A stretch of DNA of 64,000 bases from an uncultured Chloroflexia bacterium (GTDB taxonomy: Bacteria; Chloroflexota; Dehalococcoidia; DSTF01; JALHUB01): the NCBI GenBank assembly GCA_963703345.1, contig OY969814.1, positions 1,824,001 through 1,888,000 on the forward strand, written 5' to 3'. The translations under genes and the position numbers were made by a program. Below, one piece after another: positions 1 to 64,000 of this stretch. Position 1 is the stretch's first letter. The number at the start of each line of letters is the position of its first letter. Below the pieces are notes generated by a model that saw only the letters and a list, made by a program, of their open reading frames with translations, did not search any database and had not been told where the DNA came from.

Positions 1-1712
1 CCGAGGTAGCAGGGGTCCTGGTAGGCGACGACCGCCTTGATCTCCTTTGTCAGCTTCAGCCGGCCCTCTTCGACCAGCTTCAGCAGGAACTCCGTGTGGT
101 GCACAACTTCGAAGTCGCCGCCGAACTGCGGGTACTCGTATTTCAGCGTGTGGTAGCAGTGCGGGCAGGCGGTGATGATCTTCTTGACGTTGTGCCGCTT
201 CAGGGTCTCGATGTTCTGCTGCGCCTGGCACTGGAACAGGTACTCGTCACCGATTCTCCGCGCCGGGTGGCCGCAGCAGGACTCTTCGTGGCCGAGGATG
301 CTTATCTTAACGCCGGCGGCATCGAGGACTCGCGCCAGGGCGAGGGCGGCCTTCATGCTGCTCTCCTGGAGAGCGGCGGTGCAGCCGACCCAGAAGAGGA
401 ACTCCGCGTCGCCGTCGTTGGCGACGTTCTTGACCTCGAAGCCCTCCGTCCAGTCGGTGCGCGAGGCCGAGGCGCCCTTCCAGGGGTGGCCGCGGTCCTG
501 GACCGAGCGCAGGGCCGCCATGAGCGTCGGCGGGATGTTGCCCTGCTCGAGGACGAGGTTGCGACGCAGCTCTATTATCTTCTTGACGGGCTCGACGAAG
601 ACGGGGCAGGCCTCTTCGCAGGCGCCGCAGGTCGTGCAGGCCCACAACTCGTCCTCGCTGACCACGCCGCCGGCAAGGAGCGGCACTTCATCCTGCGAGG
701 GCTGCTTGCCGTTGCGCTTGCCGCGCAGGAGCACAGGCGCCCGCTCGACCATGTGCGCCTTCAACTCCTGGATGACCATCTTCGGCGAAAGCGGCTTGCC
801 GGTCATGTTGGCCGGGCAGACCTCCTGACAGCGTCCGCAGCGGGTGCAGGCGTCGAGGTCGATGAGGTCTTTCCAGGTCAGGTCCTGGAGCTTCGCGGCG
901 CCCAGAGCGCCCACGCTCTCCTCTGTTATCTCTATTGGCTTCAGCACTCCCTTGGTGCCTTGTGTGCGCAGGAACATGTTGAGCGGCGAGGCGACTACGT
1001 GGGCCAGCTTGGTGAAGCTGACCACCACGTAGCCCATTCCGCCCATCGATACCAGCATGTGGGTCCACCACAGTGTCTTGTGCAATGTCAGGTCGGCGCT
1101 GTGGCCCAGCGGATGGAAGACGACAGCAAAGGCGAGGCCCACCGGCGACCAGACCGACCAGCCAAGGTGGGCGTCCATCTCCGACGCCGCAATCCGAGCC
1201 CCTTCAACCATGTAGCCGGTGACGATGATGCCGGCCACGAGCCCTAGAGCAACGCCGTCGTCGAGGACGTTGTTCAGCTTCTTGGGCCGGATGACGTAGC
1301 GGCGGTAGGCGGCCATTCCCAGGCCGGCAAGCACGAGCAGGCCGCCGACGTCGAGCATCAGCGACACGCCCAGATAGATGTTGCCCTCCATGAAGTGGTA
1401 GATGTGCTCACTCGTGAAGTCGAGGAAAGGGCCCATGAGGAGCACACCGAAGCCGCCGAAGATGAGCAGGTGCATGACGCCCGCGTACCGGTCGCGGACG
1501 ATGCGCTTGTGCCACAGACCGTCGGCCTTCGTCTTGATAAGGACCGCGCGGATCCTGCCCGGCAGGTCGCGGAGCCTATCGTCCTCGCTGCCCAGCCGCC
1601 ACATTCGCAGGCGGTGGGTGAGGCCGTAGACCGCGGCCACCATGAGCAGGAATCCGAACAGGTATACTAGCTCACCGAACTGGATGTTCCAGAATATCTC
1701 TCGGGAGGGCAT
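1..1712 (-). CDS. Membrane-bound Fe-S oxidoreductase (FadF/HdrD-GlpC-like: NarI-like TM region, 2x[4Fe-4S], CCG domain); runs off the window start
   Basis: Manual translation from ATG 1712 (RBS GGAGG): MPSREIFWNI..., several TM helices, CTRCGRCQEVCP, CTTCGACEEACP, FWVGC, ESCCG, TACPHC, YQDPCYLG. Absent from the ORF track because its stop lies outside the window. Confidence 0.9.
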   Translation of the reverse strand, partial: MPSREIFWNIQFGELVYLFGFLLMVAAVYGLTHRLRMWRLGSEDDRLRDLPGRIRAVLIKTKADGLWHKRIVRDRYAGVMHLLIFGGFGVLLMGPFLDFTSEHIYHFMEGNIYLGVSLMLDVGGLLVLAGLGMAAYRRYVIRPKKLNNVLDDGVALGLVAGIIVTGYMVEGARIAASEMDAHLGWSVWSPVGLAFAVVFHPLGHSADLTLHKTLWWTHMLVSMGGMGYVVVSFTKLAHVVASPLNMFLRTQGTKGVLKPIEITEESVGALGAAKLQDLTWKDLIDLDACTRCGRCQEVCPANMTGKPLSPKMVIQELKAHMVERAPVLLRGKRNGKQPSQDEVPLLAGGVVSEDELWACTTCGACEEACPVFVEPVKKIIELRRNLVLEQGNIPPTLMAALRSVQDRGHPWKGASASRTDWTEGFEVKNVANDGDAEFLFWVGCTAALQESSMKAALALARVLDAAGVKISILGHEESCCGHPARRIGDEYLFQCQAQQNIETLKRHNVKKIITACPHCYHTLKYEYPQFGGDFEVVHHTEFLLKLVEEGRLKLTKEIKAVVAYQDPCYL

Positions 1713-1806
1713 TTGGCACCTCCTTTACTCCTTCAGTCCACCCTCTTCTGCCTGACATCCTCCCTGACAAGCCGATGCTTGCCGTTTCTCCGTTGACCTC
1801 TCCCCG

Positions 1807-2298
1807 TCACGCCTTCGCCTTGGCCGTCGCGGCTTCGAGCCGGGCGTAAACCGGGTTGCCCTTGCTCCGGTACCACCAGCGCATGTACTGGGCCAGCGGC
1901 TCCCAGGACCAGGTGGCGGGAACGCAGGTCACGCCGTGCTCTTCGAGCAGCGCGAGCAGGAAGTCGAGGTCCGTCTTCTTGCAGGCGAGGCGGTCGGTGC
2001 GGTCCACGACCAGCACGTCGAACTTGTGGTCGGCAAGCATGGCGATGAGGCCCGGCCTGTTGAGGCATTCGCCGGTCCAGCCGATGTCCTCGTGGACGTC
2101 GGTTAGCTGCCACTTGTGAGCCTCGGCGCAGGCACAGATGCGGGTCTTCTGGCCGTCGGGCCGTGTCCACTTCTTGCCCATCTCTTCGAAGTCCTGCCTT
2201 ACGTACCCGACGGCACGCGGCTGCTCCTGCCAGATCGTCTGCGGGGCGCCAAGGCTGGTCTTCTCGACACCGGTTGGGGTTCCAGTCATCGTTGTCAT
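1807..2298 (-). CDS. Serine recombinase/resolvase catalytic-domain-only protein with degenerate active site
   Basis: AVGYVR..., EDIGWTG, RPGL, FDVLVVDRTDRLA, LEEHGV follow the resolvase N-terminal pattern. The catalytic Ser is absent (YVRQD) and there is no DNA-binding domain. Start placed at MTTM after an AAGGTG RBS. Confidence 0.7.
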   Translation of the reverse strand: MTTMTGTPTGVEKTSLGAPQTIWQEQPRAVGYVRQDFEEMGKKWTRPDGQKTRICACAEAHKWQLTDVHEDIGWTGECLNRPGLIAMLADHKFDVLVVDRTDRLACKKTDLDFLLALLEEHGVTCVPATWSWEPLAQYMRWWYRSKGNPVYARLEAATAKAKA

Positions 2299-2649
2299 TC
2301 TCTTCACCTTTGCCCTTTCCGTCTTTGTTCTTTGTTCCACCTGTAAGGTACGGCACAAAGGGCTAGGCTGTCGTCCGCCGCGCGCGCTGATTATTGTTAA
2401 GCATTTCGGCGTCCGAACCTCGGCGGCGAAGACGGCAATTGCGCTGGACTAGTCGCTGGACTCGGCAGAGCGCCTTTCGCGGATTGCGGATGGCATGAGC
2501 GGGATAGCGCGACGACGGTGCGCATTTCGCGCAACATCGTTACGTATAGTTGGCGGATGACTATCAGCAGGGTACGGCTGGCGGCTTAGGCTGCCTGCCT
2601 GTAATCTGTATATGGAAAGTCACCCGTCTGGGGCGCGAGGAGAACGAAG

Positions 2650-3336
2650 ATGGACAAGATCCGCATTCTCATAGCCGATGACCACACCCTCGTGCGCGAG
2701 GGCACACGCGAACGCCTGGAGCGGGAAGCGGACTTCGAGGTGGTCGGCGAGGCGGCGGACGGCGAGGAGGCGGTGCGCCTGGCGCAGGAGTTGAAACCGA
2801 ACGTGGCGATAATCGACATCGCCATGCCGAACCTGAACGGCATCGAGGCGACGAAGCAGATCAAGGCCAGCCAACCGGCCACTTCCATCCTCGTCCTCAG
2901 CGCCTATGACAACGACCAGTACATTTATGCCGTGCTGGAAGCCGGCGCCAACGGCTACCTGCTGAAGAACGTGCGCGGCGTCCAGCTCGTCGACGCGATA
3001 CGCGACGTGAGCGCCGGCGAGGTGGTGCTGGACCCACACGTGGCGCGCAAGGTCGTGCAGTGGTTCTCGTCGATGAGCCACGGGAAGAGCGTCGTGGAGG
3101 GGCTGCCGGATCATGTCAGCGACCGTGAGCTTGAGGTGTTGAACTTGGCGGCGAAAGGAATGAGCAACAAGGAGATCGCGTCGGAGCTGGCGCTGAGCGT
3201 GCGCACCGTGCAGTCGCACCTGGGCAACATTTTCGACAAGCTGGGCGTAAGCTCCCGCACGGAAGCGGTGCTGAAGGCCCTCAAAGAAGGCTGGATCTCG
3301 CTCGATGGTGTCTCTACGGGGGACTCGTCGAAATGA
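2650..3336 (+). CDS. NarL/FixJ-family response regulator (REC + LuxR HTH)
   Basis: IADDH, IIDIAMP, GYLLK, SNKEIA...SVRTV..HL.NIF.KLGV. Confidence 0.95.
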   Translation: MDKIRILIADDHTLVREGTRERLEREADFEVVGEAADGEEAVRLAQELKPNVAIIDIAMPNLNGIEATKQIKASQPATSILVLSAYDNDQYIYAVLEAGANGYLLKNVRGVQLVDAIRDVSAGEVVLDPHVARKVVQWFSSMSHGKSVVEGLPDHVSDRELEVLNLAAKGMSNKEIASELALSVRTVQSHLGNIFDKLGVSSRTEAVLKALKEGWISLDGVSTGDSSK

Positions 3337-5372
3337 TACGGACCCTAACCCGAACGAGGGAGATGCTCAGTACTCCGGCGCGCGAGACGCGCTCCTGGCG
3401 GGTGCTGCGGGAGCCGCACTTCTGGATAATCGTCGCGATCATCACCTGCGGCACAATACTCTATTATGCGGACGTTCTTCCCGTCCTCAGCTCCCTCGAA
3501 ACGGTGCTGCACATCGAACTCACGCGTCGTTCTGTGCACCGCATCCTTTCCATTCTGCCCGTCGCGTACGCGGCCTACATATTCGGGCTCCGAGGCGGCC
3601 TATCCACGACGGCGGTAATCACCGCTCTGCTTCTGCCGCGCGTATTCGTGGCCTCAACCGCTCCCGAAGAAGCCGGAATCGAGACAGCGGCGTTCGCCGT
3701 CATGGGCGCCTTCGTTACCTGGCTCATCGACGTTCAAAATCGCGAAAAGGCGCAGCACCGGGGGACCATCGTTTCGTTGGAGTGGACGCAGCGGGAGTTG
3801 CGCTCGCACATCCAGACGGTGGAGAACGAAGAGCGGCGGCTTCAGACCATCAACGCCGTCCTCAACGTCGTCGCCGAGTCGCTGGAGCCGCGGCAGATCC
3901 TGCATCACGCGATGGACAAGGTGCAGGAGGTCATGGGAGTCGAGAAGTCGCTGCTCTACCTGCTGGACGAGGACTCCGACGAGCTGACGCTGGAGGCCTA
4001 TCACGGCATATCGATCGAGTTCGCAGACCTCGCGAAGAGGGTGCGCGTCGGCGAGGGTCTGAACGGACGCGTCGCCCAGACGGGCGAGCCGCTGGTGGCG
4101 GACGGTCGGGCCACGAGCCCGCTGCTGGCAAGCGAGATAGGCCGGCGCGAGAACCTCCAGGCGCAGCTCATCGTGCCTCTAAAGTCGAAGGGCAAGGTGC
4201 TGGGCACTCTTTGCGCCGCGACGAGCGAGCCCAGGGAGTTCGCGAGCGAGGAGATCGAGCTGGCGAGCGCCATCGGCAACGCAATCGGCGTCGCCATCGA
4301 GAACGGGAAGCTATACGAGAAAGAGCGAGAGGCGTCGGAGCAGTTGAGGCAGTCCGAGGAGAACTACCGCGGCCTGTTCGAGAATGCCACCGGCGCGATT
4401 GAAGTGCATGACCTGAACGGCAAGATAGTCAACGCCAACCGCGCGTTCGAAAAGCTCACCGGGTATGATCTGGAAGAGCTGAAGACACTGGACGCGACAA
4501 AGTTCCTGGAGCCGAAAGACGTCAGGGCGGTGGAGGATATGCTGAGGGCGCAATATCGCGGCGAGCCGGTGGAGGCCCTGATCGAGTTCCCGCTCAGGCG
4601 TCGCGACGGCAGCCAGGCGATTGTCGAGCTCATGCCCAGCCTCATTATCCGCAACGGACGGCCGATCGGCGTGCAGTCCATCGTTCGGGACGTCACGGAG
4701 CAGCGGCGAATGCAGGAGAACCTCCGCTACTACGTCTCGCAGGTGCTGAAGGCGCAGGAGAGCGAGCGCCTGCGCATCGCCCGCGAGCTGCACGACGACA
4801 CGGCGCAGGCGTTGACCGGCGTCTCGCGTCGCCTCGACCTGCTGTCGTCAAGCGGGTCGGACGTGCCGGCGGAGGTCGCGCAACGGCTGGACGAGCTGCG
4901 GGAACAGACGGACGCGATCCTCGACGGCGTGCGACGCTTCAGCCAGGACCTGCGGCCGCCGGTGCTCGACGACCTGGGTCTGCTCCCGGCGCTGAAGTGG
5001 CTGCTCATCGCCCTCGATGAGCAGGACGGGATTGCTACGAACACGCGCCTGTTAGGCGAGCCGCGTCGCCTGCCGCGGGAGTCGGAGCTGGCATTGTTCC
5101 GCATCGCGCAGGAAGCGCTGAACAACGTCAGGAAGCATTCGCGCGCTTCGGCCGTGGAGTTGACGCTGGACTTCCGCAGCGACAGCATCGCGATGACGGT
5201 GGCGGACAACGGCAACGGCTTCGAGTTGCCGCCGGCCACGGGCGACCTGGCGCTGTCGGGCAAGCTGGGGCTGATCGGGATGCAGGAGCGAGCGCGGCTC
5301 CTCGGCGGTACGATTGAGATGGAGTCGCAGCCGGGCGAGGGCACGAAGGTCGTCGTGACGGTACCGGGCTAG
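3333..5372 (+). CDS. Membrane sensor histidine kinase (TM-GAF-PAS-HisKA_3-HATPase)
   Basis: ERLRIARELHDDTAQ, QEALNNVRKHS, DNGNGF, GLIGMQERA; overlaps the regulator stop (ATGA). Confidence 0.95.
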   Translation: MIRTLTRTREMLSTPARETRSWRVLREPHFWIIVAIITCGTILYYADVLPVLSSLETVLHIELTRRSVHRILSILPVAYAAYIFGLRGGLSTTAVITALLLPRVFVASTAPEEAGIETAAFAVMGAFVTWLIDVQNREKAQHRGTIVSLEWTQRELRSHIQTVENEERRLQTINAVLNVVAESLEPRQILHHAMDKVQEVMGVEKSLLYLLDEDSDELTLEAYHGISIEFADLAKRVRVGEGLNGRVAQTGEPLVADGRATSPLLASEIGRRENLQAQLIVPLKSKGKVLGTLCAATSEPREFASEEIELASAIGNAIGVAIENGKLYEKEREASEQLRQSEENYRGLFENATGAIEVHDLNGKIVNANRAFEKLTGYDLEELKTLDATKFLEPKDVRAVEDMLRAQYRGEPVEALIEFPLRRRDGSQAIVELMPSLIIRNGRPIGVQSIVRDVTEQRRMQENLRYYVSQVLKAQESERLRIARELHDDTAQALTGVSRRLDLLSSSGSDVPAEVAQRLDELREQTDAILDGVRRFSQDLRPPVLDDLGLLPALKWLLIALDEQDGIATNTRLLGEPRRLPRESELALFRIAQEALNNVRKHSRASAVELTLDFRSDSIAMTVADNGNGFELPPATGDLALSGKLGLIGMQERARLLGGTIEMESQPGEGTKVVVTVPG

Positions 5373-5428
5373 AGTATCCCTGTTTCTCGACCGCGCCCTA
5401 AAGGACGCGGCATCCCTTTTGAAAAGAA

Positions 5429-5492
5429 GTAGGCCAGGCTTTCCAGCCTGGCCGCATTCTTGCTCCCGCCGAGGCTGGAAAGCCTCGGCTAC
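5429..5492. repeat. Inverted pair of GTAG-type REP-like palindromes (REPIN-like)
   Basis: GTAGGCCAGGCTTTCCAGCCTGGC and inverted GCCGAGGCTGGAAAGCCTCGGCTAC, between convergent genes. Confidence 0.6.
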
Positions 5493-5535
5493 GTGTTTCC
5501 CCAGCAGACCGCGAACATCCCGCTTCCGTCAGAGT

Positions 5536-6624
5536 CTACACCACGTCGGAGTCCCCGAGGGTTAGGAACCAGTTGTGCAGGTCGTAGGCGGCGTTCGCCT
5601 CGTCGGCGTGGGAGCGCACGACGAAGTGAAGCGGATGCGGCTCCATGAAGCGCGGCGGCATCCAGAAGCCGGAGGCGCGGAACAGCCGGAACTCGTCGGT
5701 GTGACGGAGCGAGAGCGTCGCCAGCATGTCGAGATCGCGGTCTTGGAAGTAAGCGCCGGCGTGGTCGATTAGCAGGCGGCCGGCGGCCCGTCCTTCGCCG
5801 CTCGCTTCGACAACGAGGTCGACGATGAGGCCGGCGGAGAAGCGGCCCAGCGACGCGGCCCGCAAGACGCTTATCGCCCGCACTTTCCCCTCGGACCTTG
5901 CGGCGAAAGCGGCAAAATCTCCCTCAGGCGCGTTTGTATAGCGCCAGTTCAGGTAGGCGGAGTCGCGGACGACGATGAGCGGCGCGCGGTGCTGGACGCG
6001 GCGCCAGAAGACAGCGAACGGCTCGTCGAAGTCCTTCACCTCGTCGATTGCCAGGCCGGGCACTTCTTTCTGCCGAACAGACGGCGGCGTGCGCCAGACG
6101 ACGCGCGCAATCGATGCCGTCCTCGCCAGGACGCGGCTGCCGGTCGTCTTCATCGCCAGGCGCTCAGGATGCAGCGGGCGGATGAGCAGGGAGAGCGCGG
6201 CCACTTCCTTGAACCCGCCCTGATTGACGAGGACCGGGAAGGATGCGTCGTCGGGGAAGGCGTAGCTGAAGGCGATCTTCTCCTCGGCGGCGAGGGCATC
6301 GAGCTTTCGCAGCAGGTCGAGGGGGATGCCGCGGCCTTCAAACTCGGGGTCGATAAGCGGCTTGAGCGTGAGCGCAGCGGTCACGGACTCGCCGGAGAGC
6401 CGCACGCCAACCGGCGCCATGGCGGCGCAGGCGATGAGGCGGCCGGACGCTGCTTCCCGCGCGACCATGCCGATGGCCGGACCGCCGGGGCCCCGCTGCA
6501 TCAGCCACTCGAAGTACGCCTCGCCTGGAGCGCCTTCGGCCAAGACCTTCCGGGCGAGCTCAAGGCAGGCTGCGGCGTCTTCCGGCGTGTACCTCGCGGC
6601 CGTCCAGGTCTCCTCTTGAAGCAC
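5536..6624 (-). CDS. GNAT-family acetyltransferase (tandem GNAT-like)
   Basis: IDPEFEGRGI acetyl-CoA motif, YAFPD, VVRDSAYLNWRY, W.LTLGDSDV end; GTG start after GGAGG. Confidence 0.75.
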   Translation of the reverse strand: MLQEETWTAARYTPEDAAACLELARKVLAEGAPGEAYFEWLMQRGPGGPAIGMVAREAASGRLIACAAMAPVGVRLSGESVTAALTLKPLIDPEFEGRGIPLDLLRKLDALAAEEKIAFSYAFPDDASFPVLVNQGGFKEVAALSLLIRPLHPERLAMKTTGSRVLARTASIARVVWRTPPSVRQKEVPGLAIDEVKDFDEPFAVFWRRVQHRAPLIVVRDSAYLNWRYTNAPEGDFAAFAARSEGKVRAISVLRAASLGRFSAGLIVDLVVEASGEGRAAGRLLIDHAGAYFQDRDLDMLATLSLRHTDEFRLFRASGFWMPPRFMEPHPLHFVVRSHADEANAAYDLHNWFLTLGDSDVV

Positions 6625-6757
6625 GCTTCGACCTCCGCTCGCTGTGACCGCCGGTATTATAGCATGGCACCCGGTCGATAGCCGTAAGCGGGGCGCGTTG
6701 ACGCTTTTCCGCCGCCGATGCCATACTCGCGGCAGGTCGGCACGAAGAAAGGGGCGC

Positions 6758-7546
6758 ATGATGGAATACGAGGACCTGCTCTACGAAAAGGACGGCGCCA
6801 TTGCCACGATAACGCTGAACCGGCCGGAGGCGCTCAACGCGATCTCGCTGGCGATGCTGAACAGTCTGGCCGCGGCCCTGCGCGAAGTCGACAGGGACCC
6901 GGAGGTGCGGGTAGTCGTCGTCACCGGCGCCGGACGCGGCTTCTGCGCCGGACTGGATCTGAAGGAGATGTTCGGGGCTGCCGCCGGCGGCGCTCCCCTT
7001 GGCATTCGCTTCGATCTGAATAACAGCCCGCCGATGGCGCTGCACACTCTCGACAAGCCGGTCATCTGCTCGCTCAACGGCCCGGCCGCCGGCTACGGCT
7101 TCGACCTGGCGCTCGGCTGCGACGTCCGCATCGCTTCGGAGAAGGCGCGAATGGGCGCGGTGTTCACGCGCCGGGGCATTCTGCCGGAGAGCGGCGGCAC
7201 GTGGATGCTGCCCCGACTGCTCGGCTGGGCGAAGGCCTCGGAGCTTGTCTTCCGCGGTCGTGTCCTCGACGCGCAGGAGTCGCTGGAGCTGGGACTGGTG
7301 AATACGGTGGTCCCGCACGAGCGGCTGGCGGAGGAGACGCGCGCCTGGGCGGAGGAGATCGCCGGCAACGCGCCGCTCGCGGTCCAGGCCGCAAAGCGCC
7401 TGATGCGCCTGGGGCTGGAAGAGAGCTTCGAGGCGAGCGTCCACCACGCTTATCTGCAGCTATTGCCGCTTTTCGGGACGGAGGACTTCAAGGAGGGCGT
7501 GAGCTCGTTCCTGGAGAAGCGTCCGCCGGCGTTCAAGGGCCGCTAG
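6758..7546 (+). CDS. Enoyl-CoA hydratase/isomerase (crotonase family)
   Basis: ITLNRPEALNA, FCAGLDL, NGPAAGYG, PESGG, EDFKEGVSSFLEKRPP.FKGR. Confidence 0.95.
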   Translation: MMEYEDLLYEKDGAIATITLNRPEALNAISLAMLNSLAAALREVDRDPEVRVVVVTGAGRGFCAGLDLKEMFGAAAGGAPLGIRFDLNNSPPMALHTLDKPVICSLNGPAAGYGFDLALGCDVRIASEKARMGAVFTRRGILPESGGTWMLPRLLGWAKASELVFRGRVLDAQESLELGLVNTVVPHERLAEETRAWAEEIAGNAPLAVQAAKRLMRLGLEESFEASVHHAYLQLLPLFGTEDFKEGVSSFLEKRPPAFKGR

Positions 7547-7730
7547 GGACGTTCACCTCCGTCGACTTCGACGTCGACTCCGGCGGCGCAAGATCTGCGT
7601 GGAGTATCGAGCGAGACGTGGTTTCGGGGGCCGTTCGGGATCCCGAACGGCCCCAAGAATGCGCGCTAGCGCACGTCGTCTCGACCAATCGAACCTGCGA
7701 TGCTTGTCGACAACCGATGAGGAATCGCTC

Positions 7731-8333
7731 CTACTGCCCGCGGCTGTAGGTTCCCATCAACTCCGCCTGCCCGAGGATATGGCCGTTCATCGCCTGGAGG
7801 AGCTGGTCTTCCGTCCAGCCGGGCGTCGAATCGAGCTTGACGTCGAGGGCGTACAGGCGGAAGAAGTAGCGGTGCACGCCGCTGGGCGGGCAGGGGCCGG
7901 TGTAGCCCAGCTTGCCGGCGCCATTCGCCCCGTTCACGCCGCCCGTCGCCGGCCTCTCGTCCGTCGAGACGCCTTCGGGCAGCGCGCGCAACGCCGGCGG
8001 CAGCCCGTAGATGGCCCAGTGGACGAAAGTGCCTGACGGCGCGTCGGGGTCGTCGACCACGAGGGCGAGGCTTTGCGTGCCCGACGGCGGCGCATCCCAT
8101 TGCAGCGGCGGCGATATGCTTTCGCCGTCGCAGGTGTACTTCGCCGGAATCGTTGCCTTCGCGGCGAAGGCCGAGCTCGTCATTGTCATCGTTGCCGGCG
8201 TCATCGTTGTCGCCTCCTTGCTAGCGACCGCGCTGGTCGTTGGCGTGGCTGAGGGCGTGCCACCTCCCCCGCCACACGCAACCCCAAGCGCCAGCCAGAG
8301 AGCAGCGAGGAACAGGATAAACGCCTTTCGCAT
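7731..8333 (-). CDS. YbhB/YbcL (PEBP/Raf kinase inhibitor-like) lipoprotein
   Basis: Lipobox GVAC, Ser/Thr/Pro linker, YTCDG, DDPDAP, FVHW, GYTGPCPP, HRYFF. Confidence 0.9.
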   Translation of the reverse strand: MRKAFILFLAALWLALGVACGGGGGTPSATPTTSAVASKEATTMTPATMTMTSSAFAAKATIPAKYTCDGESISPPLQWDAPPSGTQSLALVVDDPDAPSGTFVHWAIYGLPPALRALPEGVSTDERPATGGVNGANGAGKLGYTGPCPPSGVHRYFFRLYALDVKLDSTPGWTEDQLLQAMNGHILGQAELMGTYSRGQ

Positions 8334-8490
8334 GCCATGCCTCCGCGGATCGTCCTTCGCGATGCTGTTCTCTGCCATTCTACACGAAAAAGCGGAAGCG
8401 AAAACACCGCCACAGAGTGCAATTCCGCGACGACGATGGTATGCTTGAGCGCGTCGGAAAGCAACTGTCGCGATTCGGGGGATTGCGCGA

Positions 8491-9396
8491 ATGGCCCGAA
8501 AAAAAGCCGAGGCCGAGGCGCCACGAAAGAAGAAGTCGCGTCGCCGCAAGCAGTCCTTTAGCCAGAGGGCCGGCAGCATTACGCTGCGCTTCGTCGTGCC
8601 GGGCGTGCTCGTGGCGGCCGCGGTCGCGATAATTGGCGTCTTTCTCGTCGGCCAGAAGACCAGCGAGGCGCCAGAGTTGCGGGCGGCCATCGTCGACCAA
8701 CTGGGCCTCACCGATCCGAACCCGGCCTTCGCCCAGGCCGTGACGCCCGTCTTGCAGCAGGCCGGTTACAGCGTCGACTACTTTCCGCCGGAGCAGGTCA
8801 ACGTCGAGTTCTACCGCCATATTGCGGAGCAAAAGTACACGCTCATCATCTTCAGAGTCCACATCGCCCGCTTCACCGAAGAGGGACTGACGCAGTCGGA
8901 TCCCGTGAAGCGACAGCAGATCATCGACGCCTTCGGCCAAGAGGCCTTCCTCTTCAGCTCTGAGGAGTACGATTCGTCGAAATACGCCGACGAGCGCGCG
9001 CAGTACCGCCTCTTCGCCGTCCGCAACCTCGCTGGCTCCGGCGACAAGCGCTTCTTCGGCATAGCGCCGCAGTTCGTTGAGTCCAGCATGCAAGGCAGCT
9101 TCAACAACACGACAATCGTGCTCATGGGCTGCGACGGCCTGCTCTTCGACACGACGGCGAAGGCGTTCGCGAAGAAGGGCGCCGGCGTCATCATCGGCTG
9201 GAATAGCCTCGTCTCCGCTGAGCACACCGACGCCGCAATACAGAGCCTCCTGCCAAAACTAGTGTCGCAGAAGCTTACCTTCGGCCAGGCAATCAGTCAG
9301 ACGATGGCCGAGGTCGGCAAGGACCCAAGCTACGACAACGCCCTCAAGGTCTATCCCCCGGACGCCGAGAGCCGCACGCTCCTCCAGAGCGGCTAG
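8491..9396 (+). CDS. Membrane-anchored hypothetical protein with possible clan CD (CHAT/caspase-like) fold
   Basis: Basic N-terminus plus one TM; IIFRVH and IVLMGC..., AFAKKGAGVIIGW. Confidence 0.55.
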   Translation: MARKKAEAEAPRKKKSRRRKQSFSQRAGSITLRFVVPGVLVAAAVAIIGVFLVGQKTSEAPELRAAIVDQLGLTDPNPAFAQAVTPVLQQAGYSVDYFPPEQVNVEFYRHIAEQKYTLIIFRVHIARFTEEGLTQSDPVKRQQIIDAFGQEAFLFSSEEYDSSKYADERAQYRLFAVRNLAGSGDKRFFGIAPQFVESSMQGSFNNTTIVLMGCDGLLFDTTAKAFAKKGAGVIIGWNSLVSAEHTDAAIQSLLPKLVSQKLTFGQAISQTMAEVGKDPSYDNALKVYPPDAESRTLLQSG

Positions 9397-10715
9397 TCCA
9401 TCTCTCCCGCCGGCCCTCTCAGCACCGCGCGCGCTCCTTGCGAGCCGCGACGGAGCAGCATCCGCATCGACGGCGCCGCGACAGGAACGAGGGCAACAGT
9501 GAACGAGGCGAAAAGGAGGCAGTTCAAGGCAGCCACGGCGATCGTGAAGGGGGAGCCCGTCCAGCGACCGGCAAAATCGGCAATCGGCGGCGCCACGACG
9601 GCCAGGTTGAAGAAGAAGGCGATGGAGGCAAAGCCGTACAAGGCCCGCCAGCGCGACTCGGCGATGGCCACCGGCAGCATGAAGGCGAGGAACGGGTAGA
9701 GGTAGCGGTCGTGCGTGGAGATGGGCAGGAGATAGAAAGCGAACGAGAGGTAGGCCGCGGCCACCAGGGCGCCGCGAAGGTTGGGACGGGCGTGCAGGTA
9801 GAACAACGCCAGGAAGCCGGCGCAGACCGTCAGCACCAAGCCAATCGTCCGGTAGGTGATGAAGGGGACGACGCCCTGGTCGGGATGAGGATGTAACGAC
9901 AGGTCGGCGAACCACCACAGGTTCCAGGCGGACGCCGACAACCTGCTGTAGTCCGCCTCGAACAGGCTCCGATAGACGCGCAGGATGTTCAGCGCGTCGC
10001 CGTGGAGCAGCCAGGGGCCAAGCCCGACGAGCCAAACGGCCGCCACCGTGAGCACTCCCGACCGCAGGGCGCGCGGACTCTGTCGCCAGGCCAGGTAGAT
10101 GAGCAGCGGCAGGATGATTATCGGATGCGGTTTGACTAGAAAGCCGACCGCCCACATGCCGAAGGCCAGCTTCGTGCGGCCCCTTGCGACGAAGAAGATC
10201 GCCAGCAGCATCGCCATCGTGACGGCCGAGTCCGTCTGCGACCAGACCGCCGAATCGTACAGAACGGCCGGCTGCACGGCGATTACGGCCGCGGCAACAA
10301 GGGCGAGGGCATTGCTCCGCGGAAGGCGAAGCTCCTCAAAGAGGGCGCGGCTGACGGCATAGACGGCGACGATCAGGCCCAGGTCGAACAGAACGGGCGG
10401 CGCCTTGACGAGGAGGCGCAGCCGTATCGCGTCATAGTCCCACGTTCCGCCGATTATGCCGTTGATTTGCGTCAGCAGCCAGAGGACGTAGTGATAGCCA
10501 ACGTAGTCGGTGTCGGTAGTGCGAAAGATGTTGAGGAGGCCGTGCCGGTGGATGGCCACCATCCAGTTCTTCCAGAAGCCCTCGTCGGTGAAGCCTTTGT
10601 CCTGGTAGGCCCAGAGGGGCAGCAGCGGCAGGCGGATCGCGAAGGCGACGACGAGCAGAGCCATGAGATGGAGATGGTTGCGGATGGTCTGGCGGGCGGT
10701 GGCAAGCAGCGTCAT
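9393..10715 (-). CDS. GT-C membrane glycosyltransferase (GT87/DUF2029-like)
   Basis: Many TM helices, TDEGFW, DSAVWSQTDS, LVKP, HDRYLYP. Confidence 0.8.
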   Translation of the reverse strand: MTLLATARQTIRNHLHLMALLVVAFAIRLPLLPLWAYQDKGFTDEGFWKNWMVAIHRHGLLNIFRTTDTDYVGYHYVLWLLTQINGIIGGTWDYDAIRLRLLVKAPPVLFDLGLIVAVYAVSRALFEELRLPRSNALALVAAAVIAVQPAVLYDSAVWSQTDSAVTMAMLLAIFFVARGRTKLAFGMWAVGFLVKPHPIIILPLLIYLAWRQSPRALRSGVLTVAAVWLVGLGPWLLHGDALNILRVYRSLFEADYSRLSASAWNLWWFADLSLHPHPDQGVVPFITYRTIGLVLTVCAGFLALFYLHARPNLRGALVAAAYLSFAFYLLPISTHDRYLYPFLAFMLPVAIAESRWRALYGFASIAFFFNLAVVAPPIADFAGRWTGSPFTIAVAALNCLLFASFTVALVPVAAPSMRMLLRRGSQGARAVLRGPAGEMD

Positions 10716-10770
10716 GCCGGCTTCCTCATAAGCTATGATAGCAGAGAAGGAGGCGGGCAGGAGCAGCGAA

Positions 10771-11298
10771 ATGTTTACAATCGGACATTCCACGCGTCCC
10801 ATCACCGAGCTGCTCGGTCTGCTGAGAGAGCATGCGGTTAAGCGGGTCGTTGACGTGCGGACCATCCCGCGCTCGCGTCACAACCCGCAGTTCGACATCG
10901 AAACGCTGCCTCAGGCGCTTCTCGCCGCCGACATCGCCTACGAGCACAGGCCATCGCTGGGCGGCCTGCGCCGCGCGCGACGCGACTCGCCGAACGACGG
11001 CTGGCGCAACGCGTCTTTCCGCGGCTTTGCTGACTACATGCAGACGCCGGAGTTCGCGGCGGCGCTGGAGCAACTGATAGCGTCGTCGCGACGGGAATGC
11101 ACGGCGGTCCTCTGCGCTGAGGCTCTGCCCTGGCGCTGTCATCGCTTTCTCATCAGCGACGCCCTGACGGTGCGTGGGGAGGAGGTCGAGCACATAATCG
11201 GCAGCGGCAGCCCGCAGCGGCACCGCCTGACGCCGTGGGCGCGCGTCGAGGACGGGCTCATAACCTACCCGGCGCCGCATCAGGGCGAGGAGTCGTAG
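10771..11298 (+). CDS. DUF488 family protein
   Basis: FTIGHSTR, DVRTIPRSRHNPQF, LCAEALPWRCHR. Confidence 0.9.
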   Translation: MFTIGHSTRPITELLGLLREHAVKRVVDVRTIPRSRHNPQFDIETLPQALLAADIAYEHRPSLGGLRRARRDSPNDGWRNASFRGFADYMQTPEFAAALEQLIASSRRECTAVLCAEALPWRCHRFLISDALTVRGEEVEHIIGSGSPQRHRLTPWARVEDGLITYPAPHQGEES

Positions 11299-11398
11299 TA
11301 GACCCTGCGCCAGTGGACAAGGCCCGGCGGCTGTGAGATTCTGTAAGGAGAGAGTTGTTGCGCCGGGGGCGCAACAGGCGAAAGCCGCGGAGGCAGAA

Positions 11399-12013
11399 AT
11401 GGTGAAGGAAGACGAACAAGCGACAGCCATCGCGGGGGAAGGCGGCGAGACGGTCAATGAACTCCTGACAGGCTTTCTCAGCCACGATTGGAAGGTCCGG
11501 GAGTCCTCGCGGCTGGGACTGGAGAGTCTGGGAGAGCTGGCGCTTTTCCCGCTCATCGACCTGCTAAACGATCCGGACTGGCACGTTCGCTGGGAGGCGG
11601 CAAAGGCGCTACAGAACATTCGCGATCCGAGGGCGGCGCCGGCGCTCGTCAACACGCTTACGGACTCGCGCTTTGGCGTGCGCTGGCTGGCCTCGGAAGC
11701 GCTGATAGCGCTGAAGGAGGCCGCTCTGGGCCCATTGCTCGACGCGCTGGTCCACCAGGGCGACTCGCTCTGGCTGAGGAGAGGCGCTCATCGCGTGCTG
11801 CGGCAGTTAACGGATGAGCTCCATCGCCCGGAGGTCAGCGAGATCGTGAAGCCGGTGTTGACCGCGCTGGAGAGCATCGAGCCATCAGCGACCGTGGGGG
11901 TTGCGGCGCAAACCGCCCTGGCAGAGCTGCAGCGGCGCGGCGTTCTCGAACGAACTCACTGGCCCCAGGAAGAGGGCGCCGCTACCGAGCCGCCCGCGCT
12001 TCGCAGTCGGTAG
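11399..12013 (+). CDS. HEAT/PBS-lyase repeat protein
   Basis: Repeated D.DW.VR..AA.AL motifs; GGAGG RBS. Confidence 0.85.
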   Translation: MVKEDEQATAIAGEGGETVNELLTGFLSHDWKVRESSRLGLESLGELALFPLIDLLNDPDWHVRWEAAKALQNIRDPRAAPALVNTLTDSRFGVRWLASEALIALKEAALGPLLDALVHQGDSLWLRRGAHRVLRQLTDELHRPEVSEIVKPVLTALESIEPSATVGVAAQTALAELQRRGVLERTHWPQEEGAATEPPALRSR

Positions 12014-13299
12014 AGGACCGAGAGCGCTACGCCGGTCGCCGAGAGGATGCCGAAGAGCACTATCGCCTGCTGAACGCCCAGCCTTTCCGCGACGTTGCCG
12101 AGGAGGAAGGCGCCCAGCGGCGTCGTCCCGGCGAAGAGCAGCACGTAAAGGCTCATTATCCTGCCCCTGAGGTGCCCCGGCGAGAGAAGCTGAAGACGCG
12201 TGTTCGCTGAGGCGGTGAAGATGATGCCGGAAACCCCCATCAGCATCAGCAGGAAAAGCGTCAGCGCGTACCAATGCGACAGGCCGACCAGAATCAGCAG
12301 CAGGCTGAACACGCCACCGCCGATCAGAATCTGCTTCTCGCCGGCCCGCCTCGTGTAGGCGATGGCGAGGGCGGCAAGGAGCGATCCGACGCCCAGAGTA
12401 GCGGTCATTGCGCCGAAGCCTATCGAGCCGACGTGCAGGACGAACCGGGCGAGCAGCGGCAGAGCAGTGCTGAAGTTATAGCCGAAGGTGCCGACGAACG
12501 CCATCAGGATCAGGATTAGCAGCACCTGCGGCGTTCGGAAGGCGAAGTCCAGCCCCTCCCGAAGCTGCGTGAACATCCTTCCCCTGCCCTTCTCGACGGG
12601 AAACAGCTCCGCCGGCCGCATCATCATCAGGGCGATGATGACGGGAATGAAGCTGGCGGCGTTCAGGTAGAACGTGCCGGCGACGCCGACGAGAGCGATG
12701 GTGATTCCGCCTATCGCCGGGCCCACGATGCGCGCGGCGTTGAAAAGGGTGCTGTTGAGCGGCACGGCGTTCGGCACCAGGTCTTTGCCAACCATCTCCG
12801 GCACAAACGCCTGCCGCGTCGGGTTGTCGAAGGCGTTGGTTATGCCGAGAGCCGTTGCCAGCAGGTAGACGTGCCAGAGGCGGACGGTGCCCGTCGTGAT
12901 GAGCACGGCAAGCGCGAGCGCCTGCAGCATCGCCGCGGTCTGCGTGACGACGAGAAAGCGCCGCTTGGGCACGCGGTCGGCGAAGACGCCGCCGAAGAGG
13001 ACCAGCAGCGTTATCGGCAGGAACTGCAGCGTCGTAACGGTGCCGACGGCAAACGGCGACTGCGTCAGGTTTAGCACGAGCCACGCCTGCCCCACAGTCT
13101 GCATCCAGGTGCCGCTGAGGGAGATGAGCTGGCCGAACCAGAAGAGCCGGAAATTGCGAACGCTGAGCGCTATGAAGATGTCGCGCACGCTTCGCCCGGC
13201 GGGAGCGAGCCCGGCCTCCACGGCGGAATTGGGCGCGACTCCGTTCAGGGATAGATCTTCGTCTTCCGCGCTCTTCTGAGCATCGTCGTGAGGCGTCAT
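11956..13299 (-). CDS. MFS transporter (MFS_3/DUF894-like)
   Basis: NFRLFWFGQLISLSGTWMQ, FDNPTRQ, HLRGRIMS; about 12 TM helices. Confidence 0.92.
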   Translation of the reverse strand: MTPHDDAQKSAEDEDLSLNGVAPNSAVEAGLAPAGRSVRDIFIALSVRNFRLFWFGQLISLSGTWMQTVGQAWLVLNLTQSPFAVGTVTTLQFLPITLLVLFGGVFADRVPKRRFLVVTQTAAMLQALALAVLITTGTVRLWHVYLLATALGITNAFDNPTRQAFVPEMVGKDLVPNAVPLNSTLFNAARIVGPAIGGITIALVGVAGTFYLNAASFIPVIIALMMMRPAELFPVEKGRGRMFTQLREGLDFAFRTPQVLLILILMAFVGTFGYNFSTALPLLARFVLHVGSIGFGAMTATLGVGSLLAALAIAYTRRAGEKQILIGGGVFSLLLILVGLSHWYALTLFLLMLMGVSGIIFTASANTRLQLLSPGHLRGRIMSLYVLLFAGTTPLGAFLLGNVAERLGVQQAIVLFGILSATGVALSVLYRLRSAGGSVAAPSSWGQ

Positions 13300-13339
13300 T
13301 CGCTGCGTCCTCGCATGAGGCAGCCCGGATCTTTCGTAG

Positions 13340-13371
13340 AAAGAAGCCACCCCCGCAATTGCGAGGGTAGC
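13340..13371 (-). terminator. Intrinsic terminator between the two MFS genes
   Basis: Minus strand GCTACCCTCGC-AATT-GCGGGGGTGGC followed by TTCTTT. Confidence 0.6.
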
Positions 13372-13462
13372 CGAAAATCGAAAGAGCCGCCAGCGTTATC
13401 GCACGGGCACGTTCACCGTTTGAAACGGCACGGGCCGTCAACGAATTGGGGCGAAAGACCGT

Positions 13463-14692
13463 CTAGAGGTAGGGCGGCGGCTTCAAGTCCCGCGTCATTC
13501 GGTGGTGCTGTAGGTGGACGACTGTCAGAACGATGGCGACGCCGAGCAGTATGGCGGCGAACTTGAACGGCGCTTCCGGTCCGTACATCTCGCTGACGCG
13601 CCCGCCGGCTGCCTGACCGACTGCACCGCCAAGCCCCTGCACCGCGGCCAGCGATCCAAGAAGGACGCCGCGCGTCTGGACCTGCGTCGCGTCGAGGGCG
13701 GCGGCGCACCAGGCGGGCACGCTGATGGCATAGGCAAGGCCCGCCAGCACCGCCAGGTTGACGGCGATGAACGGACTGTGCGTCAGCGTCAGCGCGAACA
13801 GGCAGAGCGCGGTAACAGCCAGCCCCACGATGAGCGGCAATTGCCTCCCGAAGCGGTCGGCCAGGTGCGAGAAGCGGAAGGCGATGAAGCCCGCGACTGC
13901 CGCCGGCGCGATCAGGAGCAGCGCCATCTGGTGCATCTGGACGTGCAGCACCTGCGTCAAGTACGTTCCAATAGCGGGCGTCTGCACGGCGATGCCCAGG
14001 CTCAAGAAAAGGATGATGGCGGCGAGCATCAGGATGCCGGGCTTCATGATCGAGCGGAAGGCGCTGAGCTGGAGCGCCTCACCCGTCTTCCGAACGATCG
14101 GCACGACCGGCGCGTGGTCCGGCCGCATCGCAACGGCGAGCGCGAGGCCGTTCAACGCCAGGCAGGCGAGGAAGACGGCGGTGTAAGAGACGAAGTCGCC
14201 GAGCATGACGCCGACCATCGCTCCTGCGCCGAGGCCGAGCATCTGCGCGAGGTTCAGGTAGTGCATGACCTGGCCGCGCTTCGCCGGCTCGTTCGTGTCG
14301 CCGACATGGGCCAGGAAGGCGGGCCACATCGTCGCGGCGGCGAGACCGTAGAGGCCGGAGAGGGCCAGGAACAGCGTGCCGTTAGGGAAGAGCATCATCG
14401 CGGCGAGCACTGGTATGCCGACCGCTATTCCGACGGCGAGGACGGGCCGCCTTCCGACTCTATCGGCGATCCAGCCTGCAGGCATCTGCCAGAGGAAGCG
14501 CGCCAGGCTATAGGAAGCGAGCGCGTAGCCCGGGAAGGCGTTGGAAGCGTTGAGGTGCTGCGGCAGGTAGGTCTGGACAAGCGTCAGCATGAAGATGCCC
14601 AGGGAAGCCTGCCAGAGAAAAACGGTGGCCGCCAGCTCGATCAGCCGGCGGCGAGGCATCGTCAGGGAGTAGGAGGGGAAACTGATTCTCAT
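13463..14692 (-). CDS. MFS transporter
   Basis: GWIADRVGRR and LADRFGR motif A copies; about 12 TM helices. Confidence 0.9.
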   Translation of the reverse strand: MRISFPSYSLTMPRRRLIELAATVFLWQASLGIFMLTLVQTYLPQHLNASNAFPGYALASYSLARFLWQMPAGWIADRVGRRPVLAVGIAVGIPVLAAMMLFPNGTLFLALSGLYGLAAATMWPAFLAHVGDTNEPAKRGQVMHYLNLAQMLGLGAGAMVGVMLGDFVSYTAVFLACLALNGLALAVAMRPDHAPVVPIVRKTGEALQLSAFRSIMKPGILMLAAIILFLSLGIAVQTPAIGTYLTQVLHVQMHQMALLLIAPAAVAGFIAFRFSHLADRFGRQLPLIVGLAVTALCLFALTLTHSPFIAVNLAVLAGLAYAISVPAWCAAALDATQVQTRGVLLGSLAAVQGLGGAVGQAAGGRVSEMYGPEAPFKFAAILLGVAIVLTVVHLQHHRMTRDLKPPPYL

Positions 14693-15050
14693 ATTCTGTT
14701 ACTCGCCGCTTGTCGCATCGACCCCTCCACCTATAGCATCGGTCGTTTCGCTATTGACCGAAAGGCGGAAACGCCGGAAGCTCCAGCGGCTATGTGCTGC
14801 ATCATTGGAGACCACCACCCATTCACTACCCCCCCCATTGTCGTGAGTGCCGTCCCATTCGGCGGTGCGGGAATCGCAATGAGGAACTGCGCGGGGCGTT
14901 ATTAACTTCTTGCTACCTATTCTACACCCCCTGCCGAGCAAAGCAAGCCTCACTGGGGCCACCGCACTTCCGGTAGATTCGGGCATCGCTACGCCCGAAA
15001 AAATGCTGAGGAGAGTCGTCGCCACTGTGCTGCAGGCGATAACGCGGCGG

Positions 15051-17771
15051 TCAGGCCGCGCGCGCCAGGTCGGAGGACTCCTTGGGTCGCCCCTTGACGA
15101 TTCTGTCGATCTCACCCCTGGCGACGGCGCGCTTGAACGCATCCACGACCACTGGTGAGTACTTCTTGCCCCTGTTCTTGGTTATCTCCTGCATCGCCCG
15201 GACCGGCGGCCACGCGGCCTTGTACGGTCTCCTCGACGTCATGGCGTCGAAGCCGTCAGCCACGGAGACGATCGCGGTGCACAGAGGTATCATGTCGCGG
15301 TGGAGGCCGTCCGGATAGCCTGTCCCGTCCCAGTTCTCGTGATGCCAGCGGGCGATCTGGCGGGCCTTCTTGAACCAGGGGTCAGGTGGAAGCAGCTCCT
15401 CACCCCACATCGGGTGCTTCCTCATGATCCGCCACTCGTCCTCCGAGAGGGCCCCGGGCTTTGTCAGAATGGAGTCGGGGACGCGTAACTTGCCGAGGTC
15501 GTGGAGAAGGGCAGCCACACCGATCTCCTGGGCCTCATCGGGACTAAGGCCGATCTCGAGCGCTATAGCCTCCGAGTAGTGCTCTATTCTGTTCAGGTGG
15601 TTTTCGGTGTACGGGTCGCGGGCCTCGGCGGCCGTCGCCAGCAGGAAGACGATGCTCTCAAACGCCATGCGCTTCTCGGTGCCCGCGCGCTGGCGCTCGA
15701 TGAAAGCGGAGATGCTCTCAGCGGCGAGTCGCAGCAGCTTGACGTCCTCCTCTCGCCAAACGCAGGTGCTGTGCACCGTATCGATGCTGATGGAGCCGAT
15801 GACTCGGCCGCCGGATGTCAGCGATACTACCACGATTGAGTGAACCCCCAGAGACTGCCAGATACTCCTCTCCGCCGCCGCTTCCGGTGGGAGCGTGTCT
15901 ATATCGTTAACGATGATGGGCTCTGCCTGCAACGCCATCCGCGTGGACCACGGGAAGGCAACAGCGTCGAAGTCGTACATGTCGCTGACTTCTTCCGCTT
16001 CGGGCGCGCACCAGCGTGCAACGCAGTGCATTTTGGTCCTGCCCTGCAGCATGAAGATGTGGGCCCGTTCGGCTCCGAAAGCCTCGCCCAATACGCGCAG
16101 GACGAGATTGAGTGCCGAATCCATGTCATCGGAGGCTGCCAGAAGGTTGGAGGCCTGGGCGATCGCGGATTCCATTCTGAGCCTGTCCGCCATCTCCTCC
16201 TCTGCACGCTTCCGGTCGGTGACGTCTTCAATGGTGCCTACGTAGCCGGTGACGATGCCCTCTGGGGAACGAATCGCAATGATGGTCGTGTGCACCCAGC
16301 GCTCTTCTCCGGCCTTGGTCAGTATGCGGTATTCCATGGAGAACTTGCGCCTGTTGCCTATTGCAGCAGCCCCCTCCACCTTCACTGCTTCGCGGTCGTC
16401 GGGGTGGATGTACTTGGTCCATACGCGCCCCAGACCATCTTCAGAATCCCCGCCGATCAGCACCACCGCGTTATCGTTGGCGTAGACGCCGTTGCCCTGC
16501 GCGTCGGAAAGGAAGATGCCGATAGGTGCGGAGGCGCTCAGAGTGCGGAAGCGCTCCTCGCTCTCGCGGAGCGCGTTCTCCGCCTGCTTCCGGCTGGTAA
16601 TGTCCCGAACGGTGCCCACCACAGCGAGCAACTTCCCGTCCCCGTCGCGAACGAAGGCGCGGTCATCGCTGAGCCAGCAGTACTCTCCATCCTTGCGTTT
16701 CCACCGATACTCTATTCCCAAAGCCTTGCGGTCTGCGGCGGCGTTGCCCTTTGCATCGCGCCCGAATGACCCGAATCTTTGCCCGTCCTCCGGGTGGAAC
16801 CTGTTCCTCACCTCGTCAAGTCCCATCGCGGTGACCTCGGCGGGCGTGAACCCGAGCATCTCGGCGCACGACGGGCTCATGTAGTCGTAGGTGCGGGTTT
16901 CGAGATTCAACTTGTAGACAAGATCGCGCGACACATCGAGGACGTCGCGAAAGCGACCCTCCGATTCCCTGAGCTGCGCCGATCCCGTCACCAGCGTCTC
17001 GGTCATCTCGTTGAGATCGCGCGCCAGCGAAGAGGTCTCTTCAAGGCCGCAAACCTTTGCCCTTGCGTCCCAATCGCCCGATATGACTGCCCGGGCATTC
17101 GCCTTGAGTGAAGCGAGCGGGCGCACAAGCGCGACGATGAAGGCGACAAGCGCTGCAAACGCGACGAGGAAGGTCGCGACGCCGAGCCCGATAAGCAGCC
17201 CTAACGCGGTCTGTGAAGAGCGGTCCGCTGCTGCTCGCACGTCTGCCAGCTTGGCTTGCTGGGCACGCGCAAGCTGATTGGCCTGCTTCTCGATAAGCTC
17301 GAACATCGGCCAAAGCGCCGGCGCATACTGAGCGGCCATCTGCATGACGTCTTCCCCGCTAGCGCCCGACGAAATGACCGAGTCTAGCTGCTGATTTAGC
17401 TCCGCGACGGACGCCGCGACCTCATCGAGGCCAGCGATGGCATCGTCTTCGCCGAGAGTGACCATCCCTGCACGAGCTTCAGCAAGCCTGTCTACCGAAA
17501 CGGACCGATTCTGAGCGTACGTGTCGAGCAAGGAAAGCCGTTGGTCTACGTTGACGAACCCCGAAACCAAGAGGACGTTCATGTTCAAGTAGAATTGAGC
17601 GCGGGCGTCATCCAGCGCGGCGACTACGTCGGCCCTGTCTTGCAGCGATCTGCGCACGGCTCTATCGCTCTGCGCGCGCCATGCCGCGACCGCGGCCGTG
17701 GCGCCCAAAAGCACCAGCAAAGCCACGGTGGCAGCTACAGTTAGGCCTCGCGCCGACTTCAGTTTCGACAT
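15051..17771 (-). CDS. Membrane HD-GYP cyclic-dinucleotide phosphodiesterase (TM-HAMP-PAS-PAS-GAF-HD-GYP)
   Basis: ARDPYTENH, LHDLGK, HHENWDGTGYP, DGFDAMTSRRPYK; two PAS/PAC domains ending DIT/DVT. Confidence 0.92.
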   Translation of the reverse strand: MSKLKSARGLTVAATVALLVLLGATAAVAAWRAQSDRAVRRSLQDRADVVAALDDARAQFYLNMNVLLVSGFVNVDQRLSLLDTYAQNRSVSVDRLAEARAGMVTLGEDDAIAGLDEVAASVAELNQQLDSVISSGASGEDVMQMAAQYAPALWPMFELIEKQANQLARAQQAKLADVRAAADRSSQTALGLLIGLGVATFLVAFAALVAFIVALVRPLASLKANARAVISGDWDARAKVCGLEETSSLARDLNEMTETLVTGSAQLRESEGRFRDVLDVSRDLVYKLNLETRTYDYMSPSCAEMLGFTPAEVTAMGLDEVRNRFHPEDGQRFGSFGRDAKGNAAADRKALGIEYRWKRKDGEYCWLSDDRAFVRDGDGKLLAVVGTVRDITSRKQAENALRESEERFRTLSASAPIGIFLSDAQGNGVYANDNAVVLIGGDSEDGLGRVWTKYIHPDDREAVKVEGAAAIGNRRKFSMEYRILTKAGEERWVHTTIIAIRSPEGIVTGYVGTIEDVTDRKRAEEEMADRLRMESAIAQASNLLAASDDMDSALNLVLRVLGEAFGAERAHIFMLQGRTKMHCVARWCAPEAEEVSDMYDFDAVAFPWSTRMALQAEPIIVNDIDTLPPEAAAERSIWQSLGVHSIVVVSLTSGGRVIGSISIDTVHSTCVWREEDVKLLRLAAESISAFIERQRAGTEKRMAFESIVFLLATAAEARDPYTENHLNRIEHYSEAIALEIGLSPDEAQEIGVAALLHDLGKLRVPDSILTKPGALSEDEWRIMRKHPMWGEELLPPDPWFKKARQIARWHHENWDGTGYPDGLHRDMIPLCTAIVSVADGFDAMTSRRPYKAAWPPVRAMQEITKNRGKKYSPVVVDAFKRAVARGEIDRIVKGRPKESSDLARAA

Positions 17772-18061
17772 CTGGCCCGCACGCGACGCGCTCCGGCACG
17801 TCCACTCTCTGCCAAGATGGCTCTCTAGCCTCCCACCTTCGTCTCGCGCTCCCGCAAAGGGCGCACCGGCAGTAGGTCCCAAAATGATGATCGGAAAGGG
17901 CGAGGCGATCAGCAGGGCGGCTCACGACGCCCGGCGCCTTCGTCGGGCACCCTTTCTTCGCCGTCGTGGGGCGACGGCTTCAATGGCGTTTGCCTGATTC
18001 TTGCTGGTAGAATTGAGGCAGAACAACGTCCCCTTTGTAGGAACGAGAAGGAAGGTGTCCG

Positions 18062-19510
18062 ATGTCGCTCAAGACCGGCGAAGAATACGTGAAGTCAATC
18101 AAGAAGCTTAACCTCAAGGCGCACGTGCTGGGCAAAGAGACCGGCGACCTGACGGAGCACCCGCTGGTGGCGCCTTCGGTGCGCGCCGTCGCCGCCACGT
18201 TCGACTGCGCCTACGACGAGTCGAGCCGTGAGCTCTTCCGCGTCCGCTCGTCGCTGACCGGCCAGGAGGTCGCCCGCTTCACCCATCTGCACCAGAGCAC
18301 GGAAGACCTGATGAACAAGGTCATCATGCAGCGTCACTGCGGCAACGTCACTTCCTGCTGCTTCCAGCGCTGCGTCGGCATGGACGCTGCGAACGCCCTC
18401 CTCACCGTCACCTTCGAGTGCGACAAGGCGCACGGCACGGACTACCACCACCGCTTCCGCGACTACTGGGCGCACGTGCAGTCGGAGGACCTGGTCGTCG
18501 ACGGGGCGATGACGGACCCGAAGGGCGACCGCGGCAAGCGTCCGGCGCAGCAGAGCGACCCCGACCTGTACCTGCGCGTCGTTGACCGCCGGAGCGACGG
18601 CATCGTCGTGCGCGGCGCCAAGCTGCACCAGACCGGCATCTTGAACTCGCACGAGATCATCGTCATGCCCACCATCGCCATGCGCGCCGGCGAGGAGGAC
18701 TGGGCGGTCTGCTTCGCCGTGCCGACGAACACGCCGGGCATCCGCTACATCTACGGCCGGCAGGCCAGCGACACGCGCAAGATGGAGCGGCTGAAGCTGG
18801 ACGTGGGCAACGTGCGCTTCGGCGGCCAGGAGGTCATGACGGTGTTCGAGGATGTGTTCGTGCCGAACGAGCGCGTCTTCATGAACGGCGAGGTTGACCA
18901 GTCGGGCAAGCTGGTGGAGCGTTTCGCGGCTTACCACCGGCAGAGCTACGGCGGCTGCAAGGTGGGCGTCGGCGACGTGCTTATCGGCGCGTCCGCCCTC
19001 ATCGCCCGCATGAACGGCGCTGAGAACGCGAGCCACATCCGCGAGAAGCTGGTCGACATGATCCATCTGAACGAGACGATGTTCGCCGCCGGAATCGCCT
19101 GCTCGGCGCTGGGGCACCCGACGGAGGCCGGCAACTACGAGATCGACATGCTGCTGGCGAACGTCTGCAAGCTGAACGTCACGCGCTTCCCGTTCGAGAT
19201 CGCGCGCAACGCCATCGACATCGCCGGCGGGCTGCTGGGCACGATGCCGTCGGCGGAGGACCTGGACGACCCGACGACGGGGCCGTACGTGCGCAAGTAC
19301 CTGGCGGCGTCGGACGCTTACGACGTGACGGACCGGATCAAGGTGATGCGTTTCATCGAGAACCTGGTCTCCGGGGCCGGCGCTGTCGCCTACCTCATCG
19401 AGTCGATGCACGGCGCGGGTCCGCCGGCGGCACAGCGGATAATGATCGGCCGCCAGGGGGACATTGAAGGGAAGATCGAGAAGGCGAAGCGGGTCATCGG
19501 CATCAAATAA
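18062..19510 (+). CDS. abfD: 4-hydroxybutyryl-CoA dehydratase (HpaB/AbfD family)
   Basis: CFQRCVGMDA and HRQSYGGCKVGVGD Fe-S ligand motifs, AMTDPKGDR, ESMHGAG. Confidence 0.85.
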   Translation: MSLKTGEEYVKSIKKLNLKAHVLGKETGDLTEHPLVAPSVRAVAATFDCAYDESSRELFRVRSSLTGQEVARFTHLHQSTEDLMNKVIMQRHCGNVTSCCFQRCVGMDAANALLTVTFECDKAHGTDYHHRFRDYWAHVQSEDLVVDGAMTDPKGDRGKRPAQQSDPDLYLRVVDRRSDGIVVRGAKLHQTGILNSHEIIVMPTIAMRAGEEDWAVCFAVPTNTPGIRYIYGRQASDTRKMERLKLDVGNVRFGGQEVMTVFEDVFVPNERVFMNGEVDQSGKLVERFAAYHRQSYGGCKVGVGDVLIGASALIARMNGAENASHIREKLVDMIHLNETMFAAGIACSALGHPTEAGNYEIDMLLANVCKLNVTRFPFEIARNAIDIAGGLLGTMPSAEDLDDPTTGPYVRKYLAASDAYDVTDRIKVMRFIENLVSGAGAVAYLIESMHGAGPPAAQRIMIGRQGDIEGKIEKAKRVIGIK

Positions 19511-19615
19511 GGCCGACCGTCACCTCCACCCTCGCAAACCGTTCGCGTTCGCTGACCTAAAGCGAAAAGAGTGCGGCGGAAGCCGGACGAGACCTCCACC
19601 TGATGTTGTGAGGGC

Positions 19616-19653
19616 AAGAAACGGGCCCGCCTCCAAGCCGGAAGCGGACCCGT
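19616..19653 (-). terminator. Intrinsic terminator of the sortase gene
   Basis: Minus strand ACGGGTCCGCTTCC-GGCTT-GGAGGCGGGCCCGT followed by TTCTT. Confidence 0.6.
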
Positions 19654-19679
19654 CGTTTGTTAGCCTCGACGGCCGCGCG

Positions 19680-20549
19680 CTAGCCGATGCGCGTCGCTCT
19701 CACGACAAGACGGTGGTCATAGTTCCGGGTGTCCGAATTGAACGTGCCGCCGCAGGTGACTATCGTCAGCTCCTCGCTGCCGTCCTTCAACGCGTACTGC
19801 GTGAAGCTGTCCGTGTCGCCGATCCACTGCGTCCAGTCGACGGCGTACCTGACATACGAGCCATCGAGGAGCTGCACGTCGATCTCATCGCCCTGGACGA
19901 GCTCGTTCAGGTACCAGAACACCGCCGTGTAGTGCGGGTGGTAGTCAACGTGGCCGGAGAAGAGGGCATTGGAGCCCCCAAAACCGGAGATTCCGGGGAA
20001 GCCACCCAGTCCGCCGAAGTTCTGGAAGTCGTACCAGACAACGTCGTCCTTGCCGTTGGGAGTCGCCATCGCGCCGTCGGGCCCGACGACGCGCACGTTC
20101 ACCGGCGCGTTGACGCCGATCTTCGGGATAATCATGCGCAGGCCCGTCGGAGTGGCGGAGCCGTCACCGTTACCACAGGCCGCAGTCGTGAAACTGCCGG
20201 CCGCCGAGGTGAACCACTGGTCGTTCACCAGCGTGTTGACGCGCCAGTGAGTCACCATGTTGACCTGGAGTCCGCTTACGCTCCCCGAGTTGGCGTTAGG
20301 GTCCATCGGGCCCACGCTGAAGAACTGTCCGGGCGGGAAGTCGCTGAACCAGCTCACGTCGAGGTACTGGTCGCCTTTCAGGCTGCCGGGTAGCCAGTGA
20401 AACGTCGCGTCGACCATGCCCGGCGTCGAGCTGCAGTACTGGTCGACGGAAATTGCCAGAGGAAACACGCTACAACTGAGCGATGAAAATGCCGTTAAGA
20501 CCAGGCCGGGAATCAATAGAAGCCAGAACGCTTTTCTCATTAATGCCAC
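19680..20549 (-). CDS. Class F sortase with N-terminal lipoprotein signal and an extra beta-rich domain
   Basis: GHVD, GDEI, LTIVTCGG, RLVVRA (His/Cys/Arg triad); SLSC lipobox. Confidence 0.88.
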   Translation of the reverse strand: MALMRKAFWLLLIPGLVLTAFSSLSCSVFPLAISVDQYCSSTPGMVDATFHWLPGSLKGDQYLDVSWFSDFPPGQFFSVGPMDPNANSGSVSGLQVNMVTHWRVNTLVNDQWFTSAAGSFTTAACGNGDGSATPTGLRMIIPKIGVNAPVNVRVVGPDGAMATPNGKDDVVWYDFQNFGGLGGFPGISGFGGSNALFSGHVDYHPHYTAVFWYLNELVQGDEIDVQLLDGSYVRYAVDWTQWIGDTDSFTQYALKDGSEELTIVTCGGTFNSDTRNYDHRLVVRATRIG

Positions 20550-20774
20550 CCCCCGTCGATTCGTTTCCGGCGGTCATTCCGCCACGGCGCCCGGGCCGTG
20601 AGACCAGCCTTCCCTTGCTGGCCGCTATCCTAGCACTTTGCTGCTCATAAGCAAATACCTCAGGAAGACGAGGCCCGGATTCGCCGAGGAGGCGTCGCGG
20701 CGTCTTGACTCGCTGCGGGCTCGCGGCCGACAATTGACCCACTTTCTAGCCCGACCCAATCATGGAGGAGACCG

Positions 20775-23138
20775 ATGCGTGAAGCTGAAACCGTCCAATC
20801 GTCAATTGGCGAAGCGATGCTGGATGTCGATGGCGCGACCGTGGCGGCCGTGCGCCTGGACCCGTTGCGCTCGTACGTCGACGTGCCCGAGCTGCTGAAG
20901 GAGGTCATCGACCGCGCCGACGAATCGGCCTGGCGGGCGATCGTCGAGCGGATCGACTACACGTACGACTGCCTCGATGGCGCCCTGACGCCTCTTCGCG
21001 AGGAGACGGAGCTCGCCGAGATGCTGCGGAGCGAACTGGCGGCGGGCAAGAAGCTGCTCCTCAAGCCGAATCTCGTCGTCCCCGTCTGCATCGATCCGCG
21101 GGAGCACGGGCGCGGGCTGGGCTACGCCACCTGCACGGCCTGGCCCTTTGTCGCGGCCGTCATGCGCTGGCTGCACGACCGGATGGACGTCTCCTATCAT
21201 CAGATGGCGCTGGGCGAGGCGGCAACGTCGATGGCTGCGGCGGCCGGCTATGGGACGCGCCTTTTCGGCCGGCCGGTCACGCGTGAGGCGGTCATGGAAG
21301 GGCGCATCGACGAGTTCTACGGCGGCTGGGGCTTCTACTTCGTGCGCAAGTACCTGGCAGAATCGCACGACCCATCGCACCGGGACAACCCGATGCGCGG
21401 CTACGACGACAGCGTCGCCGGGAACTACCTGCCGCCGGGCCGCGCGATGGACCGCCTGCCGGTCTACGATCTGAACCGCATCCAGGACGTTCCGGAGCGC
21501 GGGCGTCGGGTGCCGGTGCCGGATGGGGCGAACTTCGAGGCGATAACGCTGCACAAGGCGATCGTCGGCGGCGAGCCGTCGGACCCCGCAGACCGTCGCG
21601 ACTATCCGGGCTGCGTGCTGCTCAGCCTGCCCAAGATGAAGGTGCACAACTTCGCCCTCTTCACCAACGCCATCAAGAACCTGGGCATCGGCCTCTACCC
21701 GATGGAAGCGGCGTCGGACTCCGACCCGGCGAGCACGCGCTGGCTGTACAGCTCGCCGCAACTGGACGTTCCGGGGATGAAGAGCCGCCTGCCGCACCAG
21801 GTGTGGACGGCATCGGTGGACGACCAGACCGGCCGGCCGCATTCCGTCAGGCGGACGGCGGGCATCAACGGGACGATGGTGGACATCATCAAGGCCGTCC
21901 AGTCGCAGGGCGTGCGCGTGCTGAGCATCGTCGACGCCATAGAAACGATCAACATCGATCACACGCTCGACGCGCCGGCGATTCGTGTCCCCGAGGGCTT
22001 CGTCTTCGCCGGCCTCGACGTGGTCGCCCTCGACGTGCTTTGCGCTCGCTACATGTTCAACATGCTGCCGACGACGGAATCGCGCCGGCTCGTGGCGGAG
22101 GGCAAGGCGCAGTCGGAGTGGCTGCAACGGGTGCCGCTGCCGGTGGTCGATGGGCAGAACATCGCTACGGCGGAGGGCTATGACTCGCCGTTGTCGCGCC
22201 ACGTCCTCTTCGAGTACGCGGAAGGAAGGGGCATCGGCGGGCAGGCGTATCACGTCGTCGGCCGGGAAATGTGGCAGGGAGGTCGCCTGGCGTCCGTGCA
22301 GGGGCACCTGGGCAAAGTCGTCGACCGCGAGTTCTCCGAAGTTACGACAAGCACTCTCTACTACGACCAGTTGAAGCTGCTGTGGGACCTGCAGACCACG
22401 GTGATGGGCTACGCTGCCGCGAACGACGCCCTCACCGGCTCCAGCTATCGGCGGCAGTTCCTCGATGCGTTCGACGAGAACGGCGACGGCGTTATCGACT
22501 ACGAAGAGATGGGCCGAAAGGGCATCGTCGATTTTCAGTTGCACGCGGCGGCTTACGGCGTCCACCTGATGGGCAGCGAGGAGTACGGTATGCTGCGCGG
22601 CTCCTTCGCCTTGCGGGCGAACGCGCTGCGCTGGGCCGACGCGGCCTTCAACCCGGACGGGCTGGACTTCCTCAAAGAGTATGTTGACAGCTCGTCGGCG
22701 CTGGTGGGACTGACGCTGTCGCAGATGGAGATCGAGGGCGCTGATCCGTTCGTCCCGTCGATGACGTGGGGCAAGGGCAAGTGGCCGAGCATGCAGATGG
22801 CCCGCTTCATGGCCGTCGGGTCGTTGCTCTACGGCCTCGGCTTCCCCTTCATGACGACGATGGATTCGATATACGGATTCGCCTTCCAGTACGCCGACAA
22901 GGCGTTCAACGGCAGCAGCTACACGGGCGATCTGGAGACGATGAGCGATCCGACTTCGACGGCGGCGGTGGAGTATGTGCAGGCGGTTTCCGCCGGCGCC
23001 GAGCGGCTTCCCTTCCTGCTGTACGTGCCGCAGGGCTTCGGGCAGGTGCTTGGGAAGCCGATTCCGAACGTGGAGGAGACGGCCGACCCGCGCAAGATGC
23101 TGCGGGTGGAGTTCGCCGGCGGCAAGGAGATCTGGTAA
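20775..23138 (+). CDS. Large DUF362-domain protein with an EF-hand
   Basis: LLKPNLV, LPKMKVH, TNAIKNLGIG, DVVALD; EF-hand loop DENGDGVIDYEE; GGAGG RBS. Confidence 0.8.
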   Translation: MREAETVQSSIGEAMLDVDGATVAAVRLDPLRSYVDVPELLKEVIDRADESAWRAIVERIDYTYDCLDGALTPLREETELAEMLRSELAAGKKLLLKPNLVVPVCIDPREHGRGLGYATCTAWPFVAAVMRWLHDRMDVSYHQMALGEAATSMAAAAGYGTRLFGRPVTREAVMEGRIDEFYGGWGFYFVRKYLAESHDPSHRDNPMRGYDDSVAGNYLPPGRAMDRLPVYDLNRIQDVPERGRRVPVPDGANFEAITLHKAIVGGEPSDPADRRDYPGCVLLSLPKMKVHNFALFTNAIKNLGIGLYPMEAASDSDPASTRWLYSSPQLDVPGMKSRLPHQVWTASVDDQTGRPHSVRRTAGINGTMVDIIKAVQSQGVRVLSIVDAIETINIDHTLDAPAIRVPEGFVFAGLDVVALDVLCARYMFNMLPTTESRRLVAEGKAQSEWLQRVPLPVVDGQNIATAEGYDSPLSRHVLFEYAEGRGIGGQAYHVVGREMWQGGRLASVQGHLGKVVDREFSEVTTSTLYYDQLKLLWDLQTTVMGYAAANDALTGSSYRRQFLDAFDENGDGVIDYEEMGRKGIVDFQLHAAAYGVHLMGSEEYGMLRGSFALRANALRWADAAFNPDGLDFLKEYVDSSSALVGLTLSQMEIEGADPFVPSMTWGKGKWPSMQMARFMAVGSLLYGLGFPFMTTMDSIYGFAFQYADKAFNGSSYTGDLETMSDPTSTAAVEYVQAVSAGAERLPFLLYVPQGFGQVLGKPIPNVEETADPRKMLRVEFAGGKEIW

Positions 23139-23214
23139 CAGTTTTTCGGCGCTTCTGCCGATTGATATACTGCCAGGAGGGAACGGGCGGGCACTCCGTC
23201 CGAGTCCGGCCCCC

Positions 23215-23243
23215 TTGACAGCCTCGGAGGTCGGGGCTAGACT
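23215..23243 (+). promoter_or_regulatory. Sigma70-type promoter
   Basis: TTGACA-17 nt-TAGACT. Confidence 0.75.
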
Positions 23244-23294
23244 GAAGGTGAGCCCGGGATGGGATTCCCAATCCGAAAGGAGGAGGTAAGTCTC

Positions 23295-23354
23295 ATGGTA
23301 GAGAACCGGGTTCTCTGGGGGGTGTGGCAGGTTGACTGTTGGGCCCTACCCTGA
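23295..23354 (+). CDS. 19-aa peptide MVENRVLWGVWQVDCWALP
   Basis: ATG follows AAAGGAGGAGGT at normal spacing, downstream of a consensus promoter; too short for the ORF track. Confidence 0.55.
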   Translation: MVENRVLWGVWQVDCWALP

Positions 23355-23485
23355 AAGGGTAGGGCGAAACGGTCGCCGAGTTGGCCCCGTCGCATCAGTG
23401 CTTTGATGGCCACCGTTCTGAATAGGGCGGATCGGCCAGGCGCTGGGGGGCCAGCCCTCGTGGGGGCCTCTCGGGATGAAGATTG

Positions 23486-23520
23486 CAAGAGCCGCCTTTA
23501 CCGGGCGGCTCTTGTCTTTG
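23486..23520 (+). terminator. Intrinsic terminator, possibly bidirectional
   Basis: CAAGAGCCGCC-TTTACCG-GGCGGCTCTTG followed by TCTTTG. Confidence 0.75.
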
Positions 23521-23543
23521 TCTGCGGTAGGAAAGTTACGCCC

Positions 23544-25316
23544 CTACGCCTTCTCCGTGCACTTGTACTCGAGCCGCTTGCCCAGGATGAGGCGGATCTG
23601 CGAGTCGAGGCCGGGCAGCGCGCCGAAGATGAAAGTTATCGGCGCCATCAAGAACCACTGCCCGAACTGCACTGGGTAGAGCCAGATCGGGAACGTCTTC
23701 GGGCGCGGCGGCCGCATGAACGTGTCGAAGCCAACCATTATAGCCAGCGGGACCATGCAGGGGAAGAGTATCTTCGCGGACATCATGTTGAACCAGCTCG
23801 GAATCATCGGCGTGAGCGCGTCGGGCAGCAAACCCTTGGCGGCCAGGAAGACGAACGCCGCCGGGACAGCGCGTCCGATGGTGATGAGGAACCACTGGCT
23901 CGACCAGAGGACGTGGTTCTCGAAGACGCTCCAGGTGCGCCGATAACGCTGCAGCAGTGATATCTCCGGGTGGGCGAACGCCATCTTTATCGCGTAGGAT
24001 ATGTCGGAGGCGCCCCAGGCGTGCCGCCGCGACTGCTGATAGTGCTCCCAGAAGGTGCGAAAGTAGCCATGCGCCCGGACGCCGTCGTTGCCGACCACCA
24101 GGAAGATCGGCTCCACATCGACGTTGCCGCCGCAGAGGAAGAAGCACTTGAGCATCATGTGCCAGTCTTCGGATATGATGTCCGGGTCCCAGTAGCCGAC
24201 CTCGTCCGCCATGCGCAGGCTGAGGCTGTAGGTGGACTGCGGGAAGCGGATAGCGTACTTGCGGGTCAGCTTGACGAGCTGGTTGAGCCCGCCCAAGGAG
24301 TTGGATAGGCGCAACGGCGCCGGCACGTCCCAGACGTTGTTGTAGAAGAAGATCGGCGCCTGCCAGAAGCGTCGGTAACGCATTCTGCTGGTAGCGAACT
24401 TATAGGTCAGGCAAGCGAAGTAGTTAGGCGGAAACTGCGTGTCGGCGTCGCAGCTTGTGACCGTCACGAGGTCGAGATCGTGGCCCATCTCATCGATGAG
24501 TTTACGTCGGGCGATGCGGGCCGCCCACAGCTCGTTCGAGGACTTGCCGCGTATCTCTCCTTCGATGTCGGGAGGGTGGAAGGTGGGGAAGAAGAGCATG
24601 AAGCGGCCGGCGAACTTCTGCCGCAGCACCTGCGCCTTCTCGGCGGCCCCCGCCTCGGCGCCTTCGAGCGCCAGCACGACGACGAGCTGCTGGCCGCCCA
24701 GCGTCTGGTCCACGAGCGTCTGCAGCGTCGTCGACAGCTTCTCCACGCTCTCTTTATAGCTGGGGATCATGACGATGTGCCGCACTTCCTCCCAGCGCAG
24801 GTACGCCTCGCCGCGCGCCGCCGCTTCGTTGTAGCGCTGGCGCCAGTCGACCTTCTTGTGGCGTCGGAGGATGGCGTGGCCACGGACGACGTGGATGCCG
24901 GTGTTGATGGAGCGCCACGCCCAGTACATGTCGAAGCCGATGAGCATGATCGCCAGCGGAAGCGGCAGGAAGAAGGTGCCCCAGACCAGGGTGCTGATGA
25001 GGAAAAGAGCGCAGGCGCCGGGAAGGATGTCCAGGGCGCGCTGGATGAGGTGGTCGCGTAGCGGGTGAGAGCGCTCCTCTTCGAACGTGTGCGGCCGCGG
25101 GACGGCAATCGTCGTCGGAAGGCTTGCCGCGGTGGCCAGCCCTGCTCCCGGGAGCGGCAACACCAGTTCGCCAAGTTCGACGTCGGATGAAAGGGGGAGG
25201 CGGTTGGGGGCTGCGACGGAGCTTGTGACGCGGTCGATGGCGCCGGATGCAATGCCGGTAGAAAGAAGCGACTCACTGGAGGCGGTCGAGAGGCTCTTCG
25301 CCCTGATCGGTTCCAC
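23544..25316 (-). CDS. Processive-type membrane GT2 glycosyltransferase (cellulose-synthase-like)
   Basis: IPSYKE, RGKSSN, CDADT (DxD), ISEDW, QQSRRHAWG (QxxRW-like); N- and C-terminal TM helices. Confidence 0.88.
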   Translation of the reverse strand: MEPIRAKSLSTASSESLLSTGIASGAIDRVTSSVAAPNRLPLSSDVELGELVLPLPGAGLATAASLPTTIAVPRPHTFEEERSHPLRDHLIQRALDILPGACALFLISTLVWGTFFLPLPLAIMLIGFDMYWAWRSINTGIHVVRGHAILRRHKKVDWRQRYNEAAARGEAYLRWEEVRHIVMIPSYKESVEKLSTTLQTLVDQTLGGQQLVVVLALEGAEAGAAEKAQVLRQKFAGRFMLFFPTFHPPDIEGEIRGKSSNELWAARIARRKLIDEMGHDLDLVTVTSCDADTQFPPNYFACLTYKFATSRMRYRRFWQAPIFFYNNVWDVPAPLRLSNSLGGLNQLVKLTRKYAIRFPQSTYSLSLRMADEVGYWDPDIISEDWHMMLKCFFLCGGNVDVEPIFLVVGNDGVRAHGYFRTFWEHYQQSRRHAWGASDISYAIKMAFAHPEISLLQRYRRTWSVFENHVLWSSQWFLITIGRAVPAAFVFLAAKGLLPDALTPMIPSWFNMMSAKILFPCMVPLAIMVGFDTFMRPPRPKTFPIWLYPVQFGQWFLMAPITFIFGALPGLDSQIRLILGKRLEYKCTEKA

Positions 25317-25369
25317 GGCTACTTCCCTGCCCTTCCTGTTTCCACCGCATCCTGCGGACAGACAACGGG

Positions 25370-25406
25370 CAAAGAGAAAAGGTCGTCCCGTTGCGGTCCG
25401 ACCTTT
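25370..25406 (-). terminator. Terminator of the riboswitch expression platform
   Basis: Minus strand AAAGGTCG-13 nt-CGACCTTT followed by TCTCTTT, immediately after the aptamer. Confidence 0.75.
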
Positions 25407-25407
25407 C

Positions 25408-25525
25408 GCACGCCTACGAGGTTAGCTGACGGGTTAGGGCTGAAAGGTTGCCCCTCCCGGTAACCCGGGATTAACCCCTCTTCTGGTTCCCCCGTCCCCG
25501 AACAAGCTCGGGCGTTCGGCGGTTA
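25408..25525 (-). ncRNA. c-di-AMP riboswitch (ydaO/yuaA class)
   Basis: Minus strand CGCCGAA...CGGGGGAACCA...GGGGTTAATC...AGGGG...CCCTAACCCGTCAGCTAACCTCGTAGGCG matches the ydaO-yuaA consensus. Confidence 0.92.
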
Positions 25526-25538
25526 GGTTGTCAATGTC

Positions 25539-25567
25539 AATTTAGCGATAACACAGCCGGTTGTCAA
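25539..25567 (-). promoter_or_regulatory. Sigma70 promoter of the riboswitch-GT2 transcript
   Basis: Minus strand TTGACA-17 nt-TAAATT. Confidence 0.7.
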
Positions 25568-25598
25568 GCATCCCGAAACGCCCCGTCGCTCCTCGCTG

Positions 25599-26046
25599 CC
25601 CGGAGCGCGTTACCACAAACCCGGCGAGCGCGTGTCTGAGACGCAGCTTCTGGCAGCCCGGAGCGCGTTACCACAAACGCAGCGAGCGCGTGTCTGAGAC
25701 GCAGCTTCTGGCAGCCCGGAGCGCGTTACCACAAACGCAGCGAGCGCGTGTCTGAGACTTCGCTTCTGGCAGCCCGGAGCGCGTTACCACAAACCCGGCG
25801 AGCGCGTGTCTGAGACTTCGCTTCTGGCAACCCGGAGCGCGTTACCACAAACCCGGCGAGCGCGTGTCTGAGACGCAGCTTCTGGCAACCCGGAGCGCGT
25901 TACCACAAACCCGGCGAGCGCGTGTCTGAGACGCAGCTTCTGGCAGCCCGGAGCGCGTCACCACAAACCCGGCGAGCGCGTGTCTGAGACGCAGCTTCTG
26001 GCAGCCCGGAGCGCGTCACCACAAACCCGGCGAGCGCCTGTCTGAG
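25599..26046. repeat. Tandem repeat, 58-bp unit, ~7.7 copies
   Basis: Unit CCCGGAGCGCGTTACCACAAACCCGGCGAGCGCGTGTCTGAGACGCAGCTTCTGGCAG, starting at 25599, 25657, 25715, 25773, 25831, 25889, 25947 and 26005; few substitutions, no spacers. Confidence 0.97.
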
Positions 26047-26068
26047 GCGTCCTAGTCGGCAGAAGCGG

Positions 26069-27715
<1,647 letters not shown>

Positions 27716-27843
27716 TGCAGCCTCCCGGGCGTGTCAGCGAATCGGTCTATACGTCTCAGTCTAGCGGCAGCGGCCGCTCTTCGCCAGCGTGCGCCCCCTC
27801 TGCGTCAGAAAGGCGATCAGGACGAGAATAAGCTAGACTGGAC

Positions 27844-28956
27844 GTGATCATCGCGCGGATACGGCTCAGTGGGGACGCGGACGTTTTGGGTGAGCGCAGC
27901 TATCGGATCGTCCTGGCAATTTCCGTGCTTCTGCTGTCGTCGGCGTTGCTGCCGGCCTGCACGGGAAGCGGTGTCGTCCCACTGCCGATTGGACACACTG
28001 CGCCGTTGGCCAATACCTTCGATCCGGCCGCGCCCGGGCCATATCCGGTCGGCGTCACGGAGATCACCTTCGAGCGCAACTCGACGACGACGGGCGAGCC
28101 GCGCGTTCTGAAGACGGTCGTCTGGTATCCCGCGGCCGCCGGCACGGCGAACGAGTCGCCCGACGCGACGTCCAAGGGCGTGCGCGACGCGGCGCTGGCC
28201 CGCGACGCCCTACCTCTACCGATCATTCTCTTCTCGCACGGCAGCGGCGGCACGCCCCTCCAGTCCACCTATTACACTGCTCACCTCGCCAGCCACGGCT
28301 TTGTGGTCGTCGCGCCGCCGCACCCCGGGAACACGCTGAACGACTGCTTCCCTTGCGTCGACATGAAAGCGCTTGCCGATTCGATGCTCAACCGGCCCGA
28401 CGACATGACCTTCGTCCTGAACTCGATGCTGAAGCTGAACGACGACCCGTCATCGCTGTTCTACCAGGCGCTGGACGGCAAGCGCGTCGGCATGAGCGGC
28501 CATTCCTTCGGCGGGCTGACAACGCTGCAACTCGCGGGAGGAGATACGAGCCCGTTCGCGGCCGCGCTCGCGATGGCACCGCCGGCGGGCGCTATGATGG
28601 GCAATCGCCGTTCCTCCGACATTCCGATTATGATCATGGGAGGCGGCCGGGACACCACCTTCCCGCTGAAGCAGCAGCAGGCGTACTTCAACTCGCTGGA
28701 CGGCAGCGAGCCGCGCTTTCTGGTCGCCTTTCCGCGCGGCGGCCACACCGCCTACACCGACATTTGCGTGCCACTGCTCGACACTTGCGGGCCGGCGGCA
28801 ATTGACGAAGAGAAGGCGCACGAGCTGATCGACTTCTACGCCACGGCCTTCTTCAAGACCTACGTCACTGGGGACGAGAGCTACGCCGCCTACCTCGACC
28901 CGTCGCGGGCGTCGGGAGACGCGGACCTCCAGTACGAAGCGCACGTGCCGAACTGA
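27844..28956 (+). CDS. Secreted/lipoprotein alpha/beta-hydrolase (dienelactone hydrolase/PAF-AH-like)
   Basis: Lipobox LPAC, FSHG, GHSFGG nucleophile elbow, GGH; start uncertain. Confidence 0.85.
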   Translation: MIIARIRLSGDADVLGERSYRIVLAISVLLLSSALLPACTGSGVVPLPIGHTAPLANTFDPAAPGPYPVGVTEITFERNSTTTGEPRVLKTVVWYPAAAGTANESPDATSKGVRDAALARDALPLPIILFSHGSGGTPLQSTYYTAHLASHGFVVVAPPHPGNTLNDCFPCVDMKALADSMLNRPDDMTFVLNSMLKLNDDPSSLFYQALDGKRVGMSGHSFGGLTTLQLAGGDTSPFAAALAMAPPAGAMMGNRRSSDIPIMIMGGGRDTTFPLKQQQAYFNSLDGSEPRFLVAFPRGGHTAYTDICVPLLDTCGPAAIDEEKAHELIDFYATAFFKTYVTGDESYAAYLDPSRASGDADLQYEAHVPN

Positions 28957-28971
28957 TCGGCGCGACAAGCG

Positions 28972-29469
28972 TCAGGAATCGCCGGCTTCGTCCTTCTTCC
29001 CACAACCGCACAGCGAGGTGAGCGCGTCGACGGAGATGGCGCCCGGGCCCGCAAGGCCGAGCGTCGTGGCCCCCGTTGCCAGCGACAGCGGCAGCTCGAA
29101 ACCGCCCTGACCGAAGAAGCCGTTCTTCCAGTGCACCTTCCAGATCGCCGCCGTCATGTTGACGATGATCGGAAGTGCGACCAGGCGCGTCTTGAAGCCG
29201 AGCACGAGGGCCATGCCGCCGAAGAACTCCGTGATGCCGGAGGCATAGGCGGCGGCAAGCGGGTATGGTACGCCCATCGATTCGAGCCCGGCCGCGAACG
29301 CCTGCGGCCCGCCGTTCTCGGTGAAGGCCTGCCAGTTGGGACCGAGCACCTTCAGCGGCCTCTCGGGCACTTTCTTGTCCGGTCCGCCGAAGAGCTTGGG
29401 GTAGCCGTGCGCCATCAGCGTGACGCCGACGTTGAGCCGGAGCAGTAAGAGACCGAGGCTGCGTAGCAT
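28972..29469 (-). CDS. DoxX family membrane protein
   Basis: LLLRL..G..L.AHG.PKLFG, EFFGG, LGFKTR, GGFE, GPG.ISVD. Confidence 0.92.
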   Translation of the reverse strand: MLRSLGLLLLRLNVGVTLMAHGYPKLFGGPDKKVPERPLKVLGPNWQAFTENGGPQAFAAGLESMGVPYPLAAAYASGITEFFGGMALVLGFKTRLVALPIIVNMTAAIWKVHWKNGFFGQGGFELPLSLATGATTLGLAGPGAISVDALTSLCGCGKKDEAGDS

Positions 29470-29502
29470 TCTTGCCCTCCTTTCAGTCCTTGATGGGTTT
29501 CC

Positions 29503-31041
29503 CTAGGAACAATTGTCGCCGGCGGCGCCGAACAGCTCCTCTCTGAGCGCCTTCTTCTGCACCTTGCCCGTCAGCGTCTTGGGCAGGTCGTGGCGGAAGA
29601 CGACCTCTTGCGGCAGCTTGTAGTCGGCGAGGCGCTCGCGACAATAGGCGATGATATCGTCCGCGCTCAGCGTCGCGCCGGGCCAGGGCACGACGACGGC
29701 GACGACGCGTTCGCCCCAGACGTCGTCGCTGCGGCCGAGCACGGTTGCTTCGGCGACCATGGGGTGGGTGAACAGCACCTCCTCGATCTCGCGCGGATAG
29801 ATGTTCTCGCCGCCGCGGATGATCATGTCCTTCTTGCGGTCGACGATGAAGAAGTAGCCGTCTTCGTCCTGGTAGCCCATATCGCCCGTGCGCAACCAGC
29901 CGTCGACGATGGTCTGGGCGGTCGCCTCGGGGTTGTTGTAGTAGCCCTGCATGACGTTGGGGCCTTTGATGACGATTTCCCCGCATTCGCCGCTGGGCAA
30001 CTCCTTCATGTCTTCGTCGACGATCTTCATAGCCTGACCGCGGACCGGCATGCCGATAGAGCCGGCCTTGCGGATGCCCCAGAAGGGGTTAAGCGCCGAG
30101 ACGCAGGTGCCTTCGGTCAGGCCGTAGCCTTCCAGGATGCGCAAACCAAACGTCTCCTCGAAACGCTGCATGATCTCCAGCGGCAGCGGCGCAGCGCCGG
30201 AGATAACGAACTCCACGCTGCTCACGTCCAGCCCTTCCTTGATCGGCGCGCTGAGGAGGATGGCCAGCATTGTCGGCACGGCGCTGAACGTCTGCGGCTT
30301 GTAGCGGTCGACGGTCTCCCAGAAGTCGCTGGGGCTGAACCGCTCCCACATCGCGACGGCGCCGCCGGTGAGGAACTGCGTGAGGCTGGTAATCTGGGCG
30401 TTGGCGTGGAAGAGCGGCAGGATGAGGCCGAGGCAGCCTTCCTGGGGCGAGACGGGAATGAGCTCGGCGGAGGCCATGATATCCCAGACGCAGTTCCAGT
30501 GCGAGATCATGGCGCCCTTCGGCTTGCCTGTCGTGCCCGAGGTGTAGACGATGGCCGCCAGATCGCTTCCGGCTATCTCCACGGGCGCAAGCTCGGCCGG
30601 CTGGGCGAGCAGATTGCTATACGCCGATGCCCCTTCCGTCGCGCCCTCCAGGCACACGACGTGACGGAGCGCCGGGCAGGAGCCGCGAACGGCGTTCACG
30701 GTCGCCATCAGCGCCTCGCTGGTGACGAGAGCGACAGCGCCGGAGTCGCTGAGGACGTGGCGCACTTCGTCGCCCTTGAAGAGAGCGTTGATAGGCCCGA
30801 AGACCGCGCCCAACTTGAGGATGCCGAACCAGACGTAAAAATAATCGGGGCAGTTCGGCAGGTAGACTGATACGACGTCCCCTTTCTGCACGCCCAGCGC
30901 CTTGAGGCCGTTCGCGACCTGGTTGACGCGTTCGTCTAGCTGTCGGTAGGTGATCCGTTCATCGCGCCAGTAGATGCACGTCTCGTCCGCCAGATCCTCG
31001 CGGTACAATTCGACTAGCTCGCGCAGGTTGTTTGGGACCAT
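29503..31041 (-). CDS. Long-chain fatty acid--CoA ligase
   Basis: YTSGTTGKPKG, EGYGLTE, RTGD, DRKKDMIIRGGENIYPREIE. Confidence 0.95.
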   Translation of the reverse strand: MVPNNLRELVELYREDLADETCIYWRDERITYRQLDERVNQVANGLKALGVQKGDVVSVYLPNCPDYFYVWFGILKLGAVFGPINALFKGDEVRHVLSDSGAVALVTSEALMATVNAVRGSCPALRHVVCLEGATEGASAYSNLLAQPAELAPVEIAGSDLAAIVYTSGTTGKPKGAMISHWNCVWDIMASAELIPVSPQEGCLGLILPLFHANAQITSLTQFLTGGAVAMWERFSPSDFWETVDRYKPQTFSAVPTMLAILLSAPIKEGLDVSSVEFVISGAAPLPLEIMQRFEETFGLRILEGYGLTEGTCVSALNPFWGIRKAGSIGMPVRGQAMKIVDEDMKELPSGECGEIVIKGPNVMQGYYNNPEATAQTIVDGWLRTGDMGYQDEDGYFFIVDRKKDMIIRGGENIYPREIEEVLFTHPMVAEATVLGRSDDVWGERVVAVVVPWPGATLSADDIIAYCRERLADYKLPQEVVFRHDLPKTLTGKVQKKALREELFGAAGDNCS

Positions 31042-31260
31042 CGTCTGCCTCCCGTTGGGTCACCGTGAGCAGAGTTTACTCCGACAAAAGCGCGTCGTCC
31101 ACGGCGAGCCGTCCGAAGGCACGCGCGGGCCGGGGGTTTCTTTTCGCCTCCCGGCGTAATATCGTATTCCTAAGGGTTCTCCCGACCGCGACTAGGGATT
31201 CTCCTGAGTGCGATCTGCGGGAAAGCGCCGATATTATAGATGCGGCAAGAAAACAACGAT

Positions 31261-31893
31261 ATGCTCACCGACATAAGACGTCGCTTAGGTGCGCCAGCGG
31301 AAGAAGGCGCAACACAGGGAGCACGGATGCTCCTGCTGCGTCAACTCGGTCTCCTTCTTGCGGCGACTTCCTGGCCGACCCGCGGCTTCGCCGCTCTGGC
31401 CGTCGGGCTTGTCATCGGCGCGGCATTCCGCTTCCACAACGCCGGCGACGTCGCCCTGGTGGCCGTCTACATAATCGTGCTCGTCATCTGCACGGCAACC
31501 GACATTGCCTGGTACCGCGTCCCCAACGTCGTCACCTACCCGGCGATCGTTCTGGGCCTGCTGGCCGGCTCGTTCATGCCCGGCGGCAGCCCGCGGGCGA
31601 CGCTGGAGGGGGCCGCCACGGCGGGCGGCTTTATGCTCATCGCACTGATAATATCGCGCGGCGCGATGGGTCTCGGCGATGTGAAGCTGGCGCTCTTCTC
31701 CGGCATCGCGGTCGGCTGGCCGCTCGTGGGCAACGTGTTGATGTTGATGGCTCTGACCGGAGGCGCCGCGGCCGTCATTCTCCTGGTCACGCGAGTCAAG
31801 GGCCGGAGGGACCCCATACCGTATGCGCCCTTCATCTCCGCGGCGACGATAGCCGTGATCTTCTGGCAAGGAACGTCGTTCGCGCGATTCTAA
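31261..31893 (+). CDS. Prepilin peptidase, A24 family
   Basis: TD...RVPN, MGLGDVKL, IPYAPFI; TM-rich; alternative start at 31240. Confidence 0.88.
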   Translation: MLTDIRRRLGAPAEEGATQGARMLLLRQLGLLLAATSWPTRGFAALAVGLVIGAAFRFHNAGDVALVAVYIIVLVICTATDIAWYRVPNVVTYPAIVLGLLAGSFMPGGSPRATLEGAATAGGFMLIALIISRGAMGLGDVKLALFSGIAVGWPLVGNVLMLMALTGGAAAVILLVTRVKGRRDPIPYAPFISAATIAVIFWQGTSFARF

Positions 31894-31985
31894 GCGCGAT
31901 TGACATAGCTGGCGGCGGGAATCGAAAGGAGCGTGATGTCTCGCAGGGAAGCGAGGCATCCGGATGCAAGCCGGTTCGCCGTCGG

Positions 31986-32014
31986 TTGTGATCGCTCAGT
32001 CGGTGTGGTACACT
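31986..32014 (+). promoter_or_regulatory. Putative extended -10 sigma70 promoter for the GT4 gene
   Basis: TTGTGA-17 nt-TACACT, with TG upstream of the -10. Confidence 0.4.
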
Positions 32015-32147
32015 GCAAGAGGAACCACATTAGACAAGCTTCATACACACTACAGGCCGGAACTCCCGGATACCTCAACAACTTTCGCGAGGCAGTTGGC
32101 CGCGGCACGCGCGGCCGGGCATCGCATATTAGCAGGGAGGCTTCGCC

Positions 32148-33266
32148 ATGAGGATCCTTCAACTCGCACCACTCTGGGAAACCGTGCCACCGCCGGCCTA
32201 CGGGGGCACGGAGGCAGTAGTCAGCGTACTGTGCGAAGAGCTGGTCAGACGCGGCCACGACGTGAGTCTCTGGGCGTCCGGCGACTCGCGCACCAGCGCC
32301 GAGCTCTATTCGATCTATCATCGCAGTCTGCGCACGGCGTCGGACATCGCTGATCCGGCTTCTTACGCGCTGATGCATGCGGCCCTCTCGCTGAAGGACG
32401 CCGGCTCCTACGACATCATCCACAACCACATCGGCGAGACTGTCATGGCAATGGCGCACCTGGTCGATACCCCGATGCTGACCACCATGCACTGCCTCAT
32501 TACGCCGGACACAAAGTTCATCTGGGACCACTACGACGGCTGGTACAACACGATCAGCCATTCCGAGAAGCTGACGATGCCGCCGGTGGCGAACAACAGA
32601 TACGCTGGCGTCGTCCACAACGGAATCGAGGTGGAGACCTTCCCCTATAGCGAGAAGAAGGACGATTATCTCCTCTTCCTCAGCCGCGTTTCAACCGATA
32701 AGGCTCCCCACCTGGCTGTCGAGGTGGCGAGGCGACTGGGCATGCGGCTTATCATCGCCGGGAAGGTCGATCCGAACGAACACGATCAGGCCTACTTCAA
32801 CGATGTGCTAAAGCCTCTCGTGGACGGAAAGCAGATCCAGTTCGTCGGCGAAGCGGACGGACGGATGAAGAGGGAGCTTTACGAGAAGGCTTATTGCCTG
32901 GTCCTTCCTCTTCGCTGGGAGGAGCCGTTCGGGCTGGTGATGGCGGAGGCGATGGCCTGCGGCACGCCCGTCATCGCTTTCCAGCGCGGCGCCGCCGCCG
33001 AAATCATCGTCGAGGGCGAGACCGGCTACCTGGTGGACGACGTGGACGAGATGGTGGAGGCGGTGCGCAAAGTCGACCGCATCGACCCGAGGCGCTGCCG
33101 GCGTCACGTCGAAGCGAACTTCAGCCCGTCGCACATGGCCGAGGGCTATCTGCGGGTGTATCAGCAGATCATCCGGCAGGCTGCGGCGAGGCCGGCGCTG
33201 GCGGCCGTTGGCGTGTCGTCGTCGTCGCTGCCGTTGCAGGTCGAGGACGAGACGGCGGTAGCCTAG
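32148..33266 (+). CDS. GT4 glycosyltransferase
   Basis: VPPPAYGGTE, WEEPFGLVMAEAMACGTPV. Confidence 0.95.
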   Translation: MRILQLAPLWETVPPPAYGGTEAVVSVLCEELVRRGHDVSLWASGDSRTSAELYSIYHRSLRTASDIADPASYALMHAALSLKDAGSYDIIHNHIGETVMAMAHLVDTPMLTTMHCLITPDTKFIWDHYDGWYNTISHSEKLTMPPVANNRYAGVVHNGIEVETFPYSEKKDDYLLFLSRVSTDKAPHLAVEVARRLGMRLIIAGKVDPNEHDQAYFNDVLKPLVDGKQIQFVGEADGRMKRELYEKAYCLVLPLRWEEPFGLVMAEAMACGTPVIAFQRGAAAEIIVEGETGYLVDDVDEMVEAVRKVDRIDPRRCRRHVEANFSPSHMAEGYLRVYQQIIRQAAARPALAAVGVSSSSLPLQVEDETAVA

Positions 33267-33368
33267 GACGGCTAAGGGTTCTCACTGGCTCGAGGCGTTT
33301 GGCCGCGCTAGAATGAATGTGCCTGCCTGCCGATAGGCACGGCGGGAATTGCCAGCGAGGCCGTCCAC

Positions 33369-34205
33369 TTGCCGATAGAAGTCAAGCTCCTCGACCACAG
33401 CCACGACCCGATTCGCTCGCTGTACGTCGCCTATCGCACGGCGTATTCGTCGCTGAAGCCGGCCGAGATCGACGCGCGCATCGAGTCGGAGCGGATAACG
33501 CGGCCGCAGATGCTGGAGTTCGTCGAAAAGCGGCTGGAGACGGGACACTCGTCGCCGCTGGAGCAGGTGTGGTTCGAGTTCGCGCTCTCCGGCGTGACGC
33601 GCGCCTTCAGCCATCAGTTCGTGCGGCATCGCATCGGCATCAGCTTCGAGCAGCAGAGCCAACGTTATGTCGCCTTCAAGGAGGGCGAGTTCCCCTTCAC
33701 GCTGCCGGAGTCGGTGCGAAACGCGGGCCTGGCCGAGAAGATGGAGGACGCGTTCGCCGGCCTGGGACGGCTCTACCAGGAGATGCTCGACGCGGGCGTG
33801 CCGGCGGAGGACGCGCGCTTCCTCATCCCGAACGCGGCCCAGACGAACTTCAAGATTACCGTCAACTTCCAATCGCTGCTGCACATCTGCGACCTGCGAC
33901 TCTGCACGCGGGCGCAGTGGGAGTTTCGCAAGGTGGCGTCGCTGATGCGGGCGGAGGTGAAGCGCGTGGCGCCGGAGCTGGCGCGCTACCTCCAGCCGAA
34001 GTGCGGCGAACGGCGGACGGGCTATTGCGACGAGACGTACGAGGACTGGCAGAAATGCCCGGTTGGTCGCAAGCGGCCCCACAAGCGCGATCTGTTCGCG
34101 CTGTACGACTCCTATCGCAAGGGCGAGCTGGCACCGCTGGGCGACGACGAGTTTCGCGTCATCGAGGGCGAGGCGCCCGTCAGCGAGCGCGGCGAAAGCT
34201 ACTGA
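33369..34205 (+). CDS. thyX: FAD-dependent thymidylate synthase
   Basis: GHSSPLE, RHRIGISFEQQSQRY, EDARF, RAQWE. Confidence 0.95.
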   Translation: MPIEVKLLDHSHDPIRSLYVAYRTAYSSLKPAEIDARIESERITRPQMLEFVEKRLETGHSSPLEQVWFEFALSGVTRAFSHQFVRHRIGISFEQQSQRYVAFKEGEFPFTLPESVRNAGLAEKMEDAFAGLGRLYQEMLDAGVPAEDARFLIPNAAQTNFKITVNFQSLLHICDLRLCTRAQWEFRKVASLMRAEVKRVAPELARYLQPKCGERRTGYCDETYEDWQKCPVGRKRPHKRDLFALYDSYRKGELAPLGDDEFRVIEGEAPVSERGESY

Positions 34206-34207
34206 GG

Positions 34208-34237
34208 TTGACAGGTTCGCGGCCGGAACGGTAGACT
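34208..34237 (+). promoter_or_regulatory. Sigma70 promoter of rplU-rpmA-rpmE
   Basis: TTGACA-18 nt-TAGACT. Confidence 0.7.
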
Positions 34238-34268
34238 AGATTGGTTCTGCGCTTGAGGAGGCACCCCC

Positions 34269-34655
34269 ATTTACGCGATTGTCCGTAGCGGCGGCAAGCA
34301 ATATCGAGTCGAAGTCGGCAGCAAGATCGACGTCGAGAAGCTGCGGGCGGCCGAAGGCGATACGGTGGAGCTGCCGGACGTCCTCATGCTGGCCGACAGC
34401 GGCCAGGTGACGGCGGGCAACCCGCTCGTCGCCGGCGCGAAAGTCATAGCTCAAGTCGCCGAGCAGGGTCGCGGCCCGAAAAAGGTCGTCTTCAAGTACA
34501 AGTCGAAGGTGCGCTTCCGGAAGCGGACGGGGCACCGTCAGCCTTTCACGCGGCTGGCGATCGAGCAGATCGTGGCCCCGGGCACAGAGGCCACGGCGCC
34601 GAAGCGGGCACGCCGGACGCGCGCGAAGAAGCAAGAAGGGGAGAGCGAGGGCTAG
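34269..34655 (+). CDS. rplU: 50S ribosomal protein L21, apparent ATT start
   Basis: GAGGAGG RBS, then ATT TAC GCG ATT GTC CGT AGC GGC GGC AAG CAA TAT = (M)YAIVRSGGKQYRV; GHRQ motif. Confidence 0.93.
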   Translation: MYAIVRSGGKQYRVEVGSKIDVEKLRAAEGDTVELPDVLMLADSGQVTAGNPLVAGAKVIAQVAEQGRGPKKVVFKYKSKVRFRKRTGHRQPFTRLAIEQIVAPGTEATAPKRARRTRAKKQEGESEG

Positions 34656-34673
34656 GCCCCTCGTCGAAACGCG

Positions 34674-34943
34674 ATGGCGCACAAGAAAGGCATGGGCAGC
34701 TCCCGCAACAACCGCGACAGCGGCGGTCAGCGCCTCGGCGTCAAGCGCTACGACGGCCAGTTGGTGCTGCCCGGCACGATCATCCTGCGACAGCGGGGCA
34801 CGCGCTTCCATCCGGGGGAGAACGTCGGGCTGGGACGCGACTACACAATCTACTCCCTTATTCGAGGAAAGGTTAAGTTCCAGCCGTACGCGAAGGGCCG
34901 GCGCAAGCAGGTGAGCGTGTACGGCGGCGAAGAGCAAAAATGA
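34674..34943 (+). CDS. rpmA: 50S ribosomal protein L27
   Basis: [26 protein letters not shown]. Confidence 0.97.
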
Positions 34944-35140
34944 AAAAAGGTATTCATCCAGACTACGTCGAGGCGACGGTCCACTGCGCCTGCGGCAACG
35001 AGTTCACAACCCGCTCGACGAAGAAGGAGCTGCGCGTCGAGGTGTGCAGCCGCTGTCATCCCTTCTTCACGGGTGAGCAGCGAATAGTCGACACGGCGGG
35101 CCGTGTGGAGCGCTTCAAGAGGCGCTACGGCCTCAAGTAG
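34940..35140 (+). CDS. rpmE: 50S ribosomal protein L31 (Zn-binding form)
   Basis: [27 protein letters not shown]. Confidence 0.97.
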
Positions 35141-35161
35141 AGTCGAAGCGGACGGAGAGCA

Positions 35162-35192
35162 GGGGCGCGGAGTCAATCCCGCCCCTTCTTGT
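35162..35192 (+). terminator. Putative terminator after rpmE
   Basis: GGGGCG...CGCCCC followed by TTCTTGTT. Confidence 0.5.
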
Positions 35193-35193
35193 T

Positions 35194-36141
35194 ATGAGCG
35201 ATAGGAACGGCCAGGACGCGGCGGAGCCCGGCGACAGGGCTATCACGCACTACGGCGGCCAGGCGGTCATCGAGGGCGTCATGATGCGCGGCGCCCGCGG
35301 CATGGCGATAGCGGTGCGACAGCCCGACGGCGGCATTCGCGTCAAGTCGGAGTCGCTGGGCGGCGTCTACGTGGGCCCCCTGCGGCGCATCCCCATCCTG
35401 CGCGGCGTCATCGTCCTCTGGGAGACGCTGGCGCTGGGCATGCGGGCCCTCGTCTTCTCGTCGGAGGTGGCGGCGGGAATCGCCCCCGAAGACGAAGAGG
35501 AGCCGGGCTCAGGCTTCATCTGGCTCGTGGTCGGCGTGACGCTGGCGTTGGCGGCGGCGATCTTCTTCGTCGCGCCGTTGCTGCTTACCGGCTGGCTGAG
35601 CTCGCGCTTCAACGGCAGCCTCGTCGTGCTCGCGGAGGGCGTCGTGCGGCTGGGGATGCTCCTCGGCTACATCTGGGGCATCGGCTTCGTGCCAGACATC
35701 CGTCGCGTCTTCGCCTATCACGGCGCGGAGCACCGGACGATCAACGCCTGGGAGGCCGGCGCGCCGCTGGAGGTGGCGTCGGTGCGACGCTTCAGCAACG
35801 AGCACGCCCGCTGCGGGACGGCGTTCCTGCTGACGGTGGCGGTCGTGTCGCTGGTGGTGTTCGTGGCGCTGGGCACGCCGAGCTGGTGGTGGCGAATCGC
35901 CTCGCGCGTGCTGCTGATACCGGTCATCGCGGCCGTCAGCTACGAGATCATCCGGCTGAGCGCGGCTCTGCGGCGATTCCGAATCGTGCGCTGGCTGTCG
36001 CGTCCGAGCCTGGCGCTGCAGGCGCTGACAACGCGCGATCCGGACGACAGCCAGATCGAGGTGGCGATTCGGGCGCTGCAGGAGGTGCTGGCGTTGGACG
36101 CTTCCTCGTCCGCTCCTTTGACCGAAGAAGGCGTCTCTTAG
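35194..36141 (+). CDS. DUF1385 family membrane protein
   Basis: GGQAVIEGVMMRG, YHGAEH, RCGT.F, LTTR.PDD.Q.EVA; typical rpmE neighbour. Confidence 0.92.
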   Translation: MSDRNGQDAAEPGDRAITHYGGQAVIEGVMMRGARGMAIAVRQPDGGIRVKSESLGGVYVGPLRRIPILRGVIVLWETLALGMRALVFSSEVAAGIAPEDEEEPGSGFIWLVVGVTLALAAAIFFVAPLLLTGWLSSRFNGSLVVLAEGVVRLGMLLGYIWGIGFVPDIRRVFAYHGAEHRTINAWEAGAPLEVASVRRFSNEHARCGTAFLLTVAVVSLVVFVALGTPSWWWRIASRVLLIPVIAAVSYEIIRLSAALRRFRIVRWLSRPSLALQALTTRDPDDSQIEVAIRALQEVLALDASSSAPLTEEGVS

Positions 36142-36185
36142 AGGAAAGGAACGTTCCGCGGCGACTGTAGGAGCAGAGCTCTCCC

Positions 36186-36521
36186 TTACAGCGTCTGGTC
36201 CTCCATCAGACGGCCGTCGAACTCACGGTGGAAGCAGGTGCGCTCGCCGGTATGACAGGCCGGCCCGAGTGGCTGGGCACGGATCAGCAGCGTATCGTCG
36301 TCGCAGTCGATCATGATGCGCCGGACGTTCAGGAAGTTGCCGGAAGTGGCGCCCTTGTGCCAGAGCTCCTGGCGGCTGCGACTGTAGAACCAGACCTGGC
36401 GCGACTCCAGCGTCCGCTCCAGCGCCTCTTTGTTCATGTAGGCAAGCACCAGCACCTCGTCCGTGTCGTCGTCCTGGACGATGACCGGAACGAGCCCCTG
36501 GCCTTTGTCGAAATCGACCAT
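36186..36521 (-). CDS. hisI: Phosphoribosyl-AMP cyclohydrolase
   Basis: [30 protein letters not shown]. Confidence 0.95.
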
Positions 36522-36561
36522 GGAAGCCTCCTAGCCTCTGTCCGCCATATCGAAGGGTCTT

Positions 36562-37320
<759 letters not shown>

Positions 37321-37347
37321 TGTGACCTCCTCAGAGATGCCATTGTA

Positions 37348-37839
37348 TCAGCTTGCGCGGGTGTTGAGCACCGGCGAAAGGAGCGCCGTGGCGAAGTGCT
37401 CCATCTCCAGTCTCTCGCCGTCGGAGTCGACCTCCAGGAAGCGGACGCTGCACCTCTCCGTTATGTAGAGACTGACGGCGGGCTCGCCCTCCAACCGTTT
37501 CAGTCGGGCGAGCTTGCGCCGGAAGATGTTCGCCTTGCCGTTGCCGCGGCGGTGGTCGACGAGGAGGCGTCGCCGCAGGTTGCGCGACTGGCCGACGTAG
37601 TAGGGCCGCTCGGAGCCGTCGTAGATTATGTAGATTCCAGGCCTTGGAGGGATGTCAGCGTCGGCGAAGGAGAGGGACGCCGAGCGCAACATATGACGAA
37701 GCGAAGCCATGAAGGCCATGACCCTCGCTTCCAGGGCAGCTTCGACTTCACGCACGGTTCGTTCCGCGATCCGAGTTGGCGCGGGACCGCCAGCAAGCCG
37801 AGAACGACCGCAGAAGGGACCAAACGTGGCCGGAGTCAT
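37348..37839 (-). CDS. Small GIY-YIG nuclease family protein
   Basis: PGIYII, YYVGQS.NLRRRL..H, LEME; true start may be downstream (e.g. GTG 37755). Confidence 0.8.
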   Translation of the reverse strand: MTPATFGPFCGRSRLAGGPAPTRIAERTVREVEAALEARVMAFMASLRHMLRSASLSFADADIPPRPGIYIIYDGSERPYYVGQSRNLRRRLLVDHRRGNGKANIFRRKLARLKRLEGEPAVSLYITERCSVRFLEVDSDGERLEMEHFATALLSPVLNTRAS

Positions 37840-37978
37840 CGCGAGGGGTGGGCGGAGCGCCCTGACGAGTTTCCGGCGCTAGGGTCCCATTGTCACATCT
37901 CCCGGCGGTTTTCGGCTCGACCGCGAATAGAACCTACAGGGACGTTCCACGCGTTCGTGAAAGGTCCCTCAGGAGTGG

Positions 37979-38007
37979 ATGATAATGCAGCGAGGGCCGG
38001 GTTGCAA
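37979..38007 (-). promoter_or_regulatory. Internal promoter upstream of GIY-YIG-hisF-hisI
   Basis: Minus strand TTGCAA-17 nt-TATCAT. Confidence 0.5.
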
Positions 38008-38029
38008 TCCGATCCGATTCGAAGCGGGC

Positions 38030-38749
38030 TTATGATTTGGCGACAGCAGCGATAGCGTCCGGAAGGGAGAGTGCGCCGTCGTACAGGGCGCGGCCGAGGA
38101 TGGCACCTTCGACACCCGTGCGCACAAGTCGCCGCAGGTGGGCGAGCGAGGCGATTCCGCCCGACGCTATGATCTTCGCTGGGACGGACTGGACGGCTCG
38201 CGCAGTAGCGGCGACGTTGGGGCCGCGAAGCGTCCCATCGCGGGAGATATCGGTGTAGACGAATCGGCGGACGCCCATCGCGGCCAGACGCCGCATAAGC
38301 TCCTCCGCCTTCTCGCCGCTCTGCTCCCGCCAGCCGTGCAGGGCAACCCGGCCGCCACGAGCATCCACGCCGACGACGACGGCCTCGCCGAAGCGGCCCA
38401 GCGCGCCTGCCAGCATCGCCGGCGCTTCGACGGCAACGCTGCCGAGGATGACGCGCTGCAGCCCGGCCTCCAGATAGCGGGCCATCGTATTCGTGTTGCG
38501 TATGCCGCCGCCGACCTGACAGGGCACGGCGACGGCACGGGCAATTGCGATGACGACGCCGTGGTTGACCGGCCGCCCTTCGCGGGCGCCGTCGAGGTCG
38601 ACGAGGTGAAGACGCGGCGCGCCCTCCGCCTGCCAGCGCCTCGCCATGGCGACGGGGTCGTCGGAGAAGACAGTCTCGCGCGCGTAGTCGCCCTGATAGA
38701 GGCGGACGCAGCGGCCATCGCGGATGTCGATTGCCGGGATTAGTTCCGT
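38030..38749 (-). CDS. hisA: ProFAR isomerase, apparent ACG start
   Basis: (T/M)ELIPAIDIRDGRCVRLYQGDY, LHLVDLDGA, QVGGGIR, TDISRDGTL.GPN; in-frame TGA a few codons upstream of the ACG. Confidence 0.92.
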   Translation of the reverse strand, partial: TELIPAIDIRDGRCVRLYQGDYARETVFSDDPVAMARRWQAEGAPRLHLVDLDGAREGRPVNHGVVIAIARAVAVPCQVGGGIRNTNTMARYLEAGLQRVILGSVAVEAPAMLAGALGRFGEAVVVGVDARGGRVALHGWREQSGEKAEELMRRLAAMGVRRFVYTDISRDGTLRGPNVAATARAVQSVPAKIIASGGIASLAHLRRLVRTGVEGAILGRALYDGALSLPDAIAAVAKS

Positions 38750-38756
38750 CGGAGCC

Positions 38757-39335
38757 TCATTCCTTCACGCGTTTCGTGATATCTTCCCTGGCTACGAAAC
38801 CGAAGTTATGGGAGTCCGTCGCGCCGCAGCGGTTATCGCCCAGGATAAAATAGTTGTCATCGGGGATGCGTGTAGGCCCATAAGCGTAGTTAGCCGGATT
38901 CGCCACGTATGGTTCTTCGACGACCTCTCCGTCAATGTACACTGGACCATTGCGTACCTCGACGGTCTCCCCCGGCAGCCCGATTATACGACCGACATAC
39001 TCGTGTCCAGAGTCTCCCGGCGGATGGTAAAGGACGATGTCTTGACGCTGGGGTCCGGCATCCCCAAAACCCGAAACATGAATGGTTTGACCATCAGCGA
39101 TCGTAGGTTCCATTCCTGTTCCGTGTAGTTTGCGCTCTTGCGCCTTCTCATGGCGAACGTACATGCTGACGGCCGAGAAGATAACGAGGACGACTACGGA
39201 CGCAACCGTGTGCCATCGAATGCGACGGCTTCTTCTTCGCGGGGGCTGCCCTGACGGGTCCATAGGATCGGCTTCATAGGGCGATTGAGGCAGAGGGTGG
39301 CTTCCGTAGGGATCCTGCATCTGCGCCTCAGACAC
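38757..39335 (-). CDS. Signal peptidase I-like (S26) protein, catalytic residues apparently altered
   Basis: One TM; GTGMEPTI (for GxSMxPT), YVGRIIGLPGE (for KR..GLPG), GDNR..ATDS. Confidence 0.8.
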   Translation of the reverse strand: MSEAQMQDPYGSHPLPQSPYEADPMDPSGQPPRRRSRRIRWHTVASVVVLVIFSAVSMYVRHEKAQERKLHGTGMEPTIADGQTIHVSGFGDAGPQRQDIVLYHPPGDSGHEYVGRIIGLPGETVEVRNGPVYIDGEVVEEPYVANPANYAYGPTRIPDDNYFILGDNRCGATDSHNFGFVAREDITKRVKE

Positions 39336-39942
39336 CGGATGCCCAGCGCAGGAAGTTGTCGTAGAAGAGGAGGCCCACGTCGCCGCTCTTCTCCGGGTGG
39401 AACTGCGTCGCGATCACGTTGTCGCGGACGAGGGCGCTGGCGAAGGTAATGCCGTAGTCGGTCTCGCCCAGCACCGTATCGCCGTCGTCGGGCTCCGGAT
39501 AGTAGCTGTGGACGAAGTAGAAGTAGGCGGCCTCGGGTATGCCCTCGAACACGGCGTGCTGCCGCCGCCGCCGGACCTGGTTCCAGCCCATGTGCGGCAC
39601 CTTGAGGCCGCCCGGCAGGCGCAGGACGCGTCCCGGCAGGATGTCGAGGCAAGGGTGCTCGCCGCCCTCCTCGCTCACCGTCAGCAGCGCCTGAAGCCCC
39701 ATGCAGATGCCCAGGTAGGGACGGCCGCTACCGACGAAGGAGCGAATCGGCTCGACGAGGTCGCGCTCGCGCAGATTGCGCATCGTGTCGGCGGCGGCGC
39801 CGACGCCCGGGACGATGACGACCTCCGCCGCCTCAACCGTCGCCGCGTCGCCGCTGATTACGGCGTCGTGGCCGCAGTGGGCGACGGCCCTCGCCACGCT
39901 ACGCAGGTTGCCGGCGCCGTAATCGACGATTACCACTCGCAT
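39328..39942 (-). CDS. hisH: Imidazole glycerol phosphate synthase, glutaminase subunit
   Basis: VDYGAGNLRSV, GICMG, VPHMGWN, YFVHSY, QFHPEKS. Confidence 0.97.
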   Translation of the reverse strand: MRVVIVDYGAGNLRSVARAVAHCGHDAVISGDAATVEAAEVVIVPGVGAAADTMRNLRERDLVEPIRSFVGSGRPYLGICMGLQALLTVSEEGGEHPCLDILPGRVLRLPGGLKVPHMGWNQVRRRRQHAVFEGIPEAAYFYFVHSYYPEPDDGDTVLGETDYGITFASALVRDNVIATQFHPEKSGDVGLLFYDNFLRWASGV

Positions 39943-40071
39943 GTCATCCTCCACGTCCGATTCTAGCACAGCTTCCTGTAACGGACTGCGCGGCTGGCGG
40001 GTCAGAGCTTTCGCCGCTTATAATGCGGTATCGGTTGCCACCCCGTCAGGTTTGAAAGGGCCACCGGACGA

Positions 40072-41454
40072 ATGGCCGACGAAGTCGTGCGCGATTCTCC
40101 TGCTGCGATCGCGGGTCGTGAGGACAAACCCGCGTCGAGGCGACACCTGGTGCTGCTCATCGGCATCGTCGTCCTGGCAATCGGCCTGCGTCTCGCCTGG
40201 ATCGCTTATGTCAACCCGAATCCTCTCGACGGCAGGACGGACGACACCGCGTTCTACGCCTCCGCCGGGCAAGCGCTGGCGGCCGCCAAAGGGTACGTGA
40301 ACTTCCTCGGCTTCCCGACGGCGCAGTGGCCGCCCGCCTATCCGTTCCTCCTCGCCGGCATGTTCAAGCTCTTCGGCAGCACGAACTTCGTCGTCCCGAA
40401 GATCGTCAACGCCCTCGCCGGCGGCCTCACCTGCCTGCTGATTTACCTCATCGCCGCCAGGGTATTCGAGCGGCGAATCGGCCTGCTGGCGGCGCTCCTG
40501 TTCGCGCTGTTCCCCGGCCAGATCTACTTCTCGACGCTGTTGATGACGGAATCGCTGACGCCGGCGCTCGTCGGGCTAATGCTGCTCCTGCTGCTGATGT
40601 GGGTCGTCGAGCGGAGGGACACGCGCTGGTTCCACCACGTCACGCTGGGGGTGCTGTTCGGCGTCGCCCTGCTGGCCCGCGGCGAGGCGGTCATGCTGGT
40701 ACTGGCGGCGCTGCTCATCTGGAAGCTGGCCGTGCCCGCCTGGCGGTTGTTCGCGCGGCAGGCGGGAGTGTTCGTTCTGGCGGCCGGTCTCACGGTCCTC
40801 CCCTGGACGGTCCGAAACGCTATCAGCATGCATTCTTTCGTCCCGGTGAGCACGGCGCTCGGCCACACGCTGCTTGCCGGCCACCAGCCGAACCCCTACG
40901 CCATCGGCTCGCTCTTCCCTGAGGCCAAGATCCAGCAAGAGTACTCGTATCTGCCGTATCCAGAGCGTGAGGTCAAAGTGGAGAGCGTGGCGGAGCACCA
41001 GGCGCTGAGCTTCATCGTGCACCACCCGGTAGAGGAGGCATGGTATCCGCTGCTGAAGTTCAAGCACATGTTCCAGAATGACGATGACGCCGTGAGCTGG
41101 GTGAACTCCTGGGCGCCGGCGCCGGACACGCGCCCGAAGCTGCTTTCGGCGCAGCAGGAGGACAACCTGTCGACGGTAGCGAACGTCTACTACGTGGCGG
41201 TCATGCTCGTCGCCCTCGCCGGCGTGCCCTTCTGGCTGTCGCTGAAAGACAAGCGGAAGTTCCTCCTCGTCCTGTTCGCCGTCGCCTGGGTGGCGATCCA
41301 CCTCGAGCTGTGGCCGTCCGGGCGCTACCATGTGGCGCTGGCGCCGATATTCTGCCTCTGGGCCGGCCTGACGCTGGTCACGGTGTACGAGTGGCTGGGC
41401 GAGCAGCGACGGCGCACTCTGGCGCAGGCCCGCCGGGCGCGGCAGGCGCGGTAG
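40072..41454 (+). CDS. ArnT/PMT-like GT-C glycosyltransferase, paralogue 1
   Basis: TDDTAFY, WPPAYP, multiple TMs, PWTVRN, RYH. Confidence 0.85.
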   Translation: MADEVVRDSPAAIAGREDKPASRRHLVLLIGIVVLAIGLRLAWIAYVNPNPLDGRTDDTAFYASAGQALAAAKGYVNFLGFPTAQWPPAYPFLLAGMFKLFGSTNFVVPKIVNALAGGLTCLLIYLIAARVFERRIGLLAALLFALFPGQIYFSTLLMTESLTPALVGLMLLLLLMWVVERRDTRWFHHVTLGVLFGVALLARGEAVMLVLAALLIWKLAVPAWRLFARQAGVFVLAAGLTVLPWTVRNAISMHSFVPVSTALGHTLLAGHQPNPYAIGSLFPEAKIQQEYSYLPYPEREVKVESVAEHQALSFIVHHPVEEAWYPLLKFKHMFQNDDDAVSWVNSWAPAPDTRPKLLSAQQEDNLSTVANVYYVAVMLVALAGVPFWLSLKDKRKFLLVLFAVAWVAIHLELWPSGRYHVALAPIFCLWAGLTLVTVYEWLGEQRRRTLAQARRARQAR

Positions 41455-41463
41455 GAGCGACGG

Positions 41464-42879
41464 ATGGATGCCGCCCCGGTCGGTCCCGCTCGCTCCCGGA
41501 AGAGACTGCCCTTCCTCCGGCGCCCTTCGCTCTCCGAGGCAGGCTTTCTGCTGTTTGTCTTCCTGCTCGCGCTGGGGCTGCGGCTGGCCTGGATAGCCTA
41601 CGCCCACTACGACCCCAACGACGGCCGCTTTGGCGATGACCTTTTCTACGACTTTATGGCGCGCGGCCTGGCGGCGGGCAAAGGCTACCTGAGCGCGTAC
41701 AACGCACAAAGCGCCCTCTGGCCTCCCGGCTACTCGCTGATCCTGGCCGGGCTGTACAAGGCGATCGGCCACAGCATCATTGCGGCGGACGTGCTGAACG
41801 CCCTCGCTGCCGCCGTCACGACTTTGCTCGTCTACTTCCTCGGGGCGCGCGTGTTCTCGAAGAAGGTCGGCGGAATCGCGGCGGTCATGCTGGCCGTCTT
41901 CCCCGGCCAGATCTACTATTCGGCGCTTATTCTGAACGAATCGCTATTCGCCTTCTTCTCGACGCTCATCCTTCTGCTCACGGTCGTGTGGATCTCTAGG
42001 GGACGGCGTATATGGCCGCCGGCACTGCTCCTGCTGGGGATACTCTTCGGCTGGGCGGCCTTGATGCGCAGCGAGGCCGTCGTCCTGCTCGTCGCGGCGC
42101 TGATCGTCTGGGCGCTTGCGGCTCCCTCCTGGCGCGCCTTCGTCGGTCAGGGGGCGCTGGTGCTTGCCGGCGCGGCCATTGCGATTGCGCCCTGGATGGC
42201 GAGAAACGCCATCGCCATGGACGGCTTCGTCCCGATTTCCAGCGGCGGCGGGCACACGTTCCTCGCCGGGCACCTCGAGGACCCGTACGGCACCCCGTTT
42301 GTCTTTCCCGCCTCCGACCTCTGGATTAAGTACTCTTACCTGCCATACCCGCAGCGCGAGCTGAAGATGGAGCGGGAATCCTGGCGACTCGGGTGGGATT
42401 TCGCTAAGTCGCACCGGAGCTACGAGGTGCAACTCGTGGGCGAGAAGTTCTATCAGCTCTACAAAGACGACTCCGAGGCACTGCTCTGGATCGAAGGCGC
42501 CTGGCCCAGCCCGGGCAACCTGCCCTGGTTGCAGGGGAGCTGGGTCGCCGAGCGCCCGCCGCCGGATCCCGTGGTGACGATTCCGCGGGCGGCGGAGAGG
42601 AACTGGGCTCGCCTAGCCGACCGCTACTACTTCGCGGTCCTGGCCGCCGCGCTGATTGGCGTACCGCTCTGGTTCTCCGTGAAGGACAAGAAACGCCTTC
42701 TGCTCGTGCTTGCGGTCGTGCTCTGGACGGCGCTGCACCTGGCGTTCATTCCCAACTCCCGCTACCACGTGGCGCTCATCCCCGTGTTCTGTCTGTGGGC
42801 GGCGACGACGCTGGTCTTTGCGTTCGACCTTGTGAAGCGGCGGCTGACGAAGAGGCCGAAGGAGAGCTCGACGTCGTGA
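41464..42879 (+). CDS. ArnT/PMT-like GT-C glycosyltransferase, paralogue 2
   Basis: GDDLFY, WPPGY, PWMARN, RYH. Confidence 0.85.
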   Translation: MDAAPVGPARSRKRLPFLRRPSLSEAGFLLFVFLLALGLRLAWIAYAHYDPNDGRFGDDLFYDFMARGLAAGKGYLSAYNAQSALWPPGYSLILAGLYKAIGHSIIAADVLNALAAAVTTLLVYFLGARVFSKKVGGIAAVMLAVFPGQIYYSALILNESLFAFFSTLILLLTVVWISRGRRIWPPALLLLGILFGWAALMRSEAVVLLVAALIVWALAAPSWRAFVGQGALVLAGAAIAIAPWMARNAIAMDGFVPISSGGGHTFLAGHLEDPYGTPFVFPASDLWIKYSYLPYPQRELKMERESWRLGWDFAKSHRSYEVQLVGEKFYQLYKDDSEALLWIEGAWPSPGNLPWLQGSWVAERPPPDPVVTIPRAAERNWARLADRYYFAVLAAALIGVPLWFSVKDKKRLLLVLAVVLWTALHLAFIPNSRYHVALIPVFCLWAATTLVFAFDLVKRRLTKRPKESSTS

Positions 42880-44216
42880 AGCGCTCTCCCCTGAGACTGC
42901 TCCTGAGCCGCGAGGCCGCGCTGCTTTGCCTGGCGCTCGGCATCGCCTTCGCGCTGCGACTGGGCTGGATGCTGGCCGTGGACCCGGAGCCAACCGAGTT
43001 CCGCGTCGGCGACCCTTATTTCTACGACCTCTTTGGCCGTTCGCTGGCCGCCGGCAAGGGCTACCTGAACATGTGGGGCGCCCCGACAGCGCAGTGGCCG
43101 CCCGGCTATCCGCTGGTGCTGGCGGCCATCTACAAGCTCTTCGGGCACAGCATACTGCTGGCGAAGCTGTTGAACGTCGCGCTGGGCACGGCGACTTGCC
43201 TCCTGGCGTATCTCATCGGCAGGCGCGTGTTCAGCGGCGCGGTGGGGCTGACGGCGGCCTTCGCGCTGGCGGTCTTCCCCAGCCAGGTCTTCTGGCCGAC
43301 GCTCCTCCTGAGCGAGACGATGGCAACCTTTCTCGTCGCCCTGATCGCCTACATCGTTCTTTCGACGCTCGGCTCGCGTTCCTGGAAGAAGGCGATTGTG
43401 CTGGGAGCGCTTATCGGCTTCACGTCGCTGGTGCGCGGCGAGACCGTGCTGCTGGCGGTGCCGCTCGTCGTCGTCTGGGCCCTTGCGCACCGCTCCTGGC
43501 GCGCGGGTCTTCGCTACGGCGGACTGACGCTTGTCGCCACGGGCCTGGTCATCCTACCCTGGGTGGTGCGCAACTGGGTCGTGATGGACTATCCGATCCT
43601 TATCTCCACGGGCTCGGCGGAGAACCTGATCGGCGGGCACTGGCCGGGAGCCAACGGTCTGGGCAGCTTCGTCCCGATCATCGAGGTCACGGACACATAC
43701 AAGAGCCTTCCTTCCGACCAGGCGGAGACGGCGAGCTACAAGGAGGAGACGCGCCGGGCCATCGACTTCATGGTGCACAACCCGGGCAAAGAGGTGCCGC
43801 TGGTTGCGAAGAAGCTGCGCGCCTTCTACAGCACCGACGACCGGCCGATTCTCTGGACGCAGAAGGGCACGATCAACGATCCGGTCTTCAGCGACAGCAC
43901 GTCGCACCGGCTGGAGGTGCTGGCGAACACGTACTACCGCATCGTCTTCGTGATCGCGGCGTTGGGCCTGCCGCTGTGGTTCTCGCTGCGCAACCCGCGG
44001 AAGCTGCTCCTCGTCCTGCTGCTCTTGTACTACTCGTTCTTCTTCGGCTTCGTCTTCGTCGGCGAGCCGCGACTGCACTCGGCGCTGATACCCGTCTTCG
44101 CCGTCCTTGCCGCGGCGTCGCTGCTGGGCGTGCCGCGAGCGCTCTACCGCTTCGCGATGCAATCGCAGGCGAGGGCGAGGGCTGGCACGCGGGGCCGTCG
44201 CGGAGTAGTCTCTTAG
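42876..44216 (+). CDS. ArnT/PMT-like GT-C glycosyltransferase, paralogue 3
   Basis: GDPYFY, WPPGYP, PWVVRN, RLH; GTG start overlapping the previous stop (GTGA). Confidence 0.85.
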   Translation: MKRSPLRLLLSREAALLCLALGIAFALRLGWMLAVDPEPTEFRVGDPYFYDLFGRSLAAGKGYLNMWGAPTAQWPPGYPLVLAAIYKLFGHSILLAKLLNVALGTATCLLAYLIGRRVFSGAVGLTAAFALAVFPSQVFWPTLLLSETMATFLVALIAYIVLSTLGSRSWKKAIVLGALIGFTSLVRGETVLLAVPLVVVWALAHRSWRAGLRYGGLTLVATGLVILPWVVRNWVVMDYPILISTGSAENLIGGHWPGANGLGSFVPIIEVTDTYKSLPSDQAETASYKEETRRAIDFMVHNPGKEVPLVAKKLRAFYSTDDRPILWTQKGTINDPVFSDSTSHRLEVLANTYYRIVFVIAALGLPLWFSLRNPRKLLLVLLLLYYSFFFGFVFVGEPRLHSALIPVFAVLAAASLLGVPRALYRFAMQSQARARAGTRGRRGVVS

Positions 44217-44242
44217 GAAAGGCGACGGTCCGGAGGATTGAC

Positions 44243-44983
44243 GTGGAAGCCGAACGCAGCAGGGCACTGGTCATCGTCCCCGCCTACAACGAGGAGGCGA
44301 CGCTGCGTCTCGTGCTCCAGGAGCTGCGCGAGGTAGCGCCGCAGTTCGACATCGTCGTCATCAACGACGGCTCCAGCGACGCCACGCCGACCGTCGCCCG
44401 CTCGCTCGGCCTGCCCGTGCTCGACCTCTGCTTCAATCTGGGCATCGGCGGCGCCGTCCAGACCGGCTTCAAGTACGCGCTGGACAAGGGATACGAGACG
44501 GCCGTGCAGGTGGACGGCGACGGCCAGTTCCCACCGGAGCGAATCGCCTCGCTGGTGGCGCTGGTGCTGGACGAGGGCTTCGACATGGTGATCGGCTCTC
44601 GCTACCTGGAGGAGCCAGGCTACGCGGGAAGTCCGCTGCGACGGCTGGGCAACTTCATCCTCTCCAGCATCGCGACTCTCTTCAGCCGGCAGAAGATAAC
44701 GGACGCGACATCCGGCTTTCGCGCCTACAGCCGGCGCGCGCTGCGCTACCTCGCCGACTACTATCCGCCCGACTACCCGGAGCCGGAATCGATTGTCTTC
44801 CTGTCGCGGCAGGGCCTGACGATTCGCGAGGTGCCGGTGGCGATGAGGGCGCGCCAGGGCGGCGTTTCGTCCATCGGCGGGCTGAGGCCGCTGTCCTACA
44901 TGGGCAAGGTGAGCCTTGCCCTGACGCTGAATGCCCTCAAGGAAAAGCCGTTCCCCACTCCCGAAAGGAGACGAGAGCAATGA
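44243..44983 (+). CDS. GT2, polyprenol-phosphate glycosyltransferase (DPM1-like)
   Basis: VPAYNE, NDGSSD, NLGIGGA, VDGDGQ, GSRY, DATSGFR, DYPE; GGAGG RBS. Confidence 0.9.
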   Translation: MEAERSRALVIVPAYNEEATLRLVLQELREVAPQFDIVVINDGSSDATPTVARSLGLPVLDLCFNLGIGGAVQTGFKYALDKGYETAVQVDGDGQFPPERIASLVALVLDEGFDMVIGSRYLEEPGYAGSPLRRLGNFILSSIATLFSRQKITDATSGFRAYSRRALRYLADYYPPDYPEPESIVFLSRQGLTIREVPVAMRARQGGVSSIGGLRPLSYMGKVSLALTLNALKEKPFPTPERRREQ

Positions 44984-45390
44984 TCCTGCTTTCTTTCTCG
45001 CCGAGGCCGATAAGCGTGTTCGTCATACTCGTCTCTCTGGCGATTGCGGCCATCGTGCTCACGTACGTCCGCAAGTGGCGGTTGCGAGAGGAGTACTCGC
45101 TCCTCTGGCTGCTGCTGTCCGCCGCAATGCTGCTGCTGGCGTCGTTCGAAGGGATCATGGAGTGGACGGCGGAGCGGCTGGGCGTGCTCTATCCGCCGTC
45201 GATCATGTTCTTCGTCGCCATCGCCTTCGTCGTCGCGATGCTGTTCCACTACTCCTTGGAGATATCGCGCCTGTCCGACCAGAGCCGTCGGCTGGCGCAG
45301 GAGCTGAGCCTGCTACGCTCGCGGCTGGAGACGGAGGGCCGCCTGCCGATGCGTCAGCAGGAGGGGCAGGCGGCGGAGGGCGAGGCGTAA
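44980..45390 (+). CDS. DUF2304 family membrane protein
   Basis: VRK..LREEYSLLW, LG..YPP, RLAQEL; typical partner of the upstream GT2. Confidence 0.88.
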   Translation: MILLSFSPRPISVFVILVSLAIAAIVLTYVRKWRLREEYSLLWLLLSAAMLLLASFEGIMEWTAERLGVLYPPSIMFFVAIAFVVAMLFHYSLEISRLSDQSRRLAQELSLLRSRLETEGRLPMRQQEGQAAEGEA

Positions 45391-45465
45391 GCGCGACAGC
45401 CGCAACATTCCCTGCTATAATCCGCGTAGCCGACACCTTCTGGATTCGACGTGTCGAGGACGCAG

Positions 45466-45906
45466 ATGAATCGAAACCGCCTGCTTGTCGTGCTGCTACT
45501 GCTGACGGCCCTCGCTGCTGTTTCCTGCGCTTCCTCCAACAAGCACAGCAAACCTACGCCAACGCAATCCGCCGCATCTGCAACCGCCTCAGCCACGTCT
45601 GACGACCCGATCGATAGCATCATTAGGGGGTTGGTGCTCAACGAAATAGGTCCGACTTTCAAGGATCTGCCCATGAGAAGTGAGAACCTGACCATCAGGG
45701 ACAAGCATTACTACACCGACTCGTCCGGCACTAGTTGGATTGCGTTCGGCGCGGAGGTAACATTCGAAGACGGCTCAGAACTAGCCGTCGGAGTGGTGAA
45801 ACAAGCCTCGGGAGGAACAAAGTGGGAATTAGTCGCATTGGGAACCGGTCCCCTCCCCGAGACCATTCCTGACGATGTCAAGAACGGTTTGGGAATCAAA
45901 TGGTGA
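45466..45906 (+). CDS. Lipoprotein with one copy of an unnamed repeat domain
   Basis: LTALAAVSC lipobox, TPT linker, YYTDSSGTSW...WELVALGTG. Confidence 0.8.
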   Translation: MNRNRLLVVLLLLTALAAVSCASSNKHSKPTPTQSAASATASATSDDPIDSIIRGLVLNEIGPTFKDLPMRSENLTIRDKHYYTDSSGTSWIAFGAEVTFEDGSELAVGVVKQASGGTKWELVALGTGPLPETIPDDVKNGLGIKW

Positions 45907-45913
45907 ATAGAAC

Positions 45914-46345
45914 TTGAGCAATCGGAACCTGCTGCTGTTCGCGTTGCCCCTTCTCCTGCTCACGGCGCTCGCTGCCGCCTCCTGCGCCTCGTCCAACAAG
46001 CAAACTGAATCCACGCCAACGCAATCACCCGCATTTGCAACCGCGTCGGCTACTCCTGCAGAAGACATGGACGGAATCATTACAGATCTGCTCCTGAACA
46101 ACAAAGCGACACAAGATGTGACCATTGGTGAGAAACGCTACTACAATGACCCCTCGGGCACCACGTGGGTTGAATTCGTCGCGTCTCCAATACGGAAGGG
46201 GACGGCAGAAGGGGGCTACGGGATCATCAAGAAGGTACCCGGCGGAAGCTGGGAACTGGTCAATTATGGAACGGGCGCAGTCGAATGCGGCCTTCCGGAG
46301 GACGTACAAGTCGGCCTGGGATTTGATTACTGCCCGCACGGTTAG
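45914..46345 (+). CDS. Lipoprotein paralogue, one domain copy
   Basis: LTALAAASC, YYNDPSGTTW...WELVNYGTG..ECGLP. Confidence 0.8.
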   Translation: MSNRNLLLFALPLLLLTALAAASCASSNKQTESTPTQSPAFATASATPAEDMDGIITDLLLNNKATQDVTIGEKRYYNDPSGTTWVEFVASPIRKGTAEGGYGIIKKVPGGSWELVNYGTGAVECGLPEDVQVGLGFDYCPHG

Positions 46346-46402
46346 CCATATTCCAAGATAGCTCCAACTGCGGGTCTTTCCGTTCCAAACGAGGGGCCAG
46401 CG

Positions 46403-47908
46403 ATGAAGAAGAGCCTACTGCTGCTGTCAATGCTGGCGCTAGCGCTGGTGACGGCCTTAGCCGGCGGCTCTTGCGCCTCGTCCAAGAACCAGCCCGAATC
46501 CACGCCAACGCCCTCGGCCGCGTCCGCCACTGCCACACAGATTTCCAACGAAGCGGCGGAAGCGGCGGCAACGACTTTCGTGGAGGCCTGGGAGACGATC
46601 AACTACCACGACCAGGAAGGCCGATTCAACCGGGTGCTTTTGCTGCTGAGCTCCGATAGGCTCGCCCAGTATGCTGCCTTCCACGAAAACCCTTACGTTC
46701 GGATGTACGAGGTGACGGGAACGACCGCAGTCGTGTCAAGCCGGGTGACCGAAACCTCGGGGGGCGTAGCCACCGTCGCCGTTACCACTCAGCGTACTCG
46801 CCACCTCGTCGTGCCTGGTTCAGAATCGGTACCCGTTGAGCAGTCATCAATCGAGCAGATGGAGTGCCATCTTGTCCTAGAAGGCGGCCAGTGGCTCGTG
46901 CAGAGTTGGCAAATCGAGTCTGAGCAACTGCTTCCGACGGAGGGAACGGCAGTGACAGCAACGGCGACGCCCTCGCCAAACACGTCTTCCGCGACCCTTT
47001 CGATGATAGCAGGGGACTTCATCGCGAGCTACGCTTCGGCAATTACAGAGGACGTCGGAGGCGGCGTTGTTGCGCAATATACTGATTCAACCGGCACAAC
47101 CTGGGCCAGGATTAAGACGCTCGAGCACGGCTACGATGTCAACGGCAAGGAAGTGACTACGCCCTACACTGGAATCATAAAGGAGACATCGGACGATACC
47201 TGGGAACTGGTCAGCCTCGGGAACGCTGGCGTGGCCTGCGGGCTTGCGGCCGACGTCCAGTCTGCCCTGGAATTCCTTGTCTGTACGCCGGGACCGATGG
47301 CGACGGCCTGGGCCGAGGAGGATGAGCAGGCGGATCAGGCTGTCAAGGGGACCGCATCGTCCGCGTACAACGCGAGAGTTGATGACAAGATGTACTACAC
47401 CGATTCGGACGGAAACCTGTGGCTCCAGTTCAACATATCCCCGGTTCCCAATGATCTCACGGACCCGGCTCGCGGCTACATGGTGAAGTTGCCCGACGGC
47501 AAATGGCGTGTCGTCAGCGGTCCCGGCACAGCCATGATGGAGTGCGACTTGCCGGTCGAGGTGCAGACTGCATTCCGGCACCGGACCTGCCTTCCGGATG
47601 AGGCTGCGCTTGACGGGGCCATCCGGGCCTTCGTTCGACAAAACGAGCCTGAGGACGTCGACAAAGTGATAATCGATGCAAAGCGGTGGGATGACAGTTC
47701 GTCCCAGCGGACCTGGGTGCAGGCCGGAGTCCTCCTGGTTCGGGGCGAGAGCACCGCACAGGTCTACATTCTGATGAGAAAAAGGCCGGAAGGGGGTTGG
47801 GAGGGAGTTGCCAGCCCTTCAACAGATAGCAGCGTCTGGTGCGATGCCCCTGCGAACGTTCTGCCTCGCCCTCCCTACTGCCCGACGCCTACGCCGCCCG
47901 CTAGTTGA
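46403..47908 (+). CDS. Lipoprotein paralogue with an N-terminal NTF2-like domain and three domain copies
   Basis: AGGSC lipobox, TPT linkers, three D-s-x-G-x-x-W...W...C blocks. Confidence 0.8.
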   Translation: MKKSLLLLSMLALALVTALAGGSCASSKNQPESTPTPSAASATATQISNEAAEAAATTFVEAWETINYHDQEGRFNRVLLLLSSDRLAQYAAFHENPYVRMYEVTGTTAVVSSRVTETSGGVATVAVTTQRTRHLVVPGSESVPVEQSSIEQMECHLVLEGGQWLVQSWQIESEQLLPTEGTAVTATATPSPNTSSATLSMIAGDFIASYASAITEDVGGGVVAQYTDSTGTTWARIKTLEHGYDVNGKEVTTPYTGIIKETSDDTWELVSLGNAGVACGLAADVQSALEFLVCTPGPMATAWAEEDEQADQAVKGTASSAYNARVDDKMYYTDSDGNLWLQFNISPVPNDLTDPARGYMVKLPDGKWRVVSGPGTAMMECDLPVEVQTAFRHRTCLPDEAALDGAIRAFVRQNEPEDVDKVIIDAKRWDDSSSQRTWVQAGVLLVRGESTAQVYILMRKRPEGGWEGVASPSTDSSVWCDAPANVLPRPPYCPTPTPPAS

Positions 47909-47913
47909 GGCCG

Positions 47914-49035
47914 TTACCACTCCGGCGGGCCGCGATGCATCCGCACGCTCTCTAATATCCCCAGCGCGATGAACAGCGTCAGCAGCGAGCTGCCCCCCTG
48001 GCTGATGAACGGCAGCGGAATGCCCGTCACCGGCACGAGTCGGATGTTCACGCCGACGTTGATGAACACCTGGAACAGTATGTACGTGCAGATTCCCGTC
48101 GCCAGCAGCCGTCCGAACGGGTCGCGCGAGGAGGCGGCGGTCTGCAGGCAGCGCATCAGCAGCACGACGAACAGCGCGAACAGGATGACGACGCCCACGA
48201 AGCCCAGCTCTTCGCCCAGCACGCTGAAGATGTAGTCGGTCGTCTGCGTGCGCAGGTAGTCGAGCTGCGTCTGCGTGCCATGCGTCAGCCCCTTGCCGAA
48301 CAGCCTTCCCGAGCCGATGCTTATCTCCGCCTGAAGCGTGTTGAAGCCGGAGCCGAGGGGGTCTTTGCCCGGGTCGAGGAAGGTGGCGATGCGCTCCCGC
48401 TGGTAATCGCTGACAAGGGCGATGAGGGCGAACGGCGCGGCGACGGCGGCCGAAGCGACCAGCCCCAGGACGTGCGTCGCGCGGGCACCGGCCATGATGA
48501 CGATCGCCAGCCAGATCGCCAGGAGAATTATCGCCGAGCCGAGGTCGGGTTCGGCGAAAACGAGCACGGTGGGCACGAGAGTGATGACAAGCGACGTGAC
48601 GAACACGGCCAGCGAGCCCATTCGCTCCTGCCGGTCCGTCAGATACTTGGCGAGGACGATGACGACGATGAGCTTCGTCATCTCCGACGGCTGCACCTGC
48701 GTCCCGCCGAGCTCGATCCAGCGCCGCGAGCCGTAGACGGCCTGCCCCACGAATAGCACGAACACCAGCGCCGCCAGCGCTCCCAGAAACAGCCACTTTG
48801 AGGCGTAGCCCCACAAACGGTAGTCGACGCGGGAGATGGCGAACATCGCGGCAAGGCCCACCCCGGCGAAAAGGACCTGCCGGGCCACCGGGTGCTCGAT
48901 GACGGCGCTCGAGCTGCCGTAGCTGGGGAGGCTACCGCTGTAGATGAGAAGGACGCCCAGCGCCACGAGGGCGAGGGCGGCGAGCAGCAGTATGTAGTCA
49001 AACTGCCTGACGTAGTCAATCTTCGCCGCTCTCAT
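47914..49035 (-). CDS. rodA: SEDS peptidoglycan polymerase RodA
   Basis: RRWI, QPSE.TK, EPDLG, TDYIFS.LGEELG, PVTGIPLPFISQGGSS. Confidence 0.93.
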   Translation of the reverse strand: MRAAKIDYVRQFDYILLLAALALVALGVLLIYSGSLPSYGSSSAVIEHPVARQVLFAGVGLAAMFAISRVDYRLWGYASKWLFLGALAALVFVLFVGQAVYGSRRWIELGGTQVQPSEMTKLIVVIVLAKYLTDRQERMGSLAVFVTSLVITLVPTVLVFAEPDLGSAIILLAIWLAIVIMAGARATHVLGLVASAAVAAPFALIALVSDYQRERIATFLDPGKDPLGSGFNTLQAEISIGSGRLFGKGLTHGTQTQLDYLRTQTTDYIFSVLGEELGFVGVVILFALFVVLLMRCLQTAASSRDPFGRLLATGICTYILFQVFINVGVNIRLVPVTGIPLPFISQGGSSLLTLFIALGILESVRMHRGPPEW

Positions 49036-49040
49036 CGTCC

Positions 49041-50933
49041 TCACCTGTGGTTGAAGTAATAGTTGAGGATGCGACCCGCCAGCGGAGCGGCGTTCTTGGC
49101 GCCGTTCCCCTGATCGAGAAAGACGACGACGGCGATCTGCGGATCGTTCGCCGGCGCGAAGCCAGTGAACCAGGCGTGGCTGGCGTAAGTGCCGCCGCCC
49201 AGGTCGGGGCCGAACTCGGCCGTGCCGGTCTTGCCGGCCACCGCGACGCCCGGGACCGACGCGGTGCTCGCCGTGCCCCAGGCTACAGCCTCTCGCATGC
49301 CCTCGCGGAAGATGGCCAGGTTGTCCGCGCTCACCGACAGGTGGTGAGCGACGTTGGGAACGAAGGGGAACAGCGGCTTCCCCGCGGAGTCGACGACGGC
49401 GCGCACGATCCGCGGCACCAGGACGTCGCCGCCATTCGCGACGGCAGCGGTGACGCGCACCATCTGCAGCGGCGTCGCGGCGACAAACCCCTGGCCGATC
49501 GCCATGTTGTACGTGTCGCCGATGGTCCACTCCTCGCCGAGCTGGCTCTTCTTCCAATCGGGGTCCGGCACCGTGCCCTCAGCCTCGTCCGGCAGGTCGA
49601 TGCCGCTCGTCGCGCCGAGGCCGTATTCGCGCGTGTAGCGGGCAAGGGCAGCGGCGCCCATGCCGCGGAACAGCTCGACGCCGTTCTGATAGTAGCCGCC
49701 GGCCAGGTAGTAGAAGTAGACGTCGGAGGACTGCGCGACGCCCTGGTAGAAGTTCATCGTGCCCAGCGCGGCCCAGTCCTTGAAGACGTAGATGATGCTG
49801 GGGTCGTACTCGTTGGGGACGCTGATGGAGCCGTAGCTGGTGATGGTCGTACCGGCGTTGGCAACGCCTTCCTGAAGGGCGCCGGGGCCGGTGATCTGCT
49901 TGAACGTGCTGCCCGGCGGGTAGACGGAAGAGATGCAGTGGTTCAGAAGCGGCTTGCCGGGATCGTCGAGGAGCGACTGGTACTGCTGCTGCGATATGTT
50001 GGTGAAAATGTTGTTGTCGTAGTTGGGCAGCGACACCATCGACAGGATCTCGCCGGTATGGACGTCCATGACGATGGCGCAGGCGTTGGTGGAATCGCCT
50101 TTGCCCTGCTGGAGGAGATCGGTGACGTGGCGCTGGAGGTCGAGGTCGAGTGAGAGGACCAGGCCGGCGCCGGGCGTCGCGGCGTTCTCCTTCAGCGTCT
50201 GCATCTCCCTGCCGGCGGCGTCGACCTCAACGTCATTGCTGCCGGGCTCGCCGCGGAGCACTGATTCATATACTGATTCAACGCCCGTCTGCCCGACACG
50301 ATCGTTTATCTGGTAGCCCTTAGTCTTCAGGTCGGGGTACTGCGTTTCTGTGACCTGCCCGACGTAGCCGAGGATGTGCGAGAGGAGGTCGCCCGTGGTG
50401 TAATGCCGGATGGGCGTGACGATGACCTGGGCGCCGGGAATGCTGCTCTGGCGCTCTCTGAGAGCGAACGCTTCGTCGGAGCTGATGCCTTCCTTGATGA
50501 TGACGGGCGTGAAGGGGTCTTTGCTGTCGCGCTTCTCGTCGACCTTGGCACTGATCTCGGCGGCGGGCACCTGCAGCAGCGCCTCCAACTGCCGCGACAG
50601 GTCCGCCTCGCGGTCCTTCGGGAAGTCGGCGGGGACGATGCCGGCCGAGAATTCGGGGATGTTCTCCACCAGCGGCGTGCCGTTGCGGTCGAAGATGATG
50701 CCGCGCGCCGGCATTACCGGCGACACCCTCAGACTATTGGTCTCGGCGCGCTGCTCGTACGCCTGGCCCTCGAAGACCTGCAGGCGCATTAGCTGCAGCG
50801 TCATGACGCCGAAGACGACGAGTATGACCAGCCGGAAGTAGAAGAACTTATCGCGCAGCACCTGCTTATCGCTGCGCTCCTTCTTCTCTTTCGGCGAGCG
50901 CCACCTTCGCTCTTTGTGACCTAGTAGATCCAC
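49041..50933 (-). CDS. mrdA: Penicillin-binding protein 2
   Basis: RGIIFDRNG, PGSTFK (SxxK), SSD, KTGTA. Confidence 0.93.
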   Translation of the reverse strand: MDLLGHKERRWRSPKEKKERSDKQVLRDKFFYFRLVILVVFGVMTLQLMRLQVFEGQAYEQRAETNSLRVSPVMPARGIIFDRNGTPLVENIPEFSAGIVPADFPKDREADLSRQLEALLQVPAAEISAKVDEKRDSKDPFTPVIIKEGISSDEAFALRERQSSIPGAQVIVTPIRHYTTGDLLSHILGYVGQVTETQYPDLKTKGYQINDRVGQTGVESVYESVLRGEPGSNDVEVDAAGREMQTLKENAATPGAGLVLSLDLDLQRHVTDLLQQGKGDSTNACAIVMDVHTGEILSMVSLPNYDNNIFTNISQQQYQSLLDDPGKPLLNHCISSVYPPGSTFKQITGPGALQEGVANAGTTITSYGSISVPNEYDPSIIYVFKDWAALGTMNFYQGVAQSSDVYFYYLAGGYYQNGVELFRGMGAAALARYTREYGLGATSGIDLPDEAEGTVPDPDWKKSQLGEEWTIGDTYNMAIGQGFVAATPLQMVRVTAAVANGGDVLVPRIVRAVVDSAGKPLFPFVPNVAHHLSVSADNLAIFREGMREAVAWGTASTASVPGVAVAGKTGTAEFGPDLGGGTYASHAWFTGFAPANDPQIAVVVFLDQGNGAKNAAPLAGRILNYYFNHR

Positions 50934-50948
50934 GGCAAACCCCGGGCG

Positions 50949-51449
50949 TCAGATGTAGCCATGCGCCTTGCGCAATCCGGCGCTTCGCGACCAGACGATC
51001 CAGTACAGCGGCGGCGTGAAGAGCACGTCGATTATGCTCGTCGGTAGGACCACCCGCGTCAGAGCGGACAGCCAACCCACGGTATCTCCCTCAAGGCGCA
51101 GCGCGGCGAGAAGAATCGCCTGGTAGATGAGGCTGGACAGGAACACCACGGCCAGCGCCAGCAGCAGGTTGTTCGGCGTCAGGCGCAACGCCTGCAGCTC
51201 GGAGAGAAGAAGAACGGGCGTAGCCGCGAGGAGCGCCACGCCGACGGGCTGGCTGCCGAGGAGGCTGAGGCAGAGGCCGCCGACGGGGATGACGACCATC
51301 GCCTCCTGCCGGCCCCGGACAATTGTCCAGCAGACGAGCAGGACGAGCACGAGGTTCGGCGAAGCCCCGAATATCGGGAACGCCGGCAGCACCGACGTCT
51401 GTACAAGCGCGATCAGCAGGAGCAGCAGCGTCGCGAAGACGTATTTCAT
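50949..51449 (-). CDS. mreD: Rod shape-determining protein MreD
   Basis: Hydrophobic, PNLVL; lies between mreC and mrdA. Confidence 0.88.
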   Translation of the reverse strand: MKYVFATLLLLLIALVQTSVLPAFPIFGASPNLVLVLLVCWTIVRGRQEAMVVIPVGGLCLSLLGSQPVGVALLAATPVLLLSELQALRLTPNNLLLALAVVFLSSLIYQAILLAALRLEGDTVGWLSALTRVVLPTSIIDVLFTPPLYWIVWSRSAGLRKAHGYI

Positions 51450-52276
51450 GGCGTCTCCAGCTTCTGCGGGACGAAGCTCGTCAGAACCAGCACCGTCTCG
51501 AGGTGGGAGAGGCTCGCCAGCGGCTCCAGCGTCACCGACTTAAACAGGTCCTGCGGCCCGCCGCCGACGTTCGTCACCTTCCCTATGACCAGCCCGGCCG
51601 GATACAGTCCGCCGATGGCCGAGGTGATAACCGTGTCGCTGTTCTTGACCGCCGCGCCCTGCCCGACGAAATCGATTGAGAGCTTGCGGCTGTAGCTGCC
51701 CGTGACGACGCCCTGGGCGCGCGATTCTTCGATCATGGCGGAGATGGCGCTGTTGGGATCGGTAACGAGCGTTACCCAGGAGTAGGTGTCGAACATATGG
51801 GTAACGGTGCCGACGACACTGTGCCCTTCCGTGACGACGACCATCCCTTCCTGGAGCCCGTCGCGCTTGCCCCGGTCGATGGCGACGGCCTCTTTCAGGC
51901 TGCTCGGCTCCGTCGCCAGCACGTTGGCGGCGAGGTACTGCTCATCGGGGTAGGTCTGCTTGACCTGGAGCAGCTTCTGCAACTCCTGAAGCTGCGCCTG
52001 GCCGTTTAGCAACCTGGCGACTTGGTCCTTGAGTTGCTCGTTTTCGGCGCGCAGGCGGTCGTTCTCGCTGCGCACGTCGCCAACGTCCCGGAAGTTCGTC
52101 AGCCAGCCAGCCAGGGGATCGGCGACGTTGCGGAGGCCGTGTTGAACAGGCGCCGTGACGCTAAGAAAGGCGTTCTGGAAAGGATCGATGACGCCGGCCC
52201 GCGAGAGCAGGATGAGGACCAGGCTGAGGCCGATGACCCCCAACGTCCAGGTTCCCAGCCGAGAACTCATCGCCAT
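51446..52276 (-). CDS. mreC: Rod shape-determining protein MreC
   Basis: TM plus coiled coil, IDRG..DG, ITSAIGGLYPAGL.IG. Confidence 0.93.
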   Translation of the reverse strand: MAMSSRLGTWTLGVIGLSLVLILLSRAGVIDPFQNAFLSVTAPVQHGLRNVADPLAGWLTNFRDVGDVRSENDRLRAENEQLKDQVARLLNGQAQLQELQKLLQVKQTYPDEQYLAANVLATEPSSLKEAVAIDRGKRDGLQEGMVVVTEGHSVVGTVTHMFDTYSWVTLVTDPNSAISAMIEESRAQGVVTGSYSRKLSIDFVGQGAAVKNSDTVITSAIGGLYPAGLVIGKVTNVGGGPQDLFKSVTLEPLASLSHLETVLVLTSFVPQKLETP

Positions 52277-52366
52277 ACCCTCTTCCCGTCGGCGAGATCG
52301 CTCCGAAGAAGCTGCCGCCTGGGAATCACTGCCACCCGCACGATTGACGCCGGCCGCGCCGAGGGT

Positions 52367-53428
52367 CTAGCGCGGAGGCTTGCGCGCCGCCAAATTCGAC
52401 TGCACCTTCGCGAGGAGGGCCGCCTCCTCCAGCACTTCGCCGGCGCCGCGGACCACGCAGGTCAGCGGCCCTTCGGCGACGTAGACGGGGAACTTCGTCT
52501 CCTGCGCCAGCCTGCGGTCGAGGCCGGCGAGGAGGGCGCCACCGCCGGCAAGGGCGATCCCCCGGTACATGAGGTCCGCCACCAACTCCGGCGGCGTGAT
52601 TTCGATTGTGGAGCGCACAGCATCGACGATGGCGTTGATGGAGCCGGAGAGAGCGTCGCGCAGCTCGACGGTGCTGACTTCGACCGACTTCGGCAGGCCG
52701 GTCGCCAGGTCGCGGCCGCGCAGGACGACCGTCCCTTCCTCGTCCATTGGGAAGGCGGATCCCGCCTCGATCTTTATCTCCTCGGCCGTGCGCTCCCCGA
52801 TGAGCAGGTTGTGAACCTGGCGGGCGTAGGCCATTATCTCCTGGTCCATCTCGTCGCCGGCGGTGCGTACGGAGGTGGCGACGACGATACCGCCGAGGGC
52901 GATGACGGCCACTTCGGTCGTGCCGCCGCCGATATCGACGATCATACAGCCGCTGGGCTCCATGATCGGCAGGCCGGCGCCGATCGCCGCGGCCATCGGC
53001 TCTTCGATGAGGTAGGCGGCGCGGGCACCCGCGTTCAGGGAGGCGTCGTGAACGGCGCGCTTCTCGACCTCGGTCACACCGCTTGGAACGCCGACGACGA
53101 CGCGCGGTCGCGGGATGCCGAAGCCGAACTTATCGTGGACGGAGCGAATGAAGTACTGGAGCATGCGCTCGGTGACCTGGAAGTCGGAGATGACCCCGTC
53201 GCGCATCGGGCGGACGGCGACGATGTTGGATGGCGTGCGCCCGACCATGCGCTTGGCCTCGGCGCCGATGGCCAGGATCTTCTTGCTGACGCGGTCGATG
53301 GCGACGACGGAGGGCTCGTCGATGACGATGCCACGGCCCTTGACCATGACCAGCGTGTTGGCCGTGCCCAGGTCAATGCCGATGTCGTGCGAGAACGCGC
53401 CCAGCAAGGCGGAGAGGGGATTCCACAC
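52367..53428 (-). CDS. mreB: Actin-like protein MreB
   Basis: IGIDLGTANT, EPSVVA, DIGGGTTE, LAGGGA. Confidence 0.97.
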   Translation of the reverse strand: MWNPLSALLGAFSHDIGIDLGTANTLVMVKGRGIVIDEPSVVAIDRVSKKILAIGAEAKRMVGRTPSNIVAVRPMRDGVISDFQVTERMLQYFIRSVHDKFGFGIPRPRVVVGVPSGVTEVEKRAVHDASLNAGARAAYLIEEPMAAAIGAGLPIMEPSGCMIVDIGGGTTEVAVIALGGIVVATSVRTAGDEMDQEIMAYARQVHNLLIGERTAEEIKIEAGSAFPMDEEGTVVLRGRDLATGLPKSVEVSTVELRDALSGSINAIVDAVRSTIEITPPELVADLMYRGIALAGGGALLAGLDRRLAQETKFPVYVAEGPLTCVVRGAGEVLEEAALLAKVQSNLAARKPPR

Positions 53429-53598
53429 GGAAAGCCGCTCCTTGGCTAGATGACGATCCGAATCGTGGCGAATTATAGCGCATCGAGCGGGCGGGGGAAA
53501 GGGGCGTCAAGGGATACTATTTCTAGCGCTTCGATATGTTCCTGGAGGCAAATCGAAGCGCTAACGTGGGATGTCGCAGGGGCCACGGCTGTGTGCCC

Positions 53599-55743
<2,145 letters not shown>

Positions 55744-55880
55744 TCACGGATTCTTCCTATTCTGCGAACAGCAGCTCGGTCGGGAGGCCGCGTTCGCATA
55801 TGACGGTTTGGCCAGCAGATGACTACAAACGTGGCGCTCTCATTCCCTTCCCTTTGCCTCAGATTCCCCTTCCGACATTG

Positions 55881-58340
55881 ATGCGACAGAGCTCTTCCAG
55901 CAAGCGAATCGAGCGCCTGCTGGACGTGGAGTTTCGCCTTGGCCAGGAAGCGGCCGGCACGGTGCTGGAGGAGGGGTTGGGGCGACCGGTCTACGTGCTG
56001 GACCTTTACCACCACGAAGCGCCCCTGAGAAAACCGTCGAAAAAGCGGGACAGCGCCGCCCAGCGACTGCTGCCGTTCGTGGGCGCGCTGTCGGAGAGTT
56101 TGCAGACGAACGACCGGCTCCGCGTCGTGCTCTATCTCGACGGCGAGACGTTCGAGGAGCTGGCGGGAAACGAGTCGCAGACGGTGGGGCGACTGCGGGA
56201 GTCGCTGGCAAGCGGCCGCCTGGAGATTGTCGCCGGCGCCTACACGAAGGGCACGGGCGAAGCGTTCAGCGGCGAGTCGTTCATTCGGCAGCTTTTCTAC
56301 GGGCTTCTCGCCGCCAGGCATGCCGTCGAGGCGCAGGCCGAGTCCTATCTCACGGCCGAGGCGCTCCTGTTCCCGCAACTGCCGCAACTCGTGCGCAGCT
56401 TCGGCTTGCGACGCGTCGTCGTGCTGCTGGACGGCATCTCGGCAAGGCCGCCGGAGGATCGCCGCACGCCGATTCTCCTGCGCGGACCGGACGGCACCCA
56501 CGTCGCGACAGCGCTCGCGCCCCGAGTCGACGCCGCACTGGCCACAAAGCGGGAGAAGAAACGCGAACACCCGGACCCCTTCCTCTGGAGCAACGAGCGC
56601 TTGGAGCGCTTCCGGCAGGAAACGCCGCTTACGTCCCATCCCCTTCTCTGCCGCGTCCAGGGCATCGACTCCTGGCGGGGGCGGTTCTCCGGCTGGTCGA
56701 CGGTTGCGGCCAGGAGCGACATTCACCTGGTCACGCCGCGCCAGTACTTCGAGGTCGCGGAGTCGCCCGCCGTTGCCGAAAGCACGTCGCCCGTCGTACG
56801 CCCGGGCCGCTGGGAGCTGGGCGGCCGGCGCCAGCGGGAGCTGGTCAACGCCGAGATGTCGCTGCTCCTGGCGGAGCGGCTGGACGCCCTGGCCTACGCC
56901 ATGGGCCGCGGAAGCGACGAGCGGGAGCTGGAACACGCCTGGAAGGGCCTCCTCCGAGCGCAGAGCCGTGGCTTCCCCGGGCCGGCGGAGGCATCCAAGG
57001 CCGGGCGGGCGATAGCGCAGTCCGCCGCGCGCTACCTGGCATCCCACGTCAACAGCGACGGCGTCGAAGGACGCAGCCTGGTCGTCTTCAACCCATCGTC
57101 CTGGCCACGCGAAGAGTACCTGGAGGCGAGGCTGGGCGGTGAGGGATATCGCATCTTCCAGGGCGAAGAGGAGGTGCCGTCGCAAGTCGTGGAGCGTCGC
57201 CGCGGCTACGTCACGCTGGGATTCGTGGTGCAAGTGCCGGCACTTGGGTACCGGCTGTTGGAGGTGCGGCCAGCTCTGGCGCAGCAAGCGCCGGCGCAGA
57301 AGAGGGCGCTCGATTCGCGCTTCTTCACCAACGCCTTCTACGTGGCCGAGATCGGCGAGGGCGGCGCCCTGAGCATCGAGGCCGGCGGCGAAAGACTGAG
57401 CGCGGCGGCGGGCCACTTGACGGTCTGGAAGAACAAGCGGCTTCACGACTCCCGCGGATCGGTGAAGGCTATCATCCCGCACCGGCAGGGGCCCGTATTC
57501 GACCGCTATCTCGTGGAAGGGCGCATCGCCGGGATGCCGTTCCGTCAGCGATTGACATTCTACCACGCCCTGCCGCGCATCGACCTGCGAACGGAGGTTG
57601 GATTCGGGCGCGGCGCTGTGTTCGGCCCGGAGCTTCGCGACTGGCGGCTGGAGGCGGGCGAGGAAGCGAAGATGCTGTCGCTGAACCTGCACTCGCCGTT
57701 GACGCGGTTCTTCGCCGACTCGCCGTTCCTGCTAGCGGACGTCGGCGGTGAGAGAGCGCACGCGCTGAGCGTCGCCGGCCTGGACGACGAGCGTGAGCGG
57801 GGCGTCGCGCTGCTCAACCGCGGCAGCAGGAGCCACCACTTCGATACCACAGAGGGCATCCTCAGGAACGCGCTGGCCTGGGCGCCGAAGAGCACGAGCT
57901 TCGACGGGACGGTAAAAGGCACCGGCGTCTGGGAGTGCGCCCTGCTGCCGTTCGGCTCGCGGCTGGAGGCGACGCGTGCGGCGCTTGACTACCAGCTCCC
58001 TTGCCTGGGCGCCTTCGTGACGCCGCATGCCGGCGGCCTGCCTCCGGAAGGCAGTTTCCTCAGCGTCGCGCCGCCGGAAGCTCTCCTCTCAGCGATGTTC
58101 GTCCGGGACGGCAGCGTCTACGTCCGCCTCTGGAACGCGTCGCCGGCAACGGCAGAGGCGCGGGTGGAGAGCGGCGCCTCACTCTCGCTCCAGCGCTGCA
58201 CCCTCGACCTCGTTCGACCAATCGTCCGCCGGCGGCCTGCCGATGCGGCCCTGGGGCGTGCAGACGCTGCGGCTGAAGGGAAGCGCCGAAGGTTAGCTCT
58301 CCTCGCCGCCGTCAAGGTATGCGACTTCAGGAGTAGATGA
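55881..58340 (+). CDS. Divergent GH38 alpha-mannosidase-like protein, probable frameshift near the C-terminus
   Basis: GRLEIV.G, SGES.IRQ..YG, PQLPQ, VVFNPS.W.R, VPALGY, RIDLRT; a GH38-like tail MRPWGVQTLRL lies in another frame ending at 58296. Confidence 0.7.
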   Translation: MRQSSSSKRIERLLDVEFRLGQEAAGTVLEEGLGRPVYVLDLYHHEAPLRKPSKKRDSAAQRLLPFVGALSESLQTNDRLRVVLYLDGETFEELAGNESQTVGRLRESLASGRLEIVAGAYTKGTGEAFSGESFIRQLFYGLLAARHAVEAQAESYLTAEALLFPQLPQLVRSFGLRRVVVLLDGISARPPEDRRTPILLRGPDGTHVATALAPRVDAALATKREKKREHPDPFLWSNERLERFRQETPLTSHPLLCRVQGIDSWRGRFSGWSTVAARSDIHLVTPRQYFEVAESPAVAESTSPVVRPGRWELGGRRQRELVNAEMSLLLAERLDALAYAMGRGSDERELEHAWKGLLRAQSRGFPGPAEASKAGRAIAQSAARYLASHVNSDGVEGRSLVVFNPSSWPREEYLEARLGGEGYRIFQGEEEVPSQVVERRRGYVTLGFVVQVPALGYRLLEVRPALAQQAPAQKRALDSRFFTNAFYVAEIGEGGALSIEAGGERLSAAAGHLTVWKNKRLHDSRGSVKAIIPHRQGPVFDRYLVEGRIAGMPFRQRLTFYHALPRIDLRTEVGFGRGAVFGPELRDWRLEAGEEAKMLSLNLHSPLTRFFADSPFLLADVGGERAHALSVAGLDDERERGVALLNRGSRSHHFDTTEGILRNALAWAPKSTSFDGTVKGTGVWECALLPFGSRLEATRAALDYQLPCLGAFVTPHAGGLPPEGSFLSVAPPEALLSAMFVRDGSVYVRLWNASPATAEARVESGASLSLQRCTLDLVRPIVRRRPADAALGRADAAAEGKRRRLALLAAVKVCDFRSR

Positions 58341-58504
58341 CCTTCCCCCAACTTATCGGCCTCACTTCACCCGCGTTTAGTCGCTGTCCTCATATGCGCC
58401 CCTTCCGTTGCTCAAGCATAATCGACTCCAGCGCAGGAGATTGGGTGGCTCGCCTGGCGCAGCAAACGTCCCGCCCCATCGTTCTTCAGGAGGGTGGCCG
58501 TCAA

Positions 58505-59194
58505 ATGAACAAGACGCGCGTTCTCATCGCCGACCCCGCGGACCTGGCGCGACAGGGACTCTCCGGGCTCCTATCGGCCCAGGAAGACATCGCGGTAGTG
58601 GCCTCCTGCCAGACGATGGGCGAAACGGTATCCGAGGCCATTGCACAGTCGCCGGACGTGGTCCTTCTGGGCTACGGCTTTTCCGAGCCTCAGCGGCTGG
58701 AGACGGTACGTCAGATAGAGAAGAATCGGCCGTGGATCCCCCTGCTTGTCCTGACCGACCGCCCCGAACTGGAAGCGTTCCTGTCGTGTGTTAGAGCTGG
58801 AGTTCGCGGCTACCTGGGAGGAAATGTGGACGCGTCAGGGCTAATCGATGCCGTCCGGAAGCTGAGTTCCGGCGGCTGTGCGATGGACTCGTGTATAATG
58901 CCGGAGCTGTTCGCATTCCTGACCCAGCCGGTGGGGCAGTTCGCCAGGCGGCCTGTCCGGGTGGGCGACAAAAACTCGCCGCTGATGAAGCTGACGCCCC
59001 GAGAACGCGACGTGTTGCGTCTGATGGCGCAGGGCAGGGGCAACAAAGAGATCGGGGCGCTGCTGGGGATAAGCGTAGGGACGGCCAAGACTCACCTGAG
59101 GCACATCTTCCGCAAGCTGCAGGTATCGGACCGCACGGGCGCTGTGCTCACGGCGCTCGAGATCGACGCCTCGCGGATTCTGCCGGCGGCTTGA
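58505..59194 (+). CDS. Atypical NarL/LuxR regulator with pseudo-receiver, paralogue 1
   Basis: IADP, DVVLLGY (Asp to Gly), GYLGG (no Lys); intact HTH NKEIG...TAKTHL..IFRKL. Confidence 0.88.
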   Translation: MNKTRVLIADPADLARQGLSGLLSAQEDIAVVASCQTMGETVSEAIAQSPDVVLLGYGFSEPQRLETVRQIEKNRPWIPLLVLTDRPELEAFLSCVRAGVRGYLGGNVDASGLIDAVRKLSSGGCAMDSCIMPELFAFLTQPVGQFARRPVRVGDKNSPLMKLTPRERDVLRLMAQGRGNKEIGALLGISVGTAKTHLRHIFRKLQVSDRTGAVLTALEIDASRILPAA

Positions 59195-59386
59195 CGCCTC
59201 GAGGCGCCTCTCTCGCGGCACCAATACTCGCCTCCAGTTACGTCTCTTCCCTATAACGATACGGCCGCCGCTGAACGATAATCCTCTATGACGCAGCGGA
59301 ACCCGCACGCCGAACGCCCCGTGTCGTTCGAAGGCAGAGGCCAGCACGGCCGTGGTTTCAAGGACGAGGCGTCATCGGCGCAAACT

Positions 59387-60079
59387 ATGAACGGCAGCAG
59401 GCAGATTCGCGTTCTCGTCGCCGATCCTACGGACCTCGCGCGACAGGGCCTGCGCGGGCTGCTGGCCGTTCGCGAGGACCTGGACGTCGTCGCCTCCTGT
59501 CGCACGATCGATGATGCCGTATCGGAGTGCGTCAAGCAGTCGCCGGACGTGGCGCTGATCGGCTACGGCTTCTCTGAGCTGCAGCGGCTGGAGGCGGTGC
59601 GCCAGATGGCCAAGAGCCGGGCGTCGATCCCCGTGCTCGTCGTCACCGATCATCCCAATCTGGACGTATTCCTTTCTTGCGTGAAGGCCGGGGCGCGTGG
59701 CTACCTGGGGAGCGATGTGCACGCTCGAGGACTGATCGAGGCCGTGCTGATGCTGGCCTTCGGCGGCTGCGCAGTCGAGCCGGTGATCCTGAGGGACCTC
59801 TTCGCGTATTTGGCGGGGGTTGCGGCCGCGGTGGGTCGCGGGGCCTCGTCGGGTAGAGACTCAGCGCTGGGAAAGCTTTCGCCGCGGGAGCGCGAAGTGC
59901 TGCGGCTGATGGCGCAGGGAAAGGGCAACAAGGAGATAGCGTCGCTGCTGGGAATAAGCGCCGGCACGACGAAGACTCATCTGCGGCACATCTTCAAGAA
60001 GCTGCGGGTGTCGGACAGGACGGGCGCCGTACTGGCGGCCCTCGAGATCGACCCGGCGAAGCTTCTGCCGGCCGCCTGA
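59387..60079 (+). CDS. Atypical NarL/LuxR regulator with pseudo-receiver, paralogue 2
   Basis: VADP, DVALIGY, GYLGS; intact HTH; alternative start at 59288. Confidence 0.88.
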   Translation: MNGSRQIRVLVADPTDLARQGLRGLLAVREDLDVVASCRTIDDAVSECVKQSPDVALIGYGFSELQRLEAVRQMAKSRASIPVLVVTDHPNLDVFLSCVKAGARGYLGSDVHARGLIEAVLMLAFGGCAVEPVILRDLFAYLAGVAAAVGRGASSGRDSALGKLSPREREVLRLMAQGKGNKEIASLLGISAGTTKTHLRHIFKKLRVSDRTGAVLAALEIDPAKLLPAA

Positions 60080-60196
60080 GTCGTGTCGCCGGAGCATCTA
60101 TCGCATGGTGGATTCTGATTCCGGCAAATCGTCCGAAGAATACTGTGGGGATAGTCCGCGCGGAATCTTGCGGCGAGGGGCTGCCGCTTTCCGTCA

Positions 60197-60991
60197 TTGA
60201 AGGGGGTCAGTATTACGGAACGGGTAAAGCGGGCCACGAACTCGGTCTACAAGAGCTACTTCCATGCCCTTTACCTGAGCCGGCTGGCTTTCTTCGCGTT
60301 CTGGATTTGCTTCAGCTACTTGGTAATGTGGTCGATTCCCTGGTTCGGCATCGGCCTTTCCAGAGACGACTACACGCCCCAGTACGTTGTTACGATGTCT
60401 TTTGCCGCCTGCTGCATCGCGCTCGGGCTGCTTTACATGACGCTGCGCACCCTGGCGCGCCACAAGCGGGAAGCGCTGGTCGCCTGGAACTCGCTGTACG
60501 ATGAGACCACCGGCACGCACACTCGGAGCCACCTGTACGATCGCCTGTCGCTGGAGTGCGAGCGGTCGGAGCGTCACGGGTCGTCCTTCGCGCTGGTCAT
60601 CTTGAAGCTCAGGCTGCCGGAACCGCATCATGGCCATCACGCCGCCGCAACGACCACGAAGTTCCTGCGACGCGCCGCCGACCTGGTGCAAAGCTTGACC
60701 CGACCAAGCGATCTCGTTGCGCTGGTGAGCAGTAACGAGTTTGCCGTCCTCGCGTGCAGCGTGGACTCCCAGGGCGTCGATGTCCTGGTGCGGAGACTGC
60801 GCGCTTCGCTCGCCGTCGGCTTGCCGGGGCTCGCCAGGGACCGCGGAGACGACGCCGAGCCTGTAGTCGAGCTGGGCGTGGCGACGTACGGCGAAGACGG
60901 CGTCACCCCGGAAGCGCTCGTCGATGCGGCTCGGGCTGCGGCTGCGCAGGACCGCAGATCTCCCCCTGTCTCCGGCAGTCGCGTCGCCTGA
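60197..60991 (+). CDS. Membrane protein with a degenerate GGDEF domain
   Basis: Two TMs, DETTG, RPSD-x5-SSNEF, LGVATY. Confidence 0.82.
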   Translation: MKGVSITERVKRATNSVYKSYFHALYLSRLAFFAFWICFSYLVMWSIPWFGIGLSRDDYTPQYVVTMSFAACCIALGLLYMTLRTLARHKREALVAWNSLYDETTGTHTRSHLYDRLSLECERSERHGSSFALVILKLRLPEPHHGHHAAATTTKFLRRAADLVQSLTRPSDLVALVSSNEFAVLACSVDSQGVDVLVRRLRASLAVGLPGLARDRGDDAEPVVELGVATYGEDGVTPEALVDAARAAAAQDRRSPPVSGSRVA

Positions 60992-61029
60992 ACCCGGGCG
61001 TCGAGGCTTTCCTTCCCCGCTGAATTGGC

Positions 61030-62034
61030 CTACCGTAGCACGACGTAGAGGATGAACGCCACGTAGAGGATGCCTGCCCGCGCCAGGACGGTCGGACTGA
61101 GATGACCTCGGCGTGTTATCGACAGGAAGACTATCGCCGTCGACAGGAGAGCGATTCCCGCCGAGACCAGCGCCGGCTGCGTCAGCTCCCAGGGCGTGAA
61201 GATGAGTCCGACCGAGACCGGGATACAGCTCTGGAAGACCATCGCGCCGCTGATGTTGCCCATCGCCAGCGTGTCCTTGCGCTGTCGCACCCAGATGACG
61301 CTGTTGAACTTCTCCGGCAGCTCCGTCGCCAGGGGCGAGAGGATGAGGGCGAGGACAAGAGCGGGCACGTTGAGATGCGTCGCCACTGTTCCCAGGTTGG
61401 ACACGAAAAGCCGCGCGCCGAGGATCATCACCGCCAGCGCCCCGAAGAACTGCAACACGCTCAGCAGCAGCGAGGCCTCTTCGGTCGGGTAGCGGACGGC
61501 CCGCTCAAGGTAGAGCTTCTCCGGCATCTCGACCGTCGCGCCGCCGCGGGTCACCGTCCGGTAGACGTAGAAGGCGTAGAAGAGGAGCAGCAGGACGGCG
61601 AACCCGACCTTCAGACCGTGGTTGGGCAAAAAGCTGGAGAGCACGACGAGGGCGTAGACGACGATGAAGTAGCCCATATCGCGGCGAAGGATGTTGGCGT
61701 TGACCTGCATCTCTCGCGGGCGGCGGCCGCTGCGGGCGAAAGCGAGCACGGCGGCGCCGGTGACGAAGAAGGCTGCCGTCGACAGCATGAACGGCGCGCC
61801 CAGAATAGCGCCAATGCCTATGTCGTCGTGCGTGGCGCCGGTGCTGAAGAGGATGGCGATCAGCGGGATGAGCGTCTCCGGCATGGCGGTGCCGACGGCT
61901 GCCAGGATGCTGCCCACAGCGCCTTCGTTCAGGCGCAGGTGGAGGCCGATCCACTCGACAGCGTTCGTGAACAGCTCGGCGGCGGCAAGGATGATGGCGA
62001 GGCTGACAAGGAGAAGGACAAGGGCTATCGCCAT
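61030..62034 (-). CDS. Na+/Ca2+ antiporter (CaCA family)
   Basis: GTAMPE and ATELPE alpha repeats, GNISG. Confidence 0.9.
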   Translation of the reverse strand: MAIALVLLLVSLAIILAAAELFTNAVEWIGLHLRLNEGAVGSILAAVGTAMPETLIPLIAILFSTGATHDDIGIGAILGAPFMLSTAAFFVTGAAVLAFARSGRRPREMQVNANILRRDMGYFIVVYALVVLSSFLPNHGLKVGFAVLLLLFYAFYVYRTVTRGGATVEMPEKLYLERAVRYPTEEASLLLSVLQFFGALAVMILGARLFVSNLGTVATHLNVPALVLALILSPLATELPEKFNSVIWVRQRKDTLAMGNISGAMVFQSCIPVSVGLIFTPWELTQPALVSAGIALLSTAIVFLSITRRGHLSPTVLARAGILYVAFILYVVLR

Positions 62035-62114
62035 TCGCTCCCTCGTGACACGGCCGGCTGAAGTGGCATCCTGCTCATCGCTCGGAGTATAGCACCAGCG
62101 ACGGCTAGTGCAGA

Positions 62115-62144
62115 TTGACTGTCCTTCGCTTCTCTCAATACACT
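62115..62144 (+). promoter_or_regulatory. Putative promoter of the mutase operon
   Basis: TTGACT-18 nt-TACACT. Confidence 0.5.
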
Positions 62145-62170
62145 GACACCACCAACGCCGGGAGAGGACC

Positions 62171-63826
62171 GTGACAAGCGACAGCAAGGCCGATTGGGAG
62201 GAGAGCACCCTGAAACGCTCTCTCGAAAGCGCGGAGCAGCTCCGGGAGCGCTTCGAGTCGAGCTCAGGCGCGGACGTGGCGCCGCTCTACTGCCCGGAGG
62301 ACCTGCCGGACTGGGACTACGTCCGGAAGCTGGGCTATCCCGGCGAGTTCCCTTTCACCCGCGGCGTCCAGGCAAGCATGTACCGCGGCCGTCTGTGGAC
62401 GATGCGCCAGTACGCCGGCTTCGGCGACGCGGCGGACTCGAACCGGCGCTATCGCTATTTGCTGGAGCAGGGGCAGACGGGTATATCCGTCGCCTTCGAC
62501 CTGCCGACGCAGATGGGCTACGACGCCGATCACCCGCGCGCCGAAGGGGAAGTGGGCAAGGTCGGCGTCTCGATTTGCAACGCCGCGGATGTCGAAGAGC
62601 TTTTCGACGGCATCCCGCTTGATCGCGTCACGACCTCGATGACGATCAACGCGACGGCGCCCGTCCTGCTGGCGTTCTACGTCGCGACGGCGAAGAAGCG
62701 CGGCATCGACGTGCGGCGCTTGGGCGGCACGGTCCAGAACGACGTCCTCAAGGAATACATTGCCCGCGGCACCTACATCTTCCCGCCGCGTCCGTCGATG
62801 CGCCTGGCCACGGACATCTTCGCTTATTGCCGGCAGCACCTGCCCTCCTGGAACACGATAAGCATCAGCGGCTACCACATGCGCGAGGCGGGCTCGACGG
62901 CGGCGCAGGAGGTGGCGTTTACTCTGGCGGACGGCATCGCCTACGTCGAGGGAGCAATCCGCACCGGCCTGGCCGTCGACGAGTTTGCGCCGCGCCTTTC
63001 CTTCTTCTTCGCCAGCCACAGCAATCTGCTCGAAGAGGTCGCGAAGTTCCGGGCCGCCCGCCGTCTGTGGGCGACGATTATGCGCGACCGCTTCGATGCC
63101 CGCGACCCGCGCTCGCTGATGCTGCGGTTTCACACGCAGACCGGCGGCGCCACCCTCACGGCGCAGCAGCCGGACAACAACGTCGTTCGCGTGGCCCTGG
63201 AGGCGCTGTCCGCCGTGCTGGGGGGCACGCAATCGCTGCACACGAACGCGCTGGACGAGGCGCTGGCCCTGCCGAGCGAGCGGGCCGTCCAGATTGCGCT
63301 ACGTACGCAGCAGGTCATCGCCTATGAGAGCGACGTCGCGGACACGATCGACCCGCTGGCCGGTTCGTATTATGTCGAGTCGCTGACCGACCAGATCGAG
63401 GAGGAGTCGCGCGAATACATTCGCCGCATCGACGAGATGGGCGGCGCGACGGCGGCAATCGATCAGGGCTTCCAGCAGCGGGAGATCCAGGCTAACGCCT
63501 ATCGCCTGCAACGCGAGATGGAGGACGAGAAGCGGGTGGTTGTGGGCGTCAACAAGTTCCGCAGCGAAGATGACTATTCGCCGGCGCTGTTGCGGGTCGA
63601 TCCGCAGGTCGGCGCCCGTCAGCGCTGCCGGCTAGAGGAGTTGCGGCGCAATCGTGATGCGGCAAAAGCGCAAGCGGCGCTCGACGGCCTGGCGAAGGCG
63701 GCGGAAGGCAGCGAGAACACGATGCCGTTCTTCGTCGAGTGCGCGGAGAGCGGCGTCACGCTGGGCGAGATGTGCGACGTGCTGCGCGGCATCTGGGGCG
63801 AGCAGAAGGAGTCGCTGGTCTTCTGA
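62171..63826 (+). CDS. Methylmalonyl-CoA mutase, substrate-binding (large) subunit
   Basis: [16 protein letters not shown] (Tyr specificity residue), [24 protein letters not shown]; no B12-binding domain. Confidence 0.95.
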
Positions 63827-64000
63827 TGATCAAGGGAATCGCGCACGTCGGGATCGCCGTCAGGAGCCTGGAGAAAAGCCTCGCGTTCTATCGCGACGCC
63901 CTGGGCCTGCCGCTGCTGAAGGTCGAGGAGCTGGCTGACGAGAAGGCAAGAGCGGCGCTCTTGCAACTGGGCGACACGCAGGTCGAGCTGCTGGAGCCGC
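63826..64000 (+). CDS. mce: Methylmalonyl-CoA epimerase (VOC family), partial
   Basis: [16 protein letters not shown]...FYRDALGL...VELLEP; ATG overlaps the mutase TGA. Confidence 0.8.
   Translation, partial: MIKGIAHVGIAVRSLEKSLAFYRDALGLPLLKVEELADEKARAALLQLGDTQVELLEP

Follow-up and report, generated by a model that had tools for sequence, protein, structure and literature searches.

We found that a locus on the forward strand of the window, the 64,000-nucleotide stretch of DNA from an uncultured Chloroflexia bacterium that we analysed, is a stand-alone small RNA gene joining a micro-ORF to a covarying 3' structure. Its product, here called the GxWQVD RNA, matches no database family, has homologues, and shows covariation, and the original prediction of an undescribed, structured RNA with a selected and presumably translated ORF is thereby upheld. 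The gene is single-copy in its 2.28-Mb genome; a second match there to a Shine-Dalgarno sequence with WQID turned out to be the start of a long ORF. As had been claimed, the transcript is self-contained and has no same-strand gene downstream, the next gene, for a GT2 glycosyltransferase (PF13632), being convergent.

The promoter, ribosome-binding site, ORF, 3' region and terminator all carry the motifs that the original prediction had quoted for them, in the places given. A consensus scan locates a sigma70-type promoter, TTGACA-17-TAGACT, at 23215-23243, from which transcription would start at about 23249-23250. A 5' leader (23250-23287) contains the Shine-Dalgarno sequence AAAGGAGGAGGT at 23276-23287, and the micro-ORF MVENRVLWGVWQVDCWALP, 19 codons long, runs from an ATG at 23295 to 23354. 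After a further 130 nt comes an intrinsic terminator of 13 bp with a weak U tract (23485-23520, stem 23485-23515), recognised by scan, by folding and in relatives; its position would also serve the convergent gene. Taken singly, neither signal exceeds chance, with one promoter found in 3 kb against 0.7 expected and one terminator against 1.7. Across the family, TTGAC stands 60-110 nt 5' of the start in 143 of 160 loci, while a control window has it in 4 of 160. Among 13 family-level relatives the terminator has 25 double changes, and it was counted in 151 of 164 loci, a tally without a shuffled control. Where GGAGG and ATG are both present, the ATG is in frame in 143 of 144 loci; our call of Shine-Dalgarno and start was lenient, and the 165 of 165 loci "with a start" are not taken as evidence.

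The family is widespread in Chloroflexota, with at least 165 distinct loci. Thirteen chance loci recognised by eye (10 non-Chloroflexota records, L097, L071 and L201), exact duplicates and loci lacking the GxWQVD pattern were left out of this count, and the unpublished genome G045 (locus L051), on which no claim depends by itself, contributes a single row both to the counts and to alignment A4. Homologues, which the original prediction had left to be sought, were recovered across the phylum by blastn and by profile searches. Of 61 genomes in the order, 27 had blastn matches, G000 being one of them and a few of the hits being short and due to chance; a pattern of Shine-Dalgarno, start and GxWQVD occurred in 45 of 301 genomes of the class, against 5 matches in 4 genomes for the reversed control; and a sequence-only profile recovered 31 of 149 phylum genomes, one of them false on inspection. 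When all species were scanned with the pattern, at least 110 records titled Chloroflexota were among the matches listed, including Dehalococcoidia, Thermomicrobiales, Sphaerobacteraceae and Chloroflexia; the 10 non-Chloroflexota records among the matches listed look like chance inside unrelated sequence.

Many of the Chloroflexota families searched yielded no GxWQVD RNA. In the class, five genomes that are small and nearly complete (families f51, f19 and f18) had no match to the pattern, and the profile matched none of seven genomes of f51. In Actinomycetota, the phylum of an Actinoplanes record, the profile matched 1 of 141 genomes, which we judged to be chance. The sole viral-contig match (L192, 2189 bases) is followed by a chromosomal phosphoribosyltransferase (PRTase) paralogue and is probably host DNA. 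Two genomes, G016 and G017, carry two copies on different contigs (L016 and L031 versus L019, and L029 versus L013); each is 5-7% contaminated and may be a strain mixture.

Database searches agreed with the absence of a known family. Rfam, searched at the gathering threshold and at E<=10, gave at best 24 bits against a cut-off of 55, covering the terminator only. Pfam and NCBIfam returned no match for ten peptide forms of 20-37 aa, PDB sequences none for one 37-aa form, and the ESM Atlas likewise none for one 37-aa form, a blank that is uninformative; plasmids and phages gave no blastn match. The original prediction was right to set the RNA apart from tmRNA, SRP and RNase P, as the genome's RNase P, large SRP and tmRNA all lie elsewhere, above cut-off, and equally from 6S RNA, since there is neither an RF00013 match nor a rod with a central bubble. 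Literature searches for the peptide motif GVWQVD, or WQVD in Chloroflexota, met no description of the element outside supplements and subscription papers, and neither did searches on Chloroflexi or Dehalococcoid small ORFs and structured RNA motifs. Searches by term within PMC11109978, PMC8632094 and bioRxiv 10.64898/2026.10.21.760802 turned up no description either; their supplements could list it.

The peptide is the first of the two conserved parts. Codon tallies define a core, [R/H]-x-x-aromatic/aliphatic-G-x-W-Q-V-D, encoded at 23307-23336 of the plus strand, within the consensus M-x(1-20)-[R/H]-x-x-[W/F/L/Y/I]-G-[V/R/I/K]-W-Q-V-D. Judged by its codons, this core is under selection at the level of amino acids, because 46 of 47 matching genomes keep TGG-CAR-GTN-GAY with third positions free (CAA or CAG, any Val codon, GAC or GAT). 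Such agreement is expected by chance in about 1 in 16 per match, with related genomes not independent, and the reversed-pattern control gave no matches. A profile search that imposes no codons added only mild variants of the core, namely WQID, WQTD, FQVD, LQVD, CVW and VVW. The N-terminus is mostly basic. At one locus, L221 (105-182, plus strand), two copies of the core stand in tandem, and the second is spaced as usual from the hairpin described below. In family f95 (L081, L095, L112, L205-L218) there are forms of 37 aa, lengthened at the N-terminus by an Arg-rich stretch and at the other end by a read-through tail.

Both ends of the peptide vary. The distance from start to Asp ranges from 11 to 31 residues, being 13 in 91 of 165 peptides and shorter in only 3; the stop codon lies at Asp+1 in 23 loci, at Asp+2 in 93, and is lost in 49. 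All eight same-genus relatives end at 15 aa, with a stop at or next to 23340-42, and the four closest have TGA where the window has TGG. The 19-aa length and third Trp of the window are thus, from this comparison, a stop-loss form. Calling the peptide a Trp-rich 19-mer, as was done at first, was therefore misleading, the usual product having 13-15 aa, and the UGA at a hairpin apex that had drawn attention is atypical. Selenocysteine recoding of that apical UGA was dropped by eye, the UGA not being conserved there, and a hammerhead-like core was weighed by eye and likewise dropped.

The second conserved part is the RNA structure. The RNA folds with z = -5.7, none of 200 shuffles being as good; the reverse strand also reaches z = -4.8. 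Immediately after the peptide core, 6 nt past the Asp codon, lies hairpin P1 (23343-23365; GCCCU...AGGGC), supported by conserved spacing and covariation. It contains the upper GCCC/GGGC hairpin first read by eye, which covaries and is real. A closed 3' domain (23377-23473) follows, in which P2 pairs CGAG (23377-80) and GGCCCC (23383-88) with GGGGCC (23463-68) and CUCG (23470-73) and encloses P2a, a variable long hairpin at about 23396-23445 assigned by eye and from folds, and P3, a small hairpin at about 23446-59; P2 and P3 rest on covariation. In 47 loci of the M[R/K]L[H/Q] type, P1, P2 and P3 have 90.5% of cells paired and 81 double changes, and in 32 loci (RxxWG type plus the window's family) 88.2% and 46, in each case with none of 500 shuffles as good; for P1, about 99% of alignment cells are paired. 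Slid controls fall to 35-54%. The structures were drawn from the same alignments, and the pairing counts lean in their favour.

The remaining pairings of the original prediction were examined one by one in 13 family-level sequences, with mixed results. The UCC-GAAA-GGA hairpin (23272-81), which overlaps the Shine-Dalgarno sequence, is paired in 39 of 39 cells and is invariant, hence uninformative. The hairpin by the AUG is paired in 94 of 104 cells, within coding sequence; its proposed 1-nt loop cannot form, and the fold uses a 3-nt loop. The 5'-3' helix is paired in 74 of 91 cells with a single double change and competes with the closing stem. The enclosing stem GUUGGCCCC/GGGGCCAGC, to which the single-sequence fold gives a probability of 0.84, gives way to P2: it is paired in 81 of 117 cells, against 78 of 78 for GGCCCC at 23383 with GGGGCC at 23463. 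The GCCGA/UCGGC pseudoknot, paired in 28 of 65 cells, is not conserved.

Metatranscriptomes hint that the RNA is abundant and is trimmed as far as P2. Three soil runs from two studies contain relatives that are about 89-92% identical. In run X2, one 200-nt contig covers 23300-23476 at a word depth of 528 and ends in 23-24 nt of poly(A) at the foot of P2, so that 23475-23476 (plus strand) is a possible trimmed 3' end, marked by this one contig of a relative. Run X1, which comes from the study that gave X2, has a depth-5 contig extending into the terminator. Flanking genes are uncovered in both runs, and contigs without flank cover prove nothing alone. Run X3, from the second study, has genes and gap alike at a depth of about 10, as DNA or read-through would give. 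Assembled contigs cannot prove RNA ends, strand or level.

What links the two parts is their spacing. Among 52 loci collected without any hairpin requirement, P1 begins 6 or 7 nt past the Asp codon in all 52. As read from these alignments, selection fixes the position of the core relative to P1, and both ends of the peptide float. Because the core-to-P1 place is fixed while the peptide ends vary, we favour, tentatively and at a little under an even chance, arrest of the ribosome in cis by the nascent peptide on a stand-alone RNA. A chain of about 13 residues would roughly bridge the peptidyl-transferase centre and the tunnel constriction, and with an Asp or Val codon in the P site, P1 at about +10 to +14 is near the mRNA entry. 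Together with the start-to-Asp minimum of 13 residues and its three exceptions, this geometry fits a chain that reaches the constriction when P1 is at the mRNA entry. The micro-ORF would be translated from its strong Shine-Dalgarno sequence, the ribosome would be stalled at about the Asp codon by its nascent GxWQVD peptide, P1 sitting at the mRNA entry, and a stable processed RNA ending at the foot of P2 would remain. The output may be ribosome storage, or control of the RNA's own stability and with it of whatever binds the 3' domain. No fixed downstream gene accounts for it.

Short arrest peptides have precedent, as the 14-aa PepNL can arrest ribosomes according to the accessible part of PMC11890864. 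There, most known arrest peptides are described as upstream ORFs that control a downstream gene. In that same partial account the short ORFs of PepNL and TnaC resemble ours in their 13-15-aa length, strong start, conserved C-terminal residues and RNA structure right after them. The likeness of a short ORF with conserved C-terminal residues holds here by codon selection, for an ORF that is presumably translated. ErmBL and the RAPP-type peptides are further short-ORF arrest peptides; ours has neither RAPP nor Pro-stop motifs. Unlike these systems, the GxWQVD RNA has a different motif, a stop position that is not conserved, a large conserved closed 3' domain, an arrest that is so far a proposal, and no fixed co-directional downstream gene (37 of 134 loci are linked to one gene, and many have a convergent gene).

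Some of the evidence counts against arrest. The fixed spacing could be that of a stop codon and a protective hairpin kept by ancestry; tolerance at both peptide ends fits a short binding motif equally well; and the tandem core of L221 suits a free peptide at least as well. The main rival, only somewhat less probable than arrest, is that a released peptide of 13-15 aa binds a conserved partner, or its own RNA, through GxWQVD, the structure stabilising the mRNA or having a separate job. The coding selection applies to this reading just as well, and so do the tandem core and the Arg-rich extensions of family f95. Peptides of this length have precedents among dual-function sRNAs, where those of 14-15 aa act in trans, SpfP on CRP and also peTrpL, as stated in the available portion of PMC12310071. 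This reading leaves the 6-7 nt between core and hairpin unexplained when the stop is lost, and the sole candidate partner that we checked, the PRTase paralogue, does not co-occur with the RNA.

In the accessible portion of PMC12310071, the dual-function sRNAs Spot 42/SpfP (15 aa), rnTrpL/peTrpL (14 aa) and SR1/SR1P resemble the GxWQVD RNA in having their own promoter and terminator, a size of a few hundred nucleotides, and a small ORF with structured RNA. An independent transcript with a small ORF is also what this locus offers, the contigs giving a hint of it. In contrast to those sRNAs, with which it has no sequence similarity, the GxWQVD RNA spans several classes of a phylum, and its core is tied to a hairpin at fixed spacing. 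The 3' domain alignments reveal no conserved single-stranded seed, and in a short blastn search of the genome no complement stood out, the best having E 0.47. The GxWQVD RNA is thus an undescribed family that fits neither group as defined: it is not placed among the upstream-ORF arrest peptides because the downstream-gene test fails, nor among dual-function sRNAs because no base-pairing seed or target emerged.

Neighbouring genes, picked automatically at 134 loci and read by eye, vary, many loci having a convergent downstream gene. In this genome the upstream gene on the same strand is that at 20775-23138, which adjoins the RNA across the genus; its product, a DUF362 protein of 787 aa, belongs to no NCBIfam family and looks EF-hand-like over residues 560-580. 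Upstream of the glycosyltransferase gene, on the minus strand, lies a c-di-AMP riboswitch (RF00379, 87 bits; 25398-25531). The one recurrent partner is a pyrE-like PRTase gene, which follows the terminator directly in 37 of the 134 loci, often only 5-25 nt past the U tract, and in related families a dehydrogenase-PRTase pair flanks the RNA. This would suit a leader-peptide attenuator of that gene in several Dehalococcoidia lineages, orphaned elsewhere, a reading to which we give little credence: the gene is absent downstream in the other 97 loci, many of them with a convergent gene, and no conserved antiterminator was seen by eye. Furthermore, the gene falls below every NCBIfam pyrE cut-off, and a canonical pyrE lies elsewhere in this genome.

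Here, the paralogue keeps its upstream dehydrogenase neighbour with no RNA between them, the RNA lying elsewhere, and when 20 regions upstream of the paralogue were taken from other families, the RNA was absent from all of them. Some families have the paralogue but yielded no RNA, and others yielded the RNA but no paralogue. Since the two are unlinked here and each occurs without the other, the GxWQVD RNA is not simply a leader of the PRTase gene, and the paralogue was rejected as an obligatory partner for want of co-occurrence. The paralogue itself (G000:C1:2027910-2028530, L262; L015:1767-2429) is widespread in Chloroflexota. By eye it is without what we take to be the usual basic catalytic loop, and from its sequence it is possibly a non-enzymatic regulator.

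A functional substitute for 6S RNA, binding RNA polymerase and with translation as a layer of control, is comparably improbable. Actinobacterial Ms1 is such a polymerase-binding RNA. Like 6S RNA (RF00013) and Ms1, the GxWQVD RNA is a stand-alone structured RNA; it is apparently abundant, no 6S RNA was found in its genome, and it rarely shares a genome with one: among the same 149 genomes, 6S occurs in 35, the GxWQVD RNA in 30, and both in 1. This split tracks lineages, so that its Fisher p of 0.003 is overstated, the genomes not being independent, and 85 of the 149 genomes have neither RNA; other substitutes may exist in these. In contrast to 6S RNA and Ms1, the GxWQVD RNA has no Rfam match, a branched fold instead of a rod with a central bubble, and an ORF under strong coding selection.

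Two last suggestions of the original prediction have faded and now seem very improbable. Stand-alone precursors of RiPPs exist, and an invariant short core with Trp, once duplicated, could belong to the precursor of a RiPP or a signal peptide whose modifying enzymes are encoded at another site; no tailoring, modifying or export gene recurs beside the 134 loci by eye, the peptide has no leader, the ten longer forms drew a blank in NCBIfam and Pfam, and the conserved RNA structure would be left unexplained. A type I toxin mRNA or a sensor of Trp starvation, which a structured mRNA with a partly sequestered ribosome-binding site, possible 5'-3' pairing and one or two Trp codons might suggest, is just as doubtful. 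The toxin mRNAs hok, aapA and ibs do have short ORFs in folded mRNAs with possible end-to-end pairing, whereas the GxWQVD peptide is not hydrophobic (on an 11-residue window, hydropathy exceeds 1.6 in 1 of 165 peptides, and no membrane helix is seen), its gene is a single chromosomal copy with no match in plasmids or phages, the one viral contig itself precedes a chromosomal PRTase gene, and a consensus scan of the minus strand found no promoter or terminator for an antitoxin. Attenuators of the trpL type likewise combine promoter, short Trp-containing ORF, hairpins and terminator; in contrast to these, the GxWQVD RNA has no tandem Trp codons, no operon downstream and no antiterminator that we could see, and its Trp is single up to the Asp in 97 of 165 peptides; in weak profile hits, Phe or Leu takes its place.

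In conclusion, a frame of 13-15 residues that is near-invariant across several classes indicates a conserved function that has so far been missed. The ORF is shorter than gene callers usually report, and the RNA-motif surveys we checked include little of this lineage. Speculatively, and we consider it unlikely as a whole, arrest in cis would make the GxWQVD RNA a phylum-wide housekeeping RNA: it would recruit a ribosome through its near-perfect Shine-Dalgarno sequence, lock it by means of GxWQVD and P1, and then endure in trimmed form as a particle of ribosome and RNA, with another factor docked on the 3' domain. Such an RNA would be a storage or translation-sensing device, mostly of Chloroflexota lineages in which no 6S RNA was found, with no regulated downstream gene. 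That it represents a new kind of ribosome-capturing RNA is an idea we hold with equal reserve. If the peptide acts in trans, its six-residue motif points to an unknown conserved target; if arrest is true, ribosome stalling would have a new use, in a structured RNA that stands alone.
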